Part shown: piece by piece, positions 1 to 37,003 of the stretch | How positions within the stretch are numbered: position 1 is the stretch's first letter | How the letters are laid out: each line of letters begins with the position of its first letter | NCBI GenBank assembly: GCA_016930515.1 | Contig: JAFGGO010000015.1 | Coordinates: forward strand, 1 to 37,003 | Length of the DNA stretch: 37,003 nucleotides | Source of the DNA: Promethearchaeota archaeon | Lineage (GTDB): Archaea; Asgardarchaeota; Lokiarchaeia; Sigyniarchaeales; SOKP01 | Direction of reading: 5' to 3' | Made by a program: the position numbers and the translations under genes | The notes under the pieces: model-generated | What the model was told of the DNA's origin: nothing | Database searches by the model: none | The model's input: the letters and a program-made list of their open reading frames with translations, nothing else

Positions 1-150
1 ATGATGGAGTACGAGCAGAAATCCAAGGCCGATCGGGTACTAATCGAGTACGTGAAGGTTCTCCAGGATGCTTACGCCAGCAAGCGCTCCCAAGAAAAAA
101 AATCGCTCAAGGCTTCGATTCGAAAGAAAATGAACTTGATTAAAAAATAA
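1..150 (+). CDS. 3' end of a hypothetical protein (probably truncated by window start)
   Basis: Frame +1 is open from base 1 to TAA at 148-150 (MMEYEQKSKADRVLIEYVKVLQDAYASKRSQEKKSLKASIRKKMNLIKK) and is followed by a T-rich tract. Family not recognised. Confidence 0.6.
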   Translation: MMEYEQKSKADRVLIEYVKVLQDAYASKRSQEKKSLKASIRKKMNLIKK

Positions 151-184
151 TTTTTTCCTTTTTTACTTGTTTTTTTATATTTTT
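151..184 (+). terminator. Archaeal-type oligo-T terminator region
   Basis: ttttttcctt ttttacttgt ttttttatat tttt immediately after a stop codon. Confidence 0.4.
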
Positions 185-207
185 AGTACTTGCAGAAGTT
201 TATAAGG

Positions 208-221
208 TAAAACTTTTATAA
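208..221 (+). promoter_or_regulatory. Candidate BRE/TATA promoter of the longin-GTPase gene
   Basis: taaaacttttataa (A-run, then TTTATAA) about 35-45 nt upstream of ATG 255. The AT-rich background lowers specificity. Confidence 0.3.
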
Positions 222-254
222 TATTTTTAAAGTAAGAATATAAGATTTTTTAAA

Positions 255-1652
255 ATGCTCCGCCAAGTTTTCATCGTCTACAAAAACGAAGTTATTTACA
301 AAAGGACATACGGGAACGCTTTAAGTACCTCCGAAATTGAGGATGTGTCCTTTAAAATCCAAGCAGAGACTAAAAAAAAGCTAGCGAAACTTATAGGTTA
401 TTATGACTTTCTTAAATATAAGATTGCTTACCTCATTGACACTGAAACTGAACTAATCTTTATATTCGTCACAGGTTTAATGGACGATTTTTATAGGCAT
501 GTCCGACCCGAACTTGAGCGTTTTAAAGACAAGTTTACAAAGCGTTATCACTTAGACATTCCTAAAAAAAGGTTAAATAACTTACAATTCGAAGAATTAG
601 ACAAAGAAATCGATCTAATGCATCAAAACATTCCGACTAAGATTGCAGTCGTGGGATTTGCGGGAGTTGGAAAAACAACCATTAAATCCCTCATCAAGAT
701 GGATGCCCTACCTCTTCAACACATACCGACGATATCGGGCGACGTTGCTACGATACAAGTGGGTAAATTAAAATTTAGATTGTTCGATTTCGCAGGTCAA
801 GACGAGTTTAAGTATTTGTGGAAGGGTTTTTTACGGGGAAGTCAAGCTGTCTTGGTTGTTACCGAATCGACGCAAAGTAATTTGGATAAAAGCACCTTCT
901 TCTTAGAACTCATCCAAAGCGAGGTACCACACGCCCGAACTGCCATTATTGCGAACAAACAGGACCTAAGAGGAGCTTTATCGGTTGAAAAAGTTGAAAA
1001 CTTCTTCAAACTGAAGACGTATCCTATGGTAGCAAACCGCAAGGAAAATAGGAACAAGATGATACGAATCATCGCAGATGTAATGGACATCAACCCTGAA
1101 TCGTCTCCATTAATCAGGGAATTATTTGAAAACGTTGATCCCATCAATATATTTGAGAAAACAGCAAAATTAGGCGATGTAAGTTCTCAGACAACAGTGA
1201 TCGCCACTTCTAAAACCACTGAAGCCGTCCCAGAAATCTTAAATGAAAAAACGACCATGGAAAAAATCGAAACCCTCGATGCTCAAGAAAAAGCTGAACT
1301 TACAATGTCCTATTTGGATCCCATCCAAAGACGGAAATTAGTACAATCAAAAACAATTATACAACAAAATATAACCGAATCCAGCGTCGTCTCGGATTTA
1401 TTTTCCGAAGTGTCTCGGGAAATCATGGAAGCTGGGAAGGATGCAATCAAGACTCATGTGAGCAATAGCGCTTCAAATCTCATAAACGCCCTTAATTGTG
1501 CGTTTTTAACGAAAAGTAATCCTGAAAAATATCCAAATTTTAGCTCGCACCTCAAGGCCTTTAAATTAGATGTGCTTAAAACTTCGGATCTTAACGAGGT
1601 GCGCGCATTATATATTAAATGTTTAGAACGAATTGCTGATTGGGAAGCTTAA
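255..1652 (+). CDS. Longin-like domain + Arf/Ras-family small GTPase with long C-terminal extension
   Basis: G1 GFAGVGKT (aa134-141), G2 PTI, G3 DFAGQ followed by Arf-like FKYLW, G4 NKQD. The N-terminal ~125 aa has a beta-beta-alpha-beta-beta-beta-alpha-alpha pattern typical of longin domains. Confidence 0.8.
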   Translation: MLRQVFIVYKNEVIYKRTYGNALSTSEIEDVSFKIQAETKKKLAKLIGYYDFLKYKIAYLIDTETELIFIFVTGLMDDFYRHVRPELERFKDKFTKRYHLDIPKKRLNNLQFEELDKEIDLMHQNIPTKIAVVGFAGVGKTTIKSLIKMDALPLQHIPTISGDVATIQVGKLKFRLFDFAGQDEFKYLWKGFLRGSQAVLVVTESTQSNLDKSTFFLELIQSEVPHARTAIIANKQDLRGALSVEKVENFFKLKTYPMVANRKENRNKMIRIIADVMDINPESSPLIRELFENVDPINIFEKTAKLGDVSSQTTVIATSKTTEAVPEILNEKTTMEKIETLDAQEKAELTMSYLDPIQRRKLVQSKTIIQQNITESSVVSDLFSEVSREIMEAGKDAIKTHVSNSASNLINALNCAFLTKSNPEKYPNFSSHLKAFKLDVLKTSDLNEVRALYIKCLERIADWEA

Positions 1653-1655
1653 AAA

Positions 1656-1892
1656 TTAATTGTGCGTCAATAAATATTTTTCTGCTAATTCTTCCAAGCG
1701 TTCTCTTGCTAGATATTGAAGGTCTCTGGTTCCATGGAGCGTGATCTTAACTTCTTTTCCTTCGATTATTACTGTCAAGTTAATGTAATTTATTTTTTTT
1801 TTGACATCTTCTAAAAATTTTATTGTGTCTTCTAAAGAGTCGTTAGTGTTTTGAAATCTGACGATCATTTTCCTACCAGCCACGATTCTCAC
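1656..1892 (-). CDS. Small hypothetical protein resembling the N-terminal domain of DUF2067
   Basis: 78 aa ORF directly downstream of csl4, where DUF2067 lies in many archaea. Pattern VKITLHGTRD...RERLEEL recalls DUF2067 LKINxxGTK...IRxI (from memory). Confidence 0.6.
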   Translation of the reverse strand: MRIVAGRKMIVRFQNTNDSLEDTIKFLEDVKKKINYINLTVIIEGKEVKITLHGTRDLQYLARERLEELAEKYLLTHN

Positions 1893-1921
1893 GCTCTCTG
1901 ATTTATCTATAAAAAAAAGAA

Positions 1922-2521
1922 TTATAATATCAAGTCCATGTTGACATTCCGATAATCGTCCGCAAGCTTTCGATTTTCAATGTTTCCACACATCGAACAT
2001 TGCAACTTGTTAAAACCGATCTTATCCAAGGTGGTCCCACATATCGTGCAATCTGCGTGAATAATCCCCAGATTTTTTCCAACAGTACTAAGTTTGAACT
2101 CGTTTGATTCTTTTCCAATGACTTTCGCTCGAACAATATCCGTTCCCTGAAACGCATCTTGAATCTTTTCGACATACTTGTTTGAGATCTCGCTCACGTG
2201 AATGTTTCCCATGTAAGAACTGTTGAAATGCAACTTGTTGTTAATGGCACAGAAATCAACACCCACGGAATAAGCTCTTACGAATAAAATTGTTCCTATA
2301 ATAATATCCCCAATTTTTACGGTCTTTCTTTCGTCGTCGTTTGCGTGAAGGATGGCTATCTCACGTTTCCTGCTATCAATGTGTGTGGTGCCAGTTTTTG
2401 TAGAGAAGATTTCTCCGTCTTTCACGTAAGTAGAATTTTTATTTGGTAGGAATTCTTCGACAACACCTAAATACTGACCCGTCATTACGAATTCCTTGTT
2501 TTTAACACTTTTTTTATTCAT
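1922..2521 (-). CDS. csl4: Exosome complex RNA-binding component Csl4
   Basis: FVMTGQYLGVVEEFLP N-terminus, S1 domain (GNIHVSEIS...DIVRAKV), Zn ribbon CTIC...CSMCGNIENRKLA. ATG 2521; alternative GTG 2530. Confidence 0.95.
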   Translation of the reverse strand: MNKKSVKNKEFVMTGQYLGVVEEFLPNKNSTYVKDGEIFSTKTGTTHIDSRKREIAILHANDDERKTVKIGDIIIGTILFVRAYSVGVDFCAINNKLHFNSSYMGNIHVSEISNKYVEKIQDAFQGTDIVRAKVIGKESNEFKLSTVGKNLGIIHADCTICGTTLDKIGFNKLQCSMCGNIENRKLADDYRNVNMDLIL

Positions 2522-2635
2522 GTATTTCACAATTATTTAAATAGTATATGAAAAATCTCGTTTTTCTCTTGTATTTAAATAAACAAAATTAAATAAGTTA
2601 AATAAATTTATGCATTATGAAATCGACAAGTTTAG

Positions 2636-3295
2636 GTGCTTTTATTGCTCAAAAAAAAGGATTTGGCTTCGATCGTACAGAACACGCAAGGTTTTAAAAA
2701 TCCAAAAATTAATTTAGAGCAATACTGCATCGATGCCGGTAGCGTGGTAGATTTCGCTTATTTTGCGGGAGTGGAACATGATGATATCCAAAATCAGTTC
2801 ATTTTCGATTTAGGAGCTGGTACGGGTAGAATTTCCATTGCTGCAGCGTTTTTAGGTGCTCAATTCGTGCATTCTATCGACTTAGATTGGGATGCCCTGC
2901 TTATACTTAAAGAAAACATTCATCACGTGAACCTTTGTAATATCATTTCTCCTATATGCGCTGACATCGCTACATTCCCCTTATATAGAAAAAAAAAAAT
3001 AAAATCAACCGATATCACGACTTTAATGAATCCCCCTTTTGGAGTCCAGAAACGAAATGCAGATAGGGTTTTTTTAAAGACAGCTTTTTCTTTCTCGAAA
3101 GTAGTCTATTCAATTCACCTAACAGGAGAGAAAACACGAAAGTTTATATCAAATTTCGCGGATAAATTGGGATGGACGGTTGATTATATAGTTCCATTTA
3201 ACATGCTTTTAGAACGAGCTTATTCTTTTCATAAAGAAAGAGTCAAAAAAATTGATGTTATGATTTATCGATTTATAAAAAAAAGGAAAAGATAA
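2636..3295 (+). CDS. METTL5-family (COG2263) RNA N6-adenine methyltransferase
   Basis: PKINLEQY motif, SAM-binding DLGAGTG, catalytic NPPFG, VVYSIH, C-terminal YSFHK. Adjacent to csl4 as in many archaea. Confidence 0.9.
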   Translation: MLLLLKKKDLASIVQNTQGFKNPKINLEQYCIDAGSVVDFAYFAGVEHDDIQNQFIFDLGAGTGRISIAAAFLGAQFVHSIDLDWDALLILKENIHHVNLCNIISPICADIATFPLYRKKKIKSTDITTLMNPPFGVQKRNADRVFLKTAFSFSKVVYSIHLTGEKTRKFISNFADKLGWTVDYIVPFNMLLERAYSFHKERVKKIDVMIYRFIKKRKR

Positions 3296-3335
3296 AAAAT
3301 TACTTCGATTGTGAGTTTTTTGCTCTAATTGAATT

Positions 3336-4640
3336 TTAGTAGAAGTCCTTCCAAGAATCCAATGAGGATGGATATTTCGCATTAGTTCCCAACATTTCTT
3401 CAATTCGGAGTAGTTGATTGTATTTACTCGTTCTATCGGATCTGGCTGTAGCACCAGTTTTAATTTGACCTGTACACAACCCAACGGCTAAGTCTGCGAT
3501 AAAGCAATCCTCCGTCTCACCAGAACGATGAGACACCATGACGTTAAATCCATTTTCAAAAGATAATTTACATGCATTGATGGCCTCCGTTAATGAACCT
3601 ATTTGGTTTACTTTGAGGAGAAGCGCACTACCCGCTTTAGCTTTAATGGCCTTGTCGAGAATATTTATGTTAGTGACTGTAATATCATCATCTACAATCT
3701 GAATGTTCCTATCTACCTTTGCCGTGAGATTTGTAAAACCTCGAAAATCTTTTTCTTCAAATGGGTCTTCGATGGATTTAATAGGATAATCTCGAATTAA
3801 ATCCAAGTAATATTGTAATAATTCGCTTTCGGATAACTTCTTACCATCAATATCGTATTTACCATCGTCGTAAAACTCGCTTGCTGCTGCGTCCATTCCG
3901 AGTACAAAATCGGTTCCTGGAAGGAATCCCGCGCTTTCTATCGCTTCGATGATGATGTCAATTGCGTCCCGTGTTTCTGAAAAATTAGGCGCAAAACCGC
4001 CCTCGTCTCCCACATTTACCGCAGAAGGTCCGTATTTTTTCCTAAGTAATTGCTTTAGGATTTGATAGGTTTCGGCCACGTTTTGAATTGCTTCAGAGAA
4101 CGATTGCGCTCCTACGGGCAAGATCATGAATTCCTGAATTGATAGGTTATTACCCGCGTGTTCGCCACCGTTTAATATATTACAACAAGGGAGTGGAAGC
4201 AAATAATCATTTCTAGTTTTTCCAAAAGCAATTTGATGTAAGTGTTGAAATAAGGGTTTTTCTTCTAGCATTGCCGCAAGTTTTGCAACCGCTAAAGAAA
4301 CGGATAAAATGGCGTTCGCTCCTAGCTTGCTTTTATTTTCTGTCCCATCAATTGCAAGCATTTCTTCGTCTATCTTTTTTTGTTCTCGAGGATCAAATCC
4401 AATTAACTTTTTTGCAATTATCTCGTTAACATTCGATACTGCCTTGGTAACGTGCTTTCCAAGAAACGCCTTGCCGCCATCTCTCAGCTCTAAAGCTTCA
4501 GAAACACCCGTGGAAGCGCCCGAAGGAACTGCTGCTCGAGAAAAGCTCTTTCCAGCACATACGTCTGTCTCGACAGTGGGATTTCCCCTTGAATCTAATA
4601 TCCACCTTGATTTTATGTTAGTTATCTTAAATTCAGTCAT
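3336..4640 (-). CDS. eno: Enolase (phosphopyruvate hydratase)
   Basis: ILDSRGNPTVE, VPSGASTG, GDEGGFAP, LLKVNQIGSLTE, SHRSGETED, QIKTG motifs; 434 aa. Confidence 0.99.
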   Translation of the reverse strand: MTEFKITNIKSRWILDSRGNPTVETDVCAGKSFSRAAVPSGASTGVSEALELRDGGKAFLGKHVTKAVSNVNEIIAKKLIGFDPREQKKIDEEMLAIDGTENKSKLGANAILSVSLAVAKLAAMLEEKPLFQHLHQIAFGKTRNDYLLPLPCCNILNGGEHAGNNLSIQEFMILPVGAQSFSEAIQNVAETYQILKQLLRKKYGPSAVNVGDEGGFAPNFSETRDAIDIIIEAIESAGFLPGTDFVLGMDAAASEFYDDGKYDIDGKKLSESELLQYYLDLIRDYPIKSIEDPFEEKDFRGFTNLTAKVDRNIQIVDDDITVTNINILDKAIKAKAGSALLLKVNQIGSLTEAINACKLSFENGFNVMVSHRSGETEDCFIADLAVGLCTGQIKTGATARSDRTSKYNQLLRIEEMLGTNAKYPSSLDSWKDFY

Positions 4641-4794
4641 CTTTCTATCGCTATTTTTCTTCCTTGATAAAAATATAATGCATTATAAGAACCTTTAATT
4701 CTTATTTATTTCTCAAATTATTCTCAAGTTTTATAAAAAATGTTGTAATAGATCGCACTTATGATAATTCATTTATGAAATATCTTTTAGTGAA

Positions 4795-5634
4795 TCATTT
4801 CTCTCCTATGACTATCAACGGGTTCATGACGAGTTCCATTTCGGTATAATCCGAAAGTTCTTGTTTGATTTCTGTAGTGAGTAATTGCCGTGCAATTGGA
4901 TTTTCCGAGCATATAAATTTCACGTTTTGAAAATGAGAAAGAAATATTTTTTTATAATCGTCCAAACGAAGTTTATTTAAAAAAACATCGGATTTAAAAT
5001 TTTTATCGAGCAAGTGGTTCCACGGTCTTGAAGGATTTATCTCGTGTCCACCGCGCATTTTTGAAAACAAGTCAATCGAAATGTAAAATTTTCCTCCCTT
5101 TTTGAGGACTCTCTTGATTTCTGCAACGCATTTATCCACGTTTTTAAAGTGTTCGAAACTAAGAATCGAAAGCACGAAATCAAATGTATTATCGTGAAAT
5201 TTAATTTCCTCTGCGTTCATTTGAAATACTTTGATTTCTCGAGGCTTCTTGGTCTTTGCTACTCGTTCAAGTTCCTTGTAATAAGTTCTATCCAAAAACA
5301 ACGCCCTGAAAAGGGTTTTTAGGAACCTGTTAATACCATTTTTAGATATAATTGAAATACATGTCCTTACATCGTGCTTGACCAATATAACATCTAAATC
5401 AATCCCTACGACATTATTATTCTTGCTAAAAAGGTATGTGTATTGATATCTTTGACCACACCCTATATCAAGTATTTTTTTATCAGTCAAATCAAACTTA
5501 AATTCTTCAAAGATTTTTTTTTTTATGTTTTTGTATCGATAAAAAGCTGTATTTGCGTGGTATCGAGAGAATTTAAACTGGCTTTTAAACAATTTCAAAT
5601 AATCGAAAAAGCTAGAGCGAGTATAAGTTCTCAT
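4795..5634 (-). CDS. Class I SAM-dependent methyltransferase (Methyltransf_11-like)
   Basis: ILDIGCG, VVGIDL, FDFVLS...FEH, RVLKKGG motifs. Confidence 0.85.
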   Translation of the reverse strand: MRTYTRSSFFDYLKLFKSQFKFSRYHANTAFYRYKNIKKKIFEEFKFDLTDKKILDIGCGQRYQYTYLFSKNNNVVGIDLDVILVKHDVRTCISIISKNGINRFLKTLFRALFLDRTYYKELERVAKTKKPREIKVFQMNAEEIKFHDNTFDFVLSILSFEHFKNVDKCVAEIKRVLKKGGKFYISIDLFSKMRGGHEINPSRPWNHLLDKNFKSDVFLNKLRLDDYKKIFLSHFQNVKFICSENPIARQLLTTEIKQELSDYTEMELVMNPLIVIGEK

Positions 5635-5851
5635 TGTTCAAAAAAGGATATTTAGAAAAGATAATCAGTAAATCAATTTATAGGTGATCTTTTTTGTTGT
5701 AAAATTAGTATTATTAAAAAAATTGTTGTTAAGAAATATTAAATTCCTTGGTAATGCGAGATTTCAATGATTACTTGTAAAAATTAAAAATATTTTAATG
5801 ACACGTAGCGTTTTTATATGTAGATTTTAAATCAATGGGAGAAAGAAAACA

Positions 5852-6823
5852 ATGAACGCGAATGTCGAACACCGTCCGTGGGTTGAAAAATACAGACCCC
5901 GCTTTTTAGCCGATATCGTGAATCAAAGAGGAATCATCAAGCGATTAGAGCAATTCGTAAAGGATTCATCAATGCCACACCTCATTTTTGCAGGTCCCGC
6001 CGGAACGGGGAAAACAACCGCCGCTCTCGCAATGGTTAGAGAACTTTACGGGAAGAAAATGGCACCAAATAGTACTTATTTAGAATTGAACGCAAGCGAC
6101 GCGCGTGGAATAGATGTAATCAGGACTTACATAAAAGATTTCGCTAAAACTCGCCCTCCAGAGGAAATTCCCTTTAAAATCTTGATTTTAGATGAAGCGG
6201 ATAACATGACTGCCCCTGCTCAGCAAGCATTACGAAGAACCATGGAAAAATATACGAAAAATTGTCGCATGATACTCATCTGCAACTATTCAAATAAGAT
6301 CATTCCTCCCATTCAATCCCGATGCGTTGTTTTCAGGTTTTCTTCTTTAAATAACGACGATATCAAGGAGAGATTAAAATTCTTATCGAACAGGGAAGGG
6401 ATAATTGTTAGTCCAGATGGTCTAAACGCTCTCGTCGAAGTTTCACGTGGAGATTGCAGGCGAGCTATTAATTACATGCAATCGTGCGGGACTATCTCCG
6501 ATAAAATCGACCAAGAAATAGTCTTCCGCGTGGCTGGCGAGGTTCCTCCAGAAAGAATTAAACAAATACTCAAAACCTCGCTTGAAGGTCAACTTCAATT
6601 GTCCTTAAAACTCTTGAACGACCTGATTAAAAATTATGGATTATCGGGAACTAATATAATTAAAAATATCCATAGAGAAATATACGAATTAGAAATTAGC
6701 GAAGACATCAAGATAGAACTCGCTAAGTTACTTGCTGAATTCGAATATCGATTGAGTCAAGGAGCAACCGAAGAAATTCAACTTCAAGCCTTACTGGCCA
6801 GCATCGTTCTCTTGAAGGATTGA
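5852..6823 (+). CDS. rfcS: Replication factor C small subunit
   Basis: PWVEKYRP, GPAGTGKT, LELNASDARGID, ILDEAD, IQSRC; no intein. Confidence 0.98.
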   Translation: MNANVEHRPWVEKYRPRFLADIVNQRGIIKRLEQFVKDSSMPHLIFAGPAGTGKTTAALAMVRELYGKKMAPNSTYLELNASDARGIDVIRTYIKDFAKTRPPEEIPFKILILDEADNMTAPAQQALRRTMEKYTKNCRMILICNYSNKIIPPIQSRCVVFRFSSLNNDDIKERLKFLSNREGIIVSPDGLNALVEVSRGDCRRAINYMQSCGTISDKIDQEIVFRVAGEVPPERIKQILKTSLEGQLQLSLKLLNDLIKNYGLSGTNIIKNIHREIYELEISEDIKIELAKLLAEFEYRLSQGATEEIQLQALLASIVLLKD

Positions 6824-7639
6824 AAATAATTCGCACTTGAGTTGATATAGATTTTTTTTACACTCGAAATATGAATTCATGCGAACAAGAGATTTCTGAT
6901 CAATTTGGAACCTTATCTTTTCTCCATAGTTTACATCCCATAAAACGAGCCCTTTTGGATCTGCGGGTTGATAAGTAATATTTTTTGACGAATCAAATAA
7001 ATTTAAAAATTCTTCTAAATTAATAGCTCCAATTCCCACCTCAATAACTTTTTTTGTCATTCTTCTTACTTGCTGCCTCAAAAATCCCTTGCTTTTAAAA
7101 TCAAAAACAAGGAAATCGTCCTTGCATTGAATTGATGCGAGATCAATTGTTCTCTTGGTTTTAAGGTCTTTTAATTCCGCTTCGCTCTTACAAAAGTTAC
7201 GGAAATCGTGAGTTCCTTCCAATTTTTTTAATGCCTTTTTTAATAAATCAATATTAATTTGAGCAATATTGTCTTGAGTATTGTGAATAATATATCTATA
7301 ATGTCTTTGAACTGCATCGTGTCGAGGAGAAAATCCATTATGAACTTCTGCGAAACACCATGCACCGATATCTCGAGGAAGTGCAGAATTTATCTCCATT
7401 AAATGCAAATTCTTCTCTGAAGAAAATGCAAAACACGCACCTCGAGCTGAGACGTGTTTGTCGGTCCTGCTGGCAAATTCAAGCTTTGAATCCAGTGAAC
7501 TAGTGATGTACCCTTTTTTTAATAAAGTTTTTAAGATAACTTCCTCGATTGTTAAAATTCCTGCTTGTCTTTGGGAACCACGATATTTTTTCGATCCAAT
7601 ATAATAATATTTTACAGCATATCTCTTCTTGAATGACAT
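6791..7639 (-). CDS. truA: tRNA pseudouridine(38-40) synthase TruA
   Basis: YRGSQRQ, catalytic ASRTDKHVSA, RHYRY, EGTHDFRNF, GFLRQQVRRM, GLVLWDV. ATG 7639; alternative TTG 7663. Confidence 0.95.
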   Translation of the reverse strand: MSFKKRYAVKYYYIGSKKYRGSQRQAGILTIEEVILKTLLKKGYITSSLDSKLEFASRTDKHVSARGACFAFSSEKNLHLMEINSALPRDIGAWCFAEVHNGFSPRHDAVQRHYRYIIHNTQDNIAQINIDLLKKALKKLEGTHDFRNFCKSEAELKDLKTKRTIDLASIQCKDDFLVFDFKSKGFLRQQVRRMTKKVIEVGIGAINLEEFLNLFDSSKNITYQPADPKGLVLWDVNYGEKIRFQIDQKSLVRMNSYFECKKNLYQLKCELFSILQENDAGQ

Positions 7640-7825
7640 CTCCTTCCAGTTGCCAACTTCCAAGTTTTATTTCAATTGATGAGAAAAGTAACCTTGTAAG
7701 GGTAATCAAACATGGTAAAAAAATATGAAACGTTTTAATGCTAAGGATTTTTTTTTTAGGTAATAATCTATATCAATTGTTTTCAATTTGTAAACAATGA
7801 ACAATTTCTAAAAAAAAAGATACAT

Positions 7826-10800
7826 ATGATTGACTCTATTAAAAATTCAAGAGATAAAATAAGAGCTAGCGTGAGCGTAAAATCGCACAACTTCGTGTTT
7901 TTCGTAGCGCTACTTTTGATATTTATAATGGCCCTTATTGTAAGGATCACGCCCATTATAAGGGGAGATGAACTCATTAAAGCATTTGATCCGTGGATTC
8001 AATGGTATAACGCAGAATACATCGACACGCATTCACTGTATGAATATTTCCACTGGCACGACGATAAGAGTTGGTATCCTTATGGTGTTGACAGGAGTTA
8101 TCTTCGACCGGGACTTCCTTTTACTGCGGTTTTCATTCACAAGTTTTTAACTTTCATTGGGCTCCCAATTTCCATGTACGATGTCTGCTATTACTTTCCG
8201 GCGGTTATAGGTGCTGTATCTGTAGTCGTGATGTATTTCTTGGGAAAGGAGATATTGGATAAAAAATGCGGTCTTTTAGCGGCCTTTTTCATGGCGTTCA
8301 GCGTTGGATACATGTCAAGGACCATGGCTGGATTTTTCGATAACGAGACTATCGGCGTTTTCGGCTCGCTAATGGCAATATTGTTCTTTATAAAGGCGTA
8401 TCGCACGGGAAAAATAACTCATTCTATTATTGGAGGCTTGTCATTAGGGTATGTAGCGCTAAGCTGGGGTGGTTATGAGTTTTTAATGTACATTTTTCCT
8501 ATTATCGTTCTTATTTCGGTAATTACGAAAAAATACAACGAAAACATGCTAATTGCTTATGTAGGTGTCCAAGGAATAGGTGCGCTAATTTTCTCGCTTT
8601 GGATTGAATTTAATCCTGGAGATTTATTATCTTCCTTCGAAATTGGTGCCATTTTTGCATCTTGCCTTCTTTTAATTATATTTCACTTGATATATACCAA
8701 ACGAGGTGAATATCCTCGAATATACAGGAATTTGATAAACCTTTTAAAATGGGGGATCCTTCCAATCGCATTAATTGGTGCAGTTATCATTTGGTTTTTT
8801 CCAGATGTTTTCTCTATTGGATTGAGTTCAAGGTTGCAAAGCATTCTTAATCCATTACTCAGAAATAATCTGGCCCTAGTAGCTTCAGTCGCAGAACACA
8901 TTCCAAGTCCTTGGAGTTCATTTTACCACAACACGCTAATCCCTCTATTACTAGTACCCCTCGGGATCTATTTCTGCTTTAAACGAGGAAATGTCAAGGA
9001 TATTGCGCTTATAGTTACTACATTGTTATTATTCTATTTTACAGGAAGCATGGTACGAGTCATTTTACTTTTTGCTCCCATTGCTTCTTTAGCAGGAGCT
9101 TATGGCCTTTCCAGCGTTTTAAACATCCACGGAAGTCTGGTTGGAGAGAAACGAGCTTCTGGAAGGAGTAGAAAAAGACAAAGACAGGCTAAAAACAAAA
9201 TAACAACAGCAGAAGTGTTTGCGGTATATGCCGTTATTGGATTCATTTGTTTTGCCCAAGTAACGCACGCAGTAGATACTTCCGTCGATCAGTTGTCGTA
9301 TGGCTCGATGGTGTTAGGTACGAGCATCCACGATTGGGAAGAGTCATTATCTTGGATGAGAGATAATTTAAATGGCAATGATGTGGTCGTGAGTTGGTGG
9401 GATTATGGATATTGGCTCACCCCTATCGGAAATGTGACTACAGTATGCGATAACGCCAATCTAAAACAAAAACAGGTTGGCATGGTGGGCATGGGAATGA
9501 TGCAAACAGACGAGATCTACGCAGCCAAGGTGTTCCAACGACTTCAAGCTGATTATGTCCTCGTGTATTTTACGTATTTATACGAAGGTTTAGGTGGTGA
9601 CGAAGGAAAGTGGCAGTGGATGCTACGAATATGCAACGATAATTACGAATATTACAAATCGCTCGGAATGGAAGAAGACAATTGGGGTGACGGCGAAGTA
9701 TTCGACGAGAGCGAATACACTACGGAAACAGGTGTGAAAGGAGACAAGTGGTTTGATTGCACGCTTACCAGACTCATGTTTTATGGTGTTCCTACCATCG
9801 ATCCTAGCTCTGAGTACTTTGAATATCAACACCAGCTCGTTCAAATATATAACCAACGCATATATAACTGGGAAGATCAAGACGGAGACACGTGGTTAAC
9901 TCATATTCCCACAAATGGTGCGTACGAATCTAATGTGTTCGTACCCGTTTATTTCGGAGAACAAACGGGGCTTGGCCCTTCTTCATCCAATGGTCTTGTA
10001 AAATTATTTAAAGTCGATTATACAGTTCTTGAGTCGAGTTTCGAAATTCAAGACGCAAAAGTATACAATAGCGGTTATGGAACTTTTAATCTTCAAAATA
10101 CCGGAACAAAGGATCTCACGATAACGGGTGTGTCCGTTAATGGTGTTGACTACAACTTTACTATGGGAAAAGGAAGTCATGCCGAGAATGCCTTGCCGGC
10201 AGGTGCGGACGATACGGTTAAGATTGATTTAGTGAACGACTCGTATCCATTAGACAGTCTCGTAAGTATTGATGTCTCGGCAGAGGCAGAAGGCTTAGCT
10301 CGTCCCTACGAGTTTACAGAACACACTGGAAATTTCTGGGTCACGGAAGCGGAAGAAGGAGATATTAAAATGAACGAACAGAATTGCCGCGTGGTTCAAA
10401 TTACCAACGACTTGGTTGATATATTCTTGGATGTGGAAAATGTTGGATCTAGCACGGTGGCGATTGATAAGATTTACATTGATGAGGAATCCAACAATCT
10501 TATTGAAATGGGCGCCGATATTAGTTATACGAGTGGGTCTTCCATTTTATCTCCTGGACAGAAAGCAATCATACACATATCTGACATAGACTCTTCTGTT
10601 GCGGACTTCGATCCAATTAACGAAAAACAACATGTTATCGGTATTTCAACTTACAACGGCGTACGAGACGAATTATTGCTATCATCGAGTTACGAGGGCC
10701 ATAATTTGACGATATACGATACCGAAAGGATTATTTCGCCCGAAATTTTCCTTGCAACGGATAGCTCTTGCAGGTATCATCTCCCCGTAGATCTGGATGC

Positions 10801-11767
10801 CACTCATGCTATCTCTTACGATAATGGCACAACTCAAGCGTTCTTTAAGGTTAAAAATTACGGCACCGAACCCGTGACGATAGGTCCGGTTTACATAACT
10901 ACATCTGATACTTGGATGCAGGTTAATATTGGCGATTATTCTCGAATATCGGGAGGTACTAGTACGGAGTTGGATATCGGCGAAGAAGGAGTGTTCCTCA
11001 TTAATATAACGGAATCAGAGTACTTCGACATTGATGTGAACGACGAGCTCGGCATGAAAGTCATCGGGACTGGCTCTGGTGGAAGCAGGTTATCGTCTGC
11101 GATTGCTTATGTCCATACGATCTCTGAAGGTGAAAGTTTTAAAATCATAGAGAGCGTGGATAGTAGCATTGCTAGCATAAACAATGTAGCAGCATCGTAT
11201 GTCTTGGCCAACGGTACTGGACGAGTTTTGGTTAAAAATACAGGATCGACAAGTATAGACATTGATGTGGCGAATATCCTAGTTAATGATTCTTCTGTGG
11301 ATTACCAATTCGTGTATGGTGATGCCCACTTAGAGCTACAGGAATGTGCCCTGATTCAACTTGATGTTGCCGATTACTTGGACTCGACTCAAACGCCTTA
11401 TATCGAAGTAAATATCAGTACGACATCGTCACTTTACGATGTAGTTAACTTGCCAGTAAATTACAACATTGAAATCGATGAAACGGCTTCTAATGCCACA
11501 GAAGGCGGAAACTTGAACATTGTCGTGAATAACTACGGGTTATTAAACGCCACCATCAACGCACTTTATGTTAACAATGTTTCCATAGACCTTTCAGAAT
11601 TCTCAGTAGATTTTGAAATCGAGGCGCTTACAGGAAGCCTTTCGCTCACTTTAAGCTGGTCTGATTTGGAAAATTATATCGGAACGGTAAATGTTAACGA
11701 TGAATTAGAAATTCTTATCAGTACCCAAGAAGGAGCGGAAGACGACTATATCATTGTGGTTGATTAG
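7826..11767 (+). CDS. aglB: Oligosaccharyltransferase STT3/AglB with ~580 aa extracellular C-terminal extension
   Basis: Multi-TM N-terminus with FDPW, AGFFDNE, SVAEH; WWDYG motif; DK-type motif DEGKWQWMLRI. Core ends at VKLFKVDY (~aa732) and is followed by acidic beta-rich repeats. Confidence 0.95.
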   Translation: MIDSIKNSRDKIRASVSVKSHNFVFFVALLLIFIMALIVRITPIIRGDELIKAFDPWIQWYNAEYIDTHSLYEYFHWHDDKSWYPYGVDRSYLRPGLPFTAVFIHKFLTFIGLPISMYDVCYYFPAVIGAVSVVVMYFLGKEILDKKCGLLAAFFMAFSVGYMSRTMAGFFDNETIGVFGSLMAILFFIKAYRTGKITHSIIGGLSLGYVALSWGGYEFLMYIFPIIVLISVITKKYNENMLIAYVGVQGIGALIFSLWIEFNPGDLLSSFEIGAIFASCLLLIIFHLIYTKRGEYPRIYRNLINLLKWGILPIALIGAVIIWFFPDVFSIGLSSRLQSILNPLLRNNLALVASVAEHIPSPWSSFYHNTLIPLLLVPLGIYFCFKRGNVKDIALIVTTLLLFYFTGSMVRVILLFAPIASLAGAYGLSSVLNIHGSLVGEKRASGRSRKRQRQAKNKITTAEVFAVYAVIGFICFAQVTHAVDTSVDQLSYGSMVLGTSIHDWEESLSWMRDNLNGNDVVVSWWDYGYWLTPIGNVTTVCDNANLKQKQVGMVGMGMMQTDEIYAAKVFQRLQADYVLVYFTYLYEGLGGDEGKWQWMLRICNDNYEYYKSLGMEEDNWGDGEVFDESEYTTETGVKGDKWFDCTLTRLMFYGVPTIDPSSEYFEYQHQLVQIYNQRIYNWEDQDGDTWLTHIPTNGAYESNVFVPVYFGEQTGLGPSSSNGLVKLFKVDYTVLESSFEIQDAKVYNSGYGTFNLQNTGTKDLTITGVSVNGVDYNFTMGKGSHAENALPAGADDTVKIDLVNDSYPLDSLVSIDVSAEAEGLARPYEFTEHTGNFWVTEAEEGDIKMNEQNCRVVQITNDLVDIFLDVENVGSSTVAIDKIYIDEESNNLIEMGADISYTSGSSILSPGQKAIIHISDIDSSVADFDPINEKQHVIGISTYNGVRDELLLSSSYEGHNLTIYDTERIISPEIFLATDSSCRYHLPVDLDATHAISYDNGTTQAFFKVKNYGTEPVTIGPVYITTSDTWMQVNIGDYSRISGGTSTELDIGEEGVFLINITESEYFDIDVNDELGMKVIGTGSGGSRLSSAIAYVHTISEGESFKIIESVDSSIASINNVAASYVLANGTGRVLVKNTGSTSIDIDVANILVNDSSVDYQFVYGDAHLELQECALIQLDVADYLDSTQTPYIEVNISTTSSLYDVVNLPVNYNIEIDETASNATEGGNLNIVVNNYGLLNATINALYVNNVSIDLSEFSVDFEIEALTGSLSLTLSWSDLENYIGTVNVNDELEILISTQEGAEDDYIIVVD
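10022..11764 (+). repeat. Five protein-level beta-sandwich (Ig/FlaG/CARDB-like) repeats in AglB tail
   Basis: LQNTGTKDLTITGVSVN (aa756), VENVGSSTVAIDKIYID (870), VKNYGTEPVTIGPVYIT (1009), VKNTGSTSIDIDVANILVN (1136), VNNYGLLNATINALYVN (1234); spacing 98-139 aa. Confidence 0.75.
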
Positions 11768-11938
11768 AAGTAATTTTCCCTTTAAATATCTTTTTTTTAA
11801 ATTATCGTTATTTGTTTTTTCTTTTGGATCTTTACAGATAAAATCAAAAAAGAAAGTGAATTAAAAATCAATGCAGTATCATGTATTTAAAATAATGCTA
11901 ATGTTTATCTTATTGAAACACCCTAATGTTGAATACTC

Positions 11939-13921
11939 ATGAGCCCCAACTTTAAGATAGAGTCTAGCTACGAGCCAGCGGGAGACCAACCCCAAGCAAT
12001 AAAAATCCTTGCAAAAAATATTATAAACGAAAAACGCTTCCAAACTCTTTTAGGCGCGACTGGTACGGGCAAAAGCTTTACCGTAGCTCAAGTTATCCAA
12101 GAGGTTCAAAAACCTACATTAATTATGGCGCCGAACAAGACACTCGCTGCCCAGCTCTACAATGAACTTAAAGAACTGTTTCCAGAAAACGCAGTTCATT
12201 ATTTCGTTTCTTATTACGATTATTATCAACCCGAGGCATATATGCCCGTATCGGGATTATACATTGAAAAGGATTTTAGTGTGAACGAGGAAATTGAGCG
12301 ATTAAGACTGGCAGCTGCACATGCTCTTAGAACGCGCCAAGATGTCATTGTCGTGGCCACGGTATCGTGCATTTACGGTCTTGGAGATCCTGAATATTGG
12401 GAGAAGATAGCCTTGTATGTAGAGGAAGGAGATAAAATGGATCGAACTATCATAGTAAAAAAATTAATTAAGATGAGCTATGAAAGAAACGATATCGAAT
12501 TTAAACGGGGAAATTTCAGGGTCAAGGGGGATATTGTTGACATTTTTTTGGCCTATTCCGATTACGGGATTAGAATATCCTTATTTGGCAACGAAATCGA
12601 AAGTGTTCAAGAAATACACCCCGTAACTGGTAAAGTTATCCGAAACCTTCGAAATTATCGAATTTTTCCCGCAAATCCTTTCATTATACCAGAAAAAAAC
12701 AAAACGAGGGCTCTTGAACTAATCGAGAAAGAATTAGAAGATCAAATTGCGTTTTTTACAAGGGAAAAAAAGTACGCAGAAGCTCAAAGAATAGAAAGAA
12801 GGGTTAAATTCGACCTTGAAATGATGAGGGAGATGGGGTGGTGCAAGGGTATTGAAAATTATTCCAGACCATTAAGTCTTCGCGCTCCAGGTACGCCCCC
12901 AATGACGCTTATCGATTTTTTTCAAGGTGATTTTCTAATCGTTGTAGATGAAAGCCATGTGACTATTCCACAAATTCATGGAATGATCGGTGGAGATCAA
13001 TCTCGCAAGAAAAATCTCGTGGATTTCGGCTGGCGTTTGCCAAGTGCATACGATAACAGACCGCTTACTTTTGAGGAATGGGAAGAAAAAATCAAATACA
13101 TCGTATGCATGAGCGCAACACCTGGAGATTGGGAACTAGGAAAAAGCGGTGGCGTATCTGCTGAACAGATCATCCGTCCTACGGGCCTTGTTGATCCGAT
13201 CGTGGAAGTACGTCCCGCAAAGGATCAAATAGACGACTTGCTTGGAGAAATCAAGAAGACCATCGCTAATAAGGGAAGAATATTAGTTACTACTCTTACC
13301 AAACGAATGGCAGAGGACATCGCTGAATATTATTCAGAACTTAACCTCAAGGTTGCATACCTGCATTCTGAGGTTGATACCGTCGAAAGGTTCGAACTGT
13401 TGCGTCAATTACGAGATGGAACCCATGACGTGTTAGTTGGCATCAACCTTCTCAGGGAAGGATTAGATTTACCAGAAGTTCAATTAGTTGCTATTTTAGA
13501 TGCAGATAAGTTGGGCTTCTTGCGCGACACGCGTTCCTTGATTCAAACCATAGGACGGGCATCCAGAAATGTAAATGGAAGGGCAATACTTTATGGAGAC
13601 AAGATGTCTCCCGCAATGCGAGCCGCCATTAAAGAGACAGATCGGAGGAGAAAGAAACAGATCGCCTACAACGAGGCTAACAACATTACACCCAAAACTA
13701 TTCAAAAGAACATACTCGAATCACTTTCTGAAGAAAAAGAAATGCGCAACAAGGAAACCAAGAGACTAAAACGCACAATTGAAGAAAAATTAGAACTCTT
13801 GACAGAGAACGAGTTGAGAATACAATTTCTTGAAGAAAGAATGCATCTTGCCGCTAAAGAATTGCGATTCGAAGAAGCTGCTTTTTTAAGAGATAGGATC
13901 AAGGAATTAAAAGACTCATAA
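11939..13921 (+). CDS. uvrB: Excinuclease ABC subunit B
   Basis: PAGDQP, GATGTGKS, beta-hairpin YYDYYQPEAY, DESH, INLLREGLD, QTIGRASR, C-terminal UVR domain FEEAAFLRD. Confidence 0.99.
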   Translation: MSPNFKIESSYEPAGDQPQAIKILAKNIINEKRFQTLLGATGTGKSFTVAQVIQEVQKPTLIMAPNKTLAAQLYNELKELFPENAVHYFVSYYDYYQPEAYMPVSGLYIEKDFSVNEEIERLRLAAAHALRTRQDVIVVATVSCIYGLGDPEYWEKIALYVEEGDKMDRTIIVKKLIKMSYERNDIEFKRGNFRVKGDIVDIFLAYSDYGIRISLFGNEIESVQEIHPVTGKVIRNLRNYRIFPANPFIIPEKNKTRALELIEKELEDQIAFFTREKKYAEAQRIERRVKFDLEMMREMGWCKGIENYSRPLSLRAPGTPPMTLIDFFQGDFLIVVDESHVTIPQIHGMIGGDQSRKKNLVDFGWRLPSAYDNRPLTFEEWEEKIKYIVCMSATPGDWELGKSGGVSAEQIIRPTGLVDPIVEVRPAKDQIDDLLGEIKKTIANKGRILVTTLTKRMAEDIAEYYSELNLKVAYLHSEVDTVERFELLRQLRDGTHDVLVGINLLREGLDLPEVQLVAILDADKLGFLRDTRSLIQTIGRASRNVNGRAILYGDKMSPAMRAAIKETDRRRKKQIAYNEANNITPKTIQKNILESLSEEKEMRNKETKRLKRTIEEKLELLTENELRIQFLEERMHLAAKELRFEEAAFLRDRIKELKDS

Positions 13922-13933
13922 AGGATTTTCTTA

Positions 13934-14260
13934 TTAAGTTCCGTTAAATTCAATTTTATTTAACAAATGATTGATGCATTCAATATCAATACATTTTCTC
14001 AAACTCGGATCGAACTTAACTTCATTTACAGGAATAGTTCCGAGATTTTGAATTGATTTTTGATTTAATCCAGCCCAAGACCCTTTTAAATCGCTTTCTG
14101 ATAAGTCGGGCATTAAATATAGCTTATAATCGTTCGGATAATCGTCAATGGTGTCATCAAAATCACAATCTAAGAAAAAAGAGCGATCATTAATCGTAAA
14201 AAAAATTGCCCGAGGAACATCCCAAAAATCTTTATAAATAAATGGATACCAAGTCGTCAT
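13934..14260 (-). CDS. Hypothetical protein (acidic, 108 aa)
   Basis: ATG preceded by SD-like GAGGGG. Fills the uvrB-uvrA gap on the opposite strand. Motifs YKDFWDVPR, FLDCDFDDTIDDY, VKFDPSLR. Confidence 0.8.
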   Translation of the reverse strand: MTTWYPFIYKDFWDVPRAIFFTINDRSFFLDCDFDDTIDDYPNDYKLYLMPDLSESDLKGSWAGLNQKSIQNLGTIPVNEVKFDPSLRKCIDIECINHLLNKIEFNGT

Positions 14261-14465
14261 GTAATCCCCTCTTATATGTTTTATGAAAACTATTAATGAG
14301 TTTGAAAAGTAATTATTTTAATAATATTTTTTGATTAAATAAGAATTTAGTAAACTAGCGCGGCTATTCTGTTATAATATTTAAAGCTCTTTAGAATCGT
14401 AATATAACACTTATAAATAAAAACAATGAAATTTTTGTTTTTGCAATCATTTTTACAAGCATAGA

Positions 14466-17333
14466 ATGAGTCAGAATATTGTCATAAAAGGTGCCCGTCA
14501 AAATAATCTCAAGAATATAGATGTGGTCATACCGAGGAACAAGCTAGTAATTGTAACTGGAGTGAGCGGGAGCGGAAAGTCTAGTTTGGCAATGGACACG
14601 CTATATGCTGAAGGCCAAAGAAGGTTCTTGGAATCACTTTCCAGTTATGCCAGGCAATTTCTAGGAGAAATGGACAAGCCTGATGTCGATTCAATCGAAG
14701 GATTGTCACCTGCGATTGCGATAGAACAAAAACCTTTATCAAAAAATCCTCGAAGCACGGTTGGTACCGTGACTGAGATCTATGACTATTATAGGCTTCT
14801 TTACGCAAATATCGGAATCCCTCATTGCACGAATTGCGGCAACGAAATAAATCCCCAGGCACCACAACAGATCATCGATCAGATTATGGATTCTATCCAA
14901 GAAGGGCAAAAATTTATTGTTAAATCGCCCGTGGTTCGAGATCGGAAAGGAGAATTTAAGGATCTCCTTCAAGATCTTCGAAAACAAGGTTATGTAAGAG
15001 TTGAAATCGACGATATTCAATATACGCTCGACGAAGAAATCAATCTCAAAAAAAATTTTAAGCATCACATAAATGTAATTATTGATCGGCTCGTAATGGA
15101 TAAAGATATAAGATCAAGGCTCGCGGATTCCATTGAAACGGCCTTAAACTTGTCAGACGGCATTGTTATGGTCGAATTGCCTGAGAAAGAAGAGAATCGG
15201 ACTTACTCAGAGCATTACGCTTGTTTAGATTGTCAAATTTCCTTTCCCACGCCCGATCATAAGCTTTTTTCGTTTAATATCCCACATGGAAGCTGTAAAT
15301 ATTGCAGTGGATTGGGAACGGTAATGGAATTCGATCTTCACTTGGTTTTAGGAGATGATTTAGACGTACCGTTAATACAAAGTGGTATTAGAAACATTCC
15401 TGGCTATGGGTCAGATTCGGGATATGGATGGCAACAAATAAAACAAGTCGCACGAAATTACGACTTGGATATCAAACACACGCCTATAAAAGAATTGGAT
15501 TCTACAAGACTTTCAAAAATTCTGTACGGGACTGGAGAAGATATGATCGAATTTACCTTCAAGAGCGATAATACCGAATATAGGTCGGGAAAGAACGGCA
15601 GCATCTCGTCTTGGCAGATGACAAAATCTTTCGAAGGAATCATCCCAATGCTTCACAGAAGATATATGGAGACAAGCTCCCAAGCAAATCGGGATGTTTA
15701 TGAAAGTTTCATGAATATGGTCCCTTGTCCCGAGTGCGCAGGTCAGAGATTGAGACCCGAAAGCAGGGCAATAAGGATCAACTCGTTAAACATAGCAGAT
15801 TTATCTAATCTTTCTGTAAAAGATTCGGTCAAATTTTTTGAAAAACTGAAACTAACGGAGACTCAACAAAAAATAGTTAAGGAAGTCCTAAAGGAGATCA
15901 AGGAAAGGTTGTCTTTCATGGATAATGTTGGACTTGACTACATGCAACTTAGTCGGCGTTCAGATACTTTATCCGTAGGTGAAGCCGAAAGAATAAGACT
16001 TGCGACTCAGTTAGGATCGAGTTTGGTTGGAGTGTTATACGTCCTCGACGAGCCGTCTGTTGGTTTACACGCTCGTGATATCACTCGCTTGATCAAAATG
16101 TTGAAGAAACTACGAGATTTAGGAAACACCGTTGTAGTGGTTGAACACGATGACGAGATAATCCGTAACGCAGATCATGTGATAGATCTTGGACCTCTTG
16201 CAGGAGAAAATGGGGGAATGATTGTGGCTGAAGGTTCATTAAATCAAATACTTCAAGCCTCGTCCCTAACGGCAAAATATTTATCAGGAAGAGAAAAGAT
16301 CGAGATACCTAAAAAAAGAAGAGTGCTAAATGGAGAATACATCGAAATTTTCGGTGCTCGGGAAAACAATCTAAAAAATTTGGAAGTGAAAATCCCCTTG
16401 GGGATATTTACTTGTGTTACTGGTGTATCTGGAGCGGGAAAAACAAGTCTTATCATTGATTGCTTATATAAAGGTCTACATAACTTAGTAAATACGAGAA
16501 GTACGAGGATTGTTCCAGGAGAATTTGATAAAATTACGGGACACGAACACATCGACAAGATAATCGACATCGACCAATCACCAATTGGTCGAACGCCGCG
16601 ATCGGTTCCTGCAACCTATACGAAAGCCTTGGATTACATCCGGGAAATCTTCTCCACCCTACCAGAATCAAAGGCTCGTGGGTATAAAAAAGGGCGCTTT
16701 AGTTTTAACACCACTTCAGGTCAATGCAAGAAGTGCAATGGTACGGGTTACATCTTGAAAGAAATGTATTTCCTCCCGGATGTTTATATTAAATGCGATC
16801 TGTGTCAGGGTTTAAGATACAACGCAGAAACCCTCGAAATTAAATTCAAGGGTAATACGATCTCTGATGTTTTGAGGATGACATTTGATCACGCTTACGA
16901 GCTTTTCGAAAACTTTCCGAATCTTAAAAGAACGCTCAAGACTGTCAAGGATGTAGGATTAGGATATCTTGAATTAGGGCAATCTTCTACGACGTTAAGC
17001 GGAGGCGAGTCGCAGAGGCTAAAGATTGCTAGAGAACTAAGGAAAACGAGCACGGGTAATACATTATACATCTTGGACGAACCAACGACCGGTTTAAGCG
17101 CCTATGATATTAAAATTCTCTTAAAAGTACTTCAAAAATTGGTTGACAAGGGAAATACGATGATAATCATAGAACACAATATGGATGTCATTAAATCTGC
17201 CGATTATGTCATTGATGTTGGCCCTGAAGGTGGAGAAAAGGGTGGAAGGGTCATTATAAGCGGTTCTCCTGAAGATATTATCAAATCAAGAACGTCGCAT
17301 ACGGCAAAATTCCTCAAAAAATACCTTTCTTAA
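14466..17333 (+). CDS. uvrA: Excinuclease ABC subunit A
   Basis: Two ABC ATPase modules (GVSGSGKS, GVSGAGKT, LDEP twice), Zn-binding CxxC clusters, NPRSTVGTVTEI, GRTPRS; 955 aa. Confidence 0.99.
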   Translation: MSQNIVIKGARQNNLKNIDVVIPRNKLVIVTGVSGSGKSSLAMDTLYAEGQRRFLESLSSYARQFLGEMDKPDVDSIEGLSPAIAIEQKPLSKNPRSTVGTVTEIYDYYRLLYANIGIPHCTNCGNEINPQAPQQIIDQIMDSIQEGQKFIVKSPVVRDRKGEFKDLLQDLRKQGYVRVEIDDIQYTLDEEINLKKNFKHHINVIIDRLVMDKDIRSRLADSIETALNLSDGIVMVELPEKEENRTYSEHYACLDCQISFPTPDHKLFSFNIPHGSCKYCSGLGTVMEFDLHLVLGDDLDVPLIQSGIRNIPGYGSDSGYGWQQIKQVARNYDLDIKHTPIKELDSTRLSKILYGTGEDMIEFTFKSDNTEYRSGKNGSISSWQMTKSFEGIIPMLHRRYMETSSQANRDVYESFMNMVPCPECAGQRLRPESRAIRINSLNIADLSNLSVKDSVKFFEKLKLTETQQKIVKEVLKEIKERLSFMDNVGLDYMQLSRRSDTLSVGEAERIRLATQLGSSLVGVLYVLDEPSVGLHARDITRLIKMLKKLRDLGNTVVVVEHDDEIIRNADHVIDLGPLAGENGGMIVAEGSLNQILQASSLTAKYLSGREKIEIPKKRRVLNGEYIEIFGARENNLKNLEVKIPLGIFTCVTGVSGAGKTSLIIDCLYKGLHNLVNTRSTRIVPGEFDKITGHEHIDKIIDIDQSPIGRTPRSVPATYTKALDYIREIFSTLPESKARGYKKGRFSFNTTSGQCKKCNGTGYILKEMYFLPDVYIKCDLCQGLRYNAETLEIKFKGNTISDVLRMTFDHAYELFENFPNLKRTLKTVKDVGLGYLELGQSSTTLSGGESQRLKIARELRKTSTGNTLYILDEPTTGLSAYDIKILLKVLQKLVDKGNTMIIIEHNMDVIKSADYVIDVGPEGGEKGGRVIISGSPEDIIKSRTSHTAKFLKKYLS

Positions 17334-17457
17334 TAACCCATGAGTCATGCTATTTCCCTTTTGGTATAATTAATAAAAGCATTAATTTTAACAAAAAGTA
17401 AAACATATAATTGATTTTTTTTATAATTATTTTAAAAAATCAACTTCTTTAATTCTT

Positions 17458-19350
17458 GTGAAAATACTTATCTTAAGTCACTTTGACGCTCGAGTAGGGC
17501 CGGTACCCTTTTTATTTGCACCTAAAACTATAGATGAAAAGATCTTGGATCAAATACCAGATCTGATGAATTTATTTGATGAAAATGGATTTTTCGTGCA
17601 TATCGTTGGCGGATTTAAGAGTGCAAATCTCGTCTTTGAAATTCCCAATCCCCACTCTCGTGGAAAAGTGGAGATGCTTTTGATATCAGTGCTAATTACG
17701 GAAGGAGATCTTAATATTGAACTAGCAAAAGAGCTCTTACAACGATTCTCCGTGGAGCTAAACAATATTGATGACGCCTATCAAGCATTTTATCCACAAG
17801 CGACTAAGAATGGAACATTAGAAACAAAACATGAGGAAATAAATTCCCTTTTCAAAGCTTTTTACGATTCATTTCCAGAAGAAAGCTTTATTAAAAGAAG
17901 AAAGGACGCAAAAATATTTGTTTTTGGATTATCGAAAGCTGGTAAAACAACAATTATAAAGACGCTACAGAACTCTGAATTAAGAAATACAATCCCAACA
18001 ACGAGTATTGGTATATCGAGAATTTACCTGAATAATTTATCTATATTAGCATATGACGCCCCTGGGCAATCAAAATTCAGAAATATGTGGACGGATTACT
18101 TGAAAAAGCAAAATGGGCTAGTCTTTGTTCTCGACGCGTCTAGAAAGGAGAAATATTCAAGCGCAAGAGATATATTACACCATATAGCCGGACAAGAAGA
18201 TATGAAAGACTTGCCCTTGCTTTTGCTATATAATAAAGTGGACCTTTATAGCCCTAAGATCGAGGAAATTAACCAACTTTTAGAAATAAACAAGTTAAAT
18301 AGAACCAATCTAAAATCTTTTTTAACAACTGGATTTGATAGCTCTATGATTAATGATGCGTTTAGTTGGTTAAGCCAACAATTGTTATCTCTAGTAGAAC
18401 CAACTGAAAGTGCCGTTTTAAAGGAAAAAATTGGAGAAGGAATAATTTTTTCTATATGGGACGATACTATCGGGCTGGAAGTAATTGGTGTGTATCCAAT
18501 TAACGCTTTCAGTGATCCTGAAGTCTTGGCAATCAATTGTTTTTCAATCTCTCAGACGATTTTTGGAGGAGATAAGTTTAAGAAAATATCTGTTATCTTT
18601 CCCTTCGTTCATTTAAAAGCTAAAATCGCCATATACTTTGATTATGTAGAACACTCTACAGTTCGGGGAGGCAAGTTACCTCTTTCAATGCTAATTTCTT
18701 TTAAAGAAGAAGTTCCAAACGAATTCATCCACCAACTTGATTCCGTTGTTTTTAACGAACTTACTAAAATTAAACCACATTACTCTGAAAAAGAGAAAAT
18801 AAAAAACGATCTAAAAAATGTATTCGAAATGATATCCGAAATCCGAAAATCAGGATTATTTACGCTTGGTGGTGCGAAAAACGTGCCTTTAGATGAAAGG
18901 AGCACAAAATCTACAATTACTACTTTTCAAGAATATTTTGAAGCCTTCGGAAATAAATCAGATCTTTCCTATCTTCGGGAAATTCAACCTTCATATGAAA
19001 ACGAATCCCATTGTTCAATATGTTATGAAGAATTCAAGGAACGGCAAACCATCATTCGTACTGCATCTCATTTAATCAAAGTATGCGATACTTGTCTTCA
19101 CGAGATAACCTTAGCTGATATAAATATGATACACCAAATGTTTTTAGCATACGGGGGGTATTTTGGGATGAAAAAAACTCAAAATGGGAAAGACGAGAAT
19201 ATAATTGCGTTTTTAAGAAACGAAATTAAATCTAAAAAAAATGGGATAGATCCCATCGATAGACATGTTAAGGTTCTGCACGAATCCTTATTGTTGGGTA
19301 TTTATCCAGAGCGATTTAAGAAAGATGTATTACCTTATTTAAGAACCTGA
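17458..19350 (+). CDS. Multidomain Arf-like small GTPase: uDENN/longin - GTPase - uDENN/longin - C4 Zn-binding domain
   Basis: G1 GLSKAGKT, G2 PTT, G3 DAPGQ-FRNMW, G4 NKVD, C-terminal AFSWL. Flanking domains start LSHFDARVGP and IFSIWDDTIGL and each has an RG motif (R68, R403). C-terminal CSIC...CDTC. Confidence 0.85.
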   Translation: MKILILSHFDARVGPVPFLFAPKTIDEKILDQIPDLMNLFDENGFFVHIVGGFKSANLVFEIPNPHSRGKVEMLLISVLITEGDLNIELAKELLQRFSVELNNIDDAYQAFYPQATKNGTLETKHEEINSLFKAFYDSFPEESFIKRRKDAKIFVFGLSKAGKTTIIKTLQNSELRNTIPTTSIGISRIYLNNLSILAYDAPGQSKFRNMWTDYLKKQNGLVFVLDASRKEKYSSARDILHHIAGQEDMKDLPLLLLYNKVDLYSPKIEEINQLLEINKLNRTNLKSFLTTGFDSSMINDAFSWLSQQLLSLVEPTESAVLKEKIGEGIIFSIWDDTIGLEVIGVYPINAFSDPEVLAINCFSISQTIFGGDKFKKISVIFPFVHLKAKIAIYFDYVEHSTVRGGKLPLSMLISFKEEVPNEFIHQLDSVVFNELTKIKPHYSEKEKIKNDLKNVFEMISEIRKSGLFTLGGAKNVPLDERSTKSTITTFQEYFEAFGNKSDLSYLREIQPSYENESHCSICYEEFKERQTIIRTASHLIKVCDTCLHEITLADINMIHQMFLAYGGYFGMKKTQNGKDENIIAFLRNEIKSKKNGIDPIDRHVKVLHESLLLGIYPERFKKDVLPYLRT

Positions 19351-19363
19351 TAATTAAGAGCTG

Positions 19364-20626
19364 GTGTTCGTGTCTTTAAAAAATCAAAACGATGCTGCAA
19401 TGATTATGGAATTATTTAATGATATCATGTGTTTAAATCAAGTTTTCCTTATCAATAAAAATTCGGGGATTTGTGCCTATTTCTGGAGTAATAATAATTA
19501 TCACCAGAATTTAAAAAATCTTGATGATATTTTAAGCACAATATTTGAATTTGGAACTAGGATTAACGCACAAGCAACCATTAATAATATAAAATGCGGA
19601 AGTTATTATCATATTGCCATTGCAGATGGTCACTATTTTCGCATCGCTGTTGTACAATCGAAAAAACCTTCATTGCTGTTTCGATTTAAAATCCAAAGAC
19701 TTCTCAAATCAATTGAAGCCGAATTAAAAGGTTCAAAAAAAGAGGTTTCTCTCAACATTGAAAGTTTTAATAAAATTGAATCCATTATTCAAGACGAGCT
19801 CTATTTATCATTACTTCTTGCTTACAAAATCAACTACGATTATGAAAACTCGGATAAACTCCTCGAACATGATACTACTGATGTGCTCAAGATCGCGAAT
19901 ATTCTTATCCAAGAATATAAATCCCCCTTTTTTTTCATCCCAATTCTTGTACGAGAAATCTCTGAAAAGATGGATATAACATTCGAACAGATTCTCCATT
20001 CAGTTGTAGATCTTCAAAAGTTGAATATTATCGAACCTATCAAAATCCAGCAAACTTATGTTTCTCCATCAAAAAAACAATTTGAACTCATTGAGCGATC
20101 AGCCGATTATATTAATCCCAAAAAACTTGTAGCTTTTATTGAAACTCGAACTCCGATTGAAAGAGAAATTTTTTTTTTCACTCTTGTTCGAAGAAAAAAA
20201 ATCGTTTCTCCTCCAATTAAAGTAGAGGATGTAGCAATTAGAATAGAAAGCGTGAAATCTGCAAGAAAAAATCTTGAAGATTTAAAAAAAAAGGTAAAAT
20301 CAGCACTAAAAAAGAAAGATTTTGAAATTATAAAAATCTTATATAGAGAAGCGATCAGAATAGCGTGTTATTGGAATTTAGCAGAAAATCTCAAGTTTTT
20401 TATAAATGTACGACGATTGGTAAAGATAGAAGAGAATAAAAAAAAATTAGAACAATTTAAAGCAAGAGCTGAAAATGCCCAGAATGCTGGTCACGCAAAT
20501 CAAGCGTCTCATTATTTTTCCTTGGCAAGTGAAGTAGCATATTTACTTTATCATTTAGGTGATATAGAAATATATGACGATTTATGCGTTCTTGCAAAGC
20601 AAAAAAACCAGATTATAAAATTATGA
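19364..20626 (+). CDS. Hypothetical protein: longin-like domain + winged-helix-like region + helical (TPR-like) C-terminus
   Basis: LNQVFLINKNSGICAY longin-type start; ILVREISEKMDITFEQILHSVVDLQKLNIIEP wHTH-like; Ala-patterned helices at the C-terminus. Begins 13 nt after the upstream stop. GTG 19364; alternative ATG 19400. Confidence 0.7.
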   Translation: MFVSLKNQNDAAMIMELFNDIMCLNQVFLINKNSGICAYFWSNNNYHQNLKNLDDILSTIFEFGTRINAQATINNIKCGSYYHIAIADGHYFRIAVVQSKKPSLLFRFKIQRLLKSIEAELKGSKKEVSLNIESFNKIESIIQDELYLSLLLAYKINYDYENSDKLLEHDTTDVLKIANILIQEYKSPFFFIPILVREISEKMDITFEQILHSVVDLQKLNIIEPIKIQQTYVSPSKKQFELIERSADYINPKKLVAFIETRTPIEREIFFFTLVRRKKIVSPPIKVEDVAIRIESVKSARKNLEDLKKKVKSALKKKDFEIIKILYREAIRIACYWNLAENLKFFINVRRLVKIEENKKKLEQFKARAENAQNAGHANQASHYFSLASEVAYLLYHLGDIEIYDDLCVLAKQKNQIIKL

Positions 20627-20700
20627 TTCTATCTTTAATAGAAAAACTCTAAATCTAGTGTTCATTTTTAACCTATAGATATCTGTGCTAGGTGCAAAAG

Positions 20701-22506
20701 ATGGGAGAAAACACGAATAAAACAATTAGGGCGCCGATAGCCTGTATTTTAGGGCACATCGATCATGGTAAGACATCGCTTTTAGATTATATTAGAGGAA
20801 CAATCGTTCAACAACGAGAAGCTGCGGGTATAACGCAACATATTGGGGCCTCTTATTTCCCATTGGACGAAATTAAGAATTTTCTTTCAAAATCAAGACC
20901 AGAATTCGCTCAAAAAGACTTTAGACTCCCTGGAATCCTCATTGTCGATACACCTGGTCATGCGGCCTTTATGAACTTGAGAAAACGAGGTGGTGCCGTG
21001 GCAGATATTGCGATCTTGGTGGTCGACGTAACAGCTGGTACGATGCCGATAACATGGGAATCTGTGAGAATCCTTCGTGAGCGTAAAACTCCGTTTATCA
21101 TCGCTGCAAACAAGATAGATCGCATTTCTGGATGGAAACCCACCAAGGACGCCGATTTCTTAGATACATATAACAAGCAGAAATCTCATGTCAAAGAATT
21201 CTTGGACGAGAAGATCTTTTCAATTATCGGAAATTTTCTCGAGGAGGGTTTCAAGGATTGCGATGTTTATTATAAGATCAAGGATTTCACGCAAAAGCTC
21301 GCTATAGTACCTACAAGCGCAAAGACTGGTGAAGGAATATCAACTCTGTTAATGATTCTTATGGGATTAGTACAACAATACTTAACGAATAACTTGAAAT
21401 TTTCCGAAGGTCCTGCCAAGGGAGTAGTTTTAGAAGTCAAAAAAGAAAAAGGCCAAGGAAAGACGATGGATGTTCTTATTTATGACGGAGTGATTAATAA
21501 GGGCGATGATTTCATCGTAGGTGGATTGGATGGCCCCATCAAATCAAAAGTCAGGGCTTTACTCACACCAAAACCACTAGATGAAATTCGAGATCCAAGA
21601 CAAAAATTTGACACCGTTGATTTTGTGAGTGCTGCCGCCGGCATTAAGATTTTAGCGCCGAATATAGACGATGTTGTTGCAGGGTCTCCATTTAAAATAG
21701 TTGGAGATCCTTCTGACGAGGAGCGCGTGTATCAAGAAATCGAAGAGGAAGTTGATGCTATCAGGATAAAGACGGATAAAGCAGGAGTTGTGTTGAAAGC
21801 CGATACGCTTGGTTCTCTTGAAGCGCTCGAAAACCATTTCTCGAAAGAAGGCGTTAAGATTAGTATCGCTGATGTAGGACCTATTAAAAAAGAAGATATA
21901 ATCAATGCTGGTATTGTTCGTGGCTTCGATCAATACTCTGCAGTAGTATTAGGTTTTAACGTTCCCATATTACCTGAAGCCGAAGAACAGGCCTACAAGG
22001 ATAATATTAGGATCTTCACAAACGATGTGATTTATCGCTTGCTCGAAGATTATATCGAGTATTCAGAAACTAGAAAAGCCGAGGACACCGCAAAAAAGTT
22101 AAACGAGCTCATCTTACCAGCTAAACTGAAGATGCTTCCCGATTATGTGTTTCGAAACTCAAATCCCGCAGTTTTTGGTGTTTCCGTGGAGGTTGGTACT
22201 TTGAAACCCAAAGTTCTTCTCATTACAGATAAAGGAAAAAAAGCAGGGAGGGTTCACCAAGTACAGGACAAGGGTCAGTCGCTTGAAAAAGCAGAAAAGG
22301 GTTCTGAAGTCGCAATATCCGTAAAAGGTATAGAAATTGGACGAGACATAGAAAGAGACGAGACATTATTCGTTAGTCTTCCTGAATCTCATGTAAGACA
22401 ATTAATGGCGCGTTTTTTGAACGATATGACTTCAGATCAAAAAGAAGCACTCCGCGAGTATATAAAAATGATGCGAACTCACTCACATCCTTGGTGGGGA
22501 ATGTAA
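20701..22506 (+). CDS. infB: Translation initiation factor IF-2 (aIF5B)
   Basis: IRAPIACILGHIDHGKT, REAAGITQHIGA, DTPGH, NKID, KADTLGSLEAL, FRNSNPAVFGV. ATG 20701; alternative GTG 20692. Confidence 0.98.
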   Translation: MGENTNKTIRAPIACILGHIDHGKTSLLDYIRGTIVQQREAAGITQHIGASYFPLDEIKNFLSKSRPEFAQKDFRLPGILIVDTPGHAAFMNLRKRGGAVADIAILVVDVTAGTMPITWESVRILRERKTPFIIAANKIDRISGWKPTKDADFLDTYNKQKSHVKEFLDEKIFSIIGNFLEEGFKDCDVYYKIKDFTQKLAIVPTSAKTGEGISTLLMILMGLVQQYLTNNLKFSEGPAKGVVLEVKKEKGQGKTMDVLIYDGVINKGDDFIVGGLDGPIKSKVRALLTPKPLDEIRDPRQKFDTVDFVSAAAGIKILAPNIDDVVAGSPFKIVGDPSDEERVYQEIEEEVDAIRIKTDKAGVVLKADTLGSLEALENHFSKEGVKISIADVGPIKKEDIINAGIVRGFDQYSAVVLGFNVPILPEAEEQAYKDNIRIFTNDVIYRLLEDYIEYSETRKAEDTAKKLNELILPAKLKMLPDYVFRNSNPAVFGVSVEVGTLKPKVLLITDKGKKAGRVHQVQDKGQSLEKAEKGSEVAISVKGIEIGRDIERDETLFVSLPESHVRQLMARFLNDMTSDQKEALREYIKMMRTHSHPWWGM

Positions 22507-22519
22507 AAACGAATAAATT

Positions 22520-24631
22520 TTAATCCGATACTTTTATTGCTTCTGTTAATCGAATATCTCTCGACGAGCTGCCAAGGAGGATCTTGAACTCACCTGGTTC
22601 TACCTTCCAAGATTTCGAATTTTCGTCGTAAAATGATAGATCTGCAGGATGTAATTCAAAAGTTATCTTTTTATATTCGCTTGGTTCTAACATTATTTTT
22701 TGAAAACCCTTGAGTTCTTTAATTGGTCTTTGAACGCTCGATTCAACATCTTGCACATAGAGCTGAACAACTTCGGCTCCTCGACGATTACCTGTGTTGC
22801 AAAGGTCTAATGAAATCGAAAATGCATCCTTTTGATTGATTACTTCTCTTGAAATTGATAAATTTGAATATTCAAAGGTGGTATACGATAAACCATGACC
22901 GAAACAGAATAAGGGCTCTATGTTGTTTATATCAAAATGGCGATAACCCACAAAGATACCTTCCTCATATAGGACATCGTCGTAAGCATATTTAATTCGA
23001 AATTCATCTTTTTTTATACTGAGGTCCCCTTCCTTCAATTTATTCCAATCTTTTATACCTGGATACGATAATAAAGAGGCATGTGCAGGAGAATCTGAAA
23101 GTTTTCGTGGAAATGTTATTGGCAACTTTCCAGATGGGCTCACATCTCCAAAAATGATGTCAGCCAAGGCCATTCCTCCCTCCATCCCTGCATACCACGC
23201 TTGAATTACGGCGGGAACCTCATTTATCCAATTATCCATTGCTACGGGGGATCCACTAATCAGAATAACGATTGCATTAGGATTCTTCTTAACCGTTTCT
23301 TTTATAAGTTGTTCTTGTTCCAAAGGAAGTTCCAAATAAAGTCTGTCTTTGTTTTCATAATCGTTAAATTTTTTGTGATTTAGTCCAACGCAAATCACAG
23401 ATACATCGCTTTTTTCTACTGAAGAAATAATTTTAATTTTACCCTTGCATTTTAACTTGAGTCCTTTGTAGGGTGTTATTTCGTATAACGCGTTCACGGA
23501 AGAGCTTCCTCCTCCCGAGGCCATCTTCTTTTTCGCATTTGGTCCTAAAATTGAAATTTTTTTAATTTCGTTTATATTTAAAGGAAGCAAATCACATTCG
23601 TTTTTGAGGAGGACCATTCCCTCTTGAGCGATTTTTCTCGCAAGTATTTGGTGCTCGGGAGCATTTCGATATTTTTCAAAATCAATATTCCGTTCCTCTA
23701 AAAAACCTACCAAGAACATAACGCGAAGTAATCTCATAAGATTGTTATCTATATGGCGTTCTTCAAGAAAACCCATATCAAGGGCGCGTTTTAGCTTTTT
23801 TGGATGATAACAAAAAGCTTGATTTTTAGGGATCATTTTTACATTTCCAGGCATTTCTAGACTCAATCCTGCTTTAATGCATTTAACAGTGTTCGTGAAA
23901 CGGGTTGCGAACCAATCCGACATGACAAAACCACGGAAATCCCATTCTTTTACGAGCTTATCTACGAGTAAATCGTGGTTTTCACAACCATATTCTTCGT
24001 TTATCCTGTTATAGCAAGCCATAACGCTCCAGACATTGGCTTCTTTCACTGTTGCTTCAAAAGCAGGTAAATAAATCTCTCTAAGAGCTCTTTCGCTTAT
24101 CTTTGAGTTAACTTTAAATCTATTAAATTCTTGATTATTTGCAGCGTAATGCTTTGCACAAGCAGCTATTCCTTGACTTTGAATTCCTTTTACCACCTTT
24201 ACTGCCAAGATTTTATTTAGAAATGGATCTTCCGTCTGATATTCGAAGTTCCTACCACATAAAGGTGTTCTTTGAATGTTTATTCCTGGAGCTAAGACGA
24301 TTGAACGCCCAATAGATTTGGCTTCTTTGGCTAGCGCAACTCCAAACTGTTCAGAAAGGTGAGTGTTCCATGTAGCAGTCCTGCAAGTCGCAACGGGAAA
24401 ATACGACATCTTTCCTGCAAAACGTACGGCAAAACCTCCGATTCCGTGTGGACCGTCCGTCATTTTTAAAGATGGGATTCCTAGTCTTTTTATCGATTTT
24501 GTCCAAAATAACTTTTTTCCCGATAATAGCGACAATTTTTCTTCGAGCGTTAAGCGAGATAACAGATCTTTAACTCTAAATTCGATTTCCAAATTCTCGT
24601 CTTGATAAGCCAATTTTTCATTTCTTTCCAT
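22520..24631 (-). CDS. Glycoside hydrolase family 3 beta-glucosidase with C-terminal FN3-like domain
   Basis: LTLEEK, DGPHG, GRNFEY, KHYAAN, nucleophile motif MSDW, PSGKLP, FGHGLSYTTF, EVVQLY, ELKGF. No evident signal peptide. Confidence 0.96.
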   Translation of the reverse strand: MERNEKLAYQDENLEIEFRVKDLLSRLTLEEKLSLLSGKKLFWTKSIKRLGIPSLKMTDGPHGIGGFAVRFAGKMSYFPVATCRTATWNTHLSEQFGVALAKEAKSIGRSIVLAPGINIQRTPLCGRNFEYQTEDPFLNKILAVKVVKGIQSQGIAACAKHYAANNQEFNRFKVNSKISERALREIYLPAFEATVKEANVWSVMACYNRINEEYGCENHDLLVDKLVKEWDFRGFVMSDWFATRFTNTVKCIKAGLSLEMPGNVKMIPKNQAFCYHPKKLKRALDMGFLEERHIDNNLMRLLRVMFLVGFLEERNIDFEKYRNAPEHQILARKIAQEGMVLLKNECDLLPLNINEIKKISILGPNAKKKMASGGGSSSVNALYEITPYKGLKLKCKGKIKIISSVEKSDVSVICVGLNHKKFNDYENKDRLYLELPLEQEQLIKETVKKNPNAIVILISGSPVAMDNWINEVPAVIQAWYAGMEGGMALADIIFGDVSPSGKLPITFPRKLSDSPAHASLLSYPGIKDWNKLKEGDLSIKKDEFRIKYAYDDVLYEEGIFVGYRHFDINNIEPLFCFGHGLSYTTFEYSNLSISREVINQKDAFSISLDLCNTGNRRGAEVVQLYVQDVESSVQRPIKELKGFQKIMLEPSEYKKITFELHPADLSFYDENSKSWKVEPGEFKILLGSSSRDIRLTEAIKVSD

Positions 24632-24869
24632 ATTAATAATAATTTCACACTCAAGATATTTTTATTTTCAATTTGATGATTTATCACAATTAAAGAACAC
24701 AAAAAATCCAATATAATCGCTATCTTTGAATTTTTTACATGATTCTTAATCAAAGGACATTTAAAACGCCCTTCATTTTTAATAATTAAAGCGGTTTAGG
24801 TCACAAATAAGTAATAATATGTATAATATTATATCATAAGATAAAAATTAAATGTCGTAGTTTGAATAT

Positions 24870-26210
24870 ATGACAAGAAAAGTTGATTACAAACAAAAAA
24901 TCTATCAATGCATTCTCAATAATGGTTATGGATTGACGGTAACAGATATAGCTAACGAAATTAACTTTAGTAGGAATACTGTTTATAAGTACTTGGAGAT
25001 CCTCGAAAACGAAGAGCTCATTTATAAAAAAAAGATAGGAATGTATACGCTATACTTTTCTCAAGAAGAAAACATCTTAAACAAGGACTTGATAATCTCC
25101 TTTTTAAAAGGGCTCCTACTCAATTTGAAAAGCGCTTTTCCCGATAAAGGTGCAATGTTTCAAGAATTTGGGAGAAACATGGCAAAAACAATGAATATCA
25201 GCTTTTCTGAAAATGATTTAAAGTATTTCAAAAAGCTCATGTACGAATCCGATGAGAAAATCTTGGAATCTATTGGCAACTATCTTCCGTACTTTAACCT
25301 CATTCACGATAGCGTCGCCGTTTCAGAAATTACAATCGATAAAAAGAATAAAAAAGCCTCGATAACTTTCGTCAATTCAGACATGTTAGATCTTACGGAC
25401 GATTACATCTATTATTTTTACCTCATCGTGGGTTTGATGGAAGAGACATTGTCTGAACATATTGGAAGGGATATTAAATTCGATGTGCTTGAATACGAGA
25501 CCTTTGATGTAAAAAAAAATAGTTTCGTCAAGATTTCTGTAGGCATCCAAGTTATGCTTCCTGACATCGAGATGAAAGAATACGATGAAATTATTCCTAA
25601 AAATAGCGAAATCCCAGATATTGAAAATTTGAAAATGATACTTAATCCTCAAACTCTCTCATATATAGTTCACGCGTGCGTTCTCGGTCAAAATCTGCTA
25701 ATTATTAGCGAAAATGATGAAGTTAAAGCACTACTCATTAATTTTGTAAGGACAATATATAGCGAACTCTTTGATATCAACTTTTCCGTTGAAAATAATG
25801 GATTTTATCAGAAAAACAAGACACTTTATAAGGATTACATCGTAATAGGGGGATTAGAAATAATTTACGACAAAAAAAACTTACTTAATAAACGAAAAAT
25901 TAAAATTGAAAGCGTTATAGTCCAGCAGTTTTTCAACGAGCCCTCCCCTGATAAAAGCTTTTTCTCTCTTAGGCGAGAAATGCAAAAGGCTTACATGCTT
26001 TCTAAGGAATTATCGGATATCATTTCTGATTTTTTTAAGCAAAACAAGGAATCCAAGGAAATAGATTCGAAAATGATAACGGATGCCTTGGAGAAAAAAT
26101 ATAACACGAGTTTAACCACATCTTATTTAACTTTTTTAGTCGATATCATGGAAAATTATTTTGGTGTGAGTGTTCCAAAAGTCTGGAAGTTTTTCTTGTT
26201 CCAACTTTAA
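24870..26210 (+). CDS. Winged-HTH transcription regulator + V4R/H-NOX-like domain + DENN-like C-terminal module
   Basis: GLTVTDIANEINFSRNTVYKYLEILE...KKKIG wHTH (aa1-65); FQEFGRNMA...YLIVGLMEETL...FDVLE V4R-like (aa70-227); LSYIVHACVLGQNLLIIS DENN-core-like (aa250-446). Confidence 0.75.
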   Translation: MTRKVDYKQKIYQCILNNGYGLTVTDIANEINFSRNTVYKYLEILENEELIYKKKIGMYTLYFSQEENILNKDLIISFLKGLLLNLKSAFPDKGAMFQEFGRNMAKTMNISFSENDLKYFKKLMYESDEKILESIGNYLPYFNLIHDSVAVSEITIDKKNKKASITFVNSDMLDLTDDYIYYFYLIVGLMEETLSEHIGRDIKFDVLEYETFDVKKNSFVKISVGIQVMLPDIEMKEYDEIIPKNSEIPDIENLKMILNPQTLSYIVHACVLGQNLLIISENDEVKALLINFVRTIYSELFDINFSVENNGFYQKNKTLYKDYIVIGGLEIIYDKKNLLNKRKIKIESVIVQQFFNEPSPDKSFFSLRREMQKAYMLSKELSDIISDFFKQNKESKEIDSKMITDALEKKYNTSLTTSYLTFLVDIMENYFGVSVPKVWKFFLFQL

Positions 26211-26323
26211 CCTTGTTTTCGAATCGGTTGCAACGATTACTATCATTATGAAAGATAATTATTTAGGTTTCAATTCATTATAGGCAATATGTACAATTAC
26301 TAAAGTTTTAAGTTTGAACCAAA

Positions 26324-27775
26324 ATGAATTCTATTGAGCAAGTATTACGAATTGTGCTGGAACAAATAACACCCGCTCCCGAAGAAATCTATATCGTTAA
26401 CGAGATTGTTAATGTTCTTACAACCTTATTAAAACAATCCGCAAGCGAAATGGGTATACCTATTACTAATATCGAACCACAAGGCTCTACAGGGATCAAG
26501 CAAACTCATCTAAAAAACGATTTTGATATAGACATTTTTGTTGGATTGAATCATACATCGTATAAATTGAAGCATCCTGGTTTAAGCAAGAATAAGCAAA
26601 AAAAGGAATTTAAAAAAGATTTCTTAAATCTTTGCAACGATTGGATCTTGAAGTCCCTTTCACTGAAACAAATTCAAAATTCGAATATTTTATACGCAGA
26701 ACACCCCTATGTGAATGCAAGATTCGTTGATAAAGAAAAAAATCTCGATATCAAGCTCGATGTCGTGCTTTATTTCGACTTAACACTCGAATATATTAGA
26801 AAACATGGGCCCATAACCTCCGTTGATCGATCTCCGTGGCATGGGCGATTCGTAAGAGATAATCTATCAAGAGACCAAAAAAACGATGTAAGACTCCTAA
26901 AACAATTCTTCAAGAGCAATCATTGTTATGGAGATAAAAGTGCTCTTGGTAAGGGAGGCTTCATAGGATATAGTGCAGAATTGCTGATATACTATTACAA
27001 GAACATTATCAATGTTTTTAATTACTTTAAGGAGCTGAATTTAAAACCTTTAGACTATTTTAATAGAGATAAAACCGAGATCCGAGCAATACATCACTTT
27101 CAAAACGATTGTCTGATAATTATAGATCCCGTCGATAAGAACCGCAATGTTGCTTCAGCTATTTCAGAAAGAGCTTATAAATATTGTCGTCAAAGAATAA
27201 AAGAGTTTCTTAACTCTCCAAACGAAGATTTTTTTACGGTACAACCAATACCCGAAATTAAATCACTAGATCTTGCGAATTATTTCATTATTGAATGTAA
27301 AAATGTGGATAATAACATTCATTATACTATAAATAGGGATAAATTATACTCTTTAGCCGAAAGTCTGAAAAAAAACGGCGAAAAAGAATTTTCTCACGAG
27401 CAACGGTTTGGAGGAATAGAGTTTGAAGTGTACTTTGAAAGTGATATTGAGGAATACAACATTGTGATATATTGTGAGACACCAAAGATTTCATCTAAAT
27501 ACTTTAGAAGGGGACCTTTAATCCAAAATATATCTCATTCAATGAAATTCAAGCAAAAAAATCAAAATTATATCGAAAAGAATGGTTATTTATGGGTTGA
27601 AACCAAGAGAGATTTCGTAGAATTCCTCGCTTTTCTCAAGGATTTTGTTGAAATTCGTATTCCCAATAATTTAAAAATAACAAACATTGCAATTGGTGCT
27701 GCCGTTCAAACGAGATCTGGTAGGAGGGCATTGTACGCTTTAAAAAATTATGTACTGCCCTTTCTTAGTATTTAA
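26324..27775 (+). CDS. cca: CCA tRNA nucleotidyltransferase (archaeal class I)
   Basis: QGST...THLKNDFDIDIFV, YAEHPYV, SVDRSPWH, VRLLKQF, GFIGYSAELL, IIDPVDKNRNVASA, RRGP. Confidence 0.93.
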   Translation: MNSIEQVLRIVLEQITPAPEEIYIVNEIVNVLTTLLKQSASEMGIPITNIEPQGSTGIKQTHLKNDFDIDIFVGLNHTSYKLKHPGLSKNKQKKEFKKDFLNLCNDWILKSLSLKQIQNSNILYAEHPYVNARFVDKEKNLDIKLDVVLYFDLTLEYIRKHGPITSVDRSPWHGRFVRDNLSRDQKNDVRLLKQFFKSNHCYGDKSALGKGGFIGYSAELLIYYYKNIINVFNYFKELNLKPLDYFNRDKTEIRAIHHFQNDCLIIIDPVDKNRNVASAISERAYKYCRQRIKEFLNSPNEDFFTVQPIPEIKSLDLANYFIIECKNVDNNIHYTINRDKLYSLAESLKKNGEKEFSHEQRFGGIEFEVYFESDIEEYNIVIYCETPKISSKYFRRGPLIQNISHSMKFKQKNQNYIEKNGYLWVETKRDFVEFLAFLKDFVEIRIPNNLKITNIAIGAAVQTRSGRRALYALKNYVLPFLSI

Positions 27776-27785
27776 TATATTAATT

Positions 27786-28466
27786 ATGAAAAAAAATAAT
27801 AACGCAAATACGAATATCGTGAGTTTGGAAAGAATTAAATACATGATTATTGAATTAGAAGTAGATGAGATAAAAGATGCCATTCAAGAGATTCTTAACG
27901 CTCAAAAGATTGATCCTTTAGAAATAATAAAAATTATTTCTAGTGGAATGAAAGAAGTTGGTAGGAAATACGAACAAAAGGATTATTATCTTGCAGAGCT
28001 TATTCTTGCTGCTGAAACCGTTAAGAATGCCTTTGAAGTGATTAAACCTGTCATATCGAATGAACTTATCTCTAAAAGACCTGAAAAAGTAATACTTTGT
28101 ACGGTAAAGGGTGATCATCATGATATTGGAAAAAATCTAATTGGAACTCTGCTAAACATATCTGGATTTCAAGTTATTGATCTTGGAACGGATGTTGACG
28201 CTTCTTCGATAATTTCAACTATTCGAGAAACAAACGCGAGAATTGTTGCTCTCAGCACCCTACTTACGACAACAGCCCCTCAAATTGAGATTGTTCACCA
28301 TAACTTGATAGAAGCGGGTTTGAGGGATAAGGTTTCCCTCATAGTTGGGGGAGCGCCTCTGGATGCTCAACTTGCTATTCAATTTGGCGCAGATGCATAT
28401 GGAGAGAACGCCCTTGATGGAGTCAAGCAAATTATAAAATTATCTAAAGATATAACATCAAGCTAA
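27786..28466 (+). CDS. Corrinoid (B12-binding) protein, methyltransferase cognate type (MtbC/MttC-like)
   Basis: Cap domain GMKEVGRKY...YYLAELILAA, base-off motif GDHHDIGKN, VIDLGTDV, VGGAP, GADAY. ATG 27786 preferred over 27750, which overlaps cca. Confidence 0.93.
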   Translation: MKKNNNANTNIVSLERIKYMIIELEVDEIKDAIQEILNAQKIDPLEIIKIISSGMKEVGRKYEQKDYYLAELILAAETVKNAFEVIKPVISNELISKRPEKVILCTVKGDHHDIGKNLIGTLLNISGFQVIDLGTDVDASSIISTIRETNARIVALSTLLTTTAPQIEIVHHNLIEAGLRDKVSLIVGGAPLDAQLAIQFGADAYGENALDGVKQIIKLSKDITSS

Positions 28467-28766
28467 AAGTGAAAAAAGATGGATTAGTATAATGGATTCT
28501 TCTTCTTGATCTGTTCTAAGTAAAATATCGCTAAAAATAATAATATTATATTGATTTCTTCTAGATAATGTTTTTCGTTAGGGTTTTTAAAATTCATATT
28601 ACTATTTTGAAAAAACGCAAAAATCGCTCTTTAATGCTCTTATTCGTAAAATTTTTTAATTTTCTCGCATTTAATTCTTTCAATTTAGTCTCGAAATTAT
28701 GCAGTAAAACAACAATTATTTCTTAATTTTACGAGAATAAACAACTAAAATTGATAAGTGAACATT

Positions 28767-31019
28767 ATGGTTAAAGTAAAAAACCCTGAAGAAATTCAAA
28801 ACTTGATAATAAAGGGTTCGTACGAAAAAAAAAGGATTTTTAGTATCGTAGCTCACATAGACCATGGTAAAACGACCGCTTCTGATTACCTCATGAGGAG
28901 GGCGGGTCTCATGCGAGAAGAAGACGCAGGACAGCTCCAAATGACCGATTCTGATGAGGAAGAACAGGAAAGAGGAATTACAATTTTTACTAGCGTCGTC
29001 CTATTGGCTTTTAACGATCCTAGAAAACCGAAAGACGAAGAACCGTATATATTTCAGATTAACGACACTCCCGGACACATATCGTTCACGGGAGAAGTAT
29101 CTCGAGCACTTCGAGGCAGTGACGGTGCCATTATATTGGTAGATGCTCTCGAAGGCATAATGACACAAACGGAAACGAATATTCGCTTGGCAGTAGGAGA
29201 AGAGTTATCCAAGCCCGTTCTATTCATTAATAAGGTCGATCGATTGATCGCAGAGCTCAAGCTTAAACCAGCTGATGTGTTCCAAAAAATCGACGCAATC
29301 ACTAAAGAAATTAACGACCTCATCAAAAAAATTAGACCAGAAGGATTTGATTGGGGTGTTGATTTTGCCAAGAATTCCGTGGCCATTGGTTCAGCAAAGC
29401 ATGGCTGGGGATTTACTTACGAGATCTTGTTAGAAAAGGGACTAAAGCCCCAAAATGTCTTCGAAAAATACGCTGAAGGAGACATCCAATGGTTAAGAGA
29501 CACCCTTCCTTTGGACGAAAGCTTGCTCAGAATGGTTGTCGATCACCTTCCAGACCCTATCAGTGCGGCAAAATACAGGATTCCACACATCTGGAGCGGT
29601 GATCTTAATTCCGAATTAGGTCAAGCCTTACAAAAAAGCGATCCAAACGGTCCATTGTACGGAATGATTACAAAAATTTTCTTGGATCCCAAGAAAAACT
29701 ACCAAGCAACGCTCATTGGTCGTGTCTTTTCAGGTACTTTCGACCAAACAGATTCTATTTACCTTATTGGAAGTAGGAATACTAATCGAGTCAAACGCTT
29801 GGGCGTCATGGAAATAACGGATATATTAGATGTTCCTAAAGTACCCGCTGGGAATTTATTTGCCATGTTTGGATTTATTTGCCCATCAGGTGAAACCTTC
29901 ATGAACGCAGAGGATCTGCCGAAGAACAAAGAAGAACAGAAAAAGATACCCTCATTTGAAACCATACAATACGCTTGCGAGCCTGTAGTGTCTCGTAGCA
30001 TTAAATCGAAAGATCCTCACGATATTGACAAGCTCACGGAAGTAGTAAGTAAATGGCTCCAGGCAGATCCCACGGCGGAATACCGAATGGATAAAGAATC
30101 TGGAGAATTCATCTTAAGTGGTATTGATCCTTTACAAATTGAAATCCTCACCAAGCGTATTAATAACCAAGTTGAAATCGTTATAGGAGAACCAATTATC
30201 GTTTATAGGGAAAAAATCACGAAAAAAAGCAAGGATTATCATACCAAATCTGCCAACACTCATAATCGAATCTTGTTATTTATGGAACCTTTAGACGAAC
30301 AGACAGAGAAATTAATTGAATCAGGCAGGATTCACGATCTACAGGACGAAAAAGAGCGAGCAACCATTCTTAGAGACGAATTAGGGTGGGACGCAAAAGA
30401 GGCTCGTCGTATTGTCGATGTATATCAAGGGAGCTTGCTAGTAAACGGAACTTCTGGTTTGCAAAGGTTCGACAAGGTAAAATCCTATTTAGTGGCGTCA
30501 TTTAGAGATTGGCTTGGTCAATGCATTCTTGCTAAAGAACCCGCTGCTGGTATGAAAATAACCTTTACTGACATGACCATCCACGAGGATACGAGACATA
30601 CGGGATATGGTCAGATTGCTGGAATGGTCTGGTCGGCAATGTCGTTAGCAATGCTCGACGCAGGACCTCATTTATATGAACCCATACAGAAAATTGATAT
30701 TAAAACTCCAGAAGGAACCGAAGGTAGCGTCAGCGGAATTATCAACAAGCGACGGGGAAGAATTTCCAACGTCATTCCTGAAGGAGAATACGTGCGAGTT
30801 CAAGGACAAATTCCTGCCGCAGAAACTATTGGTATCGCTGACGAAATTCGAGGTGCTACTCAAGGACGAGCGTTCTTTGGATACGAATTCTCAGGATTCG
30901 AAAGAGTACCGGGAAGCTTGGAAGAAAAACTCATTTTAGAAATTCGTAAGCGTAAAGGAATGCCCGAAGAATTGCCTTCAGGAAAGTCCTGGGATAGATT
31001 TATCTACAAAAGAACCTAA
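28767..31019 (+). CDS. fusA: Elongation factor EF-2, probably the archaeal paralog (aEF-2p)
   Basis: AHIDHGKT, ERGITI, DTPGH, NKVD, GRVFSG, EPVV. Diphthamide loop reads HEDTRHTG instead of HxDxxHRG. Not next to rps7/rps12. ATG 28767; alternative GTG 28758. Confidence 0.93.
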   Translation: MVKVKNPEEIQNLIIKGSYEKKRIFSIVAHIDHGKTTASDYLMRRAGLMREEDAGQLQMTDSDEEEQERGITIFTSVVLLAFNDPRKPKDEEPYIFQINDTPGHISFTGEVSRALRGSDGAIILVDALEGIMTQTETNIRLAVGEELSKPVLFINKVDRLIAELKLKPADVFQKIDAITKEINDLIKKIRPEGFDWGVDFAKNSVAIGSAKHGWGFTYEILLEKGLKPQNVFEKYAEGDIQWLRDTLPLDESLLRMVVDHLPDPISAAKYRIPHIWSGDLNSELGQALQKSDPNGPLYGMITKIFLDPKKNYQATLIGRVFSGTFDQTDSIYLIGSRNTNRVKRLGVMEITDILDVPKVPAGNLFAMFGFICPSGETFMNAEDLPKNKEEQKKIPSFETIQYACEPVVSRSIKSKDPHDIDKLTEVVSKWLQADPTAEYRMDKESGEFILSGIDPLQIEILTKRINNQVEIVIGEPIIVYREKITKKSKDYHTKSANTHNRILLFMEPLDEQTEKLIESGRIHDLQDEKERATILRDELGWDAKEARRIVDVYQGSLLVNGTSGLQRFDKVKSYLVASFRDWLGQCILAKEPAAGMKITFTDMTIHEDTRHTGYGQIAGMVWSAMSLAMLDAGPHLYEPIQKIDIKTPEGTEGSVSGIINKRRGRISNVIPEGEYVRVQGQIPAAETIGIADEIRGATQGRAFFGYEFSGFERVPGSLEEKLILEIRKRKGMPEELPSGKSWDRFIYKRT

Positions 31020-31027
31020 ATCATTAA

Positions 31028-31080
31028 TTTATTTTTTTTATTTTTTCTTTTTATTTTATCAATTTATGATCTGTTTTTTT
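31028..31080 (+). terminator. Oligo-T terminator region between convergent EF-2 and HAD genes
   Basis: Several T runs right after the EF-2 stop, followed by A runs (31081-31111) that read as T runs for the minus-strand gene. Confidence 0.45.
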
Positions 31081-31133
31081 AAAGTAAATTAATAAAGAAA
31101 ATATAAAAAAAAGTAGTGAAAGCCCCTTATTAT

Positions 31134-31844
31134 TTAGATATTAAAAACTGTTTTGAGTTCTTTCGGTTCGTCAATTAAAACATCAGGATTGAGTTCTACC
31201 AAAGCGTTCTTTTTAGCTAACCCGGTTGCAACCGATACTACTTTCACATTTGCCGCTTTACCCGCAAGGATGTCAGATGTCATATCACCAATGAAAACTG
31301 CGTTATTATTTTTTACATTCCATTTATTAAGTATCTTGAGAATACCTTCTGGACTGGGTTTATTTTCGTTAACATCGTTAAATCCGATGATTACATCGAA
31401 ATACTTGCTAATATTATATTTATCAAGTATCTCTTCTGCGTATGTGCTCTTATTATTCGTTAAAACGGCTAGCTTAACCTTTTTAGACAAGCTTGATAAT
31501 AATCCATCGATCCCTTCGAATAATTTCGCACTTTTTCGGTATTCGTTGAATTGATTGAATAAAAACACTACTATCCTCATTTTTTTAAAATAACTCAACC
31601 CTTTAAAAAATGAAGCGTCCTTTAGTAAGGTGTAAGAATTTAAAATTATTTGAGGAAGCGGGTAATTTTGTACGTCTTCTAAGAGGTGAGCAACTTCTTG
31701 GAGGGCGTTATCGAGGTCAACTTTCATCTTGTATTTTTCGACACCATCTTGAACTGCTTTTCGAATTGAAGGTCCCACATCGTATATCACGCCATCTAGA
31801 TCAAATATGATGCCTTTGATTGTGCTCAAATCAATTGTTCCCAT
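31134..31844 (-). CDS. HAD-superfamily hydrolase (phosphoglycolate phosphatase-like)
   Basis: Motif I FDLDGV, motif II VLTN, motif III KPSPEG, motif IV FIGDMTSD. Confidence 0.93.
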   Translation of the reverse strand: MGTIDLSTIKGIIFDLDGVIYDVGPSIRKAVQDGVEKYKMKVDLDNALQEVAHLLEDVQNYPLPQIILNSYTLLKDASFFKGLSYFKKMRIVVFLFNQFNEYRKSAKLFEGIDGLLSSLSKKVKLAVLTNNKSTYAEEILDKYNISKYFDVIIGFNDVNENKPSPEGILKILNKWNVKNNNAVFIGDMTSDILAGKAANVKVVSVATGLAKKNALVELNPDVLIDEPKELKTVFNI

Positions 31845-31977
31845 GATGAGTTGAATAAATGATTAAATTAATTTTAATTTAATCAATTCGCAGGAATTTT
31901 TTAATCCCTTTTTCCTTAAACCTCCGAGCTAAATCGGAAATTTTATTTAATATCCTACACTACAGTACTCATAAAAA

Positions 31978-32011
31978 TCAATGATTTATGATAATATACT
32001 TGATATATTGG
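31978..32011 (+). promoter_or_regulatory. Candidate K-turn/K-loop in rpl7ae 5' UTR (autoregulation site)
   Basis: UAU-GA-UA-AUAUAC-UU-GA gives tandem G.A pairs, U.U and A-U pairs, with an outer CAAU/AUUG stem. TATA-like ttttatttaa at 31941-31950. Confidence 0.4.
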
Positions 32012-32022
32012 AATGAGAAAAC

Positions 32023-32394
32023 ATGAGTTATGTAAAATTTAAAATACCAGAAAACTTGCAATCGGCAATAAAAAACGCCGTTCAGACGATAGCAGAAGCG
32101 AAAGATAGCAAGATACGAAAAGGAATGAACGAAGTTACCAAGTCAATAGAACGTGGAACTTCCAAACTCGTAATTATGGCAGAAGATGTGAGTCCTCCCG
32201 AAATATTATTTCACATCCCATTATTGTGCGAAGAGAAAAAAATTCCTTATGCTTATGTCGCTACGCGTAAAGAAGTTGGAAATATAGCAAAGATTAATGT
32301 AAGCGCGAGCGCGATTTCCATCGATAGTGTAGGTTCAGGAAACGATAACATTCTCAAGGATATCGTCAAGAAAGTTAATGAGTTGAAAAAATAG
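32023..32394 (+). CDS. rpl7ae: 50S ribosomal protein L7Ae
   Basis: SYVKF, KIRKGMNEVTKSIERG, LVIMAEDVSPPEI..HIPLLCEEKKIPY. Confidence 0.98.
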   Translation: MSYVKFKIPENLQSAIKNAVQTIAEAKDSKIRKGMNEVTKSIERGTSKLVIMAEDVSPPEILFHIPLLCEEKKIPYAYVATRKEVGNIAKINVSASAISIDSVGSGNDNILKDIVKKVNELKK

Positions 32395-32410
32395 ACCTTG
32401 GTGAAAGTGT

Positions 32411-32665
32411 TTGGTTAAATTAGACAAGTCAAAAGGGGATGGTGGTTCTTCAGATGACGATCAATCCATCCCCGCACAAGTCATCCAAATAGTTGGACGA
32501 ACTGGACTCACGGGAGAGATCTCTCAAATAAAGGTAAGACTTCTTGAAGGAAGAGATAAAAATCGTATTCTTACTCGAAATGTGAAAGGTCCCATACGTG
32601 TAGATGATGTTATCATTCTCAGAGAAGTCGAACGGGAAGCAAGAAAATTAAGGAAAAAAAGATAG
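32411..32665 (+). CDS. rps28e: 30S ribosomal protein S28e
   Basis: [39 protein letters not shown]...LRE.EREAR. TTG start with GGTGA SD at 32400-32404. Confidence 0.97.
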
Positions 32666-32701
32666 ATAGAATTTTTTATATTCATTTTAAATTTATGGGT
32701 T

Positions 32702-32730
32702 AACCTCTAGTTGTCTGTTTAGAGGGTTTT
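32702..32730. terminator. Small hairpin between convergent rps28e and RHH genes
   Basis: cctctag (32704-32710) pairs with ttagagg (32719-32725), followed by T runs. Confidence 0.25.
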
Positions 32731-32765
32731 AATTCTAATTTTTTCAAAAAATAAAAAAAAGATTA

Positions 32766-33023
32766 TTATTCATTCTCAATTTTTTCCTTGAGAATTAAAT
32801 CAATAAAATCTAAAGTTTCAAATTCCTTTGCTAAAAATTCTTTTAAAGCGATTCTGATAGCTTCAGATCTGCTAGGAATCAGCTTGAGTGAAATTAACTT
32901 TTGTATGATGTCATCGTATTGGTTTGGAATGTTGATGGTAATATTTTTCATGGGTTCTTTTAATTCTTCATCCGAATCGTTGAATCGATGTTTTCTTCCA
33001 TATTCTTCTAAGAAATGTGCCAT
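32766..33023 (-). CDS. Ribbon-helix-helix (CopG/Arc/MetJ family) transcription regulator
   Basis: KNITINIP beta-ribbon, helix, PSRSEAIRIALKEFL. SD AGGAG upstream of ATG. Confidence 0.88.
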   Translation of the reverse strand: MAHFLEEYGRKHRFNDSDEELKEPMKNITINIPNQYDDIIQKLISLKLIPSRSEAIRIALKEFLAKEFETLDFIDLILKEKIENE

Positions 33024-33335
33024 TGTAACATCTCCTTTGTTTTTTAGATAAAAATTATTGTTAATTGATTTGAATAAACTTAAGTAAAATAGCCGGTATG
33101 TTATATTCCCTATACTATTTCCGCTTTTCCTTTATATTACTATTTAGTAATTACTCTTTTATAAAATTATGCCCTATTTAAAGCGCTTATATAATGTAGT
33201 CCATATCAGATGCAAGATTTTCAGTTTGGAAACAAGAATTTAATAAGCAACTAAACAGTTAGCAATCATTATTTGAAAATTGATGAACAGAAATTTATAT
33301 GCAATTCAATGGGGATTAGAATATCAGATGAGCGT

Positions 33336-34013
33336 TTACATTCTATCCTTTTTTTTTACATATCTACCACGCGTTTCAATAACAGATATATTTTTAATGA
33401 TTTCTTTAGCGTTGTTAGGGCTATTTAATTCGTATTCAGCATTATATCCATCTAAAAACGCTTGAAAGCATGTCTTTTGTAGGTTACCGTGAGATGATTG
33501 CAAGACTCTTTTGAAAAGGTGTAAATCAACGCTTTTATCTTCGATAGAATCGGAGTATTCATGTAAGCCAAAGTCAATGAGAAAAATTTCTTCATCTGGT
33601 GTCACTATAATATTTGAAGTCGTTATATCGCCGTGTATATGACCGTTATAGTGGAGTTTTGCTATAAAAACACCAATTATATTGAAATATTCCTTAAGTT
33701 TCTCTTTTTGAAGCGAATTCATTAATTCCTTCATTTTCTTTCCTGGAATGTATTTCATTACAATCGTTGATGTGATCGGATCTATATCGTATACTTGAGG
33801 GCAATTAACTCCATAATTTTTTACTTTAATGAGTGCCTTAGCCTCGCTAAATGTTCTTTTAGTTCTTATAAAGGTATCTAATTGTTCTATCCGATAATTT
33901 TTTGCAACTCGTTCCTTAAAAATGACATCCTTACCAAACCACTTTCCCTTAAATAGCGTGGCCTCAGCTCCCTTTTGAACGATCTCTCCCTTAACTATAT
34001 TTTCCTTTACCAT
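33336..34013 (-). CDS. bud32: KEOPS complex kinase/ATPase Bud32
   Basis: QKGAEA, K.YR...LD..IR..RT..EA, IHGDITTSN, LIDFGL, EDKSVDL, ETRGRY. Directly downstream of kae1. Confidence 0.96.
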   Translation of the reverse strand: MVKENIVKGEIVQKGAEATLFKGKWFGKDVIFKERVAKNYRIEQLDTFIRTKRTFSEAKALIKVKNYGVNCPQVYDIDPITSTIVMKYIPGKKMKELMNSLQKEKLKEYFNIIGVFIAKLHYNGHIHGDITTSNIIVTPDEEIFLIDFGLHEYSDSIEDKSVDLHLFKRVLQSSHGNLQKTCFQAFLDGYNAEYELNSPNNAKEIIKNISVIETRGRYVKKKDRM

Positions 34014-34014
34014 G

Positions 34015-35031
34015 TTAATGATCCCTCCAAGGAATGCTGATTTTATCCATTCGTTCTTTCGGTTGTATCGAAGTCTCTGAAATGTCGTGAGAACCCATTG
34101 TTAAATACCTGAGTATCCCCGTCCACCCAATCATCACGCCATTATCTCCGGCGAACTTCAAGGGAACGACCTCGAATCTAGCAGCGTGCTCCTTGCTAAT
34201 GTATCGAATCATGTCTTGAAGCCTACGATTAGCCGCTACTCCTCCGGTTAAAAGAACTTCCGTTTTTCCAGTATGTGCAAGCGCTCGCTCGGTAACTTCT
34301 GTTAACATGGAAAAAGCTGTTTCTTGGAGGGAATAGGCTACATCGCTCAATGTATATTTAATTCCGAAATCCTTTGATTCTATCATTCGTTTTGCCGCAG
34401 TAAAAAGTCCAGAAAAAGATAAGTCCATTCCTTTTACAACATATGGTAGTTGAATGTATTGTTTAGCTTCAAGAGCGATGTTCTCGATTTTCGGGCCTCC
34501 AGGATGGGCCAGATTGACGAATCGAGCAAAAGAATCGATCATGTTTCCAATTGGCAAGTCTAATGTTTCACCAAAAATTTGATATCGATTCGACTCAAAA
34601 GCACTCACTATGGTATTTCCTCCCGAAACATATAATGTGAGCGGATCTTCAACATTACACATTAACCTGCCGATTTCAATATGAGCAACGCAATGATTCA
34701 CGCCAACAATTGGAATGTTAAGAAGTTGGCTGAGCATTCGAGATACTAAAGCACCAATCTTTAACACGGGTGCTAGCCCTGGACTCTGACTAAAAGCAAT
34801 AAGATCAATTTCTTTCATTGAACAACCTGCTTCTGATAAAGCCTTACGAACGATTTTCATGAAATTAGCAAGGTGCTGTTCTCGAACTTGTACAGGGTGT
34901 AATCCGCCCTTATCGGGAACGAACATGTCGTTTATTCTACTATAAACATTTCCTTTAAAATCTAATATTCCAACTCCAAATGTATGGGCAGTGCTTTCGA
35001 TTCCAAGACAAATTTTATTATTGAATTTCAT
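34015..35031 (-). CDS. kae1: KEOPS t6A synthase Kae1
   Basis: LGIESTAHTFGVGI, VNHCVAHIEIG, LYVSGGNT, FGETLD, HPGGP, VVKGMDLSFSG, GGVAAN, DNG.MI. ATG 35031; alternative ATG 35058. Confidence 0.97.
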   Translation of the reverse strand: MKFNNKICLGIESTAHTFGVGILDFKGNVYSRINDMFVPDKGGLHPVQVREQHLANFMKIVRKALSEAGCSMKEIDLIAFSQSPGLAPVLKIGALVSRMLSQLLNIPIVGVNHCVAHIEIGRLMCNVEDPLTLYVSGGNTIVSAFESNRYQIFGETLDLPIGNMIDSFARFVNLAHPGGPKIENIALEAKQYIQLPYVVKGMDLSFSGLFTAAKRMIESKDFGIKYTLSDVAYSLQETAFSMLTEVTERALAHTGKTEVLLTGGVAANRRLQDMIRYISKEHAARFEVVPLKFAGDNGVMIGWTGILRYLTMGSHDISETSIQPKERMDKISIPWRDH

Positions 35032-35126
35032 GTAAAAGTCCTCAGCGTGGCCATCCATATTAGATGGAATTTAAAGAAATAAAAATTAGAAGGGTAAAAG
35101 TCGTTTTATTGTTAAAAATTAATAGT

Positions 35127-35357
35127 TTATGTTGATTTTGTGCGCTTTCTTGGAGATCGTCTCGAAGATGTCCTACCACTACCTGTAGATGTGGCTGCTT
35201 TTCCCTTTCTTTTAAACACCGTGTATCCACAATGCCCACAACTTGACCTGTCGTAATGGTCTCCTAAGAAATAACTTGGTCCGCATTTAGGGCACGCCCT
35301 ATGAGTTCGAACTAGTTTATCTCCCTCAACTTGATAATATTTTGATGCGTCTTTCAT
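35127..35357 (-). CDS. rps27ae: 30S ribosomal protein S27ae (eS31) with basic C-terminal tail
   Basis: YYQVEGDKLVR, CPKCGP..FL..H.DR..CGHCGYT. Canonical position after rps24e. Confidence 0.96.
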   Translation of the reverse strand: MKDASKYYQVEGDKLVRTHRACPKCGPSYFLGDHYDRSSCGHCGYTVFKRKGKAATSTGSGRTSSRRSPRKRTKST

Positions 35358-35389
35358 TTATATCAGGTAAGATTTTTTGATTTTTATTA

Positions 35390-35746
35390 TTATTCTTGAT
35401 TAAAAAGGTGTTTATAAGGCTCCTTTCTTCTTTTAAGTTGATAAATTTCGTTTCTCTTTTCTTTTGGTAGATTCCTCACTCTTATGTGAAAAGGTTCGAA
35501 ATATTCTAAATCTTCAATTTTATCGTATATGTATACTTTTCCACTTGAGTGTGAACTACCAAAATGAGATTCGATTTTTTTCATTACAGTAAGTTTAGCA
35601 TCTGAATTTTTCATGGCACAGATTTTATTTTTTACTTCTAATCGATTTGGAGTGCTTGTCCCAAAGTGTTCCAATTTAAATTCTATTTCTGTTCTGTCTA
35701 TTAAGGGATTTTTTCCTTCTTTAGTGATTTCTAGTTTAAACGACAT
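35390..35746 (-). CDS. rps24e: 30S ribosomal protein S24e
   Basis: NPLIDRTEI.F, STPNR.EV, I.SHFG....G...IY, EP.HI..RN. Confidence 0.95.
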   Translation of the reverse strand: MSFKLEITKEGKNPLIDRTEIEFKLEHFGTSTPNRLEVKNKICAMKNSDAKLTVMKKIESHFGSSHSSGKVYIYDKIEDLEYFEPFHIRVRNLPKEKRNEIYQLKRRKEPYKHLFNQE

Positions 35747-35910
35747 GACTTACAATACGAATTATATTATGTTCAAAATTATGAAAATATATTGATGTAT
35801 TTAAGATAAAATTTTTGTTTTTTTATAGTACCATGAATTCTTAGTTATTTTCTTCCTTTAAAAAAGAGTTTTAGGTTGCTTTCTGAATTCTAATAAAAAA
35901 ATAATGTTCT

Positions 35911-36099
35911 TTACCGAACTCTCAAGGCATATTTGCCAGGAATAAATATCTTTAGATATTCTGCTATTTTTGACTCTTTTGGGTCAATTATAATTACTTC
36001 TCCGTTATAATCGTCACTCAAAGAATGGGTCTTGCATTTTGGACAAATATTTTCGTTTTTCGTTATTAAATGACAATTTTTACAAGCTCTTTCCTTCAT
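35911..36099 (-). CDS. spt4: Transcription elongation factor Spt4 (RpoE'')
   Basis: ACKNC...CPKC, LSDDYNG.VIIIDP..S.IA, PGKYALRVR. Confidence 0.97.
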   Translation of the reverse strand: MKERACKNCHLITKNENICPKCKTHSLSDDYNGEVIIIDPKESKIAEYLKIFIPGKYALRVR

Positions 36100-36120
36100 A
36101 ATAGTTAAGTCCTCATTTCT

Positions 36121-36711
36121 TTATCCGCTTTCTTCGGCGGCAGGTTTTACATCATCGTCGTCAGAAAGGAAATCTTCTAAATCTTGTTCAATCCATTCTA
36201 TTTTTCCTAAAAACTTTTGTCTCATTGTCAAACCTAACTTGCCGCTTCTTCCCGTTCCAAGGGAAACTGCAATTATCTTTGCTCGAACTTGATCGTTAAC
36301 TTCCAGTATTTTTCCCGTTTCTTTTCCTATAAATCGATTGCTTACTTGCTCGTACGAGATATAATCGTCACATATTTGTGACACGTGTACTAATCCATCC
36401 AATGGCCCCATCCTGATAAAACTTCCGAAATCAACGATTTCAACAACGTCGCCCTCTATTACTTCCGAAATCGAAGGTTTGAATGCCAAGATGGTGAACT
36501 CAACCTCGTGGAACGTGTTTGCGTTTCCAGGAATGATGATCCCGGGTCCAACATTAAGAACATCAACAACAGCTATGATAAATCCGAAATCCCTTGTGAT
36601 GATCCCTTCAAAATCCTCGCTAAGAATAATTCTTGCTGAGATTGTTTTTTCTTGATCAAACAAAAAAGGAGGGATTTCAATTTTTGACCGAATAGTGTAT
36701 TTTACAAACAT
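36121..36711 (-). CDS. rpo7: DNA-directed RNA polymerase subunit Rpo7 (E')
   Basis: IPP..F, EVIEGDVVEIVDFGSFIRMGPLDGLVHVSQI, VRAKI, LGLTMRQ..LGK.EW. Confidence 0.97.
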   Translation of the reverse strand: MFVKYTIRSKIEIPPFLFDQEKTISARIILSEDFEGIITRDFGFIIAVVDVLNVGPGIIIPGNANTFHEVEFTILAFKPSISEVIEGDVVEIVDFGSFIRMGPLDGLVHVSQICDDYISYEQVSNRFIGKETGKILEVNDQVRAKIIAVSLGTGRSGKLGLTMRQKFLGKIEWIEQDLEDFLSDDDDVKPAAEESG

Positions 36712-36916
36712 TATACTTTACCGAGTTAATCAAAGATTTTAAAGAAGCGATAATAATTATTTTTCGTTTTCTCATCAAATTTGAGTGCATTGATGATGTC
36801 TAGATAATAACTTGAATACCACATGAAATTAATATTTTTCGGTTTGCTTTCCTTTGATGCGCAAATTAGGATGGAAATAGGAATTATCACAGTTACATAA
36901 AATCTGGACATCTGCA

Positions 36917-37003
36917 GATATCCTCTTTTTGGCCTGTAACTGACGGTCGTGACCACTCCTTATAGAAGAGGTCAATGTGATGCGCTTAAAGACGCGTGGT
37001 TGC
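36917..37003 (+). ncRNA. rnpB: Probable 5' end of RNase P RNA (truncated by window end)
   Basis: Relatively GC-rich and structured. UGUAACU-G-ACGGUC resembles the archaeal P2-G-P3 junction (recalled pattern GCAGCUGACGGUC). GUGACCAC (36949-36956) pairs with GUGGUUGC (36996-37003). The diagnostic GAGGAAAGUCC would lie outside the window. Confidence 0.45.

Follow-up and report, generated by a model that had tools for sequence, protein, structure and literature searches.

An Asgard archaeal protein with an Arf-family GTPase domain between two predicted longin domains of GAP-like appearance

Can a small GTPase carry the domains that turn it off within a single archaeal polypeptide? The question is raised by a reading frame in a 37,003-nucleotide stretch of contig JAFGGO010000015.1 from a Promethearchaeota archaeon (the window), for which the initial annotation had proposed an Arf-like GTPase between two longin domains bearing arginine-finger motifs. 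The strings it quoted are all present in the translation of 17458-19347, including ILILSHFDARVGP, SRGK, GLSKAGKT, DAPGQ, FRNMW, NKVD, AFSWL, IWDDTIG and VRGGK. The end it assigned, at 18870, falls short: the reading frame continues to 19350, and its last 160 residues form a further Cys4 domain that had been overlooked. The protein has four parts, an N-terminal longin (D1), an Arf-family G domain, a second longin (D3) and a Cys4/helical tail (Table 1). Judged from its homologues, the reading frame is a genuine gene, since 51 of them are found at E ≤ 1e-3, the top full-length relative is 74% identical and the named ones come from Asgard archaea in every case. Full-length orthologues have 623-641 residues and share 43-74% identity; at NCBI, orthologues are named 'ADP-ribosylation factor-like protein [Promethearchaeota archaeon]'. 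The AF2 model of the full-length protein has a pTM of 0.38.

Table 1. Position of the gene, its domains and the motifs discussed, in nucleotides of the window.
Feature	Residues	Nucleotides	Strand	Basis and remarks
Whole gene, longin-Arf-longin-Cys4 protein	630 aa	17458-19350	+	ORF list, translation; GTG start, stop included
D1, FLCN/NPRL2-like N-terminal longin	1-142	17458-17883	+	AF2 domain model, VIA, Foldseek
GP motif, start of D1 strand b2	G14-P15	17497-17502	+	DSSP strands 2-10 and 14-21
Candidate arginine finger, D1 b4-b5 loop	R68-G69	17659-17664	+	Loop 64-70 between strands 53-63 and 71-80; R68 codon 17659-17661, within SRGK
Arf-family G domain	145-312	17890-18393	+	G1 GLSKAGKT, switch I T181, G3 DAPGQ, G4 NKVD
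Switch II catalytic glutamine	Q204	18067-18069	+	Translation
D3, C-terminal longin	326-467	18433-18858	+	Full-length AF2 model, VIA
W-D-x3-G hairpin, D3	W334-D335-x3-G339	18457-18474	+	Within IWDDTIG 333-339; family consensus WDExxGP
Second candidate arginine finger, D3 b4-b5 loop	R403-G404-G405	18664-18672	+	R403 codon 18664-18666, within VRGGK
C-terminal domain, Cys4 and helical region	470-630	18865-19347	+	Translation

The central domain is of the Arf type. Pfam Arf (PF00025) matches residues 145-308 with an E-value of 2.7e-34 (118.6 bits, cut-off 22.3); Ras and Gtr1_RagA, other Ras-superfamily models, match the same protein at 3.3e-10 and 6.4e-7. In VIA, the G domain resembles Arf6 (Z 21.2, rmsd 2.7, 163 residues aligned), Arl13B (Z 20.7) and Sar1 (Z 19.4), in agreement with the Arf-like GTPase recognized at the outset; among archaeal proteins, HodArfR1 reaches Z 18.7 and LokiRagO Z 17.4. 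The G1-G5 motifs are intact, with GLSKAGKT at residues 157-164, DAPGQ at 200-204, FRNMW at 207-211, NKVD at 259-262 and AFSWL at 301-305; T290 lies in the G5 region and the switch II glutamine is present. The membrane-binding amphipathic helix found at the N-terminus of Arf is absent, its place being taken by a folded longin of 142 residues ahead of the G domain; for this reason the protein does not have classical membrane-anchored Arf character, despite its Arf-type G domain.

In its domain-only AF2 model (pLDDT 88.2, pTM 0.85), D1 is a longin fold, with topology b-b-a-b-b-b-a-a. The top VIA match is FLCN (8dhb_J, Z 13.2, rmsd 2.6, 130 residues aligned), the Lokiarchaeota longin 8yqg_A is tied second (Z 12.4) and GATOR1 chains score Z 10.8-11.9, compared with about 9-10.7 for most generic longins. 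Foldseek is likewise led by GATOR1 and FLCN chains, with E-values from 1.6e-5 to 3e-4, and Pfam NPR2 is assigned to 19% of the members of the ESM-atlas neighbour cluster. The GAP-type likeness claimed for D1 is thus upheld by its nearest solved structures and by the presence of the GP motif. A comparison with FLCN, SMCR8 and NPRL2 had been suggested by Foldseek and by profile, and only the structural half succeeded, for GATOR1 and FLCN. The D1 sequence profile gave chance matches only against PDB sequences and did not reach FLCN, NPRL2, SMCR8, C9orf72 or 8yqg. A Pfam scan of the full protein contained no match to Folliculin (PF11704) or NPR2 (PF06218) at E ≤ 1, and neither recurred in scans of 24 and 73 relatives; sub-threshold Folliculin matches appeared in two relatives (P0081, E 0.17; P0175, E 0.0032). 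The arginines of catalytic longins, a type that turns off Arf and Rag GTPases in eukaryotes, are R164 in FLCN, R78 in NPRL2 and R147 in SMCR8. At the GP motif of D1, P15 is invariant in the 49 species representatives and G14 is kept in 11; in the wider set GP is found in 57 of 105 sequences, with PP in its place in the clade that carries lysine at position 204.

Longin and roadblock platforms are mostly GEFs or scaffolds, according to the introduction of PMC10933270. The longin pair could be read as a platform for dimerisation, a scaffold or a GEF-type platform that keeps or opens the G domain or brings partners together, comparable to the C-terminal roadblock domains of Rag proteins, Mon1-Ccz1, TRAPP or DENN, its arginines having a structural or binding role and not serving as catalytic fingers. 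We consider this unlikely. The depositors describe the solved Loki longin 8yqg as a dimer, and GEF-type longins lie just 2-3 Z units under FLCN in the D1 matches (Fuzzy/CPLANE 9.9-10.4, Mon1-Ccz1 9.5, DENND1 9.3-9.6), both in favour of such a platform. However, the eight best VIA rows of D1, at Z 10.8-13.2, are all longins of GAP complexes (FLCN and NPRL2/NPRL3 chains) or the Loki longin, and the GP motif is reported in section 2.4 of PMC12290439 to be specific to GAP-type longins and missing from GEF-type, non-GAP ones.

D3 is also a longin fold, as modelled in the full-length AF2 prediction. Its strands span residues 328-335, 339-346, 377-383, 388-398 and 406-416, and its helices 354-369, 421-441 and 445-465. 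Searches with the full-length model, which were dominated by GTPase matches, gave 8yqg_B as the VIA match (Z 15.7, rmsd 2.5, 134 residues aligned, model range 326-467), entitled 'Longin domain from a Lokiarchaeota Roadblock-Longin protein'. This is the solved structure nearest D3, although it belongs to another architecture and is just 15-16% identical. Because the same Loki longin is matched at this score, D3 is assigned as a longin and not a roadblock. A roadblock/LC7 assignment, the published one for the C-terminal domain in fusions of this sort, was rejected: two strands come first and two helices last, which is not the order a-b-b-a-b-b-b, and there is no Robl_LC7 Pfam match. Profiles of D3 and of the wider D3-type family gave chance matches only against PDB sequences, and 8yqg was not reached. 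AF2 topology and fold searches therefore agree with the earlier view that both flanks are longins, and DSSP of the models places an arginine in the b4-b5 loop of each. The term 'uDENN-type' used for them is a loose one, as DENN-family Pfam models do not match at E ≤ 1 and the longins are followed by the G domain or the Cys4 tail. In Rag/Gtr and MglA-MglB, too, a small GTPase is linked to a platform of the roadblock/longin superfamily or controlled by one, but the G domain described here is far better matched as Arf and its flanks are longins. MglB and the Rag roadblock domains are not known to supply an arginine finger.

D3 is one member of a large family of Asgard longins whose consensus is WDExxGP...VRGG. 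In its hairpin, the Trp, Asp and Gly are found in 50, 49 and 51 of 51 sequences; among 120 remote relatives, Trp occurs in 113, Asp in 104, Gly in 117 and the Pro of GP in 95. At this last position, 340, our protein has leucine. The RGG residues are conserved in 50, 51 and 50 of 51 sequences, the Arg also in 106 of the 120 remote relatives, and 82 of these combine the WD, GP and VRGG elements. By motif comparison, the consensus appears to unite the WD/GP motifs of C9orf72 with an Arg at the proposed finger position. VRGG is just as conserved in D3-type longins without a fused GTPase, so the role of the D3 arginine may be a general or a structural one; the motif is also retained where such longins carry TPR or REC domains and no GTPase, which fits the scaffold or GEF-type platform set out above.

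D1 and D3 had been described as two copies of one fold, and comparison of their widened alignments by hhalign (Prob 79%, P 1.6e-5) identifies them as paralogues, copies of one family; with narrow alignments the same comparison is not significant (Prob 0.4-1.5%). In the register obtained, FD..GP of D1 falls on WD..G of D3 and R68-G69 falls on R403-G404.

The arginines vary together with the catalytic glutamine of the fused G domain. Both are kept in 65 of the 66 longin-G-longin proteins that have the switch II Gln, and in 5 of the 40 that do not (106 proteins in all). Residue 204 is Gln in 66 and Lys in 34 of 105 family members; R68 is unchanged throughout the Gln-bearing sequences and shows 15 changes among the Lys-204 ones. 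That makes it the most changed, in the Lys-204 clade, of the 27 sites invariant in Gln-bearing sequences (site mean 3.6), followed by D262 (G4), T290 (G5), R403, P180/T181 (switch I) and G404. Conservation of the RG pair, a check proposed with the original claim, holds for R403, which is near invariant, and for R68 only where Q204 is kept. Independent contrasts of Arg against Gln204 gave about four in the same direction, none in the opposite one and about one without difference, and a sign test on 5-6 independent losses of Gln204 was not significant (median p 0.125). Coupling of the longin arginines to Gln204 is suggestive and not significant, as the independent events are few. The proposal that R68 alone tracks Gln204 was dropped, since divergent lineages lose R403 and keep R68: R68 is lost in the Lys-204 clade and in P0058, R403 in P0052, P0070, P0073, P0114 and P0184. 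As the lost arginine differs by lineage, neither is singled out as catalytic. A purely structural role, as in the scaffold reading, would not predict that loss of the glutamine is accompanied by loss of one arginine.

That the arginines follow the state of the fused domain's own Gln204 also weighs against a different arrangement, in which the longin pair would be a GAP for another, free-standing GTPase of ArfR or Rag-like type, and the fused G domain would be regulatory or targeting, like a Rag heterodimer partner. Short linkers of about 10 and about 15 residues connect the longins to the G domain, and next to the reading frame lie the genes for UvrA and aIF5B and an orphan ORF, with no partner GTPase gene among them. 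On the other hand, every known eukaryotic longin GAP acts in trans, and R403 and its VRGG motif are conserved regardless of G-domain fusion. The same genome encodes several further D1-type longins with GP and ARG motifs, standalone or in other architectures, and Asgard genomes are known to carry many small GTPases (PMC10933270). On balance, such action on a separate GTPase seems to us quite improbable. Compared by hhalign with the D1 and D3 families, neither ORF 19364, which lies downstream, nor ORF 255 in its N-terminal domain gave a P better than 0.015.

Our preferred reading, to which we give about an even chance, is that the protein is a self-contained module of a GTPase and a longin GAP, provided with variable outputs: the Cys4 tail here, a PAS-histidine kinase in paralogues. 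Placed between two paralogous longins of the GAP type (the FLCN, NPRL2 and SMCR8/C9orf72 family), the G domain would form a self-contained switch. We infer that D1 and D3 would pair into a platform cupping the fused G domain, in cis within the same chain or in trans across a homodimer. The geometry of an arginine finger would then set the b4-b5 loop Arg, putatively R68, beside Gln204 and confer GAP activity, that is, faster GTP hydrolysis; R403 could be a second finger or a stabiliser. The W334-D335 hairpin of D3 may hold the G domain in the way that W33 and D34 of C9orf72 hold ARF1. The nucleotide state would be read by the variable C-terminal part, Cys4/helical here and PAS-GAF-histidine kinase in paralogues.

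The closest parallel to this proposed mechanism is the C9orf72-SMCR8(-WDR41) complex (PDB 7MGE, PMC8213707), which likewise combines two longins with an Arf-family GTPase. The SMCR8 longin has a GP motif and the loop arginine R147, to which G14-P15 and R68 of D1 would correspond. The C9orf72 longin has W33-D34/G38-P39 (human numbering as given in PMC12290439 section 2.4), and W334-D335/G339 of D3 have the same spacing, a likeness of motif that does not imply homology. Mutation of the C9orf72 pair to W33G/D34K nearly abolishes GAP activity, and an engineered ARF1-SMCR8 fusion is catalytically active in cis, being GDP-bound only as purified (PMC8213707). The differences are also clear. C9orf72 and SMCR8 are two separate longin-DENN proteins that act as a heterodimer on a free Arf, whereas the Asgard protein is one chain without a DENN module, has an Arg in both longins and, where GP would have its Pro in D3, carries Leu; D1 matches 7o2w_A with a Z of only 9.3, and a sequence-profile link was not found. 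FLCN-FNIP2 and GATOR1 (NPRL2-NPRL3), which provide the best structural matches of D1 and also have a GP motif and a loop arginine, belong to large multi-subunit complexes of the lysosome and have Rag GTPases as their substrates in trans. With considerable doubt, we suggest that the protein could be the one-chain equivalent, made by nature, of the SMCR8-C9orf72-Arf GAP complex. The WDExxGP...VRGG longins would then represent a symmetric ancestor, with a WD hairpin to hold the GTPase, a GP motif and a finger in each protomer, whose roles were split in the asymmetric eukaryotic heterodimers SMCR8/C9orf72, FLCN/FNIP and NPRL2/NPRL3. In the same picture, Asgard GTPase cycles would be wired into two-component signalling, with longin-G-longin modules before PAS-histidine kinases and REC domains before longins.

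Similar fusions of longins and GTPases, NPRL2-like Asgard longins and GP/Arg-finger motifs have already been published, so the novelty first attributed to the arrangement was overstated. NPRL2-like Asgard longins fused to GTPases and two-component domains are reported in 10.1101/2020.10.19.343400, longin-GTPase-'roadblock' architectures of MK-D1 in PMC10933270, and Asgard longins with a GP motif and an Arg finger, with ArfR/Rag as possible partners, in PMC12290439. Together with PMC11914678, according to which it is still to be established what regulates Arf GTPases natively in Asgard archaea, these papers concern the same lineage and a like architecture; in the parts available, they do not state that the flanking longins are paralogous and of the GAP type, nor the WDExxGP...VRGG consensus or the Arg-Gln coupling. 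An ArfR-type G domain between two GP/Arg longins bears on both the regulator and the partner questions raised there. The fusion, with arginines that follow the catalytic Gln, would offer a Rosetta-stone answer, testable on one soluble polypeptide. If true, longin-GAP chemistry on Arf-family GTPases would be older than eukaryotes, and its first role would have been in prokaryote-style histidine kinase and response regulator signalling and not in control of the lysosome or of membrane traffic. If false, some other reason must be sought for the conservation of these arginines in Asgard longins.

In most relatives, the longin-G-longin module is N-terminal to PAS/GAF/histidine kinase domains, and paralogues have PAS/GAF/HATPase_c in place of the Cys4 tail; one paralogue with a PAS-histidine kinase is encoded on contig C101 of the same genome. 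D3-type longins also occur fused to TPR and as output domains of REC response regulators. These arrangements would suit longins that are sensors, binding ligands or proteins and gating the C-terminal output, while the G domain cycles by its intrinsic hydrolysis or by GAD-type dimerisation and receives no arginine finger from them; we regard this as very improbable, as it leaves the GAP-type motifs and their association with Gln204 unexplained. The C-terminal domain is modelled by AF2 with low confidence. It was considered as a RING and rejected, having four cysteines only, where a cross-brace takes eight zinc ligands, and a best RING model at E 0.028 (14.8 bits, cut-off 27.9); other weak matches are to TRIM RING (E 0.65-1.6) and Atg17. 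The Cys4 motif itself, C519-x2-C522...C543-x2-C546 (nucleotides 19012-19095), is kept in full by the aligned orthologues of 623-641 residues.

Translation of the longin-Arf-longin-Cys4 gene recovered all the peptide strings quoted in the initial annotation where it had placed them; R68 is encoded from nt 17659 and R403 from nt 18664. The gene end proposed there, 18870, is too early; the open reading frame runs on for 160 residues, and this C-terminal part contains C519-x2-C522, C543-x2-C546 and a helical region. The surrounding genes are housekeeping genes. Named homologues of the protein are Asgard throughout (Promethearchaeota/Lokiarchaeota, Thor-, Hermod-, Hod-, Heimdall- and Sigynarchaeota), and its 632-aa orthologues are called just 'ADP-ribosylation factor-like protein' at NCBI.

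Window genes, followed by related longin proteins (C, contigs of the same genome; L, loci; P, relatives)
Feature	Position	Strand	Description
Second Arf-family fusion	255-1652	+	465 aa
STT3/AglB oligosaccharyltransferase	7826-11767	+	upstream of the longin-Arf-longin gene, as are UvrB and UvrA, directly 3' of it
Longin-Arf-longin-Cys4 gene	17458-19350	+	GTG start, 630 aa
Orphan ORF	19364-20626	+	420 aa, starts 14 nt 3' of the longin-Arf-longin gene
aIF5B, GH3 enzyme, wHTH protein, CCA-adding enzyme, aEF2			downstream, beyond the orphan ORF
Winged-helix ORF	24870-26210	+	446 aa
Extra D1-type longins	C83, C100, C48, C101:36963, C180		L056-L059, L053; one standalone (156 aa), two with uncharacterised C-terminal parts (296, 446 aa), two fused to P-loop or Arf-like G domains (344, 490 aa)
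REC-longin relatives			P0090, P0129, P0154, P0175, P0179, P0187, P0193, P0196, P0152
REC-Arf-longin relative			P0102, Heimdallarchaeota LC_3

The central domain (residues 145-308) is matched by Pfam Arf with an E-value of 2.7e-34, with Ras, Roc and Gtr1/RagA far behind. Motifs G1-G5 are intact, as is Gln204 of switch II. Among solved structures, the full-length AF2 model (pTM 0.38) matches Arf6 (Z 21.2), Arl13B, Arf1 and Sar1, as well as the Asgard HodArfR1 (Z 18.7). The N-terminal amphipathic helix is absent from the protein, and a folded domain stands in its place.

The flanking regions, residues 1-144 and 320-470, have no Pfam or NCBIfam match. Modelled alone with 49 homologues, the first domain (D1) has a pLDDT of 88.2, a pTM of 0.85 and the longin order b-b-a-b-b-b-a-a; its second strand starts with G14-P15, and R68 lies on the loop (64-70) that joins strands 4 and 5. 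Foldseek ranks GATOR1 and FLCN chains first (E 1.6e-5 to 3e-4). With VIA-align the best match is FLCN chain 8dhb_J (Z 13.2, rmsd 2.6, 130 residues aligned), followed by the Lokiarchaeota longin 8yqg and two further FLCN entries (all 12.4) and GATOR1 chains (10.8-11.9); most generic longins (sigma-adaptins, Ykt6, Sec22b, TRAPP, Mon1-Ccz1, DENND1) score about 9-10.7. The full-length model, whose pLDDT is about 80 over this stretch, gives the second flanking domain (D3, residues 326-467) the same topology and puts R403 in loop 398-406; the domain matches 8yqg_B with a Z of 15.7 (rmsd 2.5, 134 residues aligned). Both domains are thus longins, with the arginines on the beta4-beta5 loops as had been suggested. 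The 'uDENN-type' label is loose, no DENN module being present, and the protein is not classed as a DENN protein.

With narrow alignments, hhalign found no significant similarity between D1 and D3. When the alignments were widened with D1-like domains of the same genome and 120 remote D3-like domains, the two matched over 75 columns (Prob 79%, P 1.6e-5), with F9-D10...G14-P15 opposite W334-D335...G339 and R68-G69 opposite R403-G404. As a lead only, a protein-language-model atlas places the same small Asgard clusters nearest to both domains; in one of these clusters 19% of the members carry Pfam NPR2. Judged from these alignments, D1 and D3 are two copies of one family; the initial annotation had seen in them two copies of one fold.

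The expected conservation of the arginine-glycine motif holds for D3 and only partly for D1. In 51 species representatives W334, D335, G339 and R403-G404-G405 are near invariant, but just 24 of 49 keep R68, and 28 have Lys at position 204 instead of Gln. Among 105 unique sequences, all of those with Gln204 carry R68 (65/65), versus 6/34 of those with Lys204. On a tree of these sequences built without the tested columns, R68 changes 0 times at Gln-bearing tips (tree length 24.7; site mean 13.7) and 15 times at Lys-bearing tips (length 6.1; site mean 3.6), making it the most relaxed of the 27 sites that do not change with Gln. Next come D262 (G4), T290 (G5), R403, P140, P180/T181 (switch I) and G404, so the sites relaxing with R68 are mostly nucleotide-pocket residues and the D3 loop. 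A reverse pattern is found in divergent lineages (P0052, P0070, P0073, P0114 and P0184), which retain R68 and have lost R403 and usually the WD, while their G domain has lost the Gln or degenerated. Both arginines are present in 65/66 sequences with Gln204 versus 5/40 without it (106 sequences). There are only 5-6 independent contrasts, of which about four go in the same direction, none in the opposite one and about one shows no difference (median p 0.125). The pattern is suggestive, though no proof, of a coupling between both loop arginines and the catalysis of the fused G domain, and it does not single out the finger. A longin pair acting instead as a scaffold or GEF-like platform is unlikely.

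The Lys204 sequences include a large clade, a subfamily of about 1100 aa (loci L008, L011-L017, L019, L020 and others), in which switch II reads DIPGKYK, Lys replacing the catalytic Gln. In its D1, P-P stands in place of G-P and position 68 is hypervariable; the P-loop, NKxD and D3 motifs are mostly retained. It may be a GTP-binding branch with altered hydrolysis.

In the SMCR8/C9orf72 complex, ARF1 sits atop both longins, SMCR8 R147 aims at BeF3 and C9orf72 W33/D34 are in the interface; an engineered ARF1-SMCR8 fusion was GDP-bound only after purification, i.e., active in cis (PMC8213707). We give about an even chance to the protein being a self-contained switch, in which D1 and D3 would pair as a platform resembling SMCR8/C9orf72, FLCN/FNIP or NPRL2/NPRL3, grip the fused Arf-type G domain and contribute, in cis or across a dimer, a loop arginine beside Gln204, with the nucleotide state being read by the C-terminal part. 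The published ARF1 complex and fusion speak for this reading. A constitutive cis GAP would be a timer rather than a switch; regulated access of the finger is therefore expected, perhaps through output or sensor domains or partners. The one-chain GTPase-GAP reading of the initial annotation is in this way partly supported, by the longin folds, the loop arginines and the paralogy of D1 and D3, the coupling to Gln204 being suggestive.

A D3 profile retrieved 157 proteins (E<=1e-3) from 1.84 billion representatives; the named members are Asgard. Among 120 relatives the hairpin, WDExxGP, has W in 113, D in 104, G in 117 and P in 95, and the loop, VRGG, has R in 106, the first G in 101 and the second in 90; WD, GP and RG loop co-occur in 82/120. 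Outside the longin-G-longin group, D3-type longins are found standalone (about 140-180 aa), with a zinc ribbon, in a REC-Arf-longin protein, and N-terminal (WDExxGP...VRGG) in Promethearchaeota TPR-repeat proteins of about 680-720 aa (P0086, P0089, P0092; about 15/73 relatives scanned). They also follow REC receiver domains as the output domain of Asgard response regulators of about 290-425 aa, one of which, P0175, has a Pfam Folliculin match below threshold (E 0.0032). The longin-Arf-longin core itself carries no C-terminal output (about 480 aa), a Cys4 tail (623-641 aa) or PAS/GAF/HATPase_c arrays (up to 2317 aa); it heads large sensors such as P0059 (2317 aa) and P0061 (1772 aa), which combine GAF domains and HATPase_c with as many as seven PAS stretches. 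In the response regulators and the longin-G-longin-PAS-histidine kinases taken together, both sides of two-component signalling involve GAP-type longins. That the longins are sensor modules devoid of a GAP role is highly improbable. GP and ARG are present in each of the five extra D1-type longins of the same genome, which also encodes, on contig C101 (L051/L054), a longin-G-longin-PAS paralogue with a 994-aa open frame and two PAS domains.

The catalytic arrangement had been presented as not known from earlier work, but its kind is already published. According to Liu et al. (10.1101/2020.10.19.343400), NPRL2-like longins are abundant in Asgard archaea and fused to two-component domains, and longin-GTPase fusions occur too; Tran et al. 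(PMC10933270), using AF2 models, list three architectures in MK-D1: longin-G, G-RB and longin-G-RB. Zhu et al. (PMC11914678) report Asgard Arfs with longin N-termini and no convincing native Asgard Arf GAP, the regulators being, in their words, still to be established. A Traffic 2025 paper (PMC12290439) reports that Asgard longins of the FLCN/SMCR8 type have a GP motif and an Arg finger; the C9orf72 WD/GP and SMCR8 R147 are given in its section 2.4 as essential, near-universal CSW Arf GAP motifs, and GP is reported missing from non-GAP longins. The W-D-x3-G-P of D3-type longins has the same spacing as human C9orf72 W33-D34/G38-P39. The Traffic paper raises ArfR or Rag proteins as possible longin partners. 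That the longin pair is a GAP for another GTPase seems to us rather improbable. As far as the literature searched shows, it is new that the G domain is flanked by two paralogous longins of the GAP type, that D3-type longins have both the WD/GP hairpin of C9orf72 and, at the proposed finger position, a loop Arg and, as a suggestive point, that the longin arginines follow the catalytic Gln of the fused G domain. No sequence-profile membership in the eukaryotic FLCN, NPRL2, SMCR8 or C9orf72 families was found, and the protein is therefore filed by likeness of working, as a longin GAP module, rather than as a member of any of them.

The second Arf-family fusion of the window centres on an Arf G domain (residues 125-259; Pfam Arf, E 2.5e-19), preceded by a domain of about 120 aa and followed by some 200 aa that have no Pfam match; GP and RG motifs are absent from the N-domain, and hhalign against D1 and D3 is not significant (P 0.015 and 0.17). 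The orphan ORF, which may form an operon with the longin-Arf-longin gene, has no Pfam match, a single homologue (56% identity) among 5.8 billion proteins and nothing significant by hhalign against the D1 and D3 families (P >=0.13). The contig encoding this homologue is 16312 bp long, as is the contig that carries the nearest orthologue of the longin-Arf-longin gene. The protein encoded at 24870-26210 has no Pfam match in its C-terminal 380 or so residues and an N-terminal winged helix (TrmB/HTH_11, E about 1e-6). The STT3/AglB oligosaccharyltransferase is, at 1313 aa, unusually long.

Follow-up and report, generated by a model that had tools for sequence, protein, structure and literature searches.

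An uninterrupted open reading frame at positions 24870..26210 on the plus strand of the window (the whole 37,003-nucleotide stretch of DNA that was analysed) encodes a three-part protein of 446 aa (P0001). The host assembly is 4.0 Mb in size, 94% complete and 5.3% contaminated. The reading frame agrees with the one given in a preliminary description of this DNA, which had been made from the letters alone, and every peptide string quoted there was found in the translation. The features of the locus are listed below.

24870..26210, plus strand: whole ORF, encoding a winged helix-turn-helix (wHTH), then a V4R/Bet3-like domain, then a DENN C-lobe-like domain
24888..25055, plus strand: TrmB-type winged helix-turn-helix, aa 7-62 (Pfam, invariant columns and model)
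25083..25550, plus strand: Cys-less V4R / Bet3 (TRAPPC3)-fold domain, approximately aa 72-227 (Foldseek on the full model)
25551..25616, plus strand: linker, aa 228-249 (low model confidence, pLDDT <60)
25617..25937, plus strand: cDENN-like alpha/beta subdomain, aa 250-356 (boundary approximate, from secondary structure)
25947..26204, plus strand: dDENN-like all-helical subdomain, aa 360-445 (within the DENN structural alignments)
24632..24869, no strand: divergent intergenic region of 238 bp, candidate promoter/operator region
22520-24631, minus strand: GH3 beta-glucosidase gene, upstream of ORF 24870-26210 and divergent from it across the 238 bp
20692-22506: aIF5B gene, upstream of the GH3 gene
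19364-20626: gene for an unknown 420-aa protein, upstream of aIF5B
17458-19350: gene for a 630-aa protein with an Arf-like GTPase domain, upstream of the 420-aa protein gene
Downstream of ORF 24870-26210: genes for an archaeal CCA-adding enzyme, a B12-binding protein and aEF2

Thirteen full-length homologues (39-75% identity) were obtained from Promethearchaeota MAGs and metagenomes, and in public records these are labelled "hypothetical" or "HTH domain-containing". Synteny was kept only in G003, a genome of the same genus, in which the genes for the CCA enzyme, aEF2 and a HAD hydrolase were retained; the gene context was different in G004, G026 and G032. Adjacency to a GH3 gene was confirmed in none of the orthologues, as the contig of G003 stops before that point and the context is different in the other genera. 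Alignment of the intergenic region 24632-24869 with the upstream region of the G003 orthologue revealed conserved blocks and an A/T-rich TATA-like element. The inverted repeat at 24701-24736, which is the sole inverted repeat upstream of the gene, was rejected as a promoter feature as it is not conserved in G003.

A full-length AF2 model of the 446-aa protein had a pLDDT of 75 and a pTM of 0.54, a value at which the packing of the domains against each other in the model is unreliable.

The winged helix and the Bet3/V4R-like domain

The N-terminal wHTH proposed in the preliminary description was borne out by hmmscan against Pfam, where PF01978 (TrmB) matched aa 8-62 at 28.8 bits (cut-off 25.6) and both PF08279 (HTH_11) and PF13412 (HTH_24) were also above their curated cut-offs within aa 7-62. 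In NCBIfam all HTH matches were sub-threshold. The secondary structure of this domain in the model consisted of helices at residues 7-17, 24-31 and 35-47 followed by strands at 51-56 and 59-64. The recognition helix was near-invariant among the 13 full-length homologues (alignment A1), with R35, T37, Y39 and Y41 invariant, a conservation which fits a working DNA-binding domain, and the wHTH would be expected to bind DNA. The same N-terminal winged helix is found in the TrmB archaeal sugar regulators (PF01978), and the gene described here is divergent from a glycoside hydrolase gene. However, the C-terminal sugar-binding effector domain of TrmB regulators was not found, with no Pfam match past aa 62 and the fold of Bet3/V4R at aa 72-227; the V4R domain and the DENN lobe stand in its place.

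For the middle domain (approximately aa 72-227), which was modelled with moderate confidence (pLDDT 60-79), the best Foldseek match of the full-length AF2 model in the PDB was Bet3/TRAPPC3 6aq3 (E 8e-5, prob 1.0, TM to target 0.54-0.58), while TRAPPC3 from Thorarchaeota (7yh3_C) was matched with a TM of 0.61. Further Bet3/TRAPPC3 matches were 2c0j and 1sz7. The V4R sensors PoxR (5frz), MopR (5kbe) and DmpR were also matched by Foldseek, PoxR and MopR with prob 1.0, and the H-NOX structure 1xbn was among the matches as well. There are no cysteines in aa 70-230 and hence no Zn-binding Cys cluster. The earlier wording of a "Cys-less V4R/H-NOX-like" domain proved to be accurate because of these Foldseek matches to Bet3, V4R sensors and H-NOX and the cysteine-free sequence, and the model gives aa 72-227 the two-layer alpha/beta fold of Bet3/V4R. 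Pfam V4R was not among the matches listed at E<=10 (best 25 of 28 families).

The V4R/Bet3 fold of the middle domain is held in common with the Asgard TRAPPC3/V4R proteins (7yh3) and with prokaryotic V4R regulators (PoxR, MopR, DmpR; COG1719), in which it is likewise joined to a transcription output domain. In contrast to PoxR, MopR and DmpR, the protein lacks a Zn-binding Cys cluster, V4R is not among its listed Pfam matches, its output domain is a TrmB-type wHTH where theirs is a sigma54 AAA+ module, and it carries an extra DENN lobe. Fusion of V4R to transcription or signalling domains is common, and hydrophobic ligands are presumed for V4R domains (PMC2253512; PMC10933270); by analogy the middle domain may also have a ligand. 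Stand-alone wHTH-V4R relatives of approximately 230 aa are common. A whole-model Foldseek match to DENND1B, which extended over 371 columns at an rmsd of 23 A, was not taken to mean that the V4R domain structurally replaces uDENN.

Fold of the C-terminal domain

No link to DENN proteins was obtained for the C-terminal domain (C-domain) by sequence searches, all of which were at HMMER level. In the 446-aa protein neither Pfam nor NCBIfam gave a match in the C-domain. No Pfam family, PF02141 (DENN) and PF16692 (Folliculin_C) included, was assigned by hmmscan to any of 94 members of the C-domain family, and hmmsearch of the PDB with a 94-sequence C-domain profile returned nothing at E<=10. Across the host genome nothing was above cut-off for PF02141 or PF16692; the one sub-threshold match to the DENN models (L008) is an alpha/beta hydrolase and was discarded as a false positive. 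PF02141 matched in 0 of 251 Asgard genomes, leaving no HMMER bridge to eukaryotic DENN. Since no sequence profile links the C-domain to DENN, the argument for DENN homology is built on the predicted fold and on architecture. Residues conserved throughout the family were mostly aromatic or core (F301, E347, F354, K373, Y419, Y430; alignment A2).

When aa 222-446 were folded alone with the 94-sequence alignment A2, the resulting AF2 model had a pLDDT of 93.2 and a pTM of 0.90. Its alpha/beta part runs helix, helix, strand, helix, strand, helices, two strands, helix, and behind this come four helices, one of them long. The helix-strand-helix pattern that had been noticed from the sequence was recovered in the prediction as a helix at 260-271, a strand at 275-279 and a helix at 283-297.

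The top ranks of a Foldseek search with this model were taken by FLCN/FNIP2 (6ulg), DENND1A (6ekk), DENND1B (3tw8) and SMCR8/C9orf72 (7o2w and 7mge), and FLCN (6nzd and 3v42) and DENND10 (8p0v) were also ranked first; probabilities against the DENN chains were 0.75-0.98, with weak E values of 0.02-0.3. In a fold search independent of Foldseek, VIA-align against 48,161 PDB representatives, the six best chains were all DENN proteins, with 168-185 residues aligned and Z of 8.9-10.8. DENND1A gave Z 10.8 with 177 residues aligned (chain 162-366; for 6ekk, Z was 10.8-10.9 across both comparisons), DENND10 (8p0v_M) Z 10.5, C9orf72 Z 9.4, the FLCN C-terminal domain Z 9.1 in two entries, including 3v42_B, and SMCR8 Z 8.9. 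The first non-DENN chain was an unrelated winged-helix match of 65 residues (Z 6.7). Following re-alignment of the Foldseek top 1000, 11 DENN entries led with Z 7.4-10.9 and the next unrelated row was at 5.9; DENND1B (3tw8_A) was aligned over 164 residues with Z 10.6 and an rmsd of 3.9 A.

The DENN alignments span 154-187 residues overall and cover the target C-lobe (cDENN and dDENN), with the helical subdomain included (model range to 212-221). By comparison, the ATPase domains GspE and FlaI matched the alpha/beta half only (Z 6.0-6.5). The last three helices of the C-domain also resemble a wingless winged-helix bundle, and partial winged-helix matches of 60-70 residues were observed at Z 5-6.7.

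The folliculin-like cDENN/dDENN region claimed in the preliminary description was upheld at the level of predicted fold, as the top structural matches of the C-domain were exclusively DENN-family chains, with FLCN-CT and DENND1B, the two structures proposed there for comparison, both among them. A generic Rossmann or P-loop remnant, which had been named as the outcome that would speak against DENN, fails as an explanation because the DENN matches cover both halves of the C-lobe at higher Z (9-11) and the ATPases cover the alpha/beta half only (Z 5-6.5). The likeness to FLCN and SMCR8 motif strings drawn in the same description carries no weight, identity in the structural alignments being only 7-10%. 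The assignment of the C-domain as a cDENN alpha/beta sandwich with a helical dDENN, the C-lobe fold of the DENN superfamily, is supported by the model.

The same cDENN and dDENN fold is found in the eukaryotic DENN C-lobes (DENND1A/B 6ekk, 3tw8; DENND10 8p0v; FLCN-CT 3v42, 6nzd; C9orf72/SMCR8 7o2w, 6lt0), against which Z was 8.9-10.9 with 164-187 residues aligned, at the low identity given above and with no profile match. Unlike the eukaryotic DENN proteins, the 446-aa chain has no longin (uDENN) lobe; the C-lobe is preceded instead by the putative DNA-binding wHTH and the Bet3/V4R fold.

The C-domain family and its genomic context

When 1.84 billion representatives were searched exhaustively with HMMER (E<=1e-3), 318 relatives were obtained in two classes, one of approximately 230 aa matching aa 1-226 and the other of approximately 280 aa matching aa 222-445. 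Matches of the longer class start at query positions 222-230, and the strand before the linker, with its 'LP..E' motif, is also found in the zinc-ribbon paralogues (A2 consensus). Proteins of this class begin with a zinc-ribbon-like CPxC...CxH module of about 55 aa, for which there was one weak Pfam match (Zn_ribbon_Brz, E 0.044). Seven copies of the C-domain were found in the host genome, namely the fusion, five zinc-ribbon forms and the paralogue C157, whose N-terminus reads as a ribbon-helix-helix and had no match in Pfam or by phmmer against the PDB. The catalogue of N-terminal fusions that had been suggested as a follow-up contains a zinc ribbon, a ribbon-helix-helix-like module, wHTH-V4R and a longin-like domain. 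Larger fusions of the C-domain were not found by word-based searches, which are weak evidence on this point.

With the A2 profile the family was detected in all genomes sampled from the host order, 54/54 in one of its two families and 5/5 in the other. The order lies within Lokiarchaeia (phylum Promethearchaeota). Copy number in the order reached up to nine or more per genome, sometimes in tandem arrays. In the rest of the phylum the A2 profile mostly matched the zinc-ribbon part only. Only two genera were found to have the three-domain fusion, one represented by G000, G003 and G004 and the other by G032 and G026. In a quick, midpoint-rooted ML tree of 63 C-domains, in which some branches are long, the fused proteins formed one clade (SH-aLRT 97) inside a group of zinc-ribbon paralogues (98). 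Since all of the fused proteins fall in this one clade, the tree indicates a single fusion event, in which a wHTH-V4R regulator was probably joined to the C-lobe of a lineage-expanded DENN-fold family. No neighbouring pair of a wHTH-V4R gene and a C-domain gene which could have been the source of the fusion was found in the loci of 19 relatives.

Other relatives carry an additional N-terminal domain. In P0156 (366 aa) a stretch of approximately 110 residues before the C-domain can be aligned with the N-terminus of the Arf-fusion protein encoded in the window (26% identity, pairwise E 4e-5), and the FD...GP motif and the AR(G/S) arginine occur in both. ORFs in G005 (456 aa; same genus as the host) and G028 (455 aa) encode this longin-like domain, then a zinc ribbon, then the C-domain. 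When they are compared with the N-terminal domains of several GTPase fusions, their N-termini show 33-42% identity, and the GP and the Arg are invariant. The FLCN/SMCR8/NPRL2-type GAP longins, like Asgard longins related to them, are marked out by a GP motif and an arginine finger (PMC12290439). Profile searches of Pfam and the PDB for longin identity were negative for the N-termini of P0156, L091 and L092. On the basis of sequence, the N-termini of the P0156, G005 and G028 proteins are putatively longin-like; if this assignment holds, the family has the full longin-cDENN-dDENN layout, which would support true DENN homology.

About 51 small GTPases were detectable by phmmer in the host genome, and a small-GTPase gene adjoins none of the seven C-domain copies. 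The GTPase gene nearest to ORF 24870-26210 is that of the Arf-like fusion, which lies 5.5 kb upstream with aIF5B and the opposite-strand GH3 gene between, and with so many GTPase genes in the genome such a spacing is unremarkable. In G005 the longin-like/zinc-ribbon/DENN gene is two genes from a Rag/Gtr1-like GTPase. A survey of neighbouring membrane proteins covered 52 family genes in 47 loci. Ten of these 52 genes adjoin members of a protein family of approximately 240 aa, which has no Pfam match and in which about 6-7 TM helices are predicted. A further 25 or so, all from one orthologous locus, come directly after the gene of a 159-aa multi-TM protein. The fused orthologue of G032 is two genes from such a polytopic membrane protein and next to CTP synthase, an arrangement which is syntenic with the locus of the C157 paralogue in the host genome. 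At ORF 24870-26210 itself no adjacent membrane-protein, longin or paralogue gene was found.

Possible mechanism and alternative readings

Cultured Asgard cells show little or no endomembrane system, which raises the question of what purpose is served by their eukaryote-like "membrane-trafficking" domains. Here a Bet3/V4R domain and a DENN C-lobe are placed on a predicted DNA-binding protein, and paralogues of the lobe stand behind zinc ribbons beside polytopic membrane proteins. Such a placement of the domains suggests that trafficking-type folds were used in signalling or regulation before eukaryogenesis.

DENN-domain proteins with unusual architectures were described in Asgard archaea by Liu et al. 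(bioRxiv 10.1101/2020.10.19.343400; Nature 2021), whose text contains an operon of Roadblock, Rab-like GTPase and DENN genes as well as FLCN-like longin-DENN proteins (10.1101/2020.10.19.343400). In contrast to that operon, the gene described here has neither a GTPase nor a Roadblock gene next to it, and the text of Liu et al. makes no mention of a fusion of wHTH, V4R or zinc ribbon to DENN. DENN-like folds in Archaea and Bacteria were noted in passing in a 2026 paper (PMC13392464). The combination of wHTH, V4R and DENN lobe was not found described in the literature, as far as the text of these sources goes; its distribution is narrow, and the mechanism is one that we infer.

The reading we prefer, with a probability of roughly 0.5, is that of a one-component-type regulator in which the DENN lobe docks to a network of paralogues, longin-like proteins and membrane proteins. 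The TrmB-type winged helix would bind DNA, while the Bet3/V4R domain would bind a small, probably hydrophobic, ligand and/or dimerise, in keeping with other V4R and Bet3 domains. The DENN lobe would act as a protein-protein docking module which ties the regulator to partners in the paralogue network. These may be other DENN-lobe proteins, much as the DENN domains are paired in C9orf72-SMCR8, or longin-like proteins, or the associated polytopic membrane proteins, and transcription would respond to the docked signalling network. In the C9orf72-SMCR8 complex the two DENN domains make up the bulk of the structure and the DENN domain of SMCR8 binds WDR41 (10.1101/2020.04.15.042515). A small GTPase may lie in the network, its direct binding being a proposal only. 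We consider it speculative, and on balance doubtful, that the DENN lobe is the docking site at which an Asgard membrane-receptor/longin/small-GTPase network controls gene expression, whether via a GTPase bound directly and in a nucleotide-dependent manner or via FLCN-FNIP-like pairing with a longin-DENN or zinc-ribbon-DENN paralogue.

The preliminary description had instead proposed a one-component regulator read out by a small GTPase, a direct link from GTPase to transcription. In such a model the DENN lobe would directly bind an Arf-, Rab- or Rag-like GTPase in a nucleotide-dependent manner, as the DENND1 C-lobe does Rab35, and so gate DNA binding. The best structural matches do include DENND1A/B in complex with Rab35, the DENND1B:Rab35 interface is formed mostly by residues of the C-terminal DENN part, and GEF activity in vitro was shown by the C-terminal domain of FLCN on its own (PMC4703059). 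Approximately 50 small GTPases are encoded in the genome, relatives join the C-domain to the longin-like type which is also fused to Arf-like GTPases (the gene at 17458 included), and the Rag/Gtr1-like GTPase near the G005 gene also speaks for this proposal. Against it, a GTPase gene adjoins 0/7 copies and the nearest is separated by 5.5 kb and unrelated genes, synteny with the Arf-like region is not kept beyond the genus, and the residues conserved across the family are mostly aromatic or core. We regard direct gating by a GTPase as rather improbable.

It is also unlikely, in our estimation, that the DENN-fold domain is a mere homo-oligomerisation module of a ligand-sensing wHTH-V4R regulator with no GTPase or membrane link, the target of which would perhaps be the GH3 gene, on the pattern of TrmB-type sugar regulators. 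Such a regulator would agree with the TrmB type of the wHTH and with the divergent arrangement of the two genes across 238 bp. Stand-alone wHTH-V4R proteins are widespread and evidently work without a DENN lobe, and DENN lobes pair in eukaryotic complexes. However, the GH3 gene as target is not backed by adjacency in any orthologue, and the recurrent pairing with membrane proteins, together with the longin-like fusions, argues for a signalling role of the domain. That the C-domain is not a DENN homologue at all, and is a convergent or degenerate P-loop or Rossmann-like domain with a winged-helix-like tail, is highly improbable: GspE/FlaI-type and AAA+ ATPase domains do match the alpha/beta half (Z 5-6.5), many winged-helix domains match the last 60-70 residues (Z 5-6.7) and no sequence profile leads to DENN, but the DENN chains are 2-4 Z units higher with both halves in one alignment, all top matches come from one small superfamily, a Walker A motif was not seen in the sequence, and the longin-like domain at the N-terminus of relatives parallels the longin of DENN proteins.

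The 446-aa protein is small and soluble and lends itself to direct tests of partner binding (GTPase, longin or paralogue) and of DNA binding.

Membrane-protein genes beside DENN-lobe paralogues

Of the six DENN-lobe paralogues of zinc-ribbon or RHH-like type in the genome of the window (G000), four have as their neighbour a gene encoding a membrane protein of 227-251 aa with ~6-7 predicted TM helices. These pairs were found at the following contig positions:

C115:28351-30100 (locus L030), DENN-lobe paralogue and membrane-protein neighbour
C157:320-2030 (L031), the same pairing
C103:1161-2894 (L033), the same pairing
C85:49000-50691 (L034), the same pairing

No Pfam match was obtained for these neighbours in G000, and they fall into homologous pairs, at 31% identity (E 4e-22) and 27% identity (E 2e-12). 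Pairing of a DENN-lobe paralogue with a ~6-7-TM membrane protein was observed in other genomes too, and a tandem array of such pairs is found in a relative (G028:C6:836457-841232). The zinc-ribbon DENN-lobe orthologue that is best conserved directly follows a gene for a 159-aa multi-TM protein, with ~150 bp between the two and both in the same orientation; this gene order is present in ~25 sampled genomes (loci L042-L075; example L042:3374-4851). Phosphoglycerate kinase precedes this arrangement at L042, and an ORF of 406-416 aa takes that position at the other loci.

Zinc-ribbon and longin-like modules in other proteins

The zinc ribbon is itself a mobile module. Apart from the DENN lobe, this module of ~55-80 aa stands alone or opens other, unrelated proteins (147 to 970 aa long), and the profile-search match list spreads it over several Asgard families. 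Two such occurrences are:

G000:C176:11000-11266
G021:C38:12127-12339

Proteins of 455-456 aa combine a putative longin-like domain, which carries GP/Arg motifs, with a CPxC...CxH zinc ribbon and a predicted DENN C-lobe:

L091:3001-4371 (G005:C111, same genus)
L092:3037-4404 (G028:C3)

A Rag/Gtr1-like GTPase (PF04670, E 2.5e-21) is encoded two genes from the G005 member. The 366-aa relative P0156 joins the putative longin-like domain to the predicted DENN C-lobe without a zinc ribbon. The same type of putative longin-like domain is joined, in proteins of 336-348 aa, to a divergent P-loop GTPase carrying the motif G-P-K-G-S-G-K-D-T, which phmmer with an Arf domain as query misses:

L090:3934-4968 (G000:C101)
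L103-L107

Within the window, a 630-aa protein (17458-19350) contains an Arf-like GTPase at aa 145-308 (Pfam Arf, E 2.7e-34) and is followed after 13 nt, on the same strand, by a gene for a 420-aa protein (19364-20626) which had no Pfam match.

Upstream region of the studied gene

Alignment of window positions 24584-24890 to L035:6557-6863 of G003 revealed blocks kept between two species of the genus:

~24750-24770, conserved block
~24790-24830, conserved block
near -35, A/T-rich TATA-like element

These may possibly represent promoter or operator elements.
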